Shown here: one piece after another, positions 1 through 64,000 of the stretch
Layout: each line of letters starts with the position of its first letter
Position numbering within the stretch: position 1 is the first letter of the stretch
Source of the DNA: Patescibacteria group bacterium
Lineage (GTDB): Bacteria; Patescibacteriota; Minisyncoccia; Phycocordibacterales; GCA-2747955
Direction: 5' to 3'
NCBI GenBank assembly: GCA_048538215.1
Contig: JBLYPV010000001.1
Location: 467,850 to 531,849 of the forward strand
Length of the DNA stretch: 64,000 nucleotides
Translations under genes and position numbers: made by a program
Notes under the pieces: model-generated
What the model was told of the DNA's origin: nothing
Databases searched by the model: none
The model's input: only the letters and a program-made list of their open reading frames with translations

Positions 1-1451
1 TTTTGATTAAGATCACCAGAATCAAAATTTGTCCCTTCTCCATCAAAAGTAATACTAAACTCCGGGTTGATATAGTCACGAGCTAGCTTTTGTGTGTCTA
101 ACACTTCCAATTCAAAATCAAACTTACCACCTTCTTGGGGTTCAATTTCTGCAAGTGATCCATAATCGCTCTGCTTCCAAGAAATGAGATTTTGAGATGA
201 TTGATAGTAGCCATACCTAGATTTGATACTCGTCTTGTCATATCCAATACCATCCAAATGCGCTGAGAGCTTCATATCCAAAATTTTACTAGCTATATTA
301 TTTTGATAACCAAGCACTACTTTTAGTTTTTGGCCTGGCTTGACCACCACATCCCCCTGTTTATCTCCATTCACATCAAGTGTGAGAGTAATCGGGGGCT
401 TGGTAAGTCTAATACTTGACTGATCGAGGGCATACACAGTACCTAAGGTGCCCTTTTGTTCACTGCTCTCTGATCCTAAAGAATAGCGAAATGTCCGCTC
501 TTCATTGTCTTGCCCACGAATGATGCCGTTGATAGTAATAGGAATTCGCTCTCCTGGCTGGAGCTCTTTTATCACATAGGTATTATGATCAATTCCTAGA
601 GGAGTAGAGGAGACAAACTCGAAGCCAAATGGATAGTCTACTGTAAAAAGCAAATTGCGAAGCACCTTACTTGCATTTGAAATAAGCTCAATTGAAAGAG
701 CCACTTTATCACCACTTTGAAAATTTATTGAGTGCTTCGCATTGATTACAACAGGGGCTGAATCAAGCTCTACTTGATATACCCGCTCTTTAAAAAAGAG
801 GATATCGCTACCAGGCACTCGGTACTGAAAGCTCACCGTAATCTCTTTGAGATCATTTTCTGAGCCAAATAAAATTGCCTTAAAGCGCTCGCTCCCACTA
901 AGCCCTGCAGTAATCTCATCAATGCTTCTTATGTCCTTTTTCATAGGAAGCCCGCCTTTTGGATCAATAGTACCTGTAGGATAATTGATAACGATATCTG
1001 ACAATACTAAGTTTACCTGATTATTATTAGTAATATATACATCAAAAACTAACTCCTCGCCGGCTGATATTGAATTTGGGCCACGCACCGAAAGCTCTAC
1101 TGCATCATAAGAAACCTCATTGACTTGCAGATAATATACTATTGCCGCCGCTCCTAATGAAAATATAAAAAATACTATTGAGATAATCAGCGCCTTGGTG
1201 AATACCGTCATGGGTGCCTTGCGCTTTGGTCGCTCACTTTCTTTCTCTTTTTTTCTACTCTCTTCTTTTGCTCCCCCCCAGCTAGTAGATATGTTCTGGT
1301 CTACTTCTTGCGCACCAAAGCCCTTGCGCTTGTAAGGCTTTATTTTTGACGTCTTAGAATAGAGCTTTTGTTGTACCCTATCCACCGATCCAAGCTCGGG
1401 AATCTTTGATTTACTCTTAAATTTATGATGGGAAGAGTCAGGCTTTGTCAT
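1..1451 (-). CDS. Membrane-anchored hypothetical protein, partial (C-terminus runs off the window start). N-terminal Lys/Arg-rich cytoplasmic tail, one TM helix, large extracytoplasmic domain
   Basis: Long open frame on the minus strand from ATG at ~1449-1451 to the window edge; not in the ORF track because it is truncated. A hydrophobic stretch is encoded around 1140-1200. No family recognised. Confidence 0.45.
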   Translation of the reverse strand, partial: MTKPDSSHHKFKSKSKIPELGSVDRVQQKLYSKTSKIKPYKRKGFGAQEVDQNISTSWGGAKEESRKKEKESERPKRKAPMTVFTKALIISIVFFIFSLGAAAIVYYLQVNEVSYDAVELSVRGPNSISAGEELVFDVYITNNNQVNLVLSDIVINYPTGTIDPKGGLPMKKDIRSIDEITAGLSGSERFKAILFGSENDLKEITVSFQYRVPGSDILFFKERVYQVELDSAPVVINAKHSINFQSGDKVALSIELISNASKVLRNLLFTVDYPFGFEFVSSTPLGIDHNTYVIKELQPGERIPITINGIIRGQDNEERTFRYSLGSESSEQKGTLGTVYALDQSSIRLTKPPITLTLDVNGDKQGDVVVKPGQKLKVVLGYQNNIASKILDMKLSAHLDGIGYDKTSIKSRYGYYQSSQNLISWKQSDYGSLAEIEPQEGGKFDFELEVLDTQKLARDYINPEFSITFDGEGTNFDSGDLNQ

Positions 1452-1599
1452 AGCCCTAGTATATCGTGGCATTCTTAATTGACCAACCATTCTATACACT
1501 ATCTACCGTATCAAGGTCGGTATACCATCCCATACCAAGCTCCAAGATACTTGTATGAAAAAGCTAGCGATAAAGCTCTAAAATGCATATACTAGGGCT

Positions 1600-2547
1600 A
1601 TGCCTGAATTGCCTGAAGTACAAAATACCGTCGATGGCCTTCGTGAAACTGTGATTGGCAAAACTATTTCTGATATTTGGACAGACTACACGAGTGAGTA
1701 TTATCGAGGAAAACAATCTTATAAAGATCCAGAGTATTTTCAATGGATGCGAAGCCAATTGATAGGCAAGTCTATTCTTCAAATAGAAAGACGAGGTAAA
1801 TATATTACCCTTCTTTTGAAAGAGGATTGGATGCTTTTAGTACATATGAAAATGACTGGACACTTTATGTATGGACACTGGGAATGGAACAATCAAAAAT
1901 CACGGTGGCAGCCACCTCTTGGGTTTTGGGATTCATCTTGGAATCTCTCTCGCGAAGAAGTGATGCGGACGATGCCTTTTTCTGATCCTTATAATAATTT
2001 TATTCATCTGATGATCACTTTCGAAGATGGAAGCCAGCTTGCCTTGAGTGATATGCGTACCTTTGCACGATTCGAATTATTAAAAAAAGAAGAGGTGAAT
2101 ATTTTGCTCGACTCACTACTAGGGATTGAGCCTTTAGAGCAAAGTACTACTCTAAAGAAGTTTCAAAGTGCTATCAAGCGCAAGCCAAAAAAGAAAATCA
2201 AAAGTGCCCTTTTAGATCAATCTCTGGTGACGGGCTTTGGAAATATTTATAGCGATGAAGCACTTTTCTCTGCTCGGATACATCCCGAGCGATTGGTAGA
2301 GAGCTTGAATGAAGATGAGTGGCGAGCGCTCTACCAATCAGGTAAAAAAATTTTACGACAAGCAATCTCATCAGGTGGCGACAGTATGGGTGATTATCGA
2401 CGCGTTGATGGGACAAGTGGTAGCTATCAAGGGTTTCACCAAGTGTATCAAAAAGAAGGTAGCCCCTGCCCCCACTGTGGCACTCTGATTGAAAAAAAAC
2501 AAATCGACCAACGAATGGGCCGATACTGTGCTCGGTGTCAATTGTAA
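1600..2547 (+). CDS. mutM: Formamidopyrimidine-DNA glycosylase (Fpg/Nei family). At 315 aa it is longer than the canonical ~270 aa, with a Trp-rich insertion
   Basis: N-terminal MPELPEV catalytic motif; C-terminal zinc finger CPHCG...CARCQ; H2TH-like middle region. Confidence 0.85.
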   Translation: MPELPEVQNTVDGLRETVIGKTISDIWTDYTSEYYRGKQSYKDPEYFQWMRSQLIGKSILQIERRGKYITLLLKEDWMLLVHMKMTGHFMYGHWEWNNQKSRWQPPLGFWDSSWNLSREEVMRTMPFSDPYNNFIHLMITFEDGSQLALSDMRTFARFELLKKEEVNILLDSLLGIEPLEQSTTLKKFQSAIKRKPKKKIKSALLDQSLVTGFGNIYSDEALFSARIHPERLVESLNEDEWRALYQSGKKILRQAISSGGDSMGDYRRVDGTSGSYQGFHQVYQKEGSPCPHCGTLIEKKQIDQRMGRYCARCQL

Positions 2548-2577
2548 TACTTTTCTATCAATAAAATTGTTCTCGAT

Positions 2578-2811
2578 TTAATCTACTTGGATATTTCCAA
2601 AAAAAGTTTTCCCCTCTTTGCCGGGTAAGCTATGTACTTCCACAAAAATAGAATCTTTGCCCTCGGCGTGTCGCTTAATTCCACGCTCGACCCCACCAGT
2701 ACTCAGCCAAAAAAGATAGACAAAAACAAAACACAAAATCACTGTAGCAACCGGGAAGTGCCTAAACATGCCGACAAAAAGATTTTCACCATCTCCTGCT
2801 GATTCAGCCAT
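2578..2811 (-). CDS. Small hypothetical membrane protein (77 aa)
   Basis: ORF with one hydrophobic segment (VATVILCFVFVYLFWL); no homology recognised. Confidence 0.25.
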   Translation of the reverse strand: MAESAGDGENLFVGMFRHFPVATVILCFVFVYLFWLSTGGVERGIKRHAEGKDSIFVEVHSLPGKEGKTFFGNIQVD

Positions 2812-2891
2812 AATGTTATCTTAGCAAATCTACTATTAAATACCTATAGAGGCGAAAGCTCAAGCTCTACTTTATTGTTGAAAAATAAAGC

Positions 2892-2920
2892 GTGTAACAT
2901 GTTACACATGTGTTACACAG
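2892..2920. promoter_or_regulatory. Operator-like site: 16-bp perfect palindrome GTGTAACATGTTACAC plus a direct repeat of TGTTACACA
   Basis: Read directly in the sequence: GTGTAACATGTTACACATGTGTTACACAG. It lies in the 170-bp intergenic region upstream of the 77-aa ORF and downstream of trmH-like (both minus strand). Confidence 0.3.
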
Positions 2921-2984
2921 AATTTTTTCTTTTATCGTTTCTCGTGAAACACCTTCAAAATAAAATTATCTTTAGAAAATAAAC

Positions 2985-3455
2985 TTAGCAATCAAGTAGC
3001 CGAAAGAGGGCAATACCACAAGCGGTAGCTACATTGAGTGATTCCTTTTGTCCTTGCATTGGAATATGGCAGATGTGGCTTGCCAAGCTAAGCCAATCAT
3101 TGCTCACGCCATCAATTTCATTACCCACTACAAAAGCTACCCGAGACGAATTATCTACTGGGCTAATCGTTTTATAATCAACCGACTGGGGAGTTTGCTC
3201 AAGGGCAATAATAGTATCGGCTTGGCTTTGCACATACCCAATCGCCTCACTTGTGGTCCCAAAATATTTCCACGCTACAAGCTCCTGAGCACCTACGGCA
3301 GATTTAGCTAGATCACTCCGCTTGCGCCCAAAGCGATCAATGGGCGAGGGGGTAATGCCCACAAGAATAATTTCATCTACTCCTACCCCTTCGGCTGTTC
3401 GAAAAATAGCACCCACATTGTGCGTCGAGCGAATGTTGTCGAGTACTATAATCAT
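2985..3455 (-). CDS. SpoU/TrmH-family (SPOUT) RNA 2'-O-methyltransferase, TrmL-sized (156 aa)
   Basis: N-terminal MIIVLDNIRSTHNVGAIFRTAEGVG and C-terminal HIPMQG...SLNVATACGIALFRL are the SpoU methylase motifs. Confidence 0.75.
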   Translation of the reverse strand: MIIVLDNIRSTHNVGAIFRTAEGVGVDEIILVGITPSPIDRFGRKRSDLAKSAVGAQELVAWKYFGTTSEAIGYVQSQADTIIALEQTPQSVDYKTISPVDNSSRVAFVVGNEIDGVSNDWLSLASHICHIPMQGQKESLNVATACGIALFRLLDC

Positions 3456-3570
3456 AGTATAGGATTATACACGATAGTGACTACAAACTTATAGAGGGCT
3501 ATCCATTATGCATTTTAATTACTTACCATCACACAATGTGAAATTATCAGTATCAGTTATAATATGTAGT

Positions 3571-4365
3571 ATGAAGTATATTTCCTGGAATATAAATGGC
3601 TATCGTGCTTGGGTGGAAAAAGAGGGCACGGTAGATTTTCTCCTCTCACAGAATCCCGACATCATATGCTTTCAAGAAACAAAAGCTCAGACCGAGCAGA
3701 TTGAAAAGTCAGTAGCCCAGCACTTTACAAAGTGGCCCCATCACTTTTTTAACAGTGCAGAGAAAAAAGGATATTCGGGCACCGCAATCCTCTCCAAACA
3801 TGAGCCACTTTCGGTACACTATGGTATTGATGACTTAGCGCTCGCTGATAGCGAGGGCCGAGTAATTACTCTTGAGCTTGATGAGCACTACCTGGTGACT
3901 GTATATACTCCCAATAGCAAGCCCGAGCTAGAGCGAGTCGACCTTCGACACCAAGAGTGGGATGTAAAATTTTTAAAATACTTGCAAAAGCTTGAAAAGA
4001 AAAAGCCAGTGGTAATATGTGGTGATCTTAATGTAGCCCCTACTCATATTGATCTTAAAAATGATAAAACCAATCGCACAACTGACACACGCCCTGGTAG
4101 CCCTGGTGCTACCGACAAAGAGCGCGAGGGCTTTGCCAATTATCTAAGTGCTGGCTTTATTGACACTTGGCGTTACCTACACCCAGATAAGCAAAAGTAT
4201 AGCTGGTGGAGCTATCGCTCAAATGCACGAGCCACCAACGCTGGCTGGCGGATTGATTTTTTCTTAGTATCACAATCACTCAAATCAAATATTCTAAATG
4301 CCGAGATACACGATACTATCTACGGTAGCGACCACTGTCCTATATCTTTAGAATTAAAAAACTAA
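3571..4365 (+). CDS. xth: Exodeoxyribonuclease III / AP endonuclease
   Basis: MKYISWNINGYRA N-terminus and a C-terminal DHCP motif. Start moved to the ATG at 3571, which sits behind a TATAAT at 3558-3563; the ORF-track start at 3508 is probably an upstream extension. Confidence 0.85.
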   Translation: MKYISWNINGYRAWVEKEGTVDFLLSQNPDIICFQETKAQTEQIEKSVAQHFTKWPHHFFNSAEKKGYSGTAILSKHEPLSVHYGIDDLALADSEGRVITLELDEHYLVTVYTPNSKPELERVDLRHQEWDVKFLKYLQKLEKKKPVVICGDLNVAPTHIDLKNDKTNRTTDTRPGSPGATDKEREGFANYLSAGFIDTWRYLHPDKQKYSWWSYRSNARATNAGWRIDFFLVSQSLKSNILNAEIHDTIYGSDHCPISLELKN

Positions 4366-4408
4366 GAAGTTCATCCTTCTTAGTTTTACCTTCAAATTAG
4401 AAATAATT

Positions 4409-5062
4409 TTATCTCAATCCAAAACGGATTTTAATTTGTTCTACTATTCGACCAAAAGTATCTTTCTTTTCTGTACTAGACATATCATCTATAAGACTCT
4501 GGTCAATATGTGATATGCGATGTTTGCCTTTGTGATACATAGCTCCTCTCTTTTGCATTCGCTCTTGTCGCTCTTCTTGTATCCCTGCATCGTTTAATGC
4601 CTGCCGGGCAGTATCAATTGCATCTTGATTGCCAGATCTATGTGCCGCTTCCATCTCTACAAGTAAATAAAAATTATCTTGTGTAATGCTGGGCATCTTA
4701 TCGCTTCCTGAGATTAATCTCCACGCATCATAATCGCCATCTACTACTGCCTGATGAGCTTCAGTACGCTTAGCCATATGTCCTGCTCGTTTTTTAAACT
4801 GCTCTTCATCCATCACTCGCAATTTATTCTCGCCAGCAAATACTAGATACTCATCATAATTACCGTTGCGTGCAAGATCTCGCATTTTCTCATATAGCTC
4901 TGGAGCCATATGAGCTTTCATCCCTCGCTGATTGTTTTTGTAGTCACCTTGTGCAAGCCCTTGATGAGCTTCTGCTCCATAAGCCAAAGAAGATGCTCCT
5001 CCAAAAGCCATAATTCCTGCCAATAATCCCAAACTTATTTTGCCTCCCTTTGTGTTGTACAT
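4409..5062 (-). CDS. Secreted hypothetical protein (signal peptide, His/charged-rich)
   Basis: N-terminal signal-peptide-like LGLLAGIMAFGGASSLAYGA; no family recognised. Confidence 0.45.
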   Translation of the reverse strand: MYNTKGGKISLGLLAGIMAFGGASSLAYGAEAHQGLAQGDYKNNQRGMKAHMAPELYEKMRDLARNGNYDEYLVFAGENKLRVMDEEQFKKRAGHMAKRTEAHQAVVDGDYDAWRLISGSDKMPSITQDNFYLLVEMEAAHRSGNQDAIDTARQALNDAGIQEERQERMQKRGAMYHKGKHRISHIDQSLIDDMSSTEKKDTFGRIVEQIKIRFGLR

Positions 5063-5165
5063 TTATTTTATTATTAAGTATGTAATGACAAAGCCCTCGA
5101 GTGCTTTGTACTTATTACTACAAGTAGCACTAGGTGTTTCTTTCATTTATTGAGAAGCTCCCAAG

Positions 5166-5708
5166 CTAGCCCTCGCGCTCACTTTGAAATTTAAAATTAA
5201 TTCTCTCCATTCTGTGCTGATTAATATATCTTTGTCTGAGATTTTCTCTTCGCTCTACATCCATCTTATATAGGGGTAGTGAATCTCGAAACTTCATCTC
5301 CAAAGGTTTCGCCACCCCCACTTTAAATAGGGCTATGCCACCTGCAAAAGAAATGACGAGCACTAGGATAATTATTAGCAAATTATGGTGGCGATAAGCA
5401 CGGCGTGTATTTTTATAATTAAGCCAAGCAACAAAGGATAGCAATACTAATGCCCCCACCCAAAACCAGGGCATGGTATCAATAAAAGATTTATAATAAT
5501 AATAGTTATGGGGCATATGATTTATGCGAGGTGCGTGTTCACGTAAGGTTTGAAACAAAATCGAAGAAACAGCAAAGGCACCAAGAATGGTAGTGATTGC
5601 TGTTAAGGTATAAAACACACAATCACGAGTGATAAAGTACCAACGAGAAGTTTGTTTGATTTCTCCTGCTTTGATTTTTGTAAGAATTTGGTTTTTTAAA
5701 TTTGTCAT
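5166..5708 (-). CDS. Membrane protein, putative anti-sigma factor partner of the upstream ECF sigma
   Basis: Sits immediately downstream of the ECF sigma gene across a 10-bp gap; 3-4 TM segments. Assignment is by context only. Confidence 0.35.
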   Translation of the reverse strand: MTNLKNQILTKIKAGEIKQTSRWYFITRDCVFYTLTAITTILGAFAVSSILFQTLREHAPRINHMPHNYYYYKSFIDTMPWFWVGALVLLSFVAWLNYKNTRRAYRHHNLLIIILVLVISFAGGIALFKVGVAKPLEMKFRDSLPLYKMDVERRENLRQRYINQHRMERINFKFQSEREG

Positions 5709-5718
5709 AGTATTGTAT

Positions 5719-6279
5719 TTAGTTTTCTAGTAATGATAGCAATTTTTTACGGGCTCTATTTAGTCGTGTCCCCACTGTCCCAATTGGCAACTCCAGCACG
5801 ACCGATATTTCTTCGTAGGAGAGATGCTCTAAATAAAAGAGGGTGATGACTGTTTTATAGCTGTCTGATAATTGGTCGATTGCTCTTTTCATTTTTTCTT
5901 GCAAAAGAATTGCATCGATCTCTGTTTCAATTGTGCTTTCAGATACCATTTGTTGCAAAATTATCGCAGACTCTTCGTTTATTGATATACCTTCTCGATA
6001 CCGCTTATTTCGCTTCCAATCGTTGATTAGTGTGTTATGGCAAATTCTATAAATCCAGGAATTAAAAGACATTCGTGTATCAAAAGAGGCAATATTTTGA
6101 TAGGTGCGAATAAATACATCCTGTAGAATATCTACACGTTGATCCTTTGCCAGACCCGTCTTACGCTCTATGTACCTGTCTAATTTATCCTCATAACGAT
6201 CGATTAAAAACCCAAACATTTCTGGAATACGCACCACCTGAGCAGCAATTTGTTCATCAGTAGTATTATTAAAAGACAT
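5719..6279 (-). CDS. RNA polymerase ECF-type sigma factor (sigma-70 regions 2 and 4)
   Basis: Region 2 FNSWIYRICHNTLINDWKR; region 4 LSYEEISVVLELPIGTVGTRLNRARKKL. Confidence 0.8.
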   Translation of the reverse strand: MSFNNTTDEQIAAQVVRIPEMFGFLIDRYEDKLDRYIERKTGLAKDQRVDILQDVFIRTYQNIASFDTRMSFNSWIYRICHNTLINDWKRNKRYREGISINEESAIILQQMVSESTIETEIDAILLQEKMKRAIDQLSDSYKTVITLFYLEHLSYEEISVVLELPIGTVGTRLNRARKKLLSLLEN

Positions 6280-6334
6280 ATTCTTTATATAGTATTACAG
6301 TTTTGGAGTGCATTTCTTTCACTCAATAGTATAT

Positions 6335-6368
6335 GTAGTATTTAGTGTCACCTGACACTAAATACTAC
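6335..6368. repeat. Family-A palindromic repeat, variant copy (16-bp arms GTAGTATTTAGTGTCA / TGACACTAAATACTAC)
   Basis: Perfect inverted repeat read in the sequence. Shares its left arm with the six other family-A copies. Confidence 0.7.
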
Positions 6369-6379
6369 ATACTGCCAGA

Positions 6380-7918
6380 TTATCGACGGCCGACTTTATA
6401 TTTTTTTCGTATTTGTGCCAATTCGGCCTCTTCAGCTGTGTCTATTGCTTCCTTGCCCTCCCAATGCAATCTTTCTAATTCTTCGTCGGATAGCTTATTT
6501 AGTTGTGTAACATGTTTCACAAGCCAGTCATAATTGTTGTTTTCAGGCATGTGTAACGTTTCACGCATACAAGCATGCAATAACCAGCCTATTCGCTTGC
6601 CAGGTTTCATATGAAACAATTCCATTATATCATCACCCGATATCTTCAAATCTTGCACGGATACGGGGCTTCTCATCGCTTCCTCCATCATTGCTTCATA
6701 TTGACGAAGGCGATAGGGTTGTTCTTTTGGTCTGCCCATTCCTATTCTGTCACAAATACGTAGTTTAATTAAATCCCACACTCGTTCTCCACCACCGACA
6801 TTCCTTATAATCCTACGAACTGCCGATAGGCTAATTTCATCTGGATCCGAAAAAAACATATGCCAACGCACTAGTAATGTTACTCGTGAAACAAGCTCTG
6901 ATGGATAACGAAAACGTTCTAGTATTCTTTTTGTTTTTTTCGCTCCTACTACTTCGTGTCCATAAAAAGTATAATCATTTTTCTCTTTCGACCAACGGCG
7001 TGTCTCTGGCTTTGATATATCATGGAAAAGGGCAGCCAAGCGAATGTCAAGATCCCATTTTTTATCTGCCGCGTGCTCGAGAGTACGAAGTAAGTGTTCA
7101 TATACATCATAAATATGTGATCCATTTTGCTCAATACCCACAGCATCAAGTAATTCGGGGCAAATAACATCAAGAAGCTTGTGTTCTCGTAATAGCTCTA
7201 TCCCATCTCGTGGACTATCACTCATTAAAATTTTAGTAAATTCATCTCGTATACGTTCCCAAGATACATTGTGAAGTTTCATATGAAACTTTTCTACTGC
7301 CTGTGATGTTTCATGTGAAACGCTGAAGCCAAGCGTAGTAGCAAATCGCACAGCTCGAAGTAGGCGCAAGGCATCTTCATTAAATCTATCCTGGGGATCA
7401 CCTACCGTCCGAATTATCTTTGCCTGCAAATCCTGTACACCACCATATAAATCAATAAGCTTTCCACTTGCTGGATTATAGGCAAGTGCATTGATGCTAA
7501 AGTCACGCCGTTCCAAATCTTCATCCAGCGTAGTAGCAAAGCTCACCTCATCTGGTCTGCGACTATCTGAATACTTACCCTCCCTGCGGTAGGGAGTAAT
7601 TTCTACTACTTTTAATTTCTCTAGGGCTTGTATTGTTTCATATGAAACATCTTTTTGTTTAAGCTCTTCGATTTCTAATGCTATTTGGTCATTTACTACT
7701 CCTACTGTCCCATATTGATTTTCATAGAATGTGTGTTCAAATATTTTTTGTATTTCTTCTGGGGTTGCATTTGTAGTAATATCCCAATCTTCGGGAATTC
7801 GATTAAGTAATAAATCGCGAACACAGCCACCTACAATATAAGCTTCGTATCCTGCACTTTGCAATGCTTGAGTACATTCATGAATTTCTTTTGGTACTTC
7901 GAGCTCTATTTTAGTCAT
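6380..7918 (-). CDS. cca: CCA-adding tRNA nucleotidyltransferase / poly(A) polymerase family with HD domain
   Basis: GGCVRDLLL...DWDITT nucleotidyltransferase motif; HD motif LFHDISKP. Start set at MTKIELE (ATG 7918); the track's longer start would translate the TATAAT promoter region. Confidence 0.8.
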   Translation of the reverse strand: MTKIELEVPKEIHECTQALQSAGYEAYIVGGCVRDLLLNRIPEDWDITTNATPEEIQKIFEHTFYENQYGTVGVVNDQIALEIEELKQKDVSYETIQALEKLKVVEITPYRREGKYSDSRRPDEVSFATTLDEDLERRDFSINALAYNPASGKLIDLYGGVQDLQAKIIRTVGDPQDRFNEDALRLLRAVRFATTLGFSVSHETSQAVEKFHMKLHNVSWERIRDEFTKILMSDSPRDGIELLREHKLLDVICPELLDAVGIEQNGSHIYDVYEHLLRTLEHAADKKWDLDIRLAALFHDISKPETRRWSKEKNDYTFYGHEVVGAKKTKRILERFRYPSELVSRVTLLVRWHMFFSDPDEISLSAVRRIIRNVGGGERVWDLIKLRICDRIGMGRPKEQPYRLRQYEAMMEEAMRSPVSVQDLKISGDDIMELFHMKPGKRIGWLLHACMRETLHMPENNNYDWLVKHVTQLNKLSDEELERLHWEGKEAIDTAEEAELAQIRKKYKVGRR

Positions 7919-7981
7919 ATAGTCTATATTATACATTATCAAAGTATTTGCGTTTGATTAATTATTGGTACAATAAGCGAT

Positions 7982-10072
7982 ATGAAAAATAATATCATTA
8001 GCGCTCTAGAGTTTATCGCTATAAGTGCTCTCATTATAGCTCCTCTCAGTTTACTTGCCCTCGATACTAATTTACTATTTCCTTATATCACAAGTAAAGC
8101 TTTTGTCTTTCGAGTGATTGTTGAAATTTTAGTAGCAAGCTGGATTTCACTTGCTCTACTCGTGCCTCGCTACCGTATAAGTTGGCACCACCCACTTGTT
8201 GGCGCCTTTACTCTTTTTATGGGTATTATGCTCGTTGCTAATCTCACCGGACTCGATTGGTACCAAAGCTTTTGGTCGAATGCTGAGCGGATGGATGGCT
8301 ATATTGGGCTCCTCCATTTGTATGGCTTCTTTATTGCTGGGCTCGCAATAATTTGTGCCTCAAAAAAAGAGGCTCCCTTGTGGCAGAATCTCGTTTGGAT
8401 ATTTGCATTCATTATAGGCTTGGGAGCTACCTACACGACTACCTTCGCATCAATTGTGGGTACTTACTCAGCTCTTGTTTTGTTGCTCACCTTTGTGGCT
8501 ATGGGATTTATTTTTGCCCCGAGTTTTCGTAAGCCAAACATTCCAAAATCTCTCCTACACTCCCTTCTCGCTCTCGGAATCTACCTAGGAGTAATTGCTA
8601 TTTTCCAAGACAGCAATCGTGCTGATTCTATTTTGGGCAACCCCATTTACTTAGCTACTTATTCATCTTTTGCTCTCACTATCTGCCTCTACTACGCAAG
8701 CATGATCCAAAGTCACTCACGTCAAAATCTTATTGCTTTTGCAAGCTATTTGCTAGGAGCTGGTTTTTTCTTGCTTATTATATTTGAAACTGCTAGTCGT
8801 GGAGCTATCCTTGGATTAGTCTTTGGTGGCTTGACAGCTGCACTTACTGCAAGCTTTACCGTACGCGACAAAGAAAAACGAGCTTGGCGTTGGGCGGGTA
8901 TTATCTTAGCTGTGTTTATTATATCGAGTATGGGGCTATTCTTTGGCTTTAAAGATAAAATTGCCGAAAGCGACTACCTTCCTTCCTCACACTTGATTAA
9001 ACGAGTTGCACATTTCTCTCTTCAAGATACCACTACCAAACACCGTGTGGCAAATTGGGAACAAGCTATCGAGGGATTCAAGGAGCGCCCTCTCCTTGGC
9101 TGGGGACAAGAGCACTACATGGAAGTATTTTCAAAATATTACCAAGCCGACAAGCTCTATGACGCGGAACAATGGTTTGATAGAACGCACAATATGTTTT
9201 TAGACTGGTTGATATTTGGAGGCATCTTAGGCTTAGGAAGTTTCTTGCTTGTCTTAGGAGTAGCCATCTGGATTATCTGGGCTCGCACGGGTAGCTCTAT
9301 TGATAACCTCAATCGAAGTATTCTCACTGGAATTATAGTAATGTATATGGCACAAAATTTTGTAGCCTTTGACGCCCTCGCGACTAGCATTTGGTTTACA
9401 AGTATCCTTATACTCATTGGGTATTTGTATCAAGCCAAGAGGCAAAATTCATCTACCCACCCAGCAATCATCCGTGACAGTATTGCTCTTTTGGCGGTCG
9501 TAACGGTGTGGCTAGGGATGATCTATTGGATGTATATTTCTGTATATGAAACACGAGCCTACGCACATCAATATATGCAGGTAATGCGTCCCATCTCTAG
9601 TGGAATAAATCTTGGTACTTTGCGCGAGCTTCAATATCCCAGTGTGGCAGAAGCAGTGGAAGCCAATACTTTATTCAAACAAGAATTTCTCGAGCAATTT
9701 ATTAATAGTCCTAAAATTTTCTTGCACCCCGATATCTCAAAAGAAACACGAGAAAAATATGGCGCCCTAGTAGTCAAAGAAGCAGAAGCACAAATTGCTC
9801 GCGAGCCGCACGCAAGCCGGCTACCACTCTTTTACGCTAATTTCTTGATACAAACTGGCAATCCAGATAGAGCTTTACCATATCTTGAACAAGTACATCG
9901 CAATTCACCAGAGAAGATTCAGCCACTTTGGCTATTGGGACAGGTATATGAAAGTAAGGGTGATACCGAGCAAGCTCTCGAATATTTCCAAATGGCTAGC
10001 GAATTAGCTCCAGAGTATGAGGAGGCACAAGAGCGCTATCAAAAAGCTCAAGAGCGAATGAGTGACCAGTAA
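7982..10072 (+). CDS. O-antigen ligase (Wzy_C) family polytopic membrane protein with C-terminal TPR repeats
   Basis: More than 12 TM segments; Wzy_C-like loop RTHNMFLDWLIFGGILGLG; C-terminal TPR-like LEYFQMASELAPEYEEA. Confidence 0.65.
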   Translation: MKNNIISALEFIAISALIIAPLSLLALDTNLLFPYITSKAFVFRVIVEILVASWISLALLVPRYRISWHHPLVGAFTLFMGIMLVANLTGLDWYQSFWSNAERMDGYIGLLHLYGFFIAGLAIICASKKEAPLWQNLVWIFAFIIGLGATYTTTFASIVGTYSALVLLLTFVAMGFIFAPSFRKPNIPKSLLHSLLALGIYLGVIAIFQDSNRADSILGNPIYLATYSSFALTICLYYASMIQSHSRQNLIAFASYLLGAGFFLLIIFETASRGAILGLVFGGLTAALTASFTVRDKEKRAWRWAGIILAVFIISSMGLFFGFKDKIAESDYLPSSHLIKRVAHFSLQDTTTKHRVANWEQAIEGFKERPLLGWGQEHYMEVFSKYYQADKLYDAEQWFDRTHNMFLDWLIFGGILGLGSFLLVLGVAIWIIWARTGSSIDNLNRSILTGIIVMYMAQNFVAFDALATSIWFTSILILIGYLYQAKRQNSSTHPAIIRDSIALLAVVTVWLGMIYWMYISVYETRAYAHQYMQVMRPISSGINLGTLRELQYPSVAEAVEANTLFKQEFLEQFINSPKIFLHPDISKETREKYGALVVKEAEAQIAREPHASRLPLFYANFLIQTGNPDRALPYLEQVHRNSPEKIQPLWLLGQVYESKGDTEQALEYFQMASELAPEYEEAQERYQKAQERMSDQ

Positions 10073-10080
10073 ATAGCCTA

Positions 10081-10117
10081 GGGTAGCATTTATTTACACC
10101 TGACACTAAATACTACC
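10081..10117. repeat. Family-A palindromic repeat (reverse orientation)
   Basis: Reverse complement reads GGTAGTATTTAGTGTCAGGTGTAAATAAATGCTACC. Confidence 0.7.
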
Positions 10118-10186
10118 TTAGGTGTCACTCTCAAATTTAATCTTATCCCTTGAGGGAGGTCGGGAGGTCAGGTATGATAGATAGTA

Positions 10187-10684
10187 ATGAAACAAGGCTT
10201 TACCCTTATAGAATTGTTGGTAGTAATAGCTATTATTGGTATTCTCTCTCTTGGAATATTTACCCAGCTTGAAAGTGCTCGCACACAGGCACGAGCCGCT
10301 CGGGCTGTACAGATGTTTCAACAAATTGAGAAAGCTATACAAGTGGAATATGCGAGTGTGGCGAGGTATCCAAGAGAAAATGAAATGCCTGGGGACGATA
10401 TAAACACAATAATAAATAATGGCTACCTGTCCGGACTCTCCCCAAATGTTGATTATAAAATTGATGGTAAAGATGTTCGATATGATAATGATGGTGATTC
10501 CAGAGAGGAGTGTAGTGGCGTAACAACAGCTGGAGCATCCTTGTATGTAGAGATGAGTGATGAATTAAAAACAGCAATAGAAAATTTGGTAGACGGTGGG
10601 GATGGGGAAAACTGTGGGAAAATTAGATCATTTAACTCAATATTACTCTACCGCCTCCAAAATGACCCTAGTAAATTTCCATAG
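10187..10684 (+). CDS. Type IV pilin / pseudopilin (N-terminal methylation motif)
   Basis: MKQG|FTLIELLVVIAIIGILS class-III signal with Glu+5. Confidence 0.8.
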   Translation: MKQGFTLIELLVVIAIIGILSLGIFTQLESARTQARAARAVQMFQQIEKAIQVEYASVARYPRENEMPGDDINTIINNGYLSGLSPNVDYKIDGKDVRYDNDGDSREECSGVTTAGASLYVEMSDELKTAIENLVDGGDGENCGKIRSFNSILLYRLQNDPSKFP

Positions 10685-10765
10685 AAATTTAATTCCCAAA
10701 CAACACAGAAATTTATTTATAAGGAAATCTTTATTTAAGATTTTATAATCTATAATTTTAGAATG

Positions 10766-10803
10766 CTAACACAAGGGTAGTATTTAGTGTCAGGTGCAAA
10801 TAA
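10766..10803. repeat. Family-A palindromic repeat (GGGTAGTATTTAGTGTCAGGTGCAAATAAATACTACCC)
   Basis: 11-14 bp arms with a 14-nt loop; intergenic between the pilin and tRNA-Pro. Confidence 0.7.
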
Positions 10804-10896
10804 ATACTACCCTTATACTTTATGCTGTAGAGAGGGTCGCTTCTAATCTAAAGACATTCTAAAGAAAAATCACCCTAGGGTGATTTTTCTTTCCAG

Positions 10897-10969
10897 TCGG
10901 GGCGCCGGGATTCGAACCCGGAGTCTCCCGCTCCCAAAGCGGACATGTTAGCCGTTACACTACGCCCCG
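10897..10969 (-). tRNA. tRNA-Pro (anticodon UGG)
   Basis: Manual fold: acceptor CGGGGCG/CGCCCCG, T-loop GGTTCGAATCC, anticodon loop TTTGGGA, 73 nt. Confidence 0.85.
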
Positions 10970-11023
10970 ATGTTTGGCAAAAGCATAGTACCATATTTTT
11001 AGCATAAGCCAAGAAGATACAGA

Positions 11024-11488
11024 CTATGCAACAAATTCTTCCCAGGTACTCACCTGTCCATGCAGAGCTACATACACTCCATGTGGCATTTTTTGTACAG
11101 CCCCCACGGCCATACCTACATTAAAATCAGCATCGGAATCACGAAACTTTTCGGGTATCATTGCTCCTGTGAGCACGATAGTCTTATCTTTGATTGGAGC
11201 TAGTGCCTCAGCTGTCAATCCAATAGTATCTGTCCCATGGGTAATCACTATTTTATCAGTACCTAATTGCGATACTGTATTGTAAACTTCCTGACGATCT
11301 CGATCGTCCATATCCAAGCTATCTTTTTGCATAATGCGTAAGACCTCAAAGGAAAACTGCGGGGTAACGCGCCCTAAAATATCAATAACCGCTGGTTCGC
11401 CGATTTGAAAAGCATAGCCGTGGTCAGACAAGCCCTGCGGATAATCTTTATCGATAGTGCCCCCCACTTGTACAAAGGTAATTTTCAT
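11024..11488 (-). CDS. Asparaginase-family protein, N-terminal domain only (154 aa)
   Basis: VGGTID (TGGTIA-like) and ITHGTDT motifs of L-asparaginase/GatD N-domain; no C-domain is encoded. Confidence 0.5.
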   Translation of the reverse strand: MKITFVQVGGTIDKDYPQGLSDHGYAFQIGEPAVIDILGRVTPQFSFEVLRIMQKDSLDMDDRDRQEVYNTVSQLGTDKIVITHGTDTIGLTAEALAPIKDKTIVLTGAMIPEKFRDSDADFNVGMAVGAVQKMPHGVYVALHGQVSTWEEFVA

Positions 11489-11495
11489 ACACTCA

Positions 11496-11828
11496 TTATA
11501 CGCGAGCGGATAATCTCTTCAAGAGCTTGCCCACCTCAAGCTCAAGCTTTTTAAATGAGACGCCCACCCCTTCCTTTTTGAGTACGAGCAAAAGATGAGT
11601 ATCGGGAGGAATGCTATCCCAATGTATACGCAAGGCGTGATATAGTCTCCTTCGCCAGTGATTGCGATCCACTGCTTTCTTTACTATTTTTTTACTCACC
11701 GTTACAGAAGCTTTGGCACTACCCGCTTTCGTATACATAATATGCAAATACTCTCCATGTAGATGATGGGGGCTAGCACAAAGCTTCTCTACTTCTCGTG
11801 AATTCATTCTTTGTTTGGCAGGCAACAT
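11496..11828 (-). CDS. rnpA: Ribonuclease P protein component
   Basis: KKAVDRNHWRRRLYHALR RNR-type motif; directly downstream of rpmH. Confidence 0.75.
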   Translation of the reverse strand: MLPAKQRMNSREVEKLCASPHHLHGEYLHIMYTKAGSAKASVTVSKKIVKKAVDRNHWRRRLYHALRIHWDSIPPDTHLLLVLKKEGVGVSFKKLELEVGKLLKRLSARV

Positions 11829-11907
11829 AGATACAATACTATCCTACTGGAGACAATAAATAAAATACAAGAGCTTGCAAGCTCTTGTATTTTATTTTTG
11901 ATATATA

Positions 11908-12042
11908 TTAAACGCTCAATTTTTTGCGTCCTTTACGACGACGGTCTCTGATTACTCTCCTGCCTCCCACAGTTTTCATACGACTCAAAAAGCCATGGAT
12001 TCGACTTCGTTTTCGTTTTTTGGGCTGATAGGTTTGTGACAT
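11908..12042 (-). CDS. rpmH: 50S ribosomal protein L34
   Basis: [44 protein letters not shown]. The ORF-track start (12117) is an artefactual N-terminal extension. Confidence 0.9.
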
Positions 12043-12107
12043 AGTTGCGGGATTGTACATAAAATATACAAGTATTGCAAGCATTGCTTGACATAAGACC
12101 CTATAGC

Positions 12108-12127
12108 TTATCCACAAGTTATCCAGA
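12108..12127. promoter_or_regulatory. DnaA boxes in the rpmH-dnaA intergenic region: TTATCCACA (perfect) and TTATCCAGA
   Basis: Read in the sequence at 12108-12116 and 12119-12127. Confidence 0.5.
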
Positions 12128-12309
12128 AAAATCCCCCAAGCAGCTATTATTTGGTTTTTCCCATTTTTTACTGCACAATAGCATATATTAGCAAGCTGCT
12201 CTTCTGCAAAATCATCAACTATGACTATCTCAGATTACACTGATGATGAATTAGCGTGATAGGTATTATATATACCAAGCTCTATGAAGAGTAATAACAT
12301 ACAATTACT

Positions 12310-13656
12310 ATGGTACACGACCTTGAAACAATATGGGAAAAAGCTTCTACTAATATCGAGCTCGATATCTCACAAGCAAATTTTAATACTTGGTTCAAGG
12401 ATGCCTTTATATCTAAAATTGAGGACGGTATTGTAACCATCGCTGCACCAAACCAATTCGTCAAAAACTGGTTGGCTGACAAATTTCACAAAACAATCCT
12501 CAAGCATCTTATCAATATCGATAGTACCTTCAGAAACATCGATTATATAATTGAGAAAAAAGAAGATAGAAAAGAACAGCCAAGACGCCAGGCCCCCTCG
12601 GTCAACAATCGTCTTCCTATAGACTCTCTCTATATCAACAAAGATGACAATCTCAACCCTCGTTATACCTTTGATACATTTGTGGTGGGTGATTTCAATG
12701 AGGTGGCCTACAGTGCCGCCCAAGCTATCGTCAAAAAACAAGAGGTCGTCTACAATCCATTTTTTGTCTATGGCTCTACAGGTTTTGGAAAAACTCATCT
12801 TATTCAAGCAGTAGGTAATTACATAAAGAAAACTCAGCCACACAAAAAAGTGTATTATCTCACTACCGATAAATTCCAAATGGAAGTAGTAGAGCAAATA
12901 GGAAAATCAAACAGGGCTAATGATTTTAAAAATAAATATCGTAAGTATGATATTTTAATTATTGATGATATTCAATTCTTAGCAAAAAAAGAAAAGACCC
13001 AAGAAGAGCTCTTCCATCTCTTTAATTACCTCTACGATAACAACAAGCAAATTATCTTCTCCTCAGATAAACACCCTAATCAAATATCTGAAATTGAAGA
13101 TCGTCTTCGCGGACGCTTTAATGCAGGAATGACGATTGATATTCAAGCGCCAGATTATGAATCTCGTATAGAAATCTTACGACAAAAAGCCCTCGCATCT
13201 CAATATGGACTTTCAGAAAAAATTATCGAGTACCTAGCTACTACCATCAATGGTAATATTCGTGAGCTTGAGGGAGTCTTAAACTCAGTCATCCTTAAAT
13301 CAGATGTGAAGGCACGAGAGCTCAATCTCAATGAAGTAAAGGATTTGGTAAAAAATAATGTTAAAAAGAAAAAGGTAATGAAGGTAGAGGAAATAGTCCA
13401 AATTGTTTCCGACTACTATGGAATCGATGAAGAAAATGTGTATAAAAAAATTCGTAAGAAAGAGTTTGTAAAGCCCCGACAACTCATTATGTACATCTTA
13501 AGGGAAGATTTTAAAATTTCTTTTCCAACTATTGGAGAAAAGCTTGGTGGGCGTGATCACACTACAGTTATGCATAGTTGTGAAAAAGTACGTGAAGAAT
13601 TGGAAGATAATCCTCAATTAATATCTGACCTTGATTCTATTCGAAGTATGTTTTAA
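12310..13656 (+). CDS. dnaA: Chromosomal replication initiator DnaA
   Basis: Walker A GSTGFGKTHL, AAA+ sensor motifs, C-terminal DNA-binding domain HTTVMHSCEKV. Confidence 0.95.
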   Translation: MVHDLETIWEKASTNIELDISQANFNTWFKDAFISKIEDGIVTIAAPNQFVKNWLADKFHKTILKHLINIDSTFRNIDYIIEKKEDRKEQPRRQAPSVNNRLPIDSLYINKDDNLNPRYTFDTFVVGDFNEVAYSAAQAIVKKQEVVYNPFFVYGSTGFGKTHLIQAVGNYIKKTQPHKKVYYLTTDKFQMEVVEQIGKSNRANDFKNKYRKYDILIIDDIQFLAKKEKTQEELFHLFNYLYDNNKQIIFSSDKHPNQISEIEDRLRGRFNAGMTIDIQAPDYESRIEILRQKALASQYGLSEKIIEYLATTINGNIRELEGVLNSVILKSDVKARELNLNEVKDLVKNNVKKKKVMKVEEIVQIVSDYYGIDEENVYKKIRKKEFVKPRQLIMYILREDFKISFPTIGEKLGGRDHTTVMHSCEKVREELEDNPQLISDLDSIRSMF

Positions 13657-13690
13657 TTGGTATAAAACACAGCACTATTTTTAAAACAAG

Positions 13691-13718
13691 AATACTCACT
13701 CGTGAGTATTTTTTAAAA
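13691..13718 (+). terminator. Intrinsic terminator after dnaA
   Basis: Hairpin AATACTCAC-TCG-GTGAGTATT followed by TTTTTAAAA. Confidence 0.5.
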
Positions 13719-13749
13719 GAATTACCAATACACACTTCACTAAAAATCC

Positions 13750-14012
13750 CAAGTGGATTACCCCTATAATATCTGGGGAAAAACTATGCATAGATTGAGG
13801 GATAAACCGGTGGATTAATTATATCAATCTCGGTATAAATGATATGATTGTAATTACACCAGAAATACCAGAAATTGCTTCAACAAGCGCAGAGAAAGTT
13901 TTGGAGATGTTAGTATAATTATTCACAAGCAATAAGTAGATATACTCACAAAAAAATGGTTTATCCAGATATTCACAAGAGATAATATTATTAATAAATA
14001 TATAATAAATAT
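13750..14012. other. Candidate oriC: DnaA-box-like 9-mers plus an AT-rich unwinding element, immediately upstream of dnaN
   Basis: TTATTCACA (13919-27), TTATCCAGA (13961-69), ATATTCACA (13969-77), GTGGATTA x2 (13753, 13803); AT-rich tract 13981-14012. Confidence 0.5.
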
Positions 14013-15128
14013 ATGGACTTCGAATGTGTACAAAATAAATTGAGACAAGCAGTACAGAAAAGTAATCAGGTAGTATCACGCTCGATCGACTTACCAATTC
14101 TTTCTTGCGTTTTAATGACCACTACAGGAGACAAGCTTTTATTGCAAAGTACTGATATAGAACATGCTCTTACTGTAACAATTCCTGCACGAATACATCA
14201 AGAAGGAAGAGTGGCGGTACAAAGTGATGTCATCAACCGAATTCTTCAGGGAGTAAATAGTAAAGATGAACACACTAAAATTACATTAGATAAACAAGAG
14301 CTAGTAGTAAGCACAAGTCTTACCGAAAGCCGTATCACCACTCAAGATGATAGTGATTTTCCTACCATTCCTCATATTGAAACTGATGAGGGGACAGTCA
14401 GTGTCTCTATTAGCACCGAGGATTTTCTTAGAGGGTTGGAGGTAGTTAGTTTTGCTGCATCTCATTCAAATATTAAACCAGAACTATCCTCGGTATATGT
14501 TTATTACGAAGCAGGGAGGCTTACATTTGTTTGTACGGATGGTTTTCGTCTTGCTGAGCAGGTAATTATAGTAGATCTCGGCGCTCTCGAGTTTGATTTT
14601 CTCTTACCAGTAAAATCAGCTGGAATAATTCAAAAATTATTTGATGATTACTCTAAAGAAGATCTCACTATTTATATTACCGATAATCAATTAGCAATAA
14701 AAAATAAACAATTATATTTTACCTGCCGATTAGTATCTGGAAATTTTCCTGATTATAAAAAATTAATTCCTACCGAGCACGAGACCAGTACAGTAATGCT
14801 CAAAGAGGATTTAGCTTCAGTCCTTAAGCTCTCAAATATATTTTCAAATGAGTACCATGAAGTAGTACTCAATATTGATCCTTCTAAAAAATTATGTGAG
14901 CTTTCCAGTAGTAATAAAGAGGTGGGAAGTAATCGTACCAATATTCCCGCAGTCCTTGAGGGAGATCCTGTAACAGTCACATTCAACTATCGTTTTCTCA
15001 ATGAGGCTTTACCGGTAGTACATACCGATAGTGTACAAATTACCTTTACTGATCCAGGGCGCCCACTCAAACTCACTACTATACCTGAATCAGCATTTAC
15101 TTATATTGTAATGCCACTTAACACCTAA
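14013..15128 (+). CDS. dnaN: DNA polymerase III beta sliding clamp
   Basis: Three-domain beta-clamp pattern; classic position after dnaA. Confidence 0.9.
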   Translation: MDFECVQNKLRQAVQKSNQVVSRSIDLPILSCVLMTTTGDKLLLQSTDIEHALTVTIPARIHQEGRVAVQSDVINRILQGVNSKDEHTKITLDKQELVVSTSLTESRITTQDDSDFPTIPHIETDEGTVSVSISTEDFLRGLEVVSFAASHSNIKPELSSVYVYYEAGRLTFVCTDGFRLAEQVIIVDLGALEFDFLLPVKSAGIIQKLFDDYSKEDLTIYITDNQLAIKNKQLYFTCRLVSGNFPDYKKLIPTEHETSTVMLKEDLASVLKLSNIFSNEYHEVVLNIDPSKKLCELSSSNKEVGSNRTNIPAVLEGDPVTVTFNYRFLNEALPVVHTDSVQITFTDPGRPLKLTTIPESAFTYIVMPLNT

Positions 15129-15138
15129 GAAGGATTAA

Positions 15139-15849
15139 TTATGACTGTGGGAGACTGAGTATAATTTGTTCCAAACGACAAGAAAGATCAAGACCACCTC
15201 GGCGTGACTCGTGATACTGGGATACCAATCTAATATGCAATGATTGGGCTTGTGTGGCCGACCAGGATGATTTATGTGCTTTGTTGTATACAAAGTCACT
15301 AAGACCAGAATCAGCTCTATTTTTAGTTTTAGCAAGATGGAGTGATCGAGCCTGAAATACTAATATTCCGTATATTGCTTCCGGAGCTACCCCATTAAGA
15401 AATTCTTTCTGTAAAGCCGTCCACAGTGCTCGTGTATTTTTTGCACATAATAAATCAGCGAGATAAAATAAATTATCTTTTACTTGCTTGTGCGCATTGT
15501 GCTCATATACTATTGCACCATGTTTTGTAAAGCTAGTAATTTCTTTTTTTGAAAGAAGTTGCTCGTAGAGAATAAAGGCGTTTTTAGATTCGTGGAATAG
15601 TGGAGCGTTGCTTAATAAGTATTGTTTAATTTCATTTTCAGCGCATAGGGAGTTGGCACAAATAATTGATTTACTATCAAACAAACCAACACTAGCAGTG
15701 TGTTCTTGAAGCACAGGTAATACTTCTGGATGGTCTGATTTGAGGTTAATGATTTGAGCACTTGGGCGTTTGGTATATAGCGATGAGAGTAGGGCACTCT
15801 TTTTCTTTTGAATGGTAGCAAAGTCATCACCAGTAAAGATATGAAGCAT
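15139..15849 (-). CDS. holA: Putative DNA polymerase III delta subunit (short, 236 aa)
   Basis: N-terminal MLHIFTGDD (delta YLLYGED-like) and VGLFDSKSIICANS; weak overall similarity. Confidence 0.4.
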   Translation of the reverse strand: MLHIFTGDDFATIQKKKSALLSSLYTKRPSAQIINLKSDHPEVLPVLQEHTASVGLFDSKSIICANSLCAENEIKQYLLSNAPLFHESKNAFILYEQLLSKKEITSFTKHGAIVYEHNAHKQVKDNLFYLADLLCAKNTRALWTALQKEFLNGVAPEAIYGILVFQARSLHLAKTKNRADSGLSDFVYNKAHKSSWSATQAQSLHIRLVSQYHESRRGGLDLSCRLEQIILSLPQS

Positions 15850-15901
15850 CTGTATATTATAACATTCCCCAATTCAATAGATTTGGTATACTAAAATCTA
15901 T

Positions 15902-16411
15902 ATGTTGGGTGAAATTTTCAAAGCCAATACATTTTTATTTGTTGTTTTTATGGCAGTGATGATATTTGGATTATATGCATTTTGGACAGGAAAAGATGAT
16001 GGAGACGCTGTATTACAAATTCCAGGATATGGATCAAATAGTTTGGGTTCTCAATTAGACAATAGTTTATATATCGAAGATGATTCTTCAAGAAAATCAA
16101 ACACAGATGTGCGGGGTATACAAAGTGTAAGTGGAGGTGGAGGTGAGGCTAATCAAGCAGTGTTTGAGACCAGCCCTCCTATTCTTGAGGGCTATGTGGC
16201 AGGGTACGGTACTAAAACTAGTGGTGGCAGAGAGTACTGGATACTCTTGGTAGCTACTCCACAACTTAAAATCAATGGCTATGAAGTAGATATGCGAGAT
16301 ATCATAGGCTACCGAAAGCTTAATACCTCTCTTTGGCAAGAAGGGGATTTCGTGCGCATCTATGGCACCCTTGTATCAGAAACAGTCGTTCGTGCTCAAG
16401 CGGTACAATAA
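15902..16411 (+). CDS. Membrane-anchored hypothetical protein
   Basis: N-terminal TM helix; no family recognised. Confidence 0.4.
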   Translation: MLGEIFKANTFLFVVFMAVMIFGLYAFWTGKDDGDAVLQIPGYGSNSLGSQLDNSLYIEDDSSRKSNTDVRGIQSVSGGGGEANQAVFETSPPILEGYVAGYGTKTSGGREYWILLVATPQLKINGYEVDMRDIIGYRKLNTSLWQEGDFVRIYGTLVSETVVRAQAVQ

Positions 16412-16423
16412 TTTTTTTACACA

Positions 16424-18793
16424 TTATTTTACCTGAGCCCAGGTATCTCCTTGGTGAGAATCCACTACTAGAGATATTGCAGGAGTCACTCCCACCTGGG
16501 GGGCGTAGGTATCGAGTACCCGCTCCATAATCTGAGTAATTGTTTCTTGCTCTTTTTCGATAATACTAGTGTCTACTTCAAAGATAAGCTCATCGTGTAC
16601 CTGAGCGAGAATATGCACACAATTGAGGAGCTCATTTTTTTTAAGGTAGGTATATATATCCTTGAGGGCTAATTTAATAATGTCTGCAGTGGCAGTGCCC
16701 TGGATTGGCGCATTGACAGCCATACGTTCAGCTGCTGCTCTAATAAAAGGCACTTTACTGTCAATATCACTAAAGTAGCGGATGCGCCCAAAAAGGGTGC
16801 GAGAATATTTATGTTTACGAGCACTTTCTTTAGATGATTCCAAATAAGATGCAAGAGTGGGGAAGCGATCAAAATATTTTTCAAGATATTCTTCAGCGTC
16901 CCGAGCAGTGTATTCATCTATTCCTAAATTGCTACGCAAAGCCCGTGCACCCATTCCATAGAGAATACCAAAATTAATTATTTTAGCTTTACGACGATTT
17001 TCTGCTGTTTCATCACCAAACATTTCTCGAGCTACCGCTCTATGAATATCTTGTCCATCACGAAAAAATTGTAAGAGCTTTTCGTCACGAGAAAGTTCAG
17101 CGGCGACGCGTAATTCAATCTGAGAATAATCACAAGAAAGTAATCGGTAGCCCTTTTGGGCTATAAACATAGTACGGATTTCTTTTCCATAGGTGCCTCC
17201 AGTGGGAATATTTTGAAGATTGGGATCACGAGATGACATTCGTCCGGTGGTGGTACCACTTTGTATAAAAGTAGTATGAAGACGATTGGTACGAGGGTCG
17301 ATCATCGGCTTGATGTTATCAAGGTAGGTTGAGGTGAGTTTGGTGAGTTCACGATATTCAAGAATATCATCAATAATAGGGTGTACCCCTTGCAATTTAC
17401 TGAGCTCAGACTCTTTGGTAGAGATGTTGCCGGTTGGCGTTTTTTTGATGCCTTTTGTAGGGAGATCTAATACGTCAAATAAAATATGGGCTAGTTGTTT
17501 GGTAGATTTGATATTAAATGTTTCACCAGCATGCTTGTAGATTCGCTTTTCAAGCTCTGCTTCTTGTGCGTGAAATTTTTGTGATAGTTCGTCGAGACGC
17601 TCTATATCTATCAGTAAGCCAGTATTATTCATTTGTTCTACTACTTCAATGATGGGGCATTCAATCTCGCGCCACACAAATTCTAAGTCATGATCTTTAA
17701 TTGCTTTTTCAATCTCACCATAAGCAGTATCAAAATCGTCACCATAGCGCAAAACGTCATCAAGGACGGGCTCACTAATAATTGGGTTGAGCAAATATAC
17801 TCCGAGCAAGGCCTCTTTTAGACGGCGACTGTCGATATTTTCTTCGGAGGCAATATCCTCAGTGTTTTCAAGACCAAGTATTTTTTGTAGTCGCTGGTGT
17901 AAGGTGCGGAATTCAAGTCTGCGAAACAAATCATCTATCTGTGCCATATCTATCCCTTCCCTAAGAGTGTAATCGGTAGTTTTGTAAGAAATGGGCACCT
18001 TGGTATAAATGGTGGCAAGCTCCTTTGAAAATCGAGCATCTTCCTCATGCTCACGGAGAAGCTTTTGGATGCGGGGCTTGATACCAGCTTCATCAAAGCT
18101 TGATGGATTATTTTTTAATTGTTCATAGATTGATTCAATTGAGCCAAAGGAGGTGATAAGCATACGTGCGGTCTTATCGCCAATTCCTGGTATGCCTTTG
18201 ATATTGTCTGAAGAATCACCCGCGAGCCCTTTATAATCTGGAATGAGATCTGAATCAAAGCCGTAGCGGTCTTGCACTGCTTCTTCATCATAGAGGATGG
18301 TATCAGTAATGCCTTTTTTGAGAGTGTACACCTGTACTTGATCAGTATTTACTAATTGTAAAGTGTCTAAATCACCCGAAGCAATAATGACTTGATGATC
18401 ACTTCTTTGGGATATTTGTCGAGCGAGGGTGCCGAGAACATCATCAGCTTCATAGCCGGGATATTCATAAATAGGAATGTTAAATGATTCAAATATTTTT
18501 TTGCTGGTCGACAATTGCTCTTTGAGGGCATCTTCTGTCTCACTTCTTGTCCCTTTGTATTCCTCATAGGCAGCATGACGAAAAGTGGGCTCGGGTAGAT
18601 CGTAGCAAGCAATAATATAATCAGGTTGCAATTCTTCGATAATTTTTAGAAGCATGGTACACACGCCATAGAGCCCCCCTGTGGGGGAGCCATCGCGCGT
18701 AGTAAAATCAGGCAAGGCATGATAGGCGCGGTGAATAATAGCGTGAGCGTCGAGGAGGATGGTACGCTTGCTGTACTTTGAGTTTTTTTTCAT
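16424..18793 (-). CDS. polA: DNA polymerase I (5'-3' exonuclease plus polymerase; no 3'-5' exonuclease domain evident at 789 aa)
   Basis: N-terminal ILLDAHAIIHRAYHA 5'-nuclease motif; polymerase motifs A (DYSQIELR), B (RRKAKIINFGILYG) and C (QVHDELIFE). Confidence 0.9.
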   Translation of the reverse strand: MKKNSKYSKRTILLDAHAIIHRAYHALPDFTTRDGSPTGGLYGVCTMLLKIIEELQPDYIIACYDLPEPTFRHAAYEEYKGTRSETEDALKEQLSTSKKIFESFNIPIYEYPGYEADDVLGTLARQISQRSDHQVIIASGDLDTLQLVNTDQVQVYTLKKGITDTILYDEEAVQDRYGFDSDLIPDYKGLAGDSSDNIKGIPGIGDKTARMLITSFGSIESIYEQLKNNPSSFDEAGIKPRIQKLLREHEEDARFSKELATIYTKVPISYKTTDYTLREGIDMAQIDDLFRRLEFRTLHQRLQKILGLENTEDIASEENIDSRRLKEALLGVYLLNPIISEPVLDDVLRYGDDFDTAYGEIEKAIKDHDLEFVWREIECPIIEVVEQMNNTGLLIDIERLDELSQKFHAQEAELEKRIYKHAGETFNIKSTKQLAHILFDVLDLPTKGIKKTPTGNISTKESELSKLQGVHPIIDDILEYRELTKLTSTYLDNIKPMIDPRTNRLHTTFIQSGTTTGRMSSRDPNLQNIPTGGTYGKEIRTMFIAQKGYRLLSCDYSQIELRVAAELSRDEKLLQFFRDGQDIHRAVAREMFGDETAENRRKAKIINFGILYGMGARALRSNLGIDEYTARDAEEYLEKYFDRFPTLASYLESSKESARKHKYSRTLFGRIRYFSDIDSKVPFIRAAAERMAVNAPIQGTATADIIKLALKDIYTYLKKNELLNCVHILAQVHDELIFEVDTSIIEKEQETITQIMERVLDTYAPQVGVTPAISLVVDSHQGDTWAQVK

Positions 18794-18964
18794 ATATTTA
18801 TTGTAGCATTTTCTATATGACGAATAGTTTGATTTTGAACACAGATAAATTTTTATTTACTTACAAGAGCTTACAAAAAATGGATTAAGGGCAGAGGAGA
18901 TTTACAAGGCCCGCGCTCCGCGCGGGCCTTGTCTGAGAATTAGGCATAAATACAATAATCTAAC

Positions 18965-19414
18965 TTATAGAGTAGCTATATTTAAAGCTCGAGTATCATC
19001 ATTTTGGATAGTGATGCTAATATTAATGCAATGTGGAGGCAAGATAGATTCTAGGTATTCCGGCCATTCGATAATGATAAGTTTTGCAGGGTCAGCAAAA
19101 AATTCTTCAAAGCCAAGAGGTTCTAGGGGCTCATCATCTAATCGATAGGCATCGATATGTACTAGCTTGTCCCACACTTGATTCTCGAGTGGATATTCTT
19201 TGGAGATAATAAAGGTAGGGCTTCGCACTGCCTGGTCGATACCTAGGGTGCGAGCAATTGCTTGAGTGAGAGTAGTTTTGCCTGCACCCAAATTACCACT
19301 AAGAGTAAGAATAGTAGCGCTCTTTGGATTTTTTTCTTTCTCGAGCTTTTTGACAAGAGTAGGGGCAAAGCTAGTTAGCTCTTCGAGAGAATGAATAGTA
19401 TGTGTATTTTGCAT
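18965..19414 (-). CDS. tsaE: tRNA threonylcarbamoyladenosine biosynthesis ATPase TsaE
   Basis: P-loop GNLGAGKTTL and the YjeE-family SPTF motif. Confidence 0.75.
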   Translation of the reverse strand: MQNTHTIHSLEELTSFAPTLVKKLEKEKNPKSATILTLSGNLGAGKTTLTQAIARTLGIDQAVRSPTFIISKEYPLENQVWDKLVHIDAYRLDDEPLEPLGFEEFFADPAKLIIIEWPEYLESILPPHCINISITIQNDDTRALNIATL

Positions 19415-19482
19415 ACGCAAAAATTATAGCATGCCATACACAAGACAGGGGGGAGTGATCTCTGCTATAATCAAGAGCGACC

Positions 19483-21165
19483 ATGGTTGTCCAATTTAAA
19501 GAAACAAAACAAATACAGCGAGTAAAGCGTCTGAGAGCCGAACAAGAAGAACGAGCGGTCAGGCACTTTGCTCAAAAGCACGGCGTGGGCTATGTAAATT
19601 TAGACGTGGTCCCCGTCAACACCAATGCTTTACGGCTCATTCCAGAAGATAGAGCACACGAAGGAGCAATGGCTGCTTTTAATATTCAAGAGCGGAAGAT
19701 TGCGTTGGCTATTAAATCTCCACATAATCCACTAGTACAAGAAGAGGTGCAGAGGCTTGAAGAAAAAAAATTTGAGGTAGATCTTTATATGGCATCGCAA
19801 AATTCCCTAGAGAAAGCATGGAGCCGATATGGGGATATATCTTATGCAGTACAAACAGAAGAAGGAGTGATTGATATTTCTTCTGCTGATGTTAGTGAGA
19901 TTATTTCTCAGGCATCCACCCTTGATAAAGCATCAAAGCTTTTAAAAGAGGCTTTAGCATCCAAGCAATCCTATCGAGTTTCGAAAGTAATAGAAATTAT
20001 TTTATACGCAGCTTATGCACTCAAGGCATCTGATATTCACATTGAGCCGGGAGCCCAAAAGGTACAATTGCGCTATCGTCTCGATGGTATTCTTACTAAT
20101 ATTATTACATTTGACCTAGAAACATATCAGCGGATTCTTTCTCGTATCAAGCTTACTGCAGGGCTCAAGCTCAATATTCGACAGAATGCACAGGATGGAA
20201 GATTTTCTATTAAACTTGAAAATACTGAAATTGAAGTGCGTACCTCCACCTTGCCAGATGCCTATGGTGAATCAATTGTGATGCGTATCCTTGATCCAAA
20301 GTCTATCTCTGTGCCTATGAGTGAGCTAGGGATGCAACAAGACTTACTTGAAAGAATGCGACACGAAATCGCCCGTCCGAATGGCCTCATCCTCAATACT
20401 GGCCCTACTGGCTCAGGTAAATCTACAACCCTTTTTTCTTTCATTAAAAAAATTCGCTCACCAGATATTAAAATTATCACTATTGAAAATCCGATTGAGT
20501 ATCATGTAGATGGGGTGGTGCAAACACAAGTAGAGCGCGAAAAGGGCTATACCTTTTTGACGGGTCTCCGCTCGGCTCTACGACAAGATCCTGATGTCAT
20601 TATGGTCGGTGAGATTCGAGATGAAGAGACTGCCAAAATTGCTGCTAATTCTGCTCTCACCGGACACTTGGTATTCTCCACTCTCCACACCAATAGTGCT
20701 GCAGGTACCTTTGCGCGACTCGTAGATCTAGGAGTATCTGCAGATACGATTACGGTAGCACTTAATGTGGCGATGGCTCAGCGTTTGGTGCGTCGTCTTT
20801 GTCCACACTGTCGAAAAGAAAAACAGTTTAGTGAGTATGGGGAGTATATTCGGCGTATGATTACCAAAATACTCAATGGTATGCCCAACAAGGATCGCTA
20901 TATAGAACAAACAGAAATAGTCTACGAAGCCCAGGGTTGTGAGGAGTGTAATGGTACAGGGTATAGTGGGCGTATTGGTATTTTTGAGGTTATCTTTATG
21001 GACGAAGAGCTCGAGCAATTATTGCGTACCACCACTTCTGAGCACGATATTCAAAAAAATGTACGACGGCAAGAGGTACTTGATATGCGAGAAGACGGAG
21101 TGGCAAAAATATTTGCAGGGACTACCACAGTAGAAGAATTGATGCGAGTGGTAGATTTGGATTAA
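19483..21165 (+). CDS. pilB: Type IV pilus assembly ATPase PilB / GspE family
   Basis: Walker A GPTGSGKSTT, Asp box, His box TLHTNSA, C-terminal tetra-Cys CPHC...CEEC. Confidence 0.9.
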   Translation: MVVQFKETKQIQRVKRLRAEQEERAVRHFAQKHGVGYVNLDVVPVNTNALRLIPEDRAHEGAMAAFNIQERKIALAIKSPHNPLVQEEVQRLEEKKFEVDLYMASQNSLEKAWSRYGDISYAVQTEEGVIDISSADVSEIISQASTLDKASKLLKEALASKQSYRVSKVIEIILYAAYALKASDIHIEPGAQKVQLRYRLDGILTNIITFDLETYQRILSRIKLTAGLKLNIRQNAQDGRFSIKLENTEIEVRTSTLPDAYGESIVMRILDPKSISVPMSELGMQQDLLERMRHEIARPNGLILNTGPTGSGKSTTLFSFIKKIRSPDIKIITIENPIEYHVDGVVQTQVEREKGYTFLTGLRSALRQDPDVIMVGEIRDEETAKIAANSALTGHLVFSTLHTNSAAGTFARLVDLGVSADTITVALNVAMAQRLVRRLCPHCRKEKQFSEYGEYIRRMITKILNGMPNKDRYIEQTEIVYEAQGCEECNGTGYSGRIGIFEVIFMDEELEQLLRTTTSEHDIQKNVRRQEVLDMREDGVAKIFAGTTTVEELMRVVDLD

Positions 21166-21244
21166 GTTTTTAGATACAAATATACATATATAAATATGTA
21201 TACAATAAAGTGTGCTTGCCGAGCCTACCTCACCCAGGTGATAT

Positions 21245-21290
21245 AGAGACTACTGACTAGTGCACGGCCGTGCACTAGTCAGTAGTCTCT
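21245..21290. promoter_or_regulatory. 46-bp perfect palindrome (23-bp arms) between pilB and ruvB
   Basis: AGAGACTACTGACTAGTGCACGG|CCGTGCACTAGTCAGTAGTCTCT read directly. No U-tract follows on either strand, so it is not a canonical intrinsic terminator. Confidence 0.35.
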
Positions 21291-21421
21291 TATGTAATAC
21301 GCCTTTGTCTTTTTATTGTTGGTTCAATTTTATGGAGAGTAGCTTACTTCGGATAAAGATGTTGAAAACTTGGCATCAAAATAAATACATAGATTTCTAT
21401 ACACTTTGCTATACTAGAGGT

Positions 21422-22405
21422 ATGGAAGAATCAAGAGGAGCTACAGCTACTGGCAATAGCAATCTCGACAGCTTGTTGCGTCCAAGCAACTGGGCTGATT
21501 ATATTGGGCAAGAGAACATCAAGCAAAATTTGCGTATTTTGCTCGACGCTTCGCGTTCACGGGGGGATAGCCCAGAGCACTTACTTTTTTATGGTCCACC
21601 GGGCTTGGGGAAGACTACACTTTCTTATTTAATAGCTAAAGAAATTGGAGCTCAGATCAAAATTACCTCAGGGCCTGCTATTGATAAAGTATCTGATCTA
21701 GCAAGTATTTTGACCAATCTAGGCGAGGGCGATGTCTTATTCATTGATGAGATTCATCGATTAAATAAAACAATCGAAGAAGTACTCTATCCAGCAATGG
21801 AGAATGGGACCCTTGATATTATTATTGGCAAAGGGCCTTCAGCACGCACAGTGCAACTCGACTTACCGCCCTTTACGCTCGTAGCCGCCACTACCCGTAT
21901 TAGTTTGCTCTCACCACCTCTGCGTAGCCGATTCTCTGGTGGGGTACACCGGCTCGAGCTTTATGCTGAATCAGACATTGCTCAGATTATTCATAATTCA
22001 GCACGGGTCTTAGGTATGGATATTGCTGATGATGCTGCCCAGGCGATTGCTTGTCGCGCACGATCCACTCCACGTACGGCGAATTTTCTACTCAAGCGTT
22101 GCCGAGATATGGCTCAGCTAGATGGAGTGAGTATCACCCCACGAGTAGTAGAGCGCACTATGCAGATGCAGGGGGTAGATGAGCTTGGACTTTCTGAAAT
22201 TGATAGAGAGCTTTTACGTGTAATGATAGAAAAATTTAATGGTGGTCCGGTAGGGCTCTCTACTATTGCGGCAGCTATTAGTGAAGATCCATCAACCATC
22301 GAAGAAGTTTATGAGCCCTACCTGCTCCAACAAGGGCTCATCCACAAGACACCACGTGGACGCGAAGTGACCCAGGCTGCACGGCATCATCTCGGCTTTG
22401 TCTAG
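21422..22405 (+). CDS. ruvB: Holliday junction branch-migration helicase RuvB
   Basis: Walker A GPPGLGKTTL; sensor and RuvB-C winged helix. Start moved to MEESRG, which has an AGAGG RBS. Confidence 0.9.
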   Translation: MEESRGATATGNSNLDSLLRPSNWADYIGQENIKQNLRILLDASRSRGDSPEHLLFYGPPGLGKTTLSYLIAKEIGAQIKITSGPAIDKVSDLASILTNLGEGDVLFIDEIHRLNKTIEEVLYPAMENGTLDIIIGKGPSARTVQLDLPPFTLVAATTRISLLSPPLRSRFSGGVHRLELYAESDIAQIIHNSARVLGMDIADDAAQAIACRARSTPRTANFLLKRCRDMAQLDGVSITPRVVERTMQMQGVDELGLSEIDRELLRVMIEKFNGGPVGLSTIAAAISEDPSTIEEVYEPYLLQQGLIHKTPRGREVTQAARHHLGFV

Positions 22406-22556
22406 CAGACTGCCCACACAAGAAGGAGCTTTCTTGGTATATAGATCTTTGATGATATACTTCTAGTACATAAAAGAAGCAGAGCATTTTCCTGTATAAG
22501 CCTGGAGTGCTTAGCTTTTACCGCCGCAAGTTGGTCACTTGCATTCACAAACAATT

Positions 22557-23096
22557 ATGGCTGGACACAGTAAATGGCACAACATTAAACATAAAAAAGC
22601 TGCAGCAGATGCCAAGCGGGGCAAGGTATTTACTCGTTTCTCAAAATTAATCTCAGTCGCAGTTAAGGAGGCGGGTGGTGATGTAGATCACCCTAATGTA
22701 CAGACTATTATAGAAAAGGCCAAAAAAAATAGTGTACCAAAAGACAACATAGAGCGCGCTATTAGTAAGGGGCGCGATACCTCGAGTGCCGCGCTCGAGG
22801 CAGTAGTCTATGAGGGCTATGGGCCAGGTGGAGTAGGATTTATTGTAGAGGCAATTACCGATAATCGAAATCGTACGGGACAAGAAGTAAAGCATATTTT
22901 TTCAAAAGCAGGATATAGTATGGGAGTCCCGGGGAGTGTGTCTTGGGCTTTTATAAAAAATGAAGAAGGCGATTGGGAAGCCCAAGCAGATATGCAAATA
23001 GCAACAAGTGAAGATATTCAAAAAGCAGTTGATGAGTTTATCGAGCTCCTAGAAGAGCAAGATGATGTGACCCGAGTCGTGACTAACGCGACATAG
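22557..23096 (+). CDS. yebC: YebC/PmpR-family transcriptional regulator (short form, ~179 aa)
   Basis: MAGHSKWHNIKHKKA N-terminus is diagnostic. Confidence 0.8.
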   Translation: MAGHSKWHNIKHKKAAADAKRGKVFTRFSKLISVAVKEAGGDVDHPNVQTIIEKAKKNSVPKDNIERAISKGRDTSSAALEAVVYEGYGPGGVGFIVEAITDNRNRTGQEVKHIFSKAGYSMGVPGSVSWAFIKNEEGDWEAQADMQIATSEDIQKAVDEFIELLEEQDDVTRVVTNAT

Positions 23097-23099
23097 TCT

Positions 23100-24119
23100 A
23101 TGCAGATTCGTGCTTACAAAAATTTACAAAGGCTCCATACATTTGGAGTCCCCTGGCGTTCAGAAGTATATTGCTCGTTGCACACTTTCGAAGAAGCAAT
23201 CAAAGCTATTCATTATGCCAATGAAAAACACATTGATATTCTTGTGCTTGGTGGTGGATCAAATATTTTGCCGACCAAGGATTGGCAGGGGCTTGTAATA
23301 AAAAACGAAATCGGAGGACGGGCGGTAATGGAAGAAACAAAAGATACTATTACTATCGAAATTGGGAGCGGAGAAAATTGGCATGATCTAGTCTTTTGGA
23401 GTATGGAACAAGGGATGTATGGCTTGGAAAATCTTGCCCTTATTCCCGGCACAGTGGGTGGGGCAGTAGTACAAAATATAGGAGCTTATGATGTAGACAT
23501 TGCGCGCTATATCAAAGCAGTGGAGGTAATTGAAATAGCTAGTGAAAAGAGCTATTGGATGAACACATCAGATTGTAATTTCTCATATCGAAAGAGTATA
23601 TTTAAATCACAGCCAGGAAAATGGCTAATTACAAGGGTTCGTTTAGAGCTTTTGCAAAAGTTTACTCCAGTGTTGAGCTATAAGGCACTAGAGCAAGCTC
23701 TTGGTGGTATTGCATATCCACGCGCACAAGACGTGGCACAGAGAGTAATCGATATTCGTCAGAGCAAGCTCCCTGACTGGCAGAAAATTGGTACAGCAGG
23801 CTCTTTTTTTGCCAATCCCCGTGTAAATGATACCGAGCTCAAACAATTACAAGCCAAATACCCGCAGATTCCCGTCTTTCATAATTATGGCACGAAAGAG
23901 CACACCATCCCCGCTGGCTATCTCATTGAGCACTGCGGGCTGGCAAAAGCAGATAAGGAAAAATTTATATACCCTAAGCATCATTTAGTGTTGGTCAATA
24001 ATGCCAAAAATACTGATGCTATATCTGGCAGAGAGATTGATACCTTTAGTAAAATCATCGAGCAAAGGGTGAAAGACACATTTGGTATCACCCTCATGCC
24101 TGAAGTGGTTGTATTGTAA
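23100..24119 (+). CDS. murB: UDP-N-acetylenolpyruvoylglucosamine reductase
   Basis: FAD-binding LVLGGGSNIL motif and MurB C-terminal domain. Confidence 0.85.
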   Translation: MQIRAYKNLQRLHTFGVPWRSEVYCSLHTFEEAIKAIHYANEKHIDILVLGGGSNILPTKDWQGLVIKNEIGGRAVMEETKDTITIEIGSGENWHDLVFWSMEQGMYGLENLALIPGTVGGAVVQNIGAYDVDIARYIKAVEVIEIASEKSYWMNTSDCNFSYRKSIFKSQPGKWLITRVRLELLQKFTPVLSYKALEQALGGIAYPRAQDVAQRVIDIRQSKLPDWQKIGTAGSFFANPRVNDTELKQLQAKYPQIPVFHNYGTKEHTIPAGYLIEHCGLAKADKEKFIYPKHHLVLVNNAKNTDAISGREIDTFSKIIEQRVKDTFGITLMPEVVVL

Positions 24120-24148
24120 TTGTCTTACAGGCGTAATACAATAGTAAT

Positions 24149-24412
24149 ATGAAAAAAACCGCCACCATTCAAGCTCGGGTACACCCCAAGCTCAAAAAAC
24201 AATCAGAACTTTTGCTTAAAAAGTTTGGGCTATCGCCAAGCGAATATATTAATATGGCTTTGTCACAAATGGTAATAGAGAAAAGGATTCCTTTTTCTGC
24301 CCATATTCCTAACAACAAGACCATCACTGCTATACATAAGGATACTTCTGAGGCCACAGGGTATAGTTCTGTGGAAAAACTAATGGATGACATTTCGCCA
24401 CAAGGTGGGTAA
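24149..24412 (+). CDS. dinJ: RelB/DinJ-family antitoxin (ribbon-helix-helix)
   Basis: IQARVHPKLKKQSELLLKKFGLSPSEYINMALSQMVIEKRIPF matches the DinJ pattern. Confidence 0.6.
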   Translation: MKKTATIQARVHPKLKKQSELLLKKFGLSPSEYINMALSQMVIEKRIPFSAHIPNNKTITAIHKDTSEATGYSSVEKLMDDISPQGG

Positions 24413-24428
24413 TCTAAAACAATGAGAG

Positions 24429-24605
24429 ATGTCTTATACAAAAGTCTTTCTCAAAGATGTAAAGCCTATAGCCAAACGGGGTAAAGACAGAGCTAAATTA
24501 CAAACTATGATTATCTCCTCACAAAAATATGGAAAAGTTGGTGCAAATTGTAAAACATATAAATTGAAAGGAGGTTATTATGGATGTTGGGAGTGTTATA
24601 TTTAA
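24429..24605 (+). pseudogene. Truncated YafQ/RelE-like toxin remnant (58 aa; C-terminal catalytic part missing)
   Basis: My own translation: MSYTKVFLKDVKPIAKRGKDRAKLQTMIISSQKYGKVGANCKTYKLKGGYYGCWECYI*. It matches the YafQ N-terminal two-thirds, stops where YafQ continues with ...HIEPDWLLIY, and ends 8 bp before ruvC. Below the ORF-track size cutoff. Confidence 0.45.
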
Positions 24606-24615
24606 TATTTAAATT

Positions 24616-25107
24616 ATGAAAGTACTTGCAGTAGATCCAGGCTATGATCGAGTGGGCTTTGCACTCGTTGAAACACAGGTGCAAACAAATGGGGCGACAA
24701 ATGAAGTCTGCCTGCACTCGGAAACATTTCAAACGAGTAGAGAAGAAGACTTTAACACTCGTTTGCACCAAGTAGGAATGCGTACCAGAGAATTAATCGC
24801 ACAGTATGCTCCTACACATTTAGCAATTGAAACCCTCTTTTTCTCTAAAAATCAAAAGACTGCAATGCAGGTAGCCCAAGCTCGAGGCACGATTATATAC
24901 CAGGCTCTTGATCTAGGTCTTAGGGTATGTGAGTATAGCCCTCAGCAAATCAAAATAGCAGTCACGGGCCATGGGGGAGCAGACAAGCGGGCGGTTGTGG
25001 CAATGTTGCAACACTTGGTGGCTCTTGATACGCGCACACGGCTGGATGATGAGTATGATGCTATTGCTTGTGCTCTCACCTGCCTGGCCTCTTCTCGTGG
25101 AAAATAG
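24616..25107 (+). CDS. ruvC: Holliday junction resolvase RuvC
   Basis: MKVLAVDPGYDRVGFAL N-terminus and the catalytic acidic residues. Confidence 0.9.
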   Translation: MKVLAVDPGYDRVGFALVETQVQTNGATNEVCLHSETFQTSREEDFNTRLHQVGMRTRELIAQYAPTHLAIETLFFSKNQKTAMQVAQARGTIIYQALDLGLRVCEYSPQQIKIAVTGHGGADKRAVVAMLQHLVALDTRTRLDDEYDAIACALTCLASSRGK

Positions 25108-25168
25108 TGTACAAGTAGATGGCTTTGCTATGGTATAATTATTCTATTAGTAGTTAATACATATCGGT

Positions 25169-25546
25169 ATGTCATTTTTAGGAAATCTATTCGGCTCTCC
25201 TCGAGGAGACGATAGCAATAGCCAAGCTCATGATGCCAAGGAGGCACAGGCAATGGATCAAGAAATTGATGGGGCAGAGGATATGGGGCAATTAGGAGGG
25301 GATGTTTTGAATGAGATAGATGCCACCATTCTCCCTACCGAAGAGAATGTTTCTCCTACTTTAGACCAAGTGGGGGATGTGGCCCAGGCGGCAGAAGATA
25401 TGGCCGAGGAAGGAATCGAGCTTATAGACAAAGAGGCTGGACAAGCGCAAATGCAAGTCGAGGAAGGAGCGATGGATGCACCTCAGAATCTAGATGATAG
25501 TGCTCAGGAGACAGGAAGCTCTCTCGGACATAACGACAGACTATAA
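25169..25546 (+). CDS. Acidic low-complexity hypothetical protein
   Basis: ORF only; highly acidic (D/E/Q-rich). Confidence 0.3.
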   Translation: MSFLGNLFGSPRGDDSNSQAHDAKEAQAMDQEIDGAEDMGQLGGDVLNEIDATILPTEENVSPTLDQVGDVAQAAEDMAEEGIELIDKEAGQAQMQVEEGAMDAPQNLDDSAQETGSSLGHNDRL

Positions 25547-25683
25547 GCTTTACTAGTAGTCTTTCGTCACAGAGCTCGCTTATTCTGGCGAGTTTTGTAT
25601 TTATCGGTATTAATCGAGCTAGCATCTCCCTCCCACTTGTGCGAAAATAGGGTGCACCACTAGGCGCGTATCGGAGACCATCT

Positions 25684-28236
25684 ATGGCAAAAAAACAAAA
25701 AAAATCACATCGAGCTATGCATACACTTGGCAAAATTGCCTTTGGTGTTCTTATCCTTTTTTTCATAAGTGGAGGATTATTTTTTGTGTGGGTAGCTACC
25801 TTGGAGATTCCAGAAGGCAACATTGATGACCGTATAGTAGCCCAATCCACTAAAATTTATGATTCAAGTGGTGAAGTATTGCTCTATGATGTGTTTGGTG
25901 AACAACGAAGGACAGTCGTGCCACTTGAGGAAATTTCTCTAGAAATGCGTCTTGCTATTATTGCTACCGAAGACGATTCATTTTATGAACATAGCGGAGT
26001 GCGTCCACTAGCGGTACTTCGTGCTGTTTACTACAAGCTCCGCAATCCTGAAAGTCGCCTGCAAGGAGGGTCTACCATTACCCAGCAGGTAATTAAGAAT
26101 GCTTTACTTACAAATGACAGAAAAATCGAGCGTAAGGTGAAGGAGTGGGTTTTAGCGTGGCGACTTGAAAATAAAAAAAGTAAAGATGAAATTCTTGAGA
26201 TCTATCTCAACGAGATTCCTTTTGGAGGTCCAGTGTATGGGGTAGAGCAGGCGGCTCGATCTTTCTATGGCAAAAAGGCGAGCGAGCTTTCGGTAGCAGA
26301 ATCAGCCTATCTCGCTGCTCTACCAAAAGCTCCTACTACCTATTTGAATAATCGTGAAAAGCTCGTGGGGCGTGCCAATTATATTATGCGCCGAATGTAT
26401 GATCTTGGTTTTATTTCGTCTCAGGCATACGAAGAGGCGAGAGGGGAAGAAGTCAATTTTATTGAGCAGGTGGATAAGGGTATCAAGGCTCCACATTTTG
26501 TTTTCTATACACTCGAGCGTTTGCAGGAAGAAGTAGATTCAGAGGTAAAAGATTTTACTCGAGGGGGCTATAAAATTTATACAACGCTTAATTGGGAATT
26601 ACAACAAGAGGTAGAGGAAGTGGTAGAGCGCCAGGCCAAACGAGTAGCAGAAAATTATCGGGCTTCGAATGTAGCGGTGGTCGTACTTGAGAATAAAACA
26701 GGCAAGATTCGCGCCATGGTAGGGTCAAAAGATTATTTTGCTGAAGATATTGATGGCAAATTCAATATCACTACTGCCCTGCGTCAGCCGGGGTCTACCT
26801 TTAAGCCCTTTGTATATGCAGCTGCTTTTACCAAAGGATATCTACCCCAAACAGTACTTTGGGATGCGCCTACCGAATTTTCCCAAGCTTGCTTTCCTGA
26901 CGGGGAGCCTAAGAGTGGATCTAATGCTCGTGATTGCTATGCGCCACAAAATTATGATAAAAGATTTCGTGGGCCGGTTGACTTACGAAGTGCTTTGGCA
27001 CAGTCGCTTAATTTACCAGCGGTCAAGCTTTTATATCTCGTAGGAGTATCTGATGCAATGAATTTTGCTAAATCACTTGGCATTTCAAGCTTGAATAAAA
27101 GCCCAAGCTTTTATGGCCTCAATTTAGTGCTTGGTGGAGGAGAGGTGCGGATGATTGATATGGCACAAGCGTACAGTACCTTTGGTAATGATGGAACAAG
27201 ACTGGAGACTGCCTCTTGGGAAGAGCTACAATCCAAAACAGGAGAGATCCTTAGTGAATACGAGGCAAAAAAATCACAGGTGATTGATACACAGACTGCT
27301 CGAATGATCAATGATATTCTTTCTGATAACGCTGCGAAGATGCCTATGTTTGGAGTCAATTCTTCTTTGTACTACAACAATTATGACGTGGCGGTAAAAA
27401 CAGGTACAACTAACAATTATCAAGATGTTTGGACGGCAGGATACTCAAGTGATGTCACCGTAGTAGTGTGGGCAGGGAATAATGACAACACCCCGCTAGC
27501 TCAAAGTCCCTCCTCTAGTGTAGTCGGGCCATTTTGGCGAGAGGTAATGGATGTTGCTTTACAACACTACAGCAACAAGCCTTTTGTTGCACCGAATCCA
27601 GTAAATCTAGAAGAATATAAGCCAATCTTGCGAGGCGATTACCAGAGTACTGCTCTTGAGTATCTTGATCCAGATACAGGAGAAGTGATAGAAAATCCTG
27701 ACCCAAATGACTTAGATTCCTATAGTATGCGTCGTAAATATCATTCGATATTGCATTATGTAAAGAGACAAGATGTACGAGGAGAAATGCCGACGAGCGA
27801 CGAGCGGGATGGTTTATACAAGTATTTTGAATATGGTGTCCAGAAATGGACAACAGAGAATGGCTGGAGTGAGGCTATTATCAGCCCTCCAGGAGGAGGA
27901 GGAGGTGATCACTCTGGAGATAATTCTTCAGATGATCAAGAGCCAGCTGAGCCAGATTTTAATTTCTCTATCAAGAAGCCAGAAGCAGGAAAGCGTTTTG
28001 ATGTAAATGAAACTATTAAAGTCGAGCTCGCTACCCTTGGGAATACTCGTAAAATTGATCGCATTTATTACTACCTCAATAATACCTACCTAGGATCGGG
28101 AGGTAGTCGTATCACTGAATACAGCTTTCGCCTAAGTGACGCACGACGCACACAGGAGATTAATACACTCAAGGTAATAGTAGAAACAGACAAGGGAGAG
28201 CGTATTACCCAGACGAGAGAGATTATTGCCCGCTAA
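25684..28236 (+). CDS. mrcA: Class A penicillin-binding protein (PBP1A: transglycosylase plus transpeptidase) with a C-terminal extension
   Basis: Glycosyltransferase motif EDDSFYEHSGV, RxxTITQQ, transpeptidase STFKP; N-terminal TM anchor. Confidence 0.9.
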   Translation: MAKKQKKSHRAMHTLGKIAFGVLILFFISGGLFFVWVATLEIPEGNIDDRIVAQSTKIYDSSGEVLLYDVFGEQRRTVVPLEEISLEMRLAIIATEDDSFYEHSGVRPLAVLRAVYYKLRNPESRLQGGSTITQQVIKNALLTNDRKIERKVKEWVLAWRLENKKSKDEILEIYLNEIPFGGPVYGVEQAARSFYGKKASELSVAESAYLAALPKAPTTYLNNREKLVGRANYIMRRMYDLGFISSQAYEEARGEEVNFIEQVDKGIKAPHFVFYTLERLQEEVDSEVKDFTRGGYKIYTTLNWELQQEVEEVVERQAKRVAENYRASNVAVVVLENKTGKIRAMVGSKDYFAEDIDGKFNITTALRQPGSTFKPFVYAAAFTKGYLPQTVLWDAPTEFSQACFPDGEPKSGSNARDCYAPQNYDKRFRGPVDLRSALAQSLNLPAVKLLYLVGVSDAMNFAKSLGISSLNKSPSFYGLNLVLGGGEVRMIDMAQAYSTFGNDGTRLETASWEELQSKTGEILSEYEAKKSQVIDTQTARMINDILSDNAAKMPMFGVNSSLYYNNYDVAVKTGTTNNYQDVWTAGYSSDVTVVVWAGNNDNTPLAQSPSSSVVGPFWREVMDVALQHYSNKPFVAPNPVNLEEYKPILRGDYQSTALEYLDPDTGEVIENPDPNDLDSYSMRRKYHSILHYVKRQDVRGEMPTSDERDGLYKYFEYGVQKWTTENGWSEAIISPPGGGGGDHSGDNSSDDQEPAEPDFNFSIKKPEAGKRFDVNETIKVELATLGNTRKIDRIYYYLNNTYLGSGGSRITEYSFRLSDARRTQEINTLKVIVETDKGERITQTREIIAR

Positions 28237-28237
28237 T

Positions 28238-28271
28238 ACAAAAAGCTTCTGTGCCTACAGAAGCTTTTTGT
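28238..28271. terminator. Bidirectional intrinsic terminator between PBP1A (+) and clpB (-)
   Basis: ACAAAAAGCTTCTGT-GCCTA-CAGAAGCTTTTTGT (A-tract/T-tract symmetric). Confidence 0.6.
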
Positions 28272-28294
28272 ATTAAGCAATAGGAGAGCAGAAG

Positions 28295-30421
28295 CTAGGC
28301 TTGAGAGAATACTATTGTATCCTGGTCAAGATCGACTTGGAGGGTAGAGCCTAATTCATTTTCATCAGTATCAAGTAGATAGTCGGCCAAATTATCGAGA
28401 ATATATCTATCTACCGCTCGCTTGAGTGGACGAGCCCCAAAGGCAGGGTCATAGCCTTTTTCAAGTAGAAAATCTTTAACAGCGGGGCTTATTTCTAAGG
28501 TGATACCTTTCTCTTTTTTAATTAAGCTAATAATGTCTCTAATAGCGTAATCTACGATAGTGGAGAGTTGCTCACGGCTGATACGGTGAAAGACGATAAT
28601 ATCATCGAGTCGATTAAGAAATTCTGGACGGAAGTATTCGAAGGCTTTTGCGCGTGCCTTTTCTTCGTCATTGTCTGTCAGAAGCTCTTCGCTACCAAGA
28701 TTGGAAGTCATAATGATAATAGTGTGAGAAAAATCTACCGTACGACCTTGGCTGTCGGTAAGGCGACCATCATCCAAAACTTGGAGCAAAACATTAAAGA
28801 CATCAGAGTGGGCTTTTTCTATCTCATCGAGCAAGATCACACTATAGGGGCGACGGCGTACAGGCTCTGTAAGCTGGCCACCTTCCTCATAGCCTACATA
28901 GCCAGGAGGGGCACCCAGTAGACGACTAACAGCATGACGCTCCATATACTCACTCATATCTATTCGCACCATAGCTTGCTCATCGTTGAATAGTTCGAAG
29001 GCAAGAGTACGGGCGAGCTCTGTCTTTCCTACCCCAGTCGGGCCGAGAAAAAGAAAGCTACCGATAGGCTTGCGACCTTCTTTGAGCCCCATACGCGAAC
29101 GGCGAATAGCCCTGCTCACCGCTTCTACTGCTTTGTCTTGCCCCACAACTCGCCGGTGCATTGCCTGTTCTAAATCGCGAAGCTTTTCTTGGTCACTTGC
29201 AAGCAGGCGACTCGTAGGAATACCTGTCCAGCGCTCGACTACTCCAGCAATGTCTTCAGCAGTAACAGAGAGTCGAATAAGACGATTCTCTTGAGGAATT
29301 TTATCGAGTGTTTGCTCAGCGCTTTGAAGAGATTTTTGTGCTTCAGGAATATCTTTGTATTGTAGTCGAGCTGCTTGCTCGTAATCGGCTTCGCGCTGAG
29401 CTTTTTCCATCTCTTGTTGTAGCTCTTCTAATCGTTGAGCTGATTGTTTCACCTGGGCAATTAAATCTTGTTCGTATTGCCATTTCTTTTTAACTTCCTC
29501 ATATTCTGTTTTGAGCGTATCAAGCTCAGCTTCTACTTCGGCTAATTTTTCTTTACTACTCGCATCCTTTTCTTTTTTTAATACTCGAGATTCAATCTCA
29601 AGTCGAGTAATTTGTCGATTAGTTTGATCAAGCTCGACGGGCATACTCTCCATTTCCATTTTGAGCATAGAAGTGGCTTCATCCACGAGATCGATAGCTT
29701 TATCAGGGAGATTACGATCACTAATATAGCGAGAAGACATTTCTACTGCAGCACTGAGTGCTCCATCGGTAATTTGTACTCCATGATGGAGCTCGTATTT
29801 TTCTTTGAGTCCACGCAAAATAGCAAGTGCGTCTGCTTCGGATGGCTCGCTTACAAATACCGGCTGGAAACGACGCTCGAGAGCGGCATCTTTTTCTATA
29901 TATTTACGATACTCTTCGAGAGTAGTAGCTCCAATCAAGCGAAGCTTGCCACGAGCCAAAAGGGGCTTGAGTAGATTGCCTGCATCTATTGATCCTTCTC
30001 CTTTGCCAGCACTCGTGATGGTATGGAGCTCATCGATAAAAAGAATAATTTGTCCATCCGAATCTTCTACCTCTTTGAGAATACTTTTTAAGCGCTCTTC
30101 AAACTGTCCTTTAAAAGATGCTCCCGCTACAAGTGCTCCTACTTCGACACTTATAATTCGCTTGTCCTTGAGGGATTCAGGCACATCACCTTTGGCAATG
30201 CGTTGGGCCAAGCCTTCCACCAGAGCGGTCTTTCCTACCCCTGGCTCTCCAATGAGTACAGGATTATTCTTGGTACGACGCAAAAGGACTTGGGTGAGCC
30301 GGCGTACCTCACTGTCTCTACCAATTACTGGATCAAGAGCACCATCACGAGCTTGGGCTGTGATATCTTGCCCAAATTGCTCGAGGGGATTTTGATTGGA
30401 TTGTTCGTTGGGGTACTGCAT
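28295..30421 (-). CDS. clpB: ClpB-type disaggregase (two AAA+ modules with a long M-domain coiled coil) lacking the N-terminal domain
   Basis: Two Walker A motifs ([18 protein letters not shown]), a ~120-aa coiled-coil insert, C-terminal D2-small domain. At 708 aa the protein starts right at NBD1. Confidence 0.85.
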
Positions 30422-30512
30422 AGTATTTGAGATTAGCTAATATATGTATTCATTATAATACAAATATATAGCAAATTTAATGATAGAAAAAAGTATGCTA
30501 CTATATACATAT

Positions 30513-30998
30513 ATGAAAAATATTGTAATGATAATTGTGGTGCTTTTAGTAGGGGTAGGGCTGGTCTACTATTTTGGTGAAAATAAGACAGGAGATAATA
30601 AAGAGGGAGAAGATCTACAAAGTAGTATCGCCCCTCTTTATGCCTATGTATGGCAATGGCAGGAGAGTAGATTAGATGGAGGTGAGATAGTTCGAGCAAG
30701 TGATCCATCTCAATTCGAGCTACGATTTTTAGAAGATAATCGCTTTACCTCAAGCACCGATTGTAATATCTTTACAGGGAATTATGCTATAGAAAATGGC
30801 ACAGAGCTTGGCTTGAGTGAAATTGCTAGTACCAAGATGGCATGCCCAGAAGAAAGCTTGGAGCAAGATTATGCCAATCTCTTGGCCCTCACAGAGAGTT
30901 TTACGGTGACTACCCCTGAAGGAGAAGAGAGTGAGGAGCCAATGCTCGAATTGAATCAAGAAAATAGTAAAATGATATTTATAGGAGTAGCGCAATAG
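30513..30998 (+). CDS. META-domain (HslJ-like) secreted protein
   Basis: Signal anchor MKNIVMIIVVLL; motif LVSTKMACPEE...YANLLALTESF is typical of the META/DUF306 domain. Confidence 0.55.
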   Translation: MKNIVMIIVVLLVGVGLVYYFGENKTGDNKEGEDLQSSIAPLYAYVWQWQESRLDGGEIVRASDPSQFELRFLEDNRFTSSTDCNIFTGNYAIENGTELGLSEIASTKMACPEESLEQDYANLLALTESFTVTTPEGEESEEPMLELNQENSKMIFIGVAQ

Positions 30999-31050
30999 CT
31001 AGATATATATAAATAAAAAATTCTCTTTTAAAGAGAATTTTTTATTTTAG

Positions 31051-31123
31051 TCCCCCCGCTAGGATTCGAACCTAGGACCGTCAGCTTAAAAGGCTGCTGC
31101 TCTACCGACTGAGCTACAAGGGG
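31051..31123 (-). tRNA. tRNA-Lys (anticodon UUU)
   Basis: Manual fold: D-arm GCTCAGTCGGTAGAGC, anticodon loop CTTTTAA, T-loop GGTTCGAATCC. The acceptor needs two G-U pairs. Confidence 0.75.
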
Positions 31124-31410
31124 ATACCTGGTTTATACTGTACAAACTTGTCGTTATTTACCGACGGTCAGGACCGCCAGCTACTATCATCTTAATTGGG
31201 CTGCTCTTCTACCGACCCGCGCTACAAGGGGATACCTGGTTTATACTGTACAAACTTGTCGTTATTTACCGACGGTCAGGACCGCCAGCTACTATCATCT
31301 TAATTGGGCTGCTCTTCTACCGACCCGCACGACGAGAGGATACCTGGTCTGCACTATACTAATTTGTCGTTGTTTGCTGATAGTCCGACCGCGAGTGAGC
31401 ATCATTTTTC
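31093..31410. repeat. 108-bp tandem repeat, ~2.8 copies (third copy degenerate). Each unit carries the tRNA-Lys upstream region plus a copy of the tRNA 5' half
   Basis: GATACCTGGT recurs at 31123, 31231 and ~31339. Unit ends GGGCTGCTCTTCTACCGACCCGCGCTACAAGGGG resemble the tRNA 5' half GGCTGCTGCTCTACCGACTGAGCTACAAGGGG. Confidence 0.7.
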
Positions 31411-31703
31411 TGATAATGCCAATCCTCGCTCGCCGATTGTACCAATATTTTGCTCTATTGCAACGCTTGGCGCAGTCTACATAGCTCTTATTGTCATATG
31501 ATCGGAATATTTGAGAGCGAACCCTTGGATGTTTAATAAAAGCTTTGAGAATAAAATACTATGAATAAACATAGATGTAAATATAGGGAGTGTGCAGTGA
31601 ATATTTCTTAGTTGTGTCTAGAATAATTCGCGTTATTATGAGTAAAGTAAGAAGTACACTATAGTATGGTGTGTTTACTTATTAATATATATAACAAATA
31701 ACT

Positions 31704-32534
31704 ATGAAATATCTGATAGCAAGTAGTATGGCATTCTTGTTGATGGTTGGATTTGTGGCTGGACAAGAGCCAGAGGCAAATGAGCAGGTGGCTTCTGATC
31801 GTCAAACACGAGAGCTACATCGCCAAGAAGCGCGGGCTGAGCGCCAAGATACAAAGGCTAAATTACAAAATGAGCGTCGAGCTAATCTAGCCGAAGAGCA
31901 AGAAGTACGCAAAAAAATTAAATTAGAGCATCAAGAGTTTAAATCACAGGTAGCGAGTGAGCGGACAGAGCTACAACGAGCGTTTAAACAAGCCAGCACA
32001 AGTGAAGAAAAAGAGGCCTTGCGGGCTGATGCTCAACTTGCCCGAGAGAAGTGGCAAGCAGAGCGTGAAGTATTACGCAAAGAGCGTCAAGATTCTTTCA
32101 AGAATACACTTAGAGCACGAGCACAAGGGCTTGATCGAGCATTTACTAATGCGCATGAGAGAGGAAAAGATGCTATCGAGCGTTTGGATAATCACCTAGA
32201 TACAATAGCTAATAAGGGTGTGGATACAAATGAGGCACAAGAAGTATTAGACACTGCCAAGGAAAATCTTGAATCTGCATACACTCAAGCAAATGAGGCA
32301 CTTAGCCAATTACAAGATCTAAATTATGATGCAGGCCCAGAGAGCTTGCGTAATAGTTTTGATGAATCACGAGAAAGTCTCAGGCTTGCTCGAGAAGCAA
32401 TGAAGGCATCTTTTGAAGAAATCAAAAAAGCAGCTGAGGTAGCCAAAGAAGCGATACGGCAATATCGAGAAGAAATGAAAGTCAGAGCTCAAAATAGAGC
32501 TAGTGAAGTAGAAGAGGAGGGTGATTCTGAGTAA
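31704..32534 (+). CDS. Secreted coiled-coil protein (signal peptide, charged heptad-rich)
   Basis: Signal peptide MKYLIASSMAFLLMVGFVAG, then an E/R/K/Q-rich predicted coiled coil. Confidence 0.45.
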   Translation: MKYLIASSMAFLLMVGFVAGQEPEANEQVASDRQTRELHRQEARAERQDTKAKLQNERRANLAEEQEVRKKIKLEHQEFKSQVASERTELQRAFKQASTSEEKEALRADAQLAREKWQAEREVLRKERQDSFKNTLRARAQGLDRAFTNAHERGKDAIERLDNHLDTIANKGVDTNEAQEVLDTAKENLESAYTQANEALSQLQDLNYDAGPESLRNSFDESRESLRLAREAMKASFEEIKKAAEVAKEAIRQYREEMKVRAQNRASEVEEEGDSE

Positions 32535-32562
32535 TATATTATTAATTAATACATCATCATTT

Positions 32563-32835
32563 ATGAATAAACAAACAGCTACATATAATTCTGGTAATAT
32601 CTTCGTTATCATTATTGTCATTATCGCACTCGCCATTTCAGGGTATTTTATTTATCAGCAAATAGCACCCACTTTTATAACACAAGATGAAGATCCAGAG
32701 ACAAATGATTTTGATATGTTAGTGGATGATTTGGATCTTGATTTTAATCAGGAGATTGATATGTCAGCATTCGATGAGCTAGAAGCTGATTTACAGGCAC
32801 TTGAGGAGCTCGATACTATCGAAATAGAGATATAA
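32563..32835 (+). CDS. Small membrane protein with an acidic C-terminal tail
   Basis: One TM (IFVIIIVIIALAISGYFIY) followed by a D/E-rich tail. Start moved to MNKQ to avoid overlapping the upstream gene. Confidence 0.35.
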   Translation: MNKQTATYNSGNIFVIIIVIIALAISGYFIYQQIAPTFITQDEDPETNDFDMLVDDLDLDFNQEIDMSAFDELEADLQALEELDTIEIEI

Positions 32836-32910
32836 GTTGGTGATTGGAGAGGGAGAGGGTACAATGGGATTGCAAAAAGAGTTTTTTAGCAATGATAAGA
32901 TAATATAATT

Positions 32911-33969
32911 ATGGATGCCATATACAGTAATATTAAAATAGAAAAAAAAGAGCAATCCACTCTAGAAATTAGCGGTAGTATTGCCTGGGACAATTTATCG
33001 TCATATTATAAAAAAGAATTAGAGAGACTTTCAAAGCAGGTAGAAATTGATGGTTTTCGTAAGGGCACTGCTCCGCAAGAGATAGTAGAAAAAGAGCTGG
33101 GTGAGATGCGTATTATGCAAGAAGCGGCCCAAAGTGCTTTAGGGGATGCATATCCAAGCATAGTCTTACAAGAAAAGCTCGCAATAATCGGCTACCCACA
33201 AATTCAAATTACCAAGCTTGCCCGTGGAGATGATTTAGAGTTTAAAATTACTACTGCTATTATGCCCGAGCTTAGGCTTGGAGATTATAAAGCAATTGCA
33301 GCTTCAAAAAATACCGAAGAGCTTACCGCCCAAGTGACTGACGAAGAATTTAATCAATCAGTAGAGCAGTTGCGTACTATGTATGCACATTCGGCTGAGG
33401 GGGCAGTAGATACCGGCAAGGGAGATCCAGATAGTATGCCTGATGTACCAGAGCTATCTGATGAATTTGTACAGAAAATTGGCAATTATTCAGACGTGGA
33501 AGATTTTAAGACTCGTTTTCGAGAAGAGCTACGAGATCGCAAATTGCAGGATGCTCGCGCCAAACGAAGAGAAGAGATTATTAATGAAATTGTCTCACAA
33601 TCACAATTTGATTTACCTGAGGTTTTAGTGGAGTCGGAGAAGGATAAAATGTTGGCACACATTAAGGATGATATTACCCGAATGGGGCTCGAGTATAGTG
33701 CTTGGTTGGAGCATTCAGGCAAGAGCGAGGAGGATATGCGTGGAGAAATGCATCCCGACGCCGAAGCTCGAGCTAGGGCAGATATCGTTCTCAAAGAAAT
33801 TGCTCGTTTAGAGAATATTAGCCCTGATGAAGAGAAAGTAAAGTCACAAATTTCGGCTATCAAAGAGGTGCACAAGGATGTTTCAGAAGAACAGATCCGT
33901 GCCTATGTAGAAAACATTTATCTCAATGAAGCGGTCCTAGTCTTCCTTGAAGGGCAAAAAAAATCATAG
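32911..33969 (+). CDS. tig: Trigger factor lacking the PPIase (FKBP) domain
   Basis: N-domain signature GFRKGTAPQEIVEKELG. Only 352 aa; the N-domain connects directly to a C-domain-like region. Confidence 0.75.
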   Translation: MDAIYSNIKIEKKEQSTLEISGSIAWDNLSSYYKKELERLSKQVEIDGFRKGTAPQEIVEKELGEMRIMQEAAQSALGDAYPSIVLQEKLAIIGYPQIQITKLARGDDLEFKITTAIMPELRLGDYKAIAASKNTEELTAQVTDEEFNQSVEQLRTMYAHSAEGAVDTGKGDPDSMPDVPELSDEFVQKIGNYSDVEDFKTRFREELRDRKLQDARAKRREEIINEIVSQSQFDLPEVLVESEKDKMLAHIKDDITRMGLEYSAWLEHSGKSEEDMRGEMHPDAEARARADIVLKEIARLENISPDEEKVKSQISAIKEVHKDVSEEQIRAYVENIYLNEAVLVFLEGQKKS

Positions 33970-34009
33970 GAAATGTGGATTGCTCTGTGGATATGTTATT
34001 AACTACTTG

Positions 34010-34040
34010 AAAAAGCCGGGCATATGCCCGGCTTTTTCTT
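34010..34040. terminator. Bidirectional intrinsic terminator after tig
   Basis: AAAAAGCCGGGCATATGCCCGGCTTTTTCTT. Confidence 0.6.
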
Positions 34041-34201
34041 GTTTGTGCTATAAATTAGCAAAAAACCGGATATTTCTCCGCTCAAATGAGTATTTTTACA
34101 TTCAAACCATACTTTTGATACTATGTAAAATAATCGTTATAATTCATAGGAAATTAGTAGGTTTAGCAGTTATGGTCAATATGGTAAGTAAATGAAATTA
34201 T

Positions 34202-35263
34202 ATGATGACAATTTTACAAGAAGTAAAGATAGCCCGGGTAGTGTTGGGGATTATCTTGAGCGTTGCCATCTCTATTCCCGGCTTTGTGAGCGCTAGCGAG
34301 TGTCGCAATGATCAGATACTCTCTTATAGTATCAATCCCGGAGAGCGAGTAGAATCCTTTCAAGGATTTTATTACGATGTATCGGCAGATACCGATCCGG
34401 ATAGCTTAGGAGTAGAGGTCAATGGCGCACAACAGCCATTGGTATACGCAGAGAAAGAAGAGGGAGGATATACAGCGATTGTATTACTCGATCGCTATGT
34501 TGAAGGAGCCGTGTATGTTGATATATATGCAGAGGGACTCAGTGAGCAATCTTGTGATACACCTATTAGTACCTCGATAGTAGCAGGGCCATTCGATAAA
34601 TATGATGAGTATGGGGTAGCTCTCAGGGGTAGTTCGCAATCAAGTGATCAGGGGAGTCCTTCGTATACTCCACCGCGCACTGATAATAGTCAAACAAGTA
34701 CAAATGTAGGTAGTGACACCTCGAGCGACCAGGTGGTGCAAGCTCCTGATAATGACTCAGAGGGGGAGACAGATAGAGATGAGGGTCTTGCAGATATTGA
34801 TGGCCTTGACGAAGAAGCAGATACTCAGGCGACTACTAGCACAAGTAGCGATGATCAAATAGCCGATGGCGATACCACTCTTGGTGACGGGGCTAATCAA
34901 TCAGCTAGCTTGTGGGGAAGCATTAGCGCGATGCTAGGTGCTAGTGATTGTAATACCTTTGGGGCTTCTTGGCCTTGGTATGCTTGGCTGGGAATGATAT
35001 GGATGTATTTAGTAGCACTGTGGCTTGCCGTCACCTATTTTGTAGAGCCAGCAGTAGGGCAATCTGGGTACCGTACTCGCTTGACTTGGACTATGGGGCT
35101 CGGTACAGCACTTTCTGTAGGATTTTGGTACCTTGCTAATCCTTGCCTTACCCATCTTTGGGTAGCTATTGTCCTCTTTGGACTTGGGGCGCTACTTTAT
35201 TGGCTCTATAGTGAAGAAGATGATATTTCTGGCATTGTAATTGAAACAAAAGATGAATCCTAG
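34202..35263 (+). CDS. Hypothetical protein: N-terminal signal/TM, S/T/D-rich linker, C-terminal multi-TM region
   Basis: ORF only; hydrophobic C-terminus rich in W/Y/L. Confidence 0.45.
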   Translation: MMTILQEVKIARVVLGIILSVAISIPGFVSASECRNDQILSYSINPGERVESFQGFYYDVSADTDPDSLGVEVNGAQQPLVYAEKEEGGYTAIVLLDRYVEGAVYVDIYAEGLSEQSCDTPISTSIVAGPFDKYDEYGVALRGSSQSSDQGSPSYTPPRTDNSQTSTNVGSDTSSDQVVQAPDNDSEGETDRDEGLADIDGLDEEADTQATTSTSSDDQIADGDTTLGDGANQSASLWGSISAMLGASDCNTFGASWPWYAWLGMIWMYLVALWLAVTYFVEPAVGQSGYRTRLTWTMGLGTALSVGFWYLANPCLTHLWVAIVLFGLGALLYWLYSEEDDISGIVIETKDES

Positions 35264-35290
35264 ATAGGCATATTATTAGTATATTATTAT

Positions 35291-35328
35291 AAATCCCCTA
35301 GAGTATCTCGCTCTAGGGGATTTTATTT
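35291..35328 (+). terminator. Intrinsic terminator
   Basis: TCCCCTAGAG-TATCTCGC-TCTAGGGGA followed by TTTTATTT. Confidence 0.55.
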
Positions 35329-35367
35329 GCTCATAATATTATGATTGCTCTATGCTATAATTTATTT

Positions 35368-36591
35368 ATGAAAACAAGAATTTTGATTGTGGGGGGTGGC
35401 TTTGCGGGAGTAAAGTGTGCACTCGAGCTACAAAAGAAAAATATTCCTAATCTCCATATTCGTTTGATATCTAGCAAAAGTAATTTTGAGTATCATGGAG
35501 CCTTGTATCGTTTGGTAGCAGGACGGTCTCCATTGGAAGTATGCCTCCCCTTGAGAGACATTTTGGATGAATCACGAGTGGATATTATCAAAGATACTGT
35601 TGTGGAGATAGATAAAGTTAATCGTGTGGCAGTAGGAGAGAGTGGTAGCACCTACCAGCATGACATACTAGTTTTGGCTCTTGGGGCAGAAACAGATTAC
35701 TTTGGTATTCAGGGTCTTGAAGAGCATGCTTGGTGTATGAAAACAATCGACGAAGCTCTAGCTCTTAAAAAGCATGTCAATACAGTATTGAATACTTGCC
35801 GAGAGCAGGCTACTTCGGGAGCACGCTTTGCGATAGTAGGGGCAGGACCTACTGGGGTAGAGCTAGCAGGAGAATTGGCATTTTATGCGCGTGCAAAAGC
35901 CAAGCAATGCGGGCTTGATAAAAAATTAGTAGAGATAGATCTTATCGAGCGCTCAGGTCGTATCTTGCCGGGTCTTGATGAAGCTTTTGCACAGAGAATT
36001 TCTCGCCGTTTGGAGAAAATAGGCGTACGACTTCGCACCAATTGCTCAGTAGCATCGGTAGATGCAGACACTATCCTTTGTGTGGGAGGGGATACCATAG
36101 CCAGTAGCACTACTATTTGGACTGCGGGGGTGCGTGCAAATCGCTTAGTAGATACCCTGGGAGTAGATCAGGGGAAATCAGGGCGTATTGTTGTCGATGA
36201 CAACCTTAAAATTCCTGGCTGGGATCATATATATGTGGCAGGGGATGTGGCAGACACACCATACAGCGGGACAGCACAAACAGCACTCAGTGACGGTCGC
36301 TATGTTGCTCGCTGTATAGAGATAGAAGAAAGTGACGAGCAGATAATGCTTCCAGATTATTACTCAGGAGCACCAGTTTATGCAATTCCAGTTGGCCCAC
36401 GCTGGGCAGGGGCACAGTGGGGGCGCTCACATTTCTATGGCTCTTTGGGATGGATGCTTCGTCGATTGGGAGATTGGAAAGTCTTTATTAATTTCCTCCC
36501 TCTATCAAAAGCTTTTGCCTCATTCCGCTCACACTACCACTCTCAGGGAGAAGATGGCGTAGCTTTGCAAAATAAATCTATAAATAATTAA
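35368..36591 (+). CDS. ndh: Type II NADH dehydrogenase (NDH-2) / FAD-dependent pyridine nucleotide-disulfide oxidoreductase
   Basis: Two Rossmann motifs: ILIVGGGFAG and FAIVGAGPTGVELAGEL. Confidence 0.8.
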   Translation: MKTRILIVGGGFAGVKCALELQKKNIPNLHIRLISSKSNFEYHGALYRLVAGRSPLEVCLPLRDILDESRVDIIKDTVVEIDKVNRVAVGESGSTYQHDILVLALGAETDYFGIQGLEEHAWCMKTIDEALALKKHVNTVLNTCREQATSGARFAIVGAGPTGVELAGELAFYARAKAKQCGLDKKLVEIDLIERSGRILPGLDEAFAQRISRRLEKIGVRLRTNCSVASVDADTILCVGGDTIASSTTIWTAGVRANRLVDTLGVDQGKSGRIVVDDNLKIPGWDHIYVAGDVADTPYSGTAQTALSDGRYVARCIEIEESDEQIMLPDYYSGAPVYAIPVGPRWAGAQWGRSHFYGSLGWMLRRLGDWKVFINFLPLSKAFASFRSHYHSQGEDGVALQNKSINN

Positions 36592-36660
36592 GCTTCTTAG
36601 GACTTTCTTAAGAGGGTTTGGCTTAACAACAAAATCCCGAGTATTGTTGGGTATTTACTT

Positions 36661-37140
36661 ATGAATGAACCAAATTTAGTATCATCCAGGATAAAAAATA
36701 AGATAGGAGTCGCTGTTGTGTTTATGGTAATTGCAATAATACTGAGTACATTTTTTGGTAATAGTGAATCAGGTGATACTAATATGCAAATCAGCCCAAA
36801 AATAGAGATTATAAATTATAAAGCTCAAATAGCGTATGATTTTAACTATGGATATGAGTGGGCTGAGGACAAGCACATTTTAAATTTTGATGAATGTGAT
36901 TATGAGTTTGCTAATAGTACCGATTCCGCGGATGGATGTAATCAATATGTACAAGAACAATCCTATTTTGATTTAGATAATACCAGTTTTTATGGTTACA
37001 AATGTACAGAAGATTGCAGTGGACATAAAGCAGGATACGAGTGGGCTGAAATGAATAGAATAATAAGTTCATGGGATTGTGGTGGCAACTCGTCCTCGTT
37101 TATTGAAGGATGCATAGCTTATACGGAGGAGTATAGATAG
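36661..37140 (+). CDS. Membrane-anchored hypothetical protein with a duplicated Cys-containing GYEWAE motif
   Basis: TM anchor; two repeats of YGYEWAE...C...C. Confidence 0.4.
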   Translation: MNEPNLVSSRIKNKIGVAVVFMVIAIILSTFFGNSESGDTNMQISPKIEIINYKAQIAYDFNYGYEWAEDKHILNFDECDYEFANSTDSADGCNQYVQEQSYFDLDNTSFYGYKCTEDCSGHKAGYEWAEMNRIISSWDCGGNSSSFIEGCIAYTEEYR

Positions 37141-37148
37141 TAGTAAGA

Positions 37149-37463
37149 TTAGGATTCTAAACTATAAGATATATGTTTAAGTGGCCAACTTCTCGTATTA
37201 CCTCGTTTTTCGAGCTTGGATTTGTGTTCACGGGCATCATATTCCACAGTGTATATCTCATAGTATTTGAGAAAAAAGGAAGGTCTATGCTTCGTGGACT
37301 GTACCTTAGCAGAACTATGTCCTTTTAGACGTTTTTTCAAATTATTTGTAGATTCAATATATAATTCTTGGTCTGGTGTGCTCTTGAGTATATATACAAT
37401 ATATTGTAGTAAGATTTTTTGGTGCGGGTAGGGAGAATCGAACTCCCGTCTCATCCTTGGCAA
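37149..37463 (-). CDS. GIY-YIG nuclease-domain protein (UPF0213-like, ~100 aa)
   Basis: YIVYILKSTPDQELYIESTNNLKKRLKGH is a GIY-YIG motif. The 5' end overlaps tRNA-Gly on the same strand: the first codons (TTG 37463 / ATG 37454) lie inside the tRNA, and no ATG/GTG/TTG follows the tRNA before the GIY motif. Confidence 0.5.
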   Translation of the reverse strand: MPRMRREFDSPYPHQKILLQYIVYILKSTPDQELYIESTNNLKKRLKGHSSAKVQSTKHRPSFFLKYYEIYTVEYDAREHKSKLEKRGNTRSWPLKHISYSLES

Positions 37464-37493
37464 GGACGTATTCTACCACTTAACTATACCCGC
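37420..37493 (-). tRNA. tRNA-Gly (anticodon GCC), CCA encoded
   Basis: Manual fold: acceptor GCGGGTA/TACCCGC, anticodon loop TTGCCAA, T-loop GTTCGATTC, 3' ACCA. Confidence 0.85.
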
Positions 37494-37532
37494 ATATGCG
37501 CTACCGACAACAAGAAGAAGTGTAGCAAAAAA

Positions 37533-38849
37533 TTAGCTCTTGGCAATATAATATTCGCGATATGCAAGGGCAAAAGAGAGGAGAGCTAGGAGGATGAGGG
37601 CTGTAGCAGCTACTGCAAATTTAGCACTAAAGCTAATGGCTACAAGATAGAGGATGAGAAAAAGTAGGGTTTTTGTTCCCATTGATACCATATTTTTCAT
37701 CACAGCAGTCGTGAGGGCGTTTGTTTGATTGCCTATACGGAAAATATTGGCATCAATGGGCACCTGCATAAAAATCATCACCATAGTCGCAAGCACTACA
37801 GAAAAATAATACCAGCTTGCGTCTTCAAAAAAGATACGACCAATCCAAATAAGAGCTACAATGAGGGCGCTCCCCGCGATAAATGAATAGCGTCGATGAG
37901 GGCGAATATAGCCAGAAAAATAAGAGATGACGAGCGCCACTCCCGGCACTAGGAGAGCCAAGACGGCTACTGATTCTATGGTGCCAAAGAAAAGAAAAAT
38001 AAAAATAGGCCAAATTACTCCGCTAGATACTTCATGAATTTTGAATAAGCCAAGGCTTAAGTGATGCGTGAGCACCGTAGGCATACGGATAAATTCACCA
38101 AAAGGCATCATAGCGACGCGCTCGCCCTGCTCGAGACTAATCCACAAGAGGGGAAGAAGTGAACAAAAGAAAACAAAAATCACTACCATAATCACCCAGA
38201 GAGAATTGCCTCCTAAAATAAGGATACTTGATCCAATAATAGGTCCGATAATACCTGCCGAGCGAATGACGGTGTGTAGAATGCCGGTATTTTTCCCTGT
38301 TTGCTCTATATCAATAGTAGTATGCATAAAGAGATACATAGATGCTGTATAGTAGAGGGCATCATAGAGTGCTGCTAGAATACCCAAGAGAATGAGGCTT
38401 GTAAATGAATTAGGGATCACCCAAGCGTATGCAACAAAAAAGGCAATTTGGAAAAGAGTAGCAAGTATAATCGTTTTGCGTGCACCAATATATCCTACTA
38501 GGTAGCCAGCCCCCACATTGCTTGGGGTATTGATTGCATGAAAGAGTACATAAAAGAGTAAGACATCAGCAAGACTAAATCCAGATTGGAGCATCAAAAT
38601 GGGAACATAAATTGCAAGCATAGTATTAGCCACCACATGGAGCCACACTGAAAGCTCATAGAGCCAAAAATTACGATGTCTGCTTTTGGCCACATAGGAG
38701 AGATTGTTATGAGCGCGTTGCCAGAATGATTCGAGAGAAGTAGATCCTGTGAGCATGGCTCTTATTATACTTGAGATACAAATATAGGCGTATAGATAAT
38801 TCTGTTGACAAGCACAGAGGCTCATTTGAGTGCACGGGAGGGCTTTCAA
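37533..38849 (-). CDS. Polytopic membrane transporter-like protein (possibly MFS)
   Basis: About 12 hydrophobic segments; no specific motif recognised. The true start is probably internal. Confidence 0.45.
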   Translation of the reverse strand: MKALPCTQMSLCACQQNYLYAYICISSIIRAMLTGSTSLESFWQRAHNNLSYVAKSRHRNFWLYELSVWLHVVANTMLAIYVPILMLQSGFSLADVLLFYVLFHAINTPSNVGAGYLVGYIGARKTIILATLFQIAFFVAYAWVIPNSFTSLILLGILAALYDALYYTASMYLFMHTTIDIEQTGKNTGILHTVIRSAGIIGPIIGSSILILGGNSLWVIMVVIFVFFCSLLPLLWISLEQGERVAMMPFGEFIRMPTVLTHHLSLGLFKIHEVSSGVIWPIFIFLFFGTIESVAVLALLVPGVALVISYFSGYIRPHRRYSFIAGSALIVALIWIGRIFFEDASWYYFSVVLATMVMIFMQVPIDANIFRIGNQTNALTTAVMKNMVSMGTKTLLFLILYLVAISFSAKFAVAATALILLALLSFALAYREYYIAKS

Positions 38850-38971
38850 GCTATAAACAGTGGCCTATTGCACAAATTCACCCTTACCGTATAATAAATT
38901 AGACATTGCTGAAATATTCATTATTATGTATATTTCTTCAATCGATTTAGTAGTCACTAATCAGTGTGAAT

Positions 38972-39253
38972 ATGGCTAAAGTAACCAAAAAAGACATTGT
39001 GGATCATGTAGCAGAAAAATGCGATATGACCAAGGCCGACGCTGAACGAGCGCTGGAATGCGTGGTAGATTTAATCTCTTCTCGTCTTGTACAAGGAGAT
39101 GATGTAGCAATTGCCGGATTCGGTAATTTCACTACCTCACAACGAGCTGCTCGAGAAGCCCGCAATCCACGCACTGGCGAAAGCGTACAGGTACCTGCAA
39201 TGCGCGTACCTAAGTTTAAGCCGGGCAAGGCCCTCAAAGACGCTGTGCGATAG
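38972..39253 (+). CDS. hup: Nucleoid protein HU
   Basis: GFGNF...RAAREARNPRTGESVQVPAMRVPKFKPGKALKDAV is the HU beta-arm signature. Confidence 0.9.
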   Translation: MAKVTKKDIVDHVAEKCDMTKADAERALECVVDLISSRLVQGDDVAIAGFGNFTTSQRAAREARNPRTGESVQVPAMRVPKFKPGKALKDAVR

Positions 39254-39382
39254 GCGTATAGATGGTCTCATTTTTTGCAGATACAAGGCTCCACTTCAAG
39301 TGGAGTTTTTGTGTGTAGATGCCTCTTTTGCTAAGCGGAGCACCATATAAAGCTTTGCTAATCAGTATGCTACAATAGCGCT

Positions 39383-40552
39383 ATGGATCAGTTTACCCAC
39401 ATCACTATTTCGATTGGCACCCTTATCAAGGTAGCCCTTGTGGCTCTTGCTTTTTACCTAGCTTATTTCTTTATTGATTTGATTTTGATAGTACTCACGG
39501 CGATTGTATTGGCCTCAGCAGTGGAGCCTGCGGTACAGCGATTACAGCGATTTCAAATGCCACGGATGCTTGCAGTACTTTCAGTATTTGCTCTTGGTAT
39601 CACAGCGCTCACCATACTAGGCTTTACCATCTTGCCTTCGCTTGCTAGTGAAACGGTAGCTTTTATCAAAGAATTCCCTCAGTATTTACAAGATACCAAC
39701 TTGTGGTTTTCTAATCAAGCAGAGGAATCAGAAGTATTAGGAAATTGGCTTGGTTTAGAAAGTGATTTGTCACTAGAGCAGATATATGAAAGCATTTCCC
39801 AGGCCTTGGGCTTTGCCGCCAGTGGGGTGGGCAATCTTGTTGGTTTTCTTTTTGGATCAATTTTAAATCTAGTCCTTATCCTTGTCCTCGCCTTTTATTT
39901 TGCAGCTCAGGAATATGGGATTGATAATTTTCTTAAAATTGTCGTTCCTCCCAAGCATAGCAAATACGCTATCAATCTTTGGCGTCGTAGTCAGCACAAA
40001 ATTGGCCTGTGGATGCAAGGACAGCTCGTCATTATGCTCCTCACTGGTACGATAGTGTACATAGGGCTACAATTTTTGGGCTTGGCTTATCCATTTTTAC
40101 ACGAATACGCTTTGGTGCTCGCCACCATCGCAGCTCTTGCGGAGCTGGTGCCAGTAGTGGGAGCATTTGTCTCAGCCATCCCTGCGGTGGCCTTGGCTTT
40201 GATCGGAGCAGGGCCAATGGCTGCCTTATGGGTGGCGCTCTTTTACCTGGTGTATCAGCAAATTCAAGGCAATGTTATATACCCGATGGTAGTTAATAAA
40301 GTGGTAGGAGTACCGCCCCTTTTGGTGCTTATCGGCCTTATTGTAGGAGCACAGCTTTTTGGTATTTTAGGAGCAATTCTTTCAGTGCCGATTGCTGCAG
40401 CATTTATGGAATTTGTAAAAGATGTAGAAAAGAAGCACGCACAAGAGATTATGCGTCGTAAAAAGGAGGAGAATGATTTGGCAGAAAAAATTGCAGAAAA
40501 AGTAGTAGAAAAATCATCTGGTGAAAAAATAAATACCGAGAAGAAAAAATAA
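39383..40552 (+). CDS. AI-2E family (PerM/YhhT-like) transporter
   Basis: 8-TM topology; conserved FYFAAQEYGIDNFL... region; C-terminal K/E-rich tail. Confidence 0.65.
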   Translation: MDQFTHITISIGTLIKVALVALAFYLAYFFIDLILIVLTAIVLASAVEPAVQRLQRFQMPRMLAVLSVFALGITALTILGFTILPSLASETVAFIKEFPQYLQDTNLWFSNQAEESEVLGNWLGLESDLSLEQIYESISQALGFAASGVGNLVGFLFGSILNLVLILVLAFYFAAQEYGIDNFLKIVVPPKHSKYAINLWRRSQHKIGLWMQGQLVIMLLTGTIVYIGLQFLGLAYPFLHEYALVLATIAALAELVPVVGAFVSAIPAVALALIGAGPMAALWVALFYLVYQQIQGNVIYPMVVNKVVGVPPLLVLIGLIVGAQLFGILGAILSVPIAAAFMEFVKDVEKKHAQEIMRRKKEENDLAEKIAEKVVEKSSGEKINTEKKK

Positions 40553-40622
40553 ACATCACAAAGTACTCATACTGTACAAGTAGGCACTACTAAAAAGCAC
40601 ATAGAGTATCTCTATACTATAT

Positions 40623-42065
40623 ATGAAACAAGCAATATACATTACCACCACTCTACCCTATGTAAATGGCTTACCACATATTGGGCATACGGTAGAATTT
40701 ATTCGGGCAGACATACTGGCGCGCTACTATCGTATGCTTGGGCATAAAGTCTTTTTCAATACAGGTGCCGACGAGCATGGGCAAAAAATTGCTGAGAAGG
40801 CATATGAATTATCACAAAGCCCACAAGAATATGTAGATGCACAAGTAGATCAATGGAAGGCCTTTGCTCAAAAAATCGATATGTCCTACGATTATTTTTC
40901 ATGTACTACCGACAAGCAACACAAAGAAGCCGCTCAAAAGCTTTGGGTAGTCTGTCGTGAGCGTGGCTATATTTATAAATCATCCTATGTGGCAAAGTAT
41001 TGTGTAGGTTGTGAGATGGAAAAGACCGATAGTGAGCTGGTCGATGGACGATGTGCTGATCACCCTAATCGTGAGCTTGAGCTCATTGATGAAGAAAATT
41101 ATTTTTTTGCGTTTAGTAAATTGGCAGAGGATTTATTAGAGCTTTATAAGACGAGAAAAGATTTTGTTGTCCCACCTTTCCGTCTCGATGAAATTCAAGC
41201 TTTTGTCAGCAGAGGACTACGAGATTTTTCTATCTCTCGCTTGCGTGAGAAAATGTCTTGGGGAGTGGCGGTGCCTGATGATCCTACGCAGGTGATGTAT
41301 GTGTGGTTTGATGCCCTCACCAATTATATTTCCTGTTTGGGTTGGGGGAGTAATGACGAAAGTAAATATGAGTATTTTTGGCAGAATGGGCACAGTATCC
41401 AGCTTTGTGGTAAAGATAATTTACGCCAACAAAGTGCTATCTGGCAGGCAATGTTGCTAGCTTCTGGGCTTGAGCCAACCAATACTATTTTTTGTGAAGG
41501 GCATCTGACAAGCGGAGGGACGAAGATGTCGAAATCAGTGGGTAATGTGGTCGATCCAGAGACCTATCTCGCTTATTATGGAGTAGACGCAGTACGCTAC
41601 TTTGCTCTTCGCCATATACACAATGTGCAAGACAGTGATTGGACTCCCGAGCGCTTTCACGAGGCCTATAATTCTCATTTGGTAAATGGCTTGGGCAATC
41701 TTGCCAGTAGAATTTTGAATATGGCAGAGAAATATGAAGTGCACTACACTGATTATAAGGAAGTAGATATATCTACCGATCTCAAAGATTTTGATTTTAA
41801 TACTTATGGTGATTTTGTTTGGAATATCATCGGACAAGCAGATGCATATATCACTCACGAAGAGCCCTTTCGCAAAGCCAAAGATAATATCGAAGCTGCG
41901 CGCAAAGATGTAGAGCACCTGCTTGACCTTTTATGGCAGATCAATGCGCACCTTGCACCACTTATGCCCCAGACCCACGCCAAGCTCACCCAAGCTATCA
42001 AAAACGGCGCCAAGCCAGCAGAGCCACTTTTCCCTCGGCTAGAATTTAATTCAGAAGTGTTGTAG
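40623..42065 (+). CDS. metG: Methionyl-tRNA synthetase (short form without the C-terminal tRNA-binding domain)
   Basis: HIGH-type LPHIGH and KMSKS. Confidence 0.9.
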   Translation: MKQAIYITTTLPYVNGLPHIGHTVEFIRADILARYYRMLGHKVFFNTGADEHGQKIAEKAYELSQSPQEYVDAQVDQWKAFAQKIDMSYDYFSCTTDKQHKEAAQKLWVVCRERGYIYKSSYVAKYCVGCEMEKTDSELVDGRCADHPNRELELIDEENYFFAFSKLAEDLLELYKTRKDFVVPPFRLDEIQAFVSRGLRDFSISRLREKMSWGVAVPDDPTQVMYVWFDALTNYISCLGWGSNDESKYEYFWQNGHSIQLCGKDNLRQQSAIWQAMLLASGLEPTNTIFCEGHLTSGGTKMSKSVGNVVDPETYLAYYGVDAVRYFALRHIHNVQDSDWTPERFHEAYNSHLVNGLGNLASRILNMAEKYEVHYTDYKEVDISTDLKDFDFNTYGDFVWNIIGQADAYITHEEPFRKAKDNIEAARKDVEHLLDLLWQINAHLAPLMPQTHAKLTQAIKNGAKPAEPLFPRLEFNSEVL

Positions 42066-42167
42066 GGATCTCTATTTGAGAGCGTCCTATGCCTTATAAA
42101 TACGCTTTGGCTTAGCCGTGTATATCTCGGCATTTCTACAGATTGATGCTGTGATACACTCAAGTAT

Positions 42168-43703
42168 ATGAATCTCGGGAAGGTCTTTTCGGCTCAAACA
42201 GATTTAGCTACCTCAAATACCATTGAAATTGAGGTGGACATCAACAAGCATAGCCTGCCGGCTTTTCAAGTGGTGGGCTTGCCCGATAAAGCGGTGGAGG
42301 AATCGCGTGAGCGTGTCTCGGGTGCTATTAAAAATTCTGGCTACACCTCTCCCAAACAATATAAGACAATAGTGTCACTCTCTCCTGCTTGTGTAAAAAA
42401 AGAAGGAGGACACTTTGATTTGCCCATCGCCGTAGGGCTTTTGCTTGCAAATACAGATGAGGAATTATCCTTTAATTCAGAAGGGATATGTTTTGCTGGG
42501 GAGCTTTCACTAGAGGGGAAGGTGCGAAAAGTGGATGGGATTTTAGCCCTTGCCCTACACGCCCAACAAGCTGGCTTTCACAGTATTTATGTGCCAGAAG
42601 CCAATGCACAAGAAGCAGCTTTAATTGAAGGGATTACCGTATATCCGGTAAAAAATTTGCGAGAGCTTGTTTTGCATTTAGGAGAAATGGGAAGGGAGCA
42701 GGCACAAGCATCTTTGCTTATTAGCCCTGTACCCACCATAGAGTATAAAGCAGAAGAGATGGGAGAAGTAGAAATTGATTTTGCTGACATTGTAGAGCAA
42801 AAGCAGGCAAAGCGGGCGCTCGTGATCGCTGCTTCTGGAGGGCACAATACAGCAATGTATGGCCCAGCAGGCACGGGCAAGACTATGCTTGCCAAAGCTC
42901 TCGCAGGCATTTTGCCACCGCTTGAATACAAACAAATGATAGAGAGCACGATGATTCATTCTTATCATGGTATTTTAGAGCGTGTGCCAATTGCTCGCCC
43001 TCCTTTTCGTGCTCCGCATCACACTGCTTCCTATGTATCAATTATTGGGGGAGGCACTTATCCACGCCCTGGTGAGATTTCTCTTGCTCACAATGGGGTG
43101 CTCTTTTTGGATGAATTCCCAGAATTTGATAAGCGGGTACTAGAGTCACTTCGTGAGCCACTCGAAGAAGGAGAAGTACGCATCGCTCGCTCTCGTGGGA
43201 GTGTGACTTTTCCTGCAGATGTATGCTTGGTAGCAGCTATGAATCCACCTTCAGCGGTCTATCGCGACCCGCAGACTATCACTCCAAGTGTGGTACGCAA
43301 TTTTGAAAAGAAAATATCAGGGCCGATTATGGATCGTATAGATATGTGGGTAGAAGTGCCTAAAATTGAACACAATAAATTGCTGGATCACTCTCAAAAA
43401 GGTGAAAGCTCACAAGAGATTCGCAAGCGTGTGCTCGAGGCTCGTGCTCGACAAAGCAAACGATTGGGAGTAGGGCGCACCAATGCTTCGATGAGTGCGC
43501 GAGAAATACAAGAGGTAGATTTCCTGTCTCAAGAAGCAAAAAATATATTAGACATCTCAGCTCAAAAATTTGGCTTTTCGCCACGGGTATATCACAAGCT
43601 TATCAAGCTTGCTCGTACCATCGCAGACCTGGACGAATCCGACGATGTAGAAGAGGCACACATTCTTGAGGCACTCTCTTATCGGCCCCGTGCTGTCACC
43701 TAA
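42168..43703 (+). CDS. comM: YifB/ComM-family Mg-chelatase-like AAA+ ATPase
   Basis: N-terminal Lon-like domain; Walker A GPAGTGKTMLA; ChlI-like C-terminal. Confidence 0.85.
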   Translation: MNLGKVFSAQTDLATSNTIEIEVDINKHSLPAFQVVGLPDKAVEESRERVSGAIKNSGYTSPKQYKTIVSLSPACVKKEGGHFDLPIAVGLLLANTDEELSFNSEGICFAGELSLEGKVRKVDGILALALHAQQAGFHSIYVPEANAQEAALIEGITVYPVKNLRELVLHLGEMGREQAQASLLISPVPTIEYKAEEMGEVEIDFADIVEQKQAKRALVIAASGGHNTAMYGPAGTGKTMLAKALAGILPPLEYKQMIESTMIHSYHGILERVPIARPPFRAPHHTASYVSIIGGGTYPRPGEISLAHNGVLFLDEFPEFDKRVLESLREPLEEGEVRIARSRGSVTFPADVCLVAAMNPPSAVYRDPQTITPSVVRNFEKKISGPIMDRIDMWVEVPKIEHNKLLDHSQKGESSQEIRKRVLEARARQSKRLGVGRTNASMSAREIQEVDFLSQEAKNILDISAQKFGFSPRVYHKLIKLARTIADLDESDDVEEAHILEALSYRPRAVT

Positions 43704-43725
43704 ATCACTGTGCTACAATAGCCAA

Positions 43726-44649
43726 ATGCAATTAGCAAAATTATTGACTAATCAGACTATCATAATACGTGTAGCGCTTACAACAACTGCTCTGGCGCTC
43801 GTTGTAATTTCACTGGCGCTTTATTGGGTAATGCAAGAATATCAAAGATTTCAAGCGCAAAGTGCGGAGGATATAGAAAAATACCGTGCTCTTTTTGCCC
43901 AGGCTTCTTTTGAACGCTTTGATGCACTCGTTGATTTAGATCAAGCCCAATCACGACTACAAGAAATTCGAGAGATTATGGAGGAGCAGGAAGATCGGGT
44001 AGTGGAGATAGAGGATGAATATGAAAAAATCAATAGTACAGTGCGAGATTTACTCAAGCTTGGAAGTACAGACGAGGAGCTTTTACAAAAATATTCTCGT
44101 GTATATTTTTTAAATGAAAATTACATCCCGAGTGACTTAGAAATGATTGATAAAGAATATCTGTGGGGGGATAAAGCACTACAGATTCATGGAAGTGTTG
44201 AAAGATTTCTAGACGATTTGATGGATGAGGCAGAAGATGATGGTATGGAGCTACGCATTATTTCTGCCTATCGGTCTTTTGATTACCAAGGGGCCTTAAA
44301 AAATCAATATCTTACCATTTATGGCTCAGGAGCTAATCAATTTTCTGCTGACCAGGGCTATAGTGAGCACCAGCTTGGGACAACTATTGATTTCACCACT
44401 CCAAAGATTGGAAGTGCTATCTCGCGCTTTGATGAGACTGATGAATTCAAGTGGCTTCAAGATAATGCTCATCGCTTTGGCTTTGTGCTCTCGTACCCAC
44501 CCAATAATAGCTACTATCAATACGAGCCATGGCACTGGCGATTTGTCGGCAAAGATTTAGCTGATGATTTACACGACGACGATCAATATTTTTATGATCT
44601 TCCTCAGCGAAAAATCAATGAGTATCTCTTGGGAATCTTTGATCGCTAA
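43726..44649 (+). CDS. M15-family D-Ala-D-Ala carboxypeptidase (VanY-like), membrane anchored
   Basis: SAYRS...SEHQLGTTIDF...EPWHWRFVG is the VanY/M15B zinc-peptidase signature. Start at MQLAKLL, behind a TACAAT box. Confidence 0.7.
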   Translation: MQLAKLLTNQTIIIRVALTTTALALVVISLALYWVMQEYQRFQAQSAEDIEKYRALFAQASFERFDALVDLDQAQSRLQEIREIMEEQEDRVVEIEDEYEKINSTVRDLLKLGSTDEELLQKYSRVYFLNENYIPSDLEMIDKEYLWGDKALQIHGSVERFLDDLMDEAEDDGMELRIISAYRSFDYQGALKNQYLTIYGSGANQFSADQGYSEHQLGTTIDFTTPKIGSAISRFDETDEFKWLQDNAHRFGFVLSYPPNNSYYQYEPWHWRFVGKDLADDLHDDDQYFYDLPQRKINEYLLGIFDR

Positions 44650-44668
44650 TATTTGCAAGCCACTTGTG

Positions 44669-44710
44669 AGCCCACTTGGGAGCTCGGCTCCCAAGTGGGC
44701 AGATTTTTAA
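44669..44710. terminator. Bidirectional terminator between the vanY-like gene and tatD
   Basis: GCCCACTTGGGAGC-TCGG-CTCCCAAGTGGGC followed by AGATTTTTAA. Confidence 0.6.
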
Positions 44711-45546
44711 GTCGTGAGCGTGATACCAAAGACTCGCTCGGTATTTTTCAAAATTTGTACACGCACTTCTTCTTCGTCGAGATTATGAATCTCGGCAATT
44801 TTTTTGTATACATACTCTACATATAATGGGCTGTTGGTTTTCCCACGATGAGGCACGGGAGCTGCATAGGGGGTGTCTGTTTCAGCTAAAATATATTTAA
44901 GTGGGATGCTCTGCACCATTTCATCAAGGCGAGCATTGCTAAAGGTGATCACCCCGGGGAGTGAAATATAGTGCCCCCTTTTAGTAATTTCTTGAGCCAA
45001 TTCGGTACTTGCAGTATAGAAGTGAAAGATAGCTTGTAAGCTTTGACTATCTTTATGCGAGTCAAGAATCTCTAGGGCTTCACGATGGGCATCTTCAGTG
45101 CCCTCACTTGATCGCAGATGCAACATTAGTGGCAAATCATTCACAAGAGCCAAGGTGATTTGTTTGTGGAATAATATTCTTTGGCGTACTTTATCTGCTT
45201 CAAAATCTTCTTGAGTGATTTCATTATTGGCTAATTTTTTTGAGAGCCAATAGTAATCAAGCCCACATTCACCAATACATACTACTTCATCAGTATGTTC
45301 ATCAATGAGCTTTTGATATATCGATGGCTTAAATTCTTCTTTGGGGTTGTCTACTGGATGTTGGCCAATACAAGCCCAAATATTCTCACAGCTTCGTGCT
45401 ATAGCTAGCGCTCGGCGTGAGCTCTCGCTATCTACACCCACCGTACAAGCAGCAATAGCTTCTTGTTTCATAGTATGCAAAATCTTTTCTCTAGTAGGGG
45501 CTATTTGCTTACTATCTAAATGGCAATGCGCATCAAAATATTTCAT
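44707..45546 (-). CDS. tatD: TatD-family metal-dependent DNase/hydrolase
   Basis: MKYFDAHCHLD N-terminus; conserved His/Glu/Asp positions. Confidence 0.85.
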   Translation of the reverse strand: MKYFDAHCHLDSKQIAPTREKILHTMKQEAIAACTVGVDSESSRRALAIARSCENIWACIGQHPVDNPKEEFKPSIYQKLIDEHTDEVVCIGECGLDYYWLSKKLANNEITQEDFEADKVRQRILFHKQITLALVNDLPLMLHLRSSEGTEDAHREALEILDSHKDSQSLQAIFHFYTASTELAQEITKRGHYISLPGVITFSNARLDEMVQSIPLKYILAETDTPYAAPVPHRGKTNSPLYVEYVYKKIAEIHNLDEEEVRVQILKNTERVFGITLTT

Positions 45547-45591
45547 AGTATGAGTATATCAGATACACAAGTGTTGGCCTTCGATCTTGAT

Positions 45592-45822
45592 TTACAAAGG
45601 ATAATTCTTTAGCTCGGCTCGCTTAAGCGAGCGCTCTTCTCGGAGCTTTTCTAAAATTTCTCCATCACCTGGTCGGTGCTCACCTTGTCCGAGATAGTGC
45701 TCCATTGCAGAGATGCGATCTTCAATCTTGCGCAGATCTTCTTCGATTCGATTACGCGCTTTGTCTCGCTCTGCCATTTCACGTAAGCGTCGATGGGGAG
45801 CTGATTCGAAAGGATTTTTCAT
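45592..45822 (-). CDS. Small charged hypothetical protein (DUF465/YdcH-like?)
   Basis: 76-aa helical, E/R-rich ORF. Confidence 0.3.
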   Translation of the reverse strand: MKNPFESAPHRRLREMAERDKARNRIEEDLRKIEDRISAMEHYLGQGEHRPGDGEILEKLREERSLKRAELKNYPL

Positions 45823-45965
45823 TGCCTTAGTATATCAAAAACACCGGGTTCTCATAGACTTATGGGGAAGAGTGATACGCACGGCAAAGCATAGGGGGGA
45901 ATATCTGTTCATATTTTTTAAGTTTTTCTATTTTCTCTATTTACCTTATTCGTGTAAATCATTTT

Positions 45966-46002
45966 ATGCTAAAAGTTGTCCGGGTTCGACAACTTTCACC
46001 AT
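45966..46002. repeat. Family-B palindromic element (ATGCTAAAAGTTGTCC-GGGTT-CGACAACTTTCACCAT)
   Basis: Inverted repeat read in the sequence; located in the promoter region upstream of the 46063 operon. Confidence 0.7.
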
Positions 46003-46062
46003 AAAATAAATAGTGGATAAATATCTTTTATTTATCTTATAAAATTGATAGGGTAAAAAATA

Positions 46063-47397
46063 ATGAGCGGGCTAGAGGACCATTTCACTCGAGCAAAGCA
46101 ACACAAATACGCGGGGCGTAAGCTCTTATGGTGGGGCCTGCACCCATTTCTTTTTATCATTATCTTTTCAGCGGTGCGTGCGGATGATGATTTTTATGCC
46201 ACTCTTCAAGGCATACTTTCTGTCAAAGATGGTCGAGTCGGTATCCAAAGTGCTAGCCTCCAGGGGGCGCTCAATATAGGAGGGCAAGCCCAGGCCACCA
46301 AAGGTATTGTGGCTCTAGGTGATGATGGGCAAGCCCATACCATTATTTCTGCTACCGAAGATGGGGGCTTGTGTGTGGGCGAGTGTGGAGAAGAGAGCAC
46401 TGCTAGTACCACAAGTGCAAGCACCTCGGTACAGAGTCGTGCCACCAACGAAGATACTGCTAGTACAAGCTCGAGCCAAGAAGCTACTGATCGTGCCACA
46501 GACGAGAAAAATGATGATCAATCAAGTATAAGCTCCAGTAAAAGCATAAATGCAACTTCGAGTGCCTCTAGTACCGACACAGGATCACCCAATCAATCAC
46601 CGGCCACATCTTCAGATCCCCAGACAGAATCAGGAGATTCATCCTCAGATGACAAAGAGGGTACCGTGCGCTTCACCGGAAAGAGAAGCTCAGGTGGAGG
46701 ATCATCAAATGATGGCTCTGATGAAGAGATTATAGTAGAGGAGATTCCTCATCAAGACACGGGGAGTACAAGCACGAGTAGTGAAGCAGTAGGTTTGTAT
46801 GATGCATTTGCTACTCTCCTCCAGTCTGTTTTATCAATTGGGAGAGGAAGCTTGGGGGTAGGAATGCAGGCGCTTGATGCCTATCGATTGGCGGTAAATG
46901 GCTGGATATTCACCACCGAAGGAATCATAGTAGGAGCACAGGGCGATCAGCAAGTAGGCTTTGGTATTAGCTCAAATGGGATGTGCCTTGGTAGGTGCGA
47001 CTTCGATATTTCAGAGCCTATCAATGTCGAAGCGAATGAAGAAGAAGCAAATAGGACACCACCAGAATCAGACGAAGATGATGCACCTAAAGTACAAGCC
47101 ACTACTCTCATCGCCACAAGCAGTGAGAGCGTCAGCTCTAGCCCAATCACCGGTACAAGTAGCACCAGCACAAGCCCTGCTGGCTTGCAAGAGGGAGGAG
47201 CTGATCAAGAGGTCGAAGATTCAAGTGCAAGCACCACGAGTACTAGCACCCTCGCTACTACCACTGCCACTACTACAAGTACGAGCACCTCACCCAGTGC
47301 TCAAGAAGCAAAAAATGAAATTGCCACATCCACTGCCTCTTCAAGCCAAGAGCAGGGCGCTTCAAGCACTACAAGTACAAGTAGCACTCCGCACTAA
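46063..47397 (+). CDS. Ser/Thr-rich secreted or anchored protein (low complexity) with two Cys-containing G-rich modules
   Basis: N-terminal hydrophobic anchor; more than 40% S/T in linkers; motifs GGLCVGECGEE and GMCLGRCDFD. Confidence 0.5.
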   Translation: MSGLEDHFTRAKQHKYAGRKLLWWGLHPFLFIIIFSAVRADDDFYATLQGILSVKDGRVGIQSASLQGALNIGGQAQATKGIVALGDDGQAHTIISATEDGGLCVGECGEESTASTTSASTSVQSRATNEDTASTSSSQEATDRATDEKNDDQSSISSSKSINATSSASSTDTGSPNQSPATSSDPQTESGDSSSDDKEGTVRFTGKRSSGGGSSNDGSDEEIIVEEIPHQDTGSTSTSSEAVGLYDAFATLLQSVLSIGRGSLGVGMQALDAYRLAVNGWIFTTEGIIVGAQGDQQVGFGISSNGMCLGRCDFDISEPINVEANEEEANRTPPESDEDDAPKVQATTLIATSSESVSSSPITGTSSTSTSPAGLQEGGADQEVEDSSASTTSTSTLATTTATTTSTSTSPSAQEAKNEIATSTASSSQEQGASSTTSTSSTPH

Positions 47398-47399
47398 AT

Positions 47400-50300
47400 A
47401 TGTTTTTAATAGACCAACAAAAAAGAGGGAAAATAGGGATCGTAATACTATTATTTGGTACAGGGATAATCCTTCCTTCACTTTGCTTGGCTCAAGAAGT
47501 GCCAGTAGCAACTATTCATAGTATAAAGCCTAATGGGCACTGGCATGATTCCAGCACATGGCTAGAGCATCGTATTCCCACCACAGATGATGTCGTGTAT
47601 GTGGATGTGCCTATAAAAATGAGGCACCAGCCTACGATTGTTCGTGGTCTGCACATTACCCCTTCGGGAAGGATTGATGGCTTAGGAAAGTATAATAATG
47701 GCTATCTTGCAGTGAGTGATTATTTTTATAACCAAGGAAGCATTGGCCGGAATATGTTTGAGCTTAAGCTAGGAGGGTGGATACGAGCCCTTGGGAGTAT
47801 TGCACTTAATAAAATCCGATTAAGTGGAGGGGAGATAGAGCTACCTCCAGTGGTGAATCACAATCTTTCTCTCACAAGAGATATTAGCCTTGTCAATCAA
47901 TCGCTAAAGCTTGGTGGTAGATTTGAAACAAATAATCGTATCATTACCCTGACCGCTACGAGCACTGATTTAGAGCTAGAGAATCCAGTAGACAAGCTTA
48001 TCGTCTACGGTACGAGCACTATTAATATAGGTCGGGAAGAATCGGAAGCAAGGATGATAGTAGATAGCATACAAGCTGCCTCATCTACTGTGCACTTTCA
48101 AGCTCCTAATATGGGCATAAATGGTGATGTTCGTGCAGAGAAAATATATATACATCATAGCCTCAAGCTTGAGGAGTCCAATATACGATTTACTGGAGAT
48201 GTCTATATCAAGCCGGGAGGCTACATCAATGGCGAAGCCTGGCGAGTAGTACACTGGTTTGAAATTGTGGGCGACTTGATCAATTATGGCTCGGTGGGGC
48301 CGTATGTCTATCTACATTTATGGGGGAGCTTGCACAATCATGGAAGTTATAGCAATTCGCAAGGTTTGGTGTTGCGAGGTGATGGAGAACGAAATTTTAT
48401 CGGTAGTATTCCCAATAAAGTATATTTGCGAGGTAATCAGATTTGGAGGTCTTCCCCTACTTTGTATGTTTTAGATACAGGTGGATACGAGATTACCCTT
48501 CCTCAAGGGGTAGGCCTCGCGCTCTCCAGTAGCAATGGTGATCTCAAAGTTGCTGGCTCGGGCGTTATCACCTATGTAGACCCAGTAACTCCCGACTACC
48601 AAGCATACGCTAGAGCTATTTATGCCCCAGATGCACGAGTGATTTTTGGTGCCAAGGGCTCGATATCTGATGATATTAGCGCCAATGTTATTGAAATCCG
48701 TGATCGATTAGAGGTAGCAGATTCTCTTACTATGAATGCCAATCAAGTAGCCTTTATCGGTGGGACTTTGCAGAGTGACAGCGAAAAATACAAGCGTCTA
48801 GTAGAGATCAACACCCCTTCTCTCCGGGGAGCTGGGCACCTAGGAAGCTACCTGGAGGCGTACTTTAATACAGATATTCCGCGAGGATTTAGTGCCGGAT
48901 GGAATACAGGAATCTATTTGCGTCACCGAGCAGATCAGACAGGCGATCAATTCAAGCTTGCAAGCTCAAGCGAAAGTATACTCGCTGGCATACAAGATAT
49001 TTTCTTAGATAGAGAGCCAAATTTGCGAGAGGTGCTCAATTCAGGAAAAGCCCACTACTATAGCTATCATAGCAATAATAGCTGGAGCGATATCTGGAGC
49101 ATCAATGCTGAGTACAACCCTTTTAATCTTCAAGAGGAATTAGCTCGGCGAAGCTATTTTGATTTTTCTTTTGTTCCACATCAGCAATCAGGAGAGCCAT
49201 TTTGGGTGCAAATTACTGCTCGGGATGCTACGTATGCTGGCGAGCTACATTTGAGTGCAAAGCGAGGAAGGGTATCACCTCGCCGGATTACACTAAGCGA
49301 TGGTAGCTGGCAGGGGGAGCTACGAATAATTGGTGAAGGTAGTGGAGAACAGCTAGTCGCTACTGGCTTGGGCAAATACGCAGGATACTCTGGACGATCA
49401 AATTATTTTGGTGTCAGCCAAGCGCAAGCCCTTGAGGGGGTGATTCGAGGGGTAGTACGGAGTGCTTCTGGAGCCCGTATTGATTATGGCTTGGTGGAAT
49501 TTACCGATCTCACCACCGGGGAGCATTGGAGCACTAGCATTGATAGCAATGGAAGATATAGCATCGCTCTGCCTTGCGGGGCATATGAGGTAAAAGCTTC
49601 GGGGGCAAGTTTGCGCAGTCTTTCTCTTTCCTGTGGTGAGACAATTATTTATGATATAGAGATAAGTAGATCTTGTGTAGCAGATAGGCGTATCCCAGTC
49701 ATCTTTGTGCCGGGGATTCAAGGATCAGATTCTTCTGATAATCCAACAGTCATATTCCCTGAGCTTCTCTCCTACGCCCCTCGCTGGGACTCTGCTAAGC
49801 TTCATCTGCATGATCCATTTGGTGCTGTGGGCTGGAAGCGCTTGCAAGAAGCACTCGAAGAGGAGGGCTATCGATATGGATGTACTATTTTTGCCGCTCC
49901 CTATGATTGGGCACTTTCGGCACAAGATAGTGCCGAGCAATATTTGATGCCAATGATAGAGCACGCCAAGAAAGTAGCATCCTCTACCCAGGTAGATATT
50001 GTGGCGCATTCGATGGGGGGATTGGTGGCTCGGGTGTATATTCAAGGCGAGGAATATCAGGGTGATGTTCGCCGTTTTGCTATGGTGGGCACTCCCAATG
50101 CTGGATCGGCAATGGCATATTTTTCTTGGGAGGGAGGAGATACAGAGCAGGCCGATAGCTATGGTGGTAATTTTTTTGAACATTTACTATCAAAAATTCA
50201 ACAAACAAATCAATTTCAAACGAAAACGACCGTAAAGAATCATTTGATAAAGACAGGAGAAGAAAAGCCACTGTGCTGGGGCTTTGGCCCACCATCAGAA

Positions 50301-50786
50301 TATACTGCTTGTGACCGAGAGCGGATCAAAGCATTTTTGCAGAGCTACGCACCATCGGTGGGCGAGCTCTATCCCAGCTACGATTTTCTCTTCGACGAGC
50401 AAAGCAAAAAAATGATAACACCAGCATTTGAAAATACCCTACTCCGTGCTCTCAATAATCAAGAGTGCGAGGAGGGCGATTGTGGATATAATTTTATCCC
50501 AATTGCAAAGCAAGGGGTGGAGATCCGCAATTTTGTGGGACTTGAAGAGAATATTCTTGGGCCTCGTCGTCATACACTTGAAAATATATATGTTTCACCT
50601 TCAAAAAATATAAGGTATGATTATTCTGATGGTAAGATAGAAATGCTAGAGTCGGGGATAGGTGATGGAACGGTGTTGGTGGATAGTGTACAGGCGGTTA
50701 AAGCACGGAGTGAGTTTTTGGACGAAAAACATTCTGCTCTAATTAAGAATATGAAAGATCAGATTAAAAATTTTTTAACTGAATAG
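47400..50786 (+). CDS. Large secreted protein (1128 aa): N-terminal signal peptide, beta-rich region, CarboxypepD_reg-like domain, C-terminal alpha/beta-hydrolase lipase/esterase domain
   Basis: Signal peptide IVILLFGTGIILPSLCLA; carboxypeptidase-regulatory-like GVIRGVVRSASGARIDYGLVEFTDLTTGEHWSTSIDSNGRYSIALPCGAYEV; lipase nucleophile elbow VAHSMGGLV preceded by IPVIFVPGIQGS. Three bp after the upstream stop. Confidence 0.6.
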   Translation: MFLIDQQKRGKIGIVILLFGTGIILPSLCLAQEVPVATIHSIKPNGHWHDSSTWLEHRIPTTDDVVYVDVPIKMRHQPTIVRGLHITPSGRIDGLGKYNNGYLAVSDYFYNQGSIGRNMFELKLGGWIRALGSIALNKIRLSGGEIELPPVVNHNLSLTRDISLVNQSLKLGGRFETNNRIITLTATSTDLELENPVDKLIVYGTSTINIGREESEARMIVDSIQAASSTVHFQAPNMGINGDVRAEKIYIHHSLKLEESNIRFTGDVYIKPGGYINGEAWRVVHWFEIVGDLINYGSVGPYVYLHLWGSLHNHGSYSNSQGLVLRGDGERNFIGSIPNKVYLRGNQIWRSSPTLYVLDTGGYEITLPQGVGLALSSSNGDLKVAGSGVITYVDPVTPDYQAYARAIYAPDARVIFGAKGSISDDISANVIEIRDRLEVADSLTMNANQVAFIGGTLQSDSEKYKRLVEINTPSLRGAGHLGSYLEAYFNTDIPRGFSAGWNTGIYLRHRADQTGDQFKLASSSESILAGIQDIFLDREPNLREVLNSGKAHYYSYHSNNSWSDIWSINAEYNPFNLQEELARRSYFDFSFVPHQQSGEPFWVQITARDATYAGELHLSAKRGRVSPRRITLSDGSWQGELRIIGEGSGEQLVATGLGKYAGYSGRSNYFGVSQAQALEGVIRGVVRSASGARIDYGLVEFTDLTTGEHWSTSIDSNGRYSIALPCGAYEVKASGASLRSLSLSCGETIIYDIEISRSCVADRRIPVIFVPGIQGSDSSDNPTVIFPELLSYAPRWDSAKLHLHDPFGAVGWKRLQEALEEEGYRYGCTIFAAPYDWALSAQDSAEQYLMPMIEHAKKVASSTQVDIVAHSMGGLVARVYIQGEEYQGDVRRFAMVGTPNAGSAMAYFSWEGGDTEQADSYGGNFFEHLLSKIQQTNQFQTKTTVKNHLIKTGEEKPLCWGFGPPSEYTACDRERIKAFLQSYAPSVGELYPSYDFLFDEQSKKMITPAFENTLLRALNNQECEEGDCGYNFIPIAKQGVEIRNFVGLEENILGPRRHTLENIYVSPSKNIRYDYSDGKIEMLESGIGDGTVLVDSVQAVKARSEFLDEKHSALIKNMKDQIKNFLTE

Positions 50787-50787
50787 T

Positions 50788-51060
50788 ATGAAATATTTTA
50801 AGTTTATTTTGTCCATAGGATATGTCTACTTTGGACTTGTTACTTTGCTAAATACACTACAACAAGGAGGCTCAGGACAATGGCATTATAATGTTTTTGG
50901 CCAAAGTAATCCTATTATCTTAGATTGGTGGTTGGTGATTATTCCTTCAATTATCATCACCGCTTTGATTGCTCGATATACTGATAGTAAAACTCAAACA
51001 ATTTTCTTTTATTTGTTTACCGGTCTGGTCGTCTTCCTGATTGTTGGTACATATTTATAA
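50788..51060 (+). CDS. Small 3-TM membrane protein, paralog 1
   Basis: ATG one bp after the lipase-gene stop. Clear paralogy with the next ORF (MKY.K.I...GG...WW..IPS.I....ARY...GT.L). Confidence 0.5.
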   Translation: MKYFKFILSIGYVYFGLVTLLNTLQQGGSGQWHYNVFGQSNPIILDWWLVIIPSIIITALIARYTDSKTQTIFFYLFTGLVVFLIVGTYL

Positions 51061-51072
51061 TTTCTTATTAGT

Positions 51073-51357
51073 ATGAAATATATAAAGTATATAATTGCCA
51101 TAGTATGGGTTCATATATGTACAGTAACTATACTACTAATAATAAGATCAGGTGGAGGTAACTTTTCCGTTAGTGATTTTTATGACGAATACACCGGATT
51201 TTGGGGCAATACCTACATCCAATGGTGGTGGGCGTTGATACCTTCTTTTATTGCCGTTGTGATTTATGCAAGGTATTTCTCGCGAGCAAGTCAGAGACGG
51301 ATTTTGATTTTGTACACAATCCTCGCCTTGTTGTTTATTTTAGGGACAAAATTATAA
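51073..51357 (+). CDS. Small 3-TM membrane protein, paralog 2
   Basis: Tandem duplicate of the previous ORF (~35-40% identity by eye). Confidence 0.5.
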   Translation: MKYIKYIIAIVWVHICTVTILLIIRSGGGNFSVSDFYDEYTGFWGNTYIQWWWALIPSFIAVVIYARYFSRASQRRILILYTILALLFILGTKL

Positions 51358-51373
51358 TAAAAATATATTTATA

Positions 51374-52564
51374 ATGAATACCATAGAGAAGCAATATATC
51401 TTTAATCTACATTATATCGGGCACAAGGTTTTTATCATCATCAGCATCCTGCTAGCTCCCCTGTGGGGATGGGCTCAATCGGATGTGCCCTTGCCTTTTC
51501 TCAGTATAGAGATAGGGGGCAATACGAGAATAATTATTACCGATCCAGAAGGCAATCGCACTGGCTCACAAGGATATGAAGTGCACAAGGCATCAGACAA
51601 TGCTCATTTGGTATTAGCATATGGTAAGCAATCTATTTCCTACGCCCAGCCAGTACTTGGCAAGTATGAGCTCGATCTGAAGGGCAGGCATAATGAGGTG
51701 TATGAGCTTGTGCTCGCTTGGTATGACGGGACTCAATATGAGCACCAGAGCTATCGATTCTATGCCAAAGCGGAGAGCTCTCGCAAGCTTGATATTACTT
51801 TGGAAGATGTGGGTGATGGTAGATGGCGAGTAAGCTCACCTAGCTTTGAGCAGGTATCTGCTCAGATTGGTAGATCAGAAAAAGATGAGAGTACAGTGTG
51901 GGTGTCTTGGCAGGCACTAGAAGGAGTGCGTAGCTATTATGTATATGCCAAAGAATCGGGGGCGATGCAATTTGAGCGAATTCTTAGCACAGAGGCTACC
52001 TCGAGCGCTACGGGTATTCCCTGGGGAGCGGATGCCAAGCTTGGGCCGAGCTATCTTGCCGTATCTGCTGTGCTAGAAAATGGCCGTGAGACAGCGCTTT
52101 CGCTCATACTCGCTACCGACGACAGCGATGGCGATGGCTATAGCGACGATCGCGAAGAAGCACGGGGTACCAATCCCTATGCACGAGATAGCGATGGCGA
52201 TGGGGTAGATGATTTTTTGGAAATTAATCGCTTTTATTCTGATCCGCTCAATCAGGACAGCGATGGCGATGACTATAGTGATGGTGAGGAAGTGAATGCG
52301 GGGACTCTCCCTAATAGTGATCGATCCTATCCGGGAGTGGGGCAAGAATGTGCCCCGCCTGCACAAGGGGATTGGGAAGTGCACAATGATTGTACGGTGG
52401 TGGAAAGTGATGTCATTCCCGCTGATCTGATTGTGTTTCCAAAAAGCATTTTGAGTATTGCACGGGGAGTCACGCTCTGGTTTGATTATTTGGAGCACTC
52501 GATCCTAGTTCTTTTTGGTGGAGGTATCAAAATGGCTCCTGATGCTCGTATTGAGCAACACTGA
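51374..52564 (+). CDS. Secreted protein with thrombospondin-type-3-like Ca-binding Asp repeats
   Basis: Signal/TM anchor; three DSDGDG(Y/V)xDxxE repeats (DSDGDGYSDDRE, DSDGDGVDDFLE, DSDGDDYSDGEE). Confidence 0.55.
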   Translation: MNTIEKQYIFNLHYIGHKVFIIISILLAPLWGWAQSDVPLPFLSIEIGGNTRIIITDPEGNRTGSQGYEVHKASDNAHLVLAYGKQSISYAQPVLGKYELDLKGRHNEVYELVLAWYDGTQYEHQSYRFYAKAESSRKLDITLEDVGDGRWRVSSPSFEQVSAQIGRSEKDESTVWVSWQALEGVRSYYVYAKESGAMQFERILSTEATSSATGIPWGADAKLGPSYLAVSAVLENGRETALSLILATDDSDGDGYSDDREEARGTNPYARDSDGDGVDDFLEINRFYSDPLNQDSDGDDYSDGEEVNAGTLPNSDRSYPGVGQECAPPAQGDWEVHNDCTVVESDVIPADLIVFPKSILSIARGVTLWFDYLEHSILVLFGGGIKMAPDARIEQH

Positions 52565-52604
52565 CGAGTAGGCAATAGATAGGCAAGAGCTTCCCAAATA
52601 AAAT

Positions 52605-52641
52605 ATGCTAAAAGTTGTCCGGGCTCGACAACTTTTAGCAT
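52605..52641. repeat. Family-B palindromic element (ATGCTAAAAGTTGTCC-GGGCT-CGACAACTTTTAGCAT); it is in a terminator-like position after the operon
   Basis: Read in the sequence. Confidence 0.7.
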
Positions 52642-52863
52642 AAAATGGGGGGAGGTGAAATAGGGGGGATGTATTTAATTAAATTATTTTTTAATTTTTT
52701 AATTTTAGATTGTGTCTACAATTGAAGAAGTGTATGTCTAATCCAAAGAATCTGTATTAAGTGGGAGAGGAGATATGCTTAAGGGGGTATGTATAAAATA
52801 AAGTTCGCCCGGAGGGCGCGCTTATTTATCTAATACTAAATGAAAAATACATTACTAGCTCTA

Positions 52864-53229
52864 TTACTCCCCCATATGAGCAATACAGGTAGGAGCTGAA
52901 GGATTTGCTTCTAGTCGCTCCTTTTCTATCTCTTTGCCACAGCGTACACAGAGCCCAAAGCTACCAGCATCGATACGATTAAGGGCTTCTTCCACCATAC
53001 GATAGCGTATCTCAAGCTCATTGGTGATTGATTCATTGCGAGTAAATGATTCAAGCTCTGTCCCTATCTCTACTGGGTCTAATGACGGTGGTTCGCTAGA
53101 GAAATCATCTTCACGGGCTTGAAAGCCCCCATCAGCGCGCTCATTTTTTATTGCTATTTTTCCAAGCTCTCTTTTCAAAAGCTCCTTATCTTTTTCCAAT
53201 CGCTCTTTATATTCTTGTATATCAGTCAT
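52864..53229 (-). CDS. DksA/TraR-family C4 zinc-finger protein
   Basis: CVRCGKEIEKERLEANPSAPTCIAHM (C-x2-C ... C-x2-H/C). Start set at MTDIQEY. Confidence 0.7.
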   Translation of the reverse strand: MTDIQEYKERLEKDKELLKRELGKIAIKNERADGGFQAREDDFSSEPPSLDPVEIGTELESFTRNESITNELEIRYRMVEEALNRIDAGSFGLCVRCGKEIEKERLEANPSAPTCIAHMGE

Positions 53230-53282
53230 ATTCGCGATTATACCTACTCGTGTAATTAGTGCAAGAAGAGCAAAATATAAAT

Positions 53283-53729
53283 AAAAAAAGAGCCCCAACG
53301 CGCGTGGGGCTCAAAAGTGCAGACGCACTCGGCTAGCCGAGAGTGTTGGCAGCCGAAGCTAGCCGAGCGCGTCATATCTTGCCGACCAAAGCAAGTCGCC
53401 ATAATTTTAGCAAATACCCCAAACTTGTCTAGGGCACGGAGGGTGGGGTGCCGTGCTTGCGCACGGCACCCCGATGATCAGGCTCGAGATCAATCGCTTG
53501 TGGCGACCGAGTGAGCTTCTGTATGGCAGCCATAGAGTGGGCTCGATATTCCTGCTGATTGCTCAACAAGAATCGAGCTTTCCTCCGATACGAAATTTGG
53601 CGGGAGTCTGTGAAGCTCTTCAGCCCCAAGCCCAATACCAAATCCGTAGCAGACTACCATTATTTTCATCATCGTTTTCTCCTTCGCTTTGGTCGGTTAT
53701 TTGCACCAGCAATCTGCCAATTGCCAATG
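53283..53729 (-). ncRNA. Unassigned structured ncRNA candidate (~450 nt) with its own promoter and terminator
   Basis: ORF-poor and GC-enriched relative to its surroundings. Extended -10 TGTGTATAAT on the minus strand (plus-strand coordinates 53738-53747). Intrinsic terminator GAGCCCCACGCGCGTTGGGGCTC plus U7 at 53283-53312. Long-range perfect 11-bp complementarity CCGACCAAAGC/GCUUUGGUCGG between the 5' and 3' parts; several strong local hairpins (GGGGUGCCGUGCGCAAGCACGGCACCCC; CUCGGCUAGC...GCUAGCCGAG). Contains GGAGGAAAG, reminiscent of RNase P RNA J3/4, but no CR-V element. Confidence 0.4.
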
Positions 53730-53808
53730 CGCGAGCTATTATACACAAAAAAATGCAATCGTATATGGAGGGCCTGGTGAGAAGTTTGCTATAATGGGCA
53801 CACAAGCT

Positions 53809-55380
53809 ATGTTTAGAGTACGATATCACACGCCACTACTGCTAGGATTGCTGGGCGCTATTTTGGCTCTCCCCGGTGCTTTTGTCTTTGCAAAAATTGA
53901 TGTACGCGAGATTCAAAACAATCTTCAAGAAACATCCAATCAAATATCCGAGCTAGAGCAAGAGATCAAACAAGATGAAGCAGAGCTCGATCGGCTCAAA
54001 GGAGAAAAGCAAACCCTCTCAAGCACAGTATCCAGCCTCAATGCTTCTCAGTATCGGCTCGAGAAATCTATCAAACAAACAGAATCTACCATACAAAAAA
54101 CAGAGCAAGAAATCCTCACCCTTTCCGAGCGTATCGCCGAGCTCGAGCAATCTATTAGCCAGAATCGAAAGGTAATTGGCACTACAGTACGAGAAATCTA
54201 TAAATCAGAAGATACAAGTGTCTTTGAGGCTCTGCTCATCTATGATACTTTTTCTGAATTTCTTGCCGAGAGTGATGCCCTTCGGCAAACAGGTGTCGTC
54301 CTCAAAAAAGAGCTGGGCACCCTCGAGGCCACCTATGGACGATTGAAAGACACGACGCAAGAAAAAGCTCAAGCCAAGTACAAGCTTGAGACTGAGCAAG
54401 AAAATCTTCAAGACCGCAAACAGGTAGTGGCATACACCAAGCGGAGCAAGGAGACCCTTTTAAAAGAAACACAAAATAAAGAAGAAGTATACCAGCGTAC
54501 TCTGGCAGAAAAGCGCCAGGCCTTGCGAGAATTTGAAGCACAGATGCAACAGCTTGAGCTCGAGCTCAATATTGCTATTGATGAATCACGGGTACAAGAC
54601 CCTCTGGTAGGCTTGTTTAGCTGGCCTTTTAGTAATTGGTATCGTATCACCCAATTTTTTGGCAATACAAGCTATGCTTCAAGCGGTGCCTATAATGGCC
54701 GTGGGCACAGTGGGGTAGATTTTGCCACTCCGCTGGGGACACCTATATTGTCACCAATGGATGGGGTGGTGATGGCAGCTGATGATACAGGAGCTCATGG
54801 CGCTCGTATCAATGGCTCATATCAGCAGTGTATTTCATATGGAAAATGGATCGTTGTAGATCACCAAAATGGGCTTTCCACTCGAGTCAATCACCTCTCG
54901 CTCATTAAGGTACGAGATGGCGAGAGGGTGCGTCGTGGGCAGGTCATCGGCTACTCGGGCAATACTGGTATATCTACTGGACCACACTTGCATGTTTCGG
55001 TGGCTGCTACTCAGGGAGTACAAATTCGTCGCCTTGGGGATGTTATTACAACTACCGCTTGTCGAGACGCACGAGCGCCCATCATCTCCTCAAATGCGTA
55101 TCGTGATCCTTTTGATTATTTCCCCCGCCCGCACTTTACTCTCAGTGAAGTAGCGCTCGGTGATAGAGGCACTTCAGTACGCAATTTACAAATGATGCTC
55201 AAGCACGAGCGTATCTTCCCTATAGAAATCTCAGCCAATGGGGTGTATGGCCCTACTACCGCCAAGGCAGTCCTCAAGTGGCAGAAAAAATATCGAGTAG
55301 ACAATCCTTCAGAATTGGATGCCCAAGCTGGCAAAAGCTTTGGTGAAGCATCACTCAAGCGCTATCAATCTTTCTTCTAG
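53809..55380 (+). CDS. M23-family murein endopeptidase (EnvC/lysostaphin-like) with N-terminal coiled coil and C-terminal PG_binding_1 domain
   Basis: HSGVDFA...GNTGISTGPHLH M23 zinc motifs; coiled-coil N-terminal half; C-terminal LSEVALGDRGTSVRNLQMML...GPTTAKAVLKWQ. Start set at MFRVRY (signal peptide) behind TGCTATAAT. Confidence 0.8.
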   Translation: MFRVRYHTPLLLGLLGAILALPGAFVFAKIDVREIQNNLQETSNQISELEQEIKQDEAELDRLKGEKQTLSSTVSSLNASQYRLEKSIKQTESTIQKTEQEILTLSERIAELEQSISQNRKVIGTTVREIYKSEDTSVFEALLIYDTFSEFLAESDALRQTGVVLKKELGTLEATYGRLKDTTQEKAQAKYKLETEQENLQDRKQVVAYTKRSKETLLKETQNKEEVYQRTLAEKRQALREFEAQMQQLELELNIAIDESRVQDPLVGLFSWPFSNWYRITQFFGNTSYASSGAYNGRGHSGVDFATPLGTPILSPMDGVVMAADDTGAHGARINGSYQQCISYGKWIVVDHQNGLSTRVNHLSLIKVRDGERVRRGQVIGYSGNTGISTGPHLHVSVAATQGVQIRRLGDVITTTACRDARAPIISSNAYRDPFDYFPRPHFTLSEVALGDRGTSVRNLQMMLKHERIFPIEISANGVYGPTTAKAVLKWQKKYRVDNPSELDAQAGKSFGEASLKRYQSFF

Positions 55381-55463
55381 TTATATAATCCCAAAATCTT
55401 TATATAATCCCCAGGTATTTATACCTTGTTTTTGCTAATAGTGGGGGGTACAATAAATTTACT

Positions 55464-57665
55464 ATGCGGATTTTACAAAAATATAGCGTTTTACTAGCAA
55501 TACTAATTGCCCTGCCTCTCCTGCTAGCTCATCAAGCGTGGGCACAAGATGCCCAAGCAGAAATTGAAAATACTATTAGCGATATTAGTCTAGAGGCAGA
55601 GGGAGCAATTCTAGTATCAGGAAGCATCGCAAGCTCGAGTAATAGAGGCCCCTTCTATATTCAAGCAGTGCTTTCCGACAAAGATGGTATCACGCGCGAT
55701 AGAATCCAGAGCAGACAAGCTCTCATCCCTGGCTCTTCTTACGAAGAGCGATTCAAGTTTGGTCTCTCGCCTGTTACCAGTGATAGGGTAATACTTATGA
55801 CCGTCACCGAAAGCGGAATTCCCTTTGATATTGATCCTCTACAAATAAAGTGGAGTAGTGATACCCCAGAAGCCCGCACCAATGAGATCCTTGATATTAT
55901 TTCTTGTGAGCATCAAGACGCCTCAGAAGAGCTGGTTTGTAGCTATCGAGGAGAAGTGGATACTCAATCTATCACCGTACGGCTCTATGATGGTCAGCCG
56001 TATACTGCTACACAAATAGCAGAGACTACTTCTTTGATACAAGAAGAATTAGATGGAGAGCTTGTTTTAAGTGCCTTTGCCAAGCCACAAGAAGATGGCT
56101 TGTATATTTATACAATTACTGATGACCGAGGCACCCTACTACACCAAGGCTCTGTGCGTAGAGGAGCAATTCCTGGATTTGAAAAGGAGCAGTCACTTGC
56201 AGATCAAGAAAAGCAGGATCAGCAGAGATTTTTGATGATACTCGGTGCTTTGAGCCTTGCCTTTTTCACTGCAGTGATGATGCTTTCACAATTCTTATTG
56301 AACCCAAAGAAGACTCGTTGGATATGGATTGGGGTGGGAGCTCTTATTCTTGCTTTCTTGAGTGTGTGGTATGTCGCTTATGCAGCCACCTATCAATCTA
56401 CCAATTATCCGCAGTACCAATATGTAGTGGATGTTACTCCTATTGATGCCACCGAGAATGTAGATGGTGATGTAATCGATACGACCTATATCATTTCTTT
56501 TAGTGCCTTTGATACTTATACAGGCAATGCGCCTATGGAGCAAAAGGTAGATATTACCTTCGATGGCTCTACCTACCAAGCATTTATTCGAGATGAATCA
56601 GGAGAAGTGGTGCATTCTCGCCAGGTCACTATCGCCGAAAGTGAAAAGAACACGAGTGCTCTCAAGGTAGTCGATGGCTGTGGAAGCTACTACCAATTCT
56701 CTGAAGCAGGCACTGATGTATACGGGAGCTACGACTGTAGCCCATACCCACTCTTTAATCTTGATGCCACAATCGGCTGTATGAATCCAAATGCTAGTAA
56801 TTATGATCCGAGTGCTATCATTTCAAGCGGGCAATGTAATTTTGGGGGCTGTATCATCCCAAGCGCGCTTAATTACAATCCATCAGCCACTATTGATGAC
56901 GGCTCATGTGTGGTCGAGGGCTGTGTAAATCCAGAGGCTACTAATTATGATCCGAAAGCCACTATTGATGACGGCTCATGCCTCTGTGGCGGTGGCTCTT
57001 GCGAGGATGTATATGGCTGTACCAATCCTGAATCCTCAAACTTCAATGAGCTAGCCACTATTGATGACGGCTCGTGCGATAATTGTATGTGGATACCGAT
57101 TATTCCTGACCCTTCTACCTTCTGTGCTACCGAGATCTATTACCAAACCAATAGCTGTACAAAAGAAGTACGCACCGTACAAGGCAATTTGCAATCTAAG
57201 TGGCTCCCCGATATATCAGCAAATGATATTTGTATTGGTGATTTTGTCACCCAAACCGAGCAGTGCTCACCACTTGATAAGCCCGCCACTCGAGTGCTCG
57301 AGGGTACGAGCAATAGCCCATTCTGTTTTGCTCCCATTACAGAATTTGAAGTATCTACCAATCTCACTAATTGGACTAGTTGTGAAAAGATAGGTCGCAT
57401 CCAAATGACTCATCCGAGCCAAGAGCTTTACTTGCGACCATCAGGTACTGAGCCAGTAGACTCATGGGCAATTTCACAAGAAGCTGGAGAGATTAGTGGC
57501 TCGGTGAGCTCATATAAGGGAGATGTGTGGAAAGCACAATTCAATTATCTTGTTGAGCAAAAGCAATTCAATGATGTGTCGATTACTATGAGGTCGCCTG
57601 CAGGGAATGAGGCCACTCAGCTTTGTAATATTTCTCTCTTGAGCTTTAGTTTTGAGGAGCGCTAG
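55464..57665 (+). CDS. Surface protein with signal peptide, two central TM helices and a C-terminal array of ~33-aa Cys-containing repeats
   Basis: Four tandem repeats of the form GC.NP.A.NY(D/N)P.AT.DDGSC. Confidence 0.55.
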   Translation: MRILQKYSVLLAILIALPLLLAHQAWAQDAQAEIENTISDISLEAEGAILVSGSIASSSNRGPFYIQAVLSDKDGITRDRIQSRQALIPGSSYEERFKFGLSPVTSDRVILMTVTESGIPFDIDPLQIKWSSDTPEARTNEILDIISCEHQDASEELVCSYRGEVDTQSITVRLYDGQPYTATQIAETTSLIQEELDGELVLSAFAKPQEDGLYIYTITDDRGTLLHQGSVRRGAIPGFEKEQSLADQEKQDQQRFLMILGALSLAFFTAVMMLSQFLLNPKKTRWIWIGVGALILAFLSVWYVAYAATYQSTNYPQYQYVVDVTPIDATENVDGDVIDTTYIISFSAFDTYTGNAPMEQKVDITFDGSTYQAFIRDESGEVVHSRQVTIAESEKNTSALKVVDGCGSYYQFSEAGTDVYGSYDCSPYPLFNLDATIGCMNPNASNYDPSAIISSGQCNFGGCIIPSALNYNPSATIDDGSCVVEGCVNPEATNYDPKATIDDGSCLCGGGSCEDVYGCTNPESSNFNELATIDDGSCDNCMWIPIIPDPSTFCATEIYYQTNSCTKEVRTVQGNLQSKWLPDISANDICIGDFVTQTEQCSPLDKPATRVLEGTSNSPFCFAPITEFEVSTNLTNWTSCEKIGRIQMTHPSQELYLRPSGTEPVDSWAISQEAGEISGSVSSYKGDVWKAQFNYLVEQKQFNDVSITMRSPAGNEATQLCNISLLSFSFEER

Positions 57666-57692
57666 AGCTAGAGGGTGTAGCTTGTAAAAGAC

Positions 57693-57730
57693 AAGAGCCC
57701 GCGCCTTCGGCGCGGGCTCTTATCTATGAG
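57693..57730 (+). terminator. Intrinsic terminator
   Basis: AAGAGCCCGCGCC-TTCG-GCGCGGGCTCTT followed by ATCTATGAGATTTTATTT. Confidence 0.6.
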
Positions 57731-57769
57731 ATTTTATTTAAAACAAGAAGCCAGACACCCCAGATAAAA

Positions 57770-58816
57770 TTACTTGCGTATCATTTTGAGAATCTGCTTG
57801 AAATAAGCGCGCCCTATATACGGGTAATACCACCAAGAAGTAGGCAAATCATAGCGGGGATAATGCAAGAGCTTTTCCCCACCAAAGCCGAGCTTGAATT
57901 GATTGAGCCCGGCTAAGGATGCGTCATCTTCTCCCACACTAATACCACCCCAATTAAAATCTTGAATACCTTGCTCCTTGAGATGCTTGATAATCTCCCA
58001 TTTGATAAAGTAGTAAGCACCTAATTCGCGCTTGCCTCGCTCGGTGCTGGCTCCATAGGGGCAATAGGCGTGCTTGCCAAAGATAGTGATGATATTGATA
58101 GCGTGGATTTCTTGCTCGCTGTCTCGCACCACCGCTACAAATGATTTTTTGTTGCCCGCGAGCGCTTCAAAAAGTATTTTAAAATGAGTATCACTATGAG
58201 TAGTGGTGTGGTGAGCTTGAGTAGTGGCTTGATTGATACAGATAAAATCATCACGAGAGCCAAGTAGATCATTGCCGTAAGCAAATTCTATAGATAGATT
58301 ATTTTTTTGTGAGGCAGTAATATTTCGTCGAGTACTTTTAGAGCACTTGTGCCAGAGAGTATCAATTGGGGCTTTGAGATTTAATAGTGCTTCACCTTCG
58401 GCTTGAGCAAAGCTTGTTGTATTAGGATAGGGGGCTTGGCGAAAAGCTTGATGAGGGCGAGGAAGCTCGAGCCGGAGGAATATAAGCTTGTGACGAGAGG
58501 CATAATCACGCAAAAAATTGGCGAGCTCATCAAGGATAGTGTCATCCGGAGAGCTAAGCCATACAGGGCCGTACGGAATATCTGCAAGTTTTAAGCCATA
58601 GCCGAGGGGATAATGAATGATTGCAAAGTAGCCGATGATTTTTTTGCTTGATTCTTCTTCGATGATAAGGTGCTCCGCATCACGATTGAGCTTGTGCTGG
58701 AAATCTAGATACTCCAAGCTATGTTGCCAGTGAGCAATATCCAATCGTGCCCATTCTCCTGAAGGTGCTGTGCGAAATATATAGCGAGGGCTTGTCATAT
58801 CTATAGAGTATAGCAA
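57770..58816 (-). CDS. FemAB-family peptidoglycan peptide-bridge aminoacyltransferase-like protein
   Basis: GNAT-like tandem fold; signature NWGGIS...LNQFKLGFGG resembles the FemX/FemAB motif. Confidence 0.55.
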   Translation of the reverse strand: MLYSIDMTSPRYIFRTAPSGEWARLDIAHWQHSLEYLDFQHKLNRDAEHLIIEEESSKKIIGYFAIIHYPLGYGLKLADIPYGPVWLSSPDDTILDELANFLRDYASRHKLIFLRLELPRPHQAFRQAPYPNTTSFAQAEGEALLNLKAPIDTLWHKCSKSTRRNITASQKNNLSIEFAYGNDLLGSRDDFICINQATTQAHHTTTHSDTHFKILFEALAGNKKSFVAVVRDSEQEIHAINIITIFGKHAYCPYGASTERGKRELGAYYFIKWEIIKHLKEQGIQDFNWGGISVGEDDASLAGLNQFKLGFGGEKLLHYPRYDLPTSWWYYPYIGRAYFKQILKMIRK

Positions 58817-58873
58817 ATACCAAGCAGGTGTATCTAGGGGCCAATACTGGGGTATGCAGACTATTTATAATTT

Positions 58874-58909
58874 ATGGTAAAAGTTGTCCAGCTGGACAAC
58901 TTTTACCAT
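58874..58909. repeat. Family-B palindromic element, 36-bp perfect (ATGGTAAAAGTTGTCCAGCTGGACAACTTTTACCAT)
   Basis: Perfect palindrome in the divergent promoter region between the femAB-like gene (-) and the 59107 gene (+). Confidence 0.75.
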
Positions 58910-59106
58910 AAATCGTTGAAATAATTTAAGGCTTATTCCTAGAGCGGATGAGCTTGCTATTCTAAGGTTTTAAGTTAAGTGATGTACTTAAAAGCCAAAG
59001 GCCTGAAATATGCATTTTTATATTACAAATCCCACTTTTCTAGTATCTTTGTGTATAAGTAGCGCTCTTGTATGCTTCGTTCGCGTGTATAATTATGAGA
59101 AGTAGT

Positions 59107-61278
59107 ATGTCATTTTTTGCCGCTAATCATCAGGAGCGACCGAAAGCAGGAAATGTCCGAATTATCGGGCTCTTTGCTTGTGCTCTGCTCTTGCCTGTGC
59201 TCGCTTTTGCACAGCAATCGGCTCCTCCGGGCAATAATACCGATCCACCTATCAATACGGGGAGCGCCTCACAGATAAAGGCAGGAGGGCTGAGCCTCGG
59301 CTCTTTAGTAGTAGAAGGGGGTATTATTTTTGAGGGCAATCTGGGGATTGGCACTAGTGGGCCAGCTAGTAGCCCGCTTGAGGTAGTGGGCAGTGCGGTG
59401 AGTATTATTTTTGGTCAGAATGATAATCCAGCTTATCAAGCCCAGCTTATAAGTGGTGATTCTTTCTATGGCTTTCGTGATGGTGATGGGGCTAGCACCT
59501 TGAGCATCTTGCAATCCAATGGCTCTGTGGGTATCGGCACTACTACTCCATTACAAAAATTACACGTAGATGGCAATCTGGCGCTTACTACAGGGCAACA
59601 CATTTATTTTGGAGGCACTAGTGGGCAAGACCTGTATGGTGATGGAGCCACAGCACTTTATTTTGATTCTGCAAGTGCCAACACGGCATATTTTCTTATG
59701 CGTAATTCAGTCAATGCTCCTCTGGGCTATTTGTATGGAGACAACACAGGTAATTTTGGCTTACTTGATGCAGATGGCAATTGGGCTATCCAAAGTGATA
59801 CCGACGCCAACATCAATTTCCGAGTAAACAACGATGAAAAAATGCGCATCCTCTCGAGTGGCAATGTGGGGATTGGGACAGCGAGTCCCGGATTGAAATT
59901 TGATGTATCAAATACATCAAATCAAGCTAATTTGGGAGTTATCCGTACAGATGGCAAATGGGCTACCCTATATGCAGGTTCTGGATTTTCAGGGATAGGG
60001 TTTGATAATTCAGGATATTTCAATATTAGTCCAGAATCTTCTCGTACCGGAACTACGGCAGGCGGAGGGTTGACTATTAATAATCTGGGCTCTGTCGGCA
60101 TCGGCACCACAGCTCCCAGCGCAGGGCTCAAGCTAGATGTGGCAGGCAAGGTAGGAGCTACAGAGTATTGTGATGCAGATGGAGCTAATTGTACCCTTGC
60201 TGCTAGCTTGGGGGGAGGCGATAATTTGGGCAATCACACTGCCACTCAAAATCTTGTACTTGGAAACAATAGTATCACTGGCATCGGAGAGCTTCAATTT
60301 AATAGTGGAAGCAATCATAGTATTACCTCAAATGCTGCTGGGCTTATTTTTGATGGGGGTGACGGTACTCCTGACTTTTTAATCTACGATAATCAATCAT
60401 ACACCAACAATCTTATGCTAGGATATAATGGCACAGCTATTCTCTCTACCTACGACACCAATGAAGACCTGCAGATATCTGCTAATGGTACGGGGATAGT
60501 AGATATCAATGATAGTGTAGATATTTCAGGTGAACTCACCCTCTCTTCTGCTCGAAAGATCAATTTTGGTAGCCAGGAATTGTATGGAGATAATAACACT
60601 CATTTATACTTTGATTCTAATAATGTTAGTATTGCAAGTTTTATGCTCCGTAATTCCAATAATGCAGTTATCGGTTCACTTCATGGGACTAATACTGGTA
60701 TGTTTGGATTATTAAATGGTTATGGCAATTGGATCATTCAATCAAATCTCGATGACAATATCAATTTTCAGGTATCTAATAGTGAAAAAATGCGCATTGA
60801 TTCTGCTGGACAAGTGCAAATTGCTACCACTACCGCTACCTCATCACTCAAGCTTGCGGTAGATGGCAAGGTAGGAGCTACCGAGTATTGTGATGAAAAT
60901 GGAAATTATTGTAGATCACTAGCTGCTGGCTGGCCATTTATCAGCTCACCGATAGCACATCCTGGAAATGGTAATGCTATTGTAGTAAATCATAATTTAC
61001 CCGCTGCCCCCAATGAAGTCCAGGTAGATATAGTAAATGTAGCAGCTAGCGGTGTATTTGACGGTGGATATACCACGGGGGAACGTATTTATAATGTACC
61101 GAGCTTGTCTCAAACAAATGACGGTCTTCACCAGATGGGAATAGTAGTGATGACAGATAATAGTAGTCAGATAAAAATGAGAGTCTCTTCTCTGGGTTTT
61201 TTTATGGTGCAAAAAGATAGCGGTGCTCCATTTAGGTTGGATCCTACTAAGTGGAGCTTTATCGTTAAAGCCCGGTAA
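59107..61278 (+). CDS. Secreted tail-fibre-like repeat protein with internal duplication (GNVGIGT...KLDVAGKVGATEYCD modules)
   Basis: Signal peptide; repeated GN(V/L)GIGT(S/A)xP...L(K/E)(L/V) motifs; two ~250-aa halves each ending KL(D/A)V(A/D)GKVGATEYCD(A/E)(D/N)G. Confidence 0.55.
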   Translation: MSFFAANHQERPKAGNVRIIGLFACALLLPVLAFAQQSAPPGNNTDPPINTGSASQIKAGGLSLGSLVVEGGIIFEGNLGIGTSGPASSPLEVVGSAVSIIFGQNDNPAYQAQLISGDSFYGFRDGDGASTLSILQSNGSVGIGTTTPLQKLHVDGNLALTTGQHIYFGGTSGQDLYGDGATALYFDSASANTAYFLMRNSVNAPLGYLYGDNTGNFGLLDADGNWAIQSDTDANINFRVNNDEKMRILSSGNVGIGTASPGLKFDVSNTSNQANLGVIRTDGKWATLYAGSGFSGIGFDNSGYFNISPESSRTGTTAGGGLTINNLGSVGIGTTAPSAGLKLDVAGKVGATEYCDADGANCTLAASLGGGDNLGNHTATQNLVLGNNSITGIGELQFNSGSNHSITSNAAGLIFDGGDGTPDFLIYDNQSYTNNLMLGYNGTAILSTYDTNEDLQISANGTGIVDINDSVDISGELTLSSARKINFGSQELYGDNNTHLYFDSNNVSIASFMLRNSNNAVIGSLHGTNTGMFGLLNGYGNWIIQSNLDDNINFQVSNSEKMRIDSAGQVQIATTTATSSLKLAVDGKVGATEYCDENGNYCRSLAAGWPFISSPIAHPGNGNAIVVNHNLPAAPNEVQVDIVNVAASGVFDGGYTTGERIYNVPSLSQTNDGLHQMGIVVMTDNSSQIKMRVSSLGFFMVQKDSGAPFRLDPTKWSFIVKAR

Positions 61279-61469
61279 AGTTTGTAGCTTGATGATGGGG
61301 GATGAGGAGGGCGGGGCCAAAGGCCCCGCCCTCTTCCTTTCAATCCTTAAAAATCAAGGATTGAAAGGATTAAGATTTCTAAGCCCTACAAATGGGAGAA
61401 TAATCACCCCCCATTTATACACAAGCCCCCACTTATCAAACACCCAATAATTAGCTACTATAAAGCTAT

Positions 61470-61919
61470 ATGAAACACATACTCAAAAACACCACACTCG
61501 TCTTGGGAGGTATTGCCCTTGCTATAGGCAGTATGGTATTCGCTGCTACCTGGCAAGGCACTGATACTATTCAAAATGGACAAATCATAGAAGCAGATGT
61601 TATTAAAGATAATTTTGATTATTTGTATGAGCTAGTAGGGGAAGTGAAAGCTAGTTGTAGTGGAGGAGGAAGTATTATCCTAGGAAAGAACCCTATTACG
61701 GGTGAAAATATCACTCAATCACTACCAGCTAATGGAGGAGAGCATCTACAAGTAGCAGGAGCAGATGGAACAGTATACCAGTGTCTTGATGGTAGCTGGA
61801 ACGCTATCAATATGGGCTCAGGAGCAACATCTAATAATCCATGTCCTCCTGGACAGCAATTGGTGAATTCTGGTGGTGGGATGATGGTATGTAATCCAGG
61901 CGCTGGAGGCCCACAATAA
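61470..61919 (+). CDS. Small secreted Gly-rich protein
   Basis: Signal peptide LVLGGIALAIGSMVFA; no family recognised. Confidence 0.4.
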   Translation: MKHILKNTTLVLGGIALAIGSMVFAATWQGTDTIQNGQIIEADVIKDNFDYLYELVGEVKASCSGGGSIILGKNPITGENITQSLPANGGEHLQVAGADGTVYQCLDGSWNAINMGSGATSNNPCPPGQQLVNSGGGMMVCNPGAGGPQ

Positions 61920-62025
61920 AAAGGGCAAGCCAAGCCCACAGAGACTCGCAACAAAAGCAAAACAAGCGCTTTGTTTTTGTTTTATTCTAAGAATGTGAGG
62001 ATGTTTGCTTTATTTCGATAGAGAA

Positions 62026-62063
62026 AATGGTAAAAGCTGTCCGAGCTCGGACAGCTTTTACCA
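62026..62063. repeat. Family-B palindromic element, 38-bp perfect (ATGGTAAAAGCTGTCCGAGCTCGGACAGCTTTTACCAT); it is in a terminator-like position
   Basis: Read in the sequence. Confidence 0.75.
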
Positions 62064-62170
62064 TTTTTGTTTTCTCTCTCTTATTCTAATCTAAGTAGCA
62101 GACAAGCTTAAGGAGGCAGGGCTATATATGCTATAATAGGCGCACCATATATTTAATATAAAATAGCAAT

Positions 62171-62701
62171 ATGACAGATTACAATACTTTATACACCCCT
62201 GGAGATATTGATAAAGGAATGATTAATACAGTGATAGAAATCCCCCAAGGGTCGATGCATAAAATAGAATACAATCGAGAGCTGGGCACCTTTGAATTGG
62301 ATCGAGTAGAGCCAGGTATTTTTGCTAAGCCGACTAATTATGGCTTTATTCCCGCCACCCTTGATGATGATGGCGATGAGCTCGATACTCTCGTGGTAGT
62401 AGGAGAGCCACTGCCTCTGGGAGTGGTGGTACGGGCTCGAGTAATAGGTATTCTTGAATTTGAGGATGATGGTGAAATGGATCATAAGGTAATCTGCGTG
62501 CCTGCTGATGATAGACACGAAGGATCTCGTATCCAATCAATAGATGATTTGGGAGAAGTGTGGAAGCAGAAGATAGAGCATCATTTTACCCACTATAAAG
62601 ATCTCAAAAAGCCTGGAAGCACCAAAGTGCTTGGCTTTGGAGATGTGGGCAAAGCCAAAGAGGTGATACAGGAATGTATTGATCGCTGGCAGAATCGCTA
62701 G
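62171..62701 (+). CDS. ppa: Inorganic pyrophosphatase (family I)
   Basis: Conserved EIPQGS...KIEYN...DGDELD(V/T)LV motifs. Confidence 0.9.
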   Translation: MTDYNTLYTPGDIDKGMINTVIEIPQGSMHKIEYNRELGTFELDRVEPGIFAKPTNYGFIPATLDDDGDELDTLVVVGEPLPLGVVVRARVIGILEFEDDGEMDHKVICVPADDRHEGSRIQSIDDLGEVWKQKIEHHFTHYKDLKKPGSTKVLGFGDVGKAKEVIQECIDRWQNR

Positions 62702-62756
62702 GATTATTCTCCCGTGTAGACACGATCCTCACTGCTCGTCTACCAGCCCCCCACTT

Positions 62757-62790
62757 GAGTATTTATTTGCACCTGACACTAAATACTACA
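62757..62790. repeat. Family-A palindromic repeat (reverse orientation, short arms)
   Basis: Reverse complement reads TGTAGTATTTAGTGTCAGGTGCAAATAAATACTC. Confidence 0.65.
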
Positions 62791-62796
62791 TTGCAT

Positions 62797-62838
62797 ACAC
62801 AAGCCCTTAATGAGGGCTTGTGTATTTTTGTGTAGGAT
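62797..62838 (+). terminator. Intrinsic terminator after ppa
   Basis: ACACAAGCCCTTAATGAGGGCTTGTGT followed by ATTTTTGTGT. Confidence 0.55.
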
Positions 62839-62845
62839 AGGAATA

Positions 62846-62930
62846 ATGAGGGGCAGAGGCGAAGGAAAGAATATAGAGAAAAAAAGAGTATAGAGGCGAA
62901 GGAAAGAATATAGAGAAAAAAAGAGTATAG
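62846..62930. repeat. 37-bp tandem direct repeat, ~2.3 copies (GAGGCGAAGGAAAGAATATAGAGAAAAAAAGAGTATA)
   Basis: Read in the sequence. Confidence 0.7.
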
Positions 62931-62944
62931 AGAAAAAAGCTGGA

Positions 62945-62986
62945 GGGGGTAGTATTTAGTGTCAGGTGCAAATAAATACTACCCCC
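62945..62986. repeat. Family-A palindromic repeat with extended 14-bp arms (GGGGGTAGTATTTA...TAAATACTACCCCC)
   Basis: Read in the sequence. Confidence 0.75.
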
Positions 62987-63134
62987 TCAAGTTTTTCGCT
63001 ACGTGCAACGCTTGTTTGGATGCAGAATGAGGGAATTGTGAGGGAAAATAAAAAATATATTACATAGCTCTATATAATATCAATGCCAACTTATTCATTT
63101 ACAGCTGGAGCAAATAAGGCTAGTATAATATAGT

Positions 63135-63719
63135 ATGTTATACAAGGATACAAAACGTATAGGCAAACAGGAGATGGCTCTTTTGGAGGAAATCAATGCT
63201 GGAGATGTGGTCTTTGGATTCCTTACATCTGGTGGATCTACGACGATTGCCTATCGGCAAGCCAAGCGGCGCGCTTATAGACGCAAAGAGGATTGTAGGA
63301 AGCAGGATATCCTTCGGAGACTCAAGCGCCTTGAAGAGAAAAATTTAATTTGTATAGAGCAAGTATCAAGCAAAGAGCGCCGGGCACAACTCACCGAAGA
63401 AGGCCAGGTACAGCTATCCAAACAAAAACTCATAGAGCAATATGCCTCGTATCACAAATCATACAAATGGGATGGGGTATGGCGAATAGTAATGTTTGAT
63501 ATTCCACAAGAACAGCGAAGATATCGCTATGCCTTGCGTCATCTATTACAAGAATGTGGCTTTGTACAAGTACAGCAGAGCGTATATGTTGCTCCCTATC
63601 CTTGTAGGGTGCTCAAAGAGTATATTGCAAACAATCGTATCATTGGTAGCTATGTGCACATTGTCAAAGGAGAGTATGTGGGAGATGATATGCGCTTGCG
63701 GAAGGAATTCGGCATATAA
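63135..63719 (+). CDS. wHTH-like N-terminal domain fused to a Cas2-like (ferredoxin-fold) C-terminal domain; stand-alone, PaaX-like architecture
   Basis: C-terminal WRIVMFDIPQEQRRYRYALRHLLQECGFVQVQQSVYV follows the Cas2 pattern (V.YD(I/V)....RR.K..K.L...G.R.Q.SV(F/Y)). The N-terminal ~110 aa is basic and helix-rich. No cas1 or CRISPR array is nearby. Confidence 0.45.
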   Translation: MLYKDTKRIGKQEMALLEEINAGDVVFGFLTSGGSTTIAYRQAKRRAYRRKEDCRKQDILRRLKRLEEKNLICIEQVSSKERRAQLTEEGQVQLSKQKLIEQYASYHKSYKWDGVWRIVMFDIPQEQRRYRYALRHLLQECGFVQVQQSVYVAPYPCRVLKEYIANNRIIGSYVHIVKGEYVGDDMRLRKEFGI

Positions 63720-63803
63720 AAGTGGTAAGCAGGAGGAAAAAAAGCTCTGTACCGGCTTCAAAATAAGAAAAGAAAGGATGCTTATTTAGCGCTAAAAATG
63801 ATA

Positions 63804-63840
63804 GGGGTAGTATTTAGTGTCAGGTGTAAATAAATACTAC
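63804..63840. repeat. Family-A palindromic repeat
   Basis: GGGGTAGTATTTAGTGTCAGGTGTAAATAAATACTAC. Confidence 0.7.
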
Positions 63841-63915
63841 TTTTGGTTGTTTGTGTGGTGGAGAGATTGGGGAGAGGTGGGAATGTCTTGGTGTGGTGTT
63901 TGGTGTGAGGGAATA

Positions 63916-63956
63916 TGGGGGGGTAGTATTTAGTGTCAGGTGCAAATAAATACTAC
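63916..63956. repeat. Family-A palindromic repeat flanked by G-runs
   Basis: GGGGGGGTAGTATTTAGTGTCAGGTGCAAATAAATACTACC, followed by TTTGGGGGGTGGG. Confidence 0.7.
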
Positions 63957-64000
63957 CTTTGGGGGGTGGGCGTATTGTGGCTATAGCCGAGCTGGGCGAG

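Follow-up and report, generated by a model that had tools for sequence, protein, structure and literature searches.

The ~450-nt element that lies between the divergent dksA/traR and M23-peptidase genes of a Patescibacteria genome is probably a small-ORF mRNA that locks itself, in the manner of the hok and aapA messengers and possibly with a small RNA nested on its own strand, and not a non-coding RNA. Conservation of the element, the coding signature of its ORF, covariation between the two arms of a long-range helix and a predicted occlusion of the Shine–Dalgarno (SD) sequence are the computed elements of this picture. The first-pass annotation of the same DNA had proposed a large structured RNA, which might be RNase P RNA in a divergent form or a different ncRNA.

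The window analysed, a stretch of 64 kb of one contig, carries the element where it had been placed, i.e., in the spacer that separates two divergent genes, dksA/traR (Pfam PF01258), read on the minus strand from the ATG at 53229, and the M23 peptidase gene, read on the plus strand from the ATG at 53809; the spacer has a GC content of 0.48–0.59 vs 0.37–0.46 in the flanks, so that the GC enrichment reported earlier holds. The sequence comparisons support the existence of a discrete minus-strand RNA having its own promoter and terminator, strongly structured and endowed with a long-range helix under selection. This RNA would extend for ~450 nt from promoter P1, its transcription start being placed from the promoter sequence, to the U-tract of an intrinsic terminator (Table 1). 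P1 is kept in all lineages, TTTTTGTGTATAAT being identical in the window, L001, L004 and L170 and taking the form TGCGTATAAT in L006; as to the extended −10 attributed to it, TGTGTATAAT is present at 53747–53738 but its TG is one base off the canonical TGn position. The terminator was correctly recognized from the start and is conserved in L001 and L004, while in L171 and L006 its place is taken by another hairpin, again with a U-run behind it.

Table 1. Features of the element and of its immediate surroundings (positions in the window)
Feature	Position	Strand	Remarks
Whole primary transcript, ~450 nt	53283..53732	minus	Runs from the predicted P1 start through the U-tract of the terminator; MFE −216 kcal/mol, z −9.7
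Promoter P1: T-run + TGTG + TATAAT	53738..53753	minus	−10 hexamer at 53743–53738
5′-terminal hairpin	53703..53732	minus	Starts at the predicted +1; the MFE folds of all five lineages open with a hairpin, with different stem sequences
Arm A, 5′ arm (CCGACCAAAGC + GA)	53684..53696	minus	Adjoins the SD; inverted repeat I7
Shine–Dalgarno AAGGAG	53679..53684	minus	6 nt 5′ of the ATG
ORF, 60 codons (MMKIMVVCYGFGIGLGAEELHRLPP...SVATSD)	53490..53672	minus	Orphan small acidic protein; no Pfam match
12-bp GC hairpin (GGGGUGCCGUGC-GCAA-GCACGGCACCCC)	53445..53472	minus	Inverted repeat I6, 100% complementary; 17 nt past the stop codon
CU-rich tract ACCCUCCGUGCCC, predicted anti-SD	53432..53444	minus	CUCC at 53441–53438 pairs with GGAG in the MFE fold
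Promoter-like P2: TAGACA-16-TGCTAAAAT	53404..53431	minus	Canonical extended −10; best promoter match of the region, 10/12 + TG
Putative ~115-nt 3′ sRNA from P2	53283..53397	minus	Small 5′ hairpin with arm A′, long hairpin, terminator (fold of the P2 transcript alone)
Arm A′, 3′ arm (UU + GCUUUGGUCGG)	53382..53394	minus	Inverted repeat and duplex tests
Long hairpin of the 3′ domain, 16–17 bp	53322..53373	minus	Inverted repeat I1
Intrinsic terminator GAGCCCCACGCGCGTTGGGGCTC + U7	53283..53312	minus	8-bp stem, 6 GC pairs, then U7
dksA promoter TTGCAC-16-TATAAT	53237..53264	minus	7 nt 5′ of the dksA ATG (53229); kept in L001, L004 and L171

The propensity of this RNA to fold, asserted in the first-pass annotation together with its strong internal hairpins, is fully borne out. 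In shuffle tests the fold energy of the minus strand has a z of −9.7, vs −4.6 for the plus strand, and, after correction for GC content, the element is the most structured of the 848 450-nt segments of the minus strand of the window; in the four full-length lineages subjected to the shuffle the z values are −9.7 (window), −8.2, −8.5 and −7.7. Furthermore, independent MFE folds across five lineages yield the same architecture: a strong hairpin of differing sequence occupies in every lineage the position of the 12-bp GC hairpin that follows the stop codon, and the long hairpin of the 3′ domain (16 bp at 53373–53322) recurs in the predictions for L001, L004 and L171, at the corresponding site and with stems of altered sequence.

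Contrary to the earlier statement that the region contains no credible ORF, the frame 53672–53490 is open and preceded by an SD in all five lineages and displays coding-type substitution. Indeed, SD, start codon and a frame of 60–65 codons are found in five lineages out of five, in homologs whose core nucleotide identity is 31–55%, and this is the sole stop-free sense frame, the other sense frames having 2–4 stops each. The probability that the frame is open by chance is 0.045–0.11 per lineage, with a product of 1.3e-6. A frame-blind MAFFT alignment leaves the window, L001 and L170 100% in phase, a 21-nt indel included; summed over six pairs, the differences at the three codon positions are ~142, 151 and 206; the mean amino-acid identity is 0.39 in the ORF frame vs 0.17–0.34 in the others and, for pairs among the three closest lineages, pN is 0.33–0.43 vs a pS of 0.71–0.88. 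Given that SD, start and 60–65-codon frame are all kept, with indels in frame and an excess of third-position changes, it is very probable that the ORF encodes a protein. By the first-pass annotation's own account, a short frame of this kind, having homologs and codon periodicity, would refute its candidate, and the comparison has revealed such a frame.

The peptide (60–65 aa, net charge between −2 and −7 across lineages) has an N-terminal 13-mer with a Kyte–Doolittle score of ~2.0 in all lineages, its 19-residue score being 1.1–1.75. Its only homologs among 5.8 billion word-indexed and 1.84 billion proteins searched exhaustively with HMMER are P0029–P0032, all unannotated; an additional match, P0033 (3889 aa, 0 matched stretches), was set aside as an artefact. 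Pfam gave no match for the three longest local ORFs, the AlphaFold2 model built on the five-sequence alignment is uninformative (pLDDT 48) and the ORF of the window, uncalled by the NCBI annotation, is absent from the protein database. VVC and CH, the peptide motifs with the highest conservation, are encoded by stretches that are mutually paired, and the one encoding the C-terminal SVAxSD overlaps a conserved hairpin; therefore, part of the "protein" conservation could reflect a constraint at the RNA level. The helices within the ORF carry compensatory changes. Two other frames were considered and discarded: the antisense 113-aa frame (53453–53794, plus strand) is open in four of the five lineages but lacks third-position excess and coding-type substitution, and the 48-aa frame after P2 (53402–53256) has no SD, spans the terminator and the dksA promoter and has a similarity that tracks the conserved terminator DNA.

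The long-range pairing that had been described as a perfect 11-bp helix is indeed perfect, CCGACCAAAGC at 53696–53686 facing GCTTTGGTCGG at 53392–53382, but it encloses ~315 nt rather than ~330, with 293 nt between the two 11-bp arms. The helix was analysed with alignment-free duplexes, within each lineage and across lineages, using restricted segments devoid of the 5′ hairpin, which is a confounder. The perfect Watson–Crick runs amount to 11 bp in the window, 10 bp in L001 and 11 bp in L004, and in a restricted shuffle test (2000 shuffles each) the same run length was reached 0, 4 and 2 times, respectively; in L170 the helix consists of 6+6 bp across a bulge and in L006 ~8 bp pair with the SD itself. 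The arm sequences vary among lineages, yet in every row of the cross-lineage duplex matrix the cognate partner is the best; the arms covary among lineages and selection on the long-range helix is supported by the comparison. RNAalifold, given MAFFT alignments either of complete transcripts or of the 3′ domain, did not recover the helix, because the sequences are diverged and the arms are out of register in these alignments; the covariation statistics are thin, since they come from just five full lineages and one partial lineage.

The position of these elements suggests how the messenger could control its own translation. A stable hairpin would cap the 5′ end of the mRNA, arm A, located just 5′ of the SD, would pair with arm A′ ~300 nt downstream in the 3′ UTR and the CU tract, lying behind the strong post-stop GC hairpin, would pair with the SD itself. 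CU-rich tracts occur at the equivalent place in L001, L004, L170 and L171. In transcripts ending at the stop codon, the predicted probability that the SD is unpaired is 0.5–0.8, and it becomes 0.00–0.05 in the window, L001 and L004 when the 3′ UTR is present (from 0.51 to 0.01 in the window) and 0.08 in full-length L006, whereas in L170 the predicted occlusion is partial (0.27–0.30). In the predicted folds the SD closes once the segment containing the CU tract is added. Given the arm A/A′ helix and the pairing between CU tract and SD, the latter is therefore predicted to be open only during synthesis of the RNA and closed in the finished molecule, the open phase lasting, according to the folding models, until ~60 nt beyond the stop codon. 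The best reading of these predictions is that the mRNA would lock its own translation start via its 3′ UTR.

The 3′ UTR contains, between the CU tract and arm A′, the promoter-like site P2, whose conserved form is TnGACA-16/17-TGCTAnAAT. Its equivalents, located 80–91 nt past the stop codon, score 11–12 out of 14 in all five lineages, the site of L006 (TTGACA-17-TATGAT) being non-homologous, and a P2-like site is present also in L171; in three lineages the −35-like element falls within the loop of a predicted hairpin. Transcription from P2 would yield an sRNA of ~115 nt starting at arm A′ and sharing the terminator of the mRNA, and this candidate sRNA is complementary to the 5′ UTR over 10–13 nt that covary, so that it could bind in trans the same 5′-UTR site. 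The activity of P2, the action of arm A′ in cis or in trans and the biological role of the element are read from the sequence and are putative, as are the transcript ends; alternatively, the conserved TGCTAnAAT may represent, rather than a promoter, a target of nucleases or a motif of the RNA.

The same cassette is found on five related Patescibacteria contigs and its 3′ half alone on a sixth. In L174 the M23 and dksA genes are direct neighbours, with no element between them, and the comparison of the M23/dksA locus revealed that the element is missing also in L007, L167, L168, L172, L173 and L175; none of the four contigs carrying M23-peptidase homologs with 62–66% identity has it, one of them showing the "empty site". 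An nhmmer profile of the element retrieved known relatives only from 166 dksA-linked loci and a single copy from the 64-kb window; a DksA profile run over genome and metagenome contigs yielded 160 loci, none of which contains the element outside the close clade, and a covariance model of the 3′ module (R1) recovered the known lineages only, with 0 stand-alone copies among 175 loci. The locus is thus best read as a small accessory cassette of ~450 nt belonging to a narrow Patescibacteria clade, an insertion that separates the divergently oriented genes for M23 peptidase and DksA.

How do the other possible identities of this RNA compare with the self-locking mRNA? RNase P RNA is essential and near-universal, has invariant core blocks and bears no protein-coding signature. 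The element resembles the bacterial forms of this RNA (RF00010/RF00011) in its size of ~450 nt, in having its own promoter and terminator, in its high degree of structure and in a single CR-I-like 9-mer, GGAGGAAAG, in which the first-pass annotation had seen the J3/4 motif. The 9-mer is present in the window but conserved in no homolog, unrelated sequence taking its place in L001, L004, L006 and L170, and neither the core block CR-I (GGAGGAAAGUCC...) nor the CR-V partner with which it forms P4 is conserved among the homologs. CPR RNase P RNAs are diverged and may fall below the Rfam thresholds (PMC8172020), so that for this identification a match under the gathering or noise cutoff would be accepted. 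However, the Rfam check recommended at the outset gave no relevant family for the 64-kb window, either at gathering score or at E≤0.5, and no RNase P, tmRNA, 6S, SRP or large-ncRNA family at E≤10 on the 801 nt from 53100 to 53900; the sub-threshold Rfam 15 matches, several of which (RcsR1, Betaproteobacteria toxic sRNA, ncS54 and suhB) fall over the terminator hairpin and 3′ domain, are far under their gathering scores. An identity of just 31–55% in the core of the homologs, the restriction to one clade, the lack of the element at the locus of close relatives and the presence inside it of a conserved, translated-looking ORF are likewise at odds with RNase P RNA, whose divergent version is to be regarded as effectively refuted. 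As to tmRNA, which combines a tRNA-like domain with a tag-peptide reading frame, ARAGORN finds three tRNAs only in the 64-kb window and Rfam no tmRNA; riboswitches, leaders and large ncRNAs of the OLE/GOLLD/HEARO/ROOL type gave no match with the Rfam 15 covariance models. The element could still be a new large non-coding RNA whose conserved ORF is a by-product of structural constraint; its fold is very strong, strand-specific and conserved, the helices within the ORF have compensatory changes, the conserved "protein" motifs fall on stretches that are paired and the NCBI annotation did not call the ORF. This we consider very unlikely, in light of the SD, start and same-length frame kept by all five lineages at such low nucleotide identity, the minute joint probability of a chance frame, the in-frame indels and the most variable third positions, as well as the lack of an Rfam match and the confinement to one small clade.

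If the ORF is translated, the gene might still be an ordinary one, encoding a small protein from a very stable mRNA in which helix and hairpins offer only protection from nucleases, while TGCTAnAAT is no promoter and no regulatory sRNA is made. Such a gene would have the same coding signature, and a 5′ hairpin and a closed 5′–3′ structure are generic stabilizers; nevertheless, arms that adjoin the SD in all lineages, and a further CU tract placed so as to pair with it, are more than stability alone needs. The correctly spaced −35 and −10 of P2 in six lineages, one with non-homologous sequence, and a level of structure that is extreme for this genome also speak against this alternative, which we hold to be distinctly improbable. 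In the opposite direction, one may regard the locus as a type I toxin–antitoxin-like module, which would be a more specific version of the self-locking mRNA: the protein would be harmful, the full-length mRNA an inert store and the P2 sRNA, binding with its arm A′ to the 5′ UTR beside the SD, the antitoxin. Type I toxins are usually shorter than 60 aa, hydrophobic and membrane-active, being typically cationic or transmembrane. The peptides encoded here are instead acidic and have but a modest 19-residue hydrophobicity, although the hydrophobic N-terminal 13-mer of the 60–65-codon ORF is shared by all lineages. The behaviour of a clade-restricted insertion cassette and the candidate sRNA with its covarying complementarity would suit such a module, as would the joint presence of 5′ stem-loop, SD/anti-SD pairing, 5′–3′ interaction and 3′ terminator (PMC8594479, PMC6733600). 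On the other hand, the comparison of the lineages revealed no conserved antisense promoter inside the element, a single copy exists in the window and no stand-alone copy among the 175 loci, and homology to Hok, Ldr, TisB, Ibs, Fst, AapA or other known toxin families is lacking, there being no Pfam match and just the four unannotated homologs. Likewise, no antitoxin family of Rfam matches at E≤10 between 53100 and 53900. Finally, we know of no precedent for a same-strand tandem arrangement of toxin and sRNA. Taken together, these data make a toxin–antitoxin function rather unlikely.

The self-locking mRNA stays our preferred reading, and its implications are of different breadth. A false lead is removed, in that the element is not the RNase P RNA of this CPR genome and its apparent "non-coding" status reflects an unannotated small ORF; a comparatively supported small-protein gene, missed by standard annotation, is added to a Patescibacteria genome and its mRNA displays, as far as folding predictions go, the traits by which type I toxin mRNAs keep their own translation locked. 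Should the nested same-strand sRNA exist, we would be dealing with a new arrangement, in which complementarity is kept by selection instead of by antisense overlap. Quite tentatively, and with the odds against it, one could go as far as to envisage a new self-contained post-transcriptional switch, made of a locked small-protein mRNA and a nested same-strand sRNA carrying the locking sequence, a single co-evolving stretch that would clamp the messenger in cis and, in trans, work as regulator or antitoxin. Such a switch might be the first TA or addiction cassette of type I-like character in the Candidate Phyla Radiation; text searches of the literature retrieved no report of a type I system from Patescibacteria. 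The general importance of the element is limited so far by its restriction to a few related metagenomic lineages. To our knowledge, RNA-based regulation has hardly been explored in CPR bacteria and, because of this and of the fact that these organisms are uncultured, modules defined by sequence and amenable to testing are useful entry points.

Among the known systems, the closest in architecture are type I toxin mRNAs, which are defined by occlusion of the SD by an anti-SD through a 5′–3′ long-distance interaction, by a 5′ stem-loop and by a 3′ terminator, and whose primary transcript is made translationally inert by the 5′–3′ fold-back (PMC6733600, PMC8594479). Like hok of plasmid R1 and aapA1/aapA3 of Helicobacter pylori, the element consists of a small ORF in a much longer transcript, with a 5′-terminal stem-loop, an intrinsic terminator, an SD predicted to be sequestered by a far-downstream anti-SD and helices kept by compensatory change; in silico, the folds of five lineages reproduce this architecture, the unpaired probability of the SD passing from 0.5–0.8 to 0.00–0.30 with the 3′ UTR. 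Unlike hok and aapA, it has no sequence or family homology to known members, encodes an acidic, weakly hydrophobic peptide, is present in single copy in a Patescibacteria (CPR) host and has no promoter for a cis-antisense RNA, its sole candidate partner RNA being on the same strand within the 3′ UTR. In this last respect the locus recalls the 3′-UTR-derived sRNAs of Vibrio cholerae OppZ and CarZ, which are autoregulatory and pair with their own parental transcript (PMC7398697, PMC9438474), and MicX, a 3′-end sRNA transcribed from a promoter of its own that is internal to the parental unit (PMC9438474). Like MicX, the putative sRNA would have its own promoter inside the parental unit and, like OppZ and CarZ, the predicted molecule would be co-terminal with the parental mRNA and have a seed complementary to the parental ribosome-binding region. 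However, whereas OppZ and CarZ are generated by RNase E cleavage, depend on Hfq, stem from polycistronic operons and act through Rho termination, here a promoter is predicted in the 3′ UTR, the target would be the 5′ UTR of a monocistronic small ORF and the same sequence could also clamp the messenger in cis.

The ~450-nt minus-strand element filling the spacer between two divergent genes, of dksA/traR type and for an M23 peptidase, is best interpreted as a cassette restricted to one clade, whose mRNA is self-locking and highly structured and encodes an unannotated small protein; an sRNA is probably nested in it on the same strand. The features listed by the first-pass annotation are indeed present: TGTGTATAAT, an intrinsic terminator, a perfect 11-bp inverted repeat, strong internal hairpins (one of 12 bp, GC, and one of 16 bp) and a GC content higher than in the flanks. 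The minus strand folds with −216 kcal/mol (z = −9.7 relative to dinucleotide-shuffled sequences), compared with only z = −4.6 for the plus strand; when fold energy is regressed on GC over 848 windows of 450 nt spanning the whole 64 kb, the element ranks as the most structured stretch, on the minus strand only (residual z = −5.8). This strand-specific, extreme fold and the confirmed features therefore uphold the claim of a discrete minus-strand RNA with a strong fold. Homologous transcripts fold with z = −8.2, −8.5 and −7.7.

Positions in the window of the element's features, of its neighbors and of other structured stretches
Feature	Position	Strand	Remark
Palindrome CGCCCGGAGGGCG and 16-bp AT-rich stem, 3′ of dksA	52604-52642 and 52806-52818	both	palindrome short, GC, terminator-like hairpin on both strands; stem terminator-like on minus strand
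dksA/traR-type zinc-finger gene	ATG 53229	minus	PF01258
dksA TATAAT to ATG	53237-53229	minus	ends 7 nt upstream of ATG
Intrinsic terminator	53312-53283	minus	8-bp GC-rich stem + U7
Arm A′ (3′ arm)	53382-53394	minus	repeat GCTTTGGTCGG, 53392-53382
P2, promoter-like	53431-53404	minus	TAGACA-16-TGCTAAAAT; between CU tract and arm A′
AU(A/C)UCGAGCC, copy 1	53481-53490	minus	at stop codon
Small ORF	53490-53672	minus
AU(A/C)UCGAGCC, copy 2	53540-53549	minus	inside ORF
GCUCGAU	about 53572-53578	minus
Arm A (5′ arm)	53684-53696	minus	repeat CCGACCAAAGC, 53696-53686
TGTGTATAAT	53747-53738	minus
113-aa antisense frame	53453-53794	plus	ends exactly at old M23 start candidate
M23 TGCTATAAT to ATG	53787-53811	plus	ends 13 nt upstream of ATG
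M23 peptidase gene	ATG 53809	plus	start fixed by NCBI 523-aa product
Hairpin-rich stretch	33884-34105	both	Leu_leader, BSnc120
Convergent ORFs	55464-57665; 57770-58816	plus; minus
Stretch separating them	57653-57773	both	Thr_leader, Leu_leader
736-aa ORF	59068-61278
Second most structured stretch	61051-61650	both	ar35, mir-483 at 61182-61340

The annotation was right in considering this RNA real and unusual; the class assigned to it, a non-coding RNA and possibly a divergent RNase P RNA, did not stand. The suggested comparison with Rfam gave neither RNase P nor any curated family: no family of Rfam 15 reaches its gathering threshold at the element, and a search at E ≤ 10, confined to an 801-nt search space, returned nothing meaningful, several sub-threshold matches falling over the terminator hairpin and the 3′ domain. 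A permissive search is important here, since the RNase P RNAs of CPR bacteria are known to have diverged, some being detected only below noise cutoffs (PMC8172020). Across the whole window no RNase P match is found at E ≤ 0.5 and ARAGORN finds no tmRNA, while the GGAGGAAAG motif from which the RNase P idea stemmed is conserved in no homolog. The element is not an RNase P RNA.

Nor, very probably, is it a non-coding RNA. The supposed lack of a credible ORF is contradicted by a frame of 60, 65, 60, 63 and 60 codons in the five lineages (the window and the homologous contigs L001, L004, L006 and L170), preceded in all of them by an SD (AAGGAG, GAGG or AAAGGAG) and a start codon. This is the only frame free of stops in all five, the other sense frames having 2–4 stops each; the probability of its being open by chance is 0.045–0.11 per lineage, with a product of 1.3e-6, whose significance is overstated only insofar as the lineages (31–55% nucleotide identity) are non-independent. 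In a frame-blind nucleotide alignment, the window, L001 and L170 remain in phase throughout, every indel among them, one of 21 nt included, having a length divisible by three, and pN (0.33–0.43) is far below pS (0.71–0.88, synonymous sites being saturated). The third codon position is the most variable in every pair (e.g., 18/17/32 for L001–L170), the differences by codon position amounting to about 142/151/206 over six pairs, and mean amino-acid identity is 0.39 vs 0.17–0.34 in shifted and antisense frames. These substitution patterns indicate that the small ORF is very probably coding.

Its product is an orphan protein, with no Pfam family and only four homologs among 5.8 billion and 1.84 billion proteins. 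It displays an N-terminal hydrophobic stretch of ~13 residues, two invariant cysteines and an EELHRxPP motif, the rest being acidic (net charge −2 to −7); an AlphaFold model is uninformative (pLDDT 48). The conserved codons for VVC and CH form base pairs with one another, and those for the C-terminal SVAxSD sit in a conserved hairpin, so that some of the apparent protein conservation may reflect RNA-level constraint. A 3889-aa protein (P0033) matches the 61-position small-protein profile with E = 5e-18, yet with no individually significant stretch; its score is probably an artefact of composition or repeats. The antisense frame lacks a coding-type substitution pattern, as do the comparable frames open in four of the five lineages; it probably mirrors the sense ORF and the GC-rich structure.

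Folded independently by minimum energy, the lineages all share one architecture. A hairpin occupies the extreme 5′ end, and a long-range helix has its 5′ arm (A) ending 1–3 nt upstream of the SD; close behind the stop codon come a strong GC hairpin and then a CU-rich tract, and finally the 3′ arm (A′), a long hairpin and the terminator. An alignment-free comparison of the 30 nt upstream of the start codon with the 45 nt following the conserved TGCTAnAAT block gave longest Watson–Crick runs of 11 bp in the window, 10 bp in L001 and 11 bp in L004, reached by 0, 4 and 2 of 2000 shuffles, respectively; in L170 the longest run is 6 bp (537/2000), with another of 6 bp beyond a bulge, and in L006 it is 7 bp (GAGCAAC/GTTGCTC), overlapping the SD (263/2000). 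In the full-length fold of L006, about 8 bp between GGAGCAAC and GUUGCUCU cover the SD. The arm sequences vary between lineages, and in a cross-lineage matrix the best partner of each 5′ arm is its own 3′ arm, cognate pairs having −23.2, −15.0, −19.3 and −21.7 kcal/mol vs −5 to −15 for non-cognate ones. The arms are not antisense-encoded, so that their match has to be kept by selection; these comparisons argue that the structure, too, is under selection, aimed at the ribosome-binding site. According to partition functions, the SD is unpaired with a probability of 0.5–0.8 in a transcript that stops at the stop codon; extension through the GC hairpin and the CU tract lowers this to 0.00–0.05 (window, L001, L004) or 0.27 (L170). 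The SD complement of L006 is located farther downstream, and there the value predicted for the full-length RNA is 0.08. Thus modeled, the SD is predicted to be occluded by 3′-UTR sequences. Within the coding region, each of the two AU(A/C)UCGAGCC copies could pair with the upstream GCUCGAU, which suggests alternative (metastable) pairings.

The 3′ UTR contains the best promoter match of the region, P2, whose equivalents score 11–12/14 in all five lineages, 80–91 nt past the stop codon, with variation confined to the least constrained hexamer positions (TnGACA; TAAAAT or TACAAT); L006 has in the same place a non-homologous but canonical TTGACA-17-TATGAT, and a promoter-like site also occurs in L171, a partial sixth lineage. 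No conserved antisense promoter is found within the element. The predicted P2 transcript (115–147 nt) would start a few bases upstream of arm A′, which lies in or beside a small 5′ hairpin, followed by a 16–18-bp hairpin and the shared terminator; a nested same-strand sRNA is probably encoded in the 3′ UTR. Searching the window and 175 loci with a covariance model built on the 3′ module recovered known lineages only, the truncated copy of L170 being an independent match (E = 0.011), and the module therefore does not occur stand-alone.

The element, single-copy in the window, has homologs upstream of dksA on the contigs carrying the closest DksA proteins (62–71% identity), namely L001 (with identical copies L002 and L003), L004 (also L005) and L006; L170 was added through a profile search with the small-ORF product, and L171 has only the 3′ half. 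It is absent from L007, L167 and L168 (DksA identity ≤57%), nhmmer finds no match in another 160 dksA loci taken from collections of genomes and metagenomes, and M23 homologs at 62–66% identity have no such spacer. In L174 the two genes are direct divergent neighbors, with ~130 nt between likely starts and no element. Since a close clade has it and distant relatives do not, the ~450-nt element is a clade-restricted cassette, gained or lost within a narrow clade. Positions 1654-2162 of L174, whose M23 protein is 66% identical, represent an “empty site”; its dksA was extended by the gene caller to 157 aa.

Each of the flanking genes lacks an SD and appears to be leaderless or almost leaderless; the small ORF, by contrast, has a strong SD. 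L001, L004 and L171 share the conserved dksA promoter-to-ATG arrangement, and L174 has similarly close spacing. The region 3′ of dksA also contains a terminator-like 16-bp AT-rich stem (minus strand). Elsewhere, a whole-window Rfam search at E ≤ 0.5 gave weak, sub-threshold matches over three other stretches. One of them, which ranks second in the window for GC-corrected structure (residual z about −3 on each strand), covers the 3′ end of the 736-aa ORF and the spacer before the next, and may represent a terminator region or a large inverted repeat; that between convergent ORFs is most simply a bidirectional terminator hairpin rather than a leader, and the third suggests another hairpin-rich intergenic element.

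The computations show that the transcription unit is conserved, that its ORF is of coding type and that the 5′–3′ arms adjoining the SD covary, and they predict occlusion of the SD. The finished transcript would then be translationally inert, translation being possible only during a short co-transcriptional interval or once the 3′ part is removed or opened; if P2 is active, the 5′ region of the resulting sRNA could occupy the same 5′-UTR site in trans. Type I toxin transcripts are defined by a 5′ stem-loop, SD/anti-SD pairing, a 5′–3′ long-distance interaction, a terminator and a non-translatable primary transcript (PMC6733600; PMC8594479), and the plan predicted for this mRNA matches these determinants, its closest analogues being the hok and aapA mRNAs. 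However, no family homology was found, the peptide is acidic and weakly hydrophobic and a cis-antisense RNA is lacking, so that membership in type I is not established. Literature text searches retrieved no type I system and no such sRNA in Patescibacteria, which is weak evidence of absence. OppZ and CarZ are autoregulatory 3′-UTR sRNAs that pair with their own parental mRNA, and MicX has its own promoter (PMC7398697, PMC9438474); the putative P2 sRNA would resemble the former in its target pairing and the latter in its promoter, but would differ from all three in biogenesis, target and context. The cassette would represent a narrowly distributed variant of a known regulatory design.
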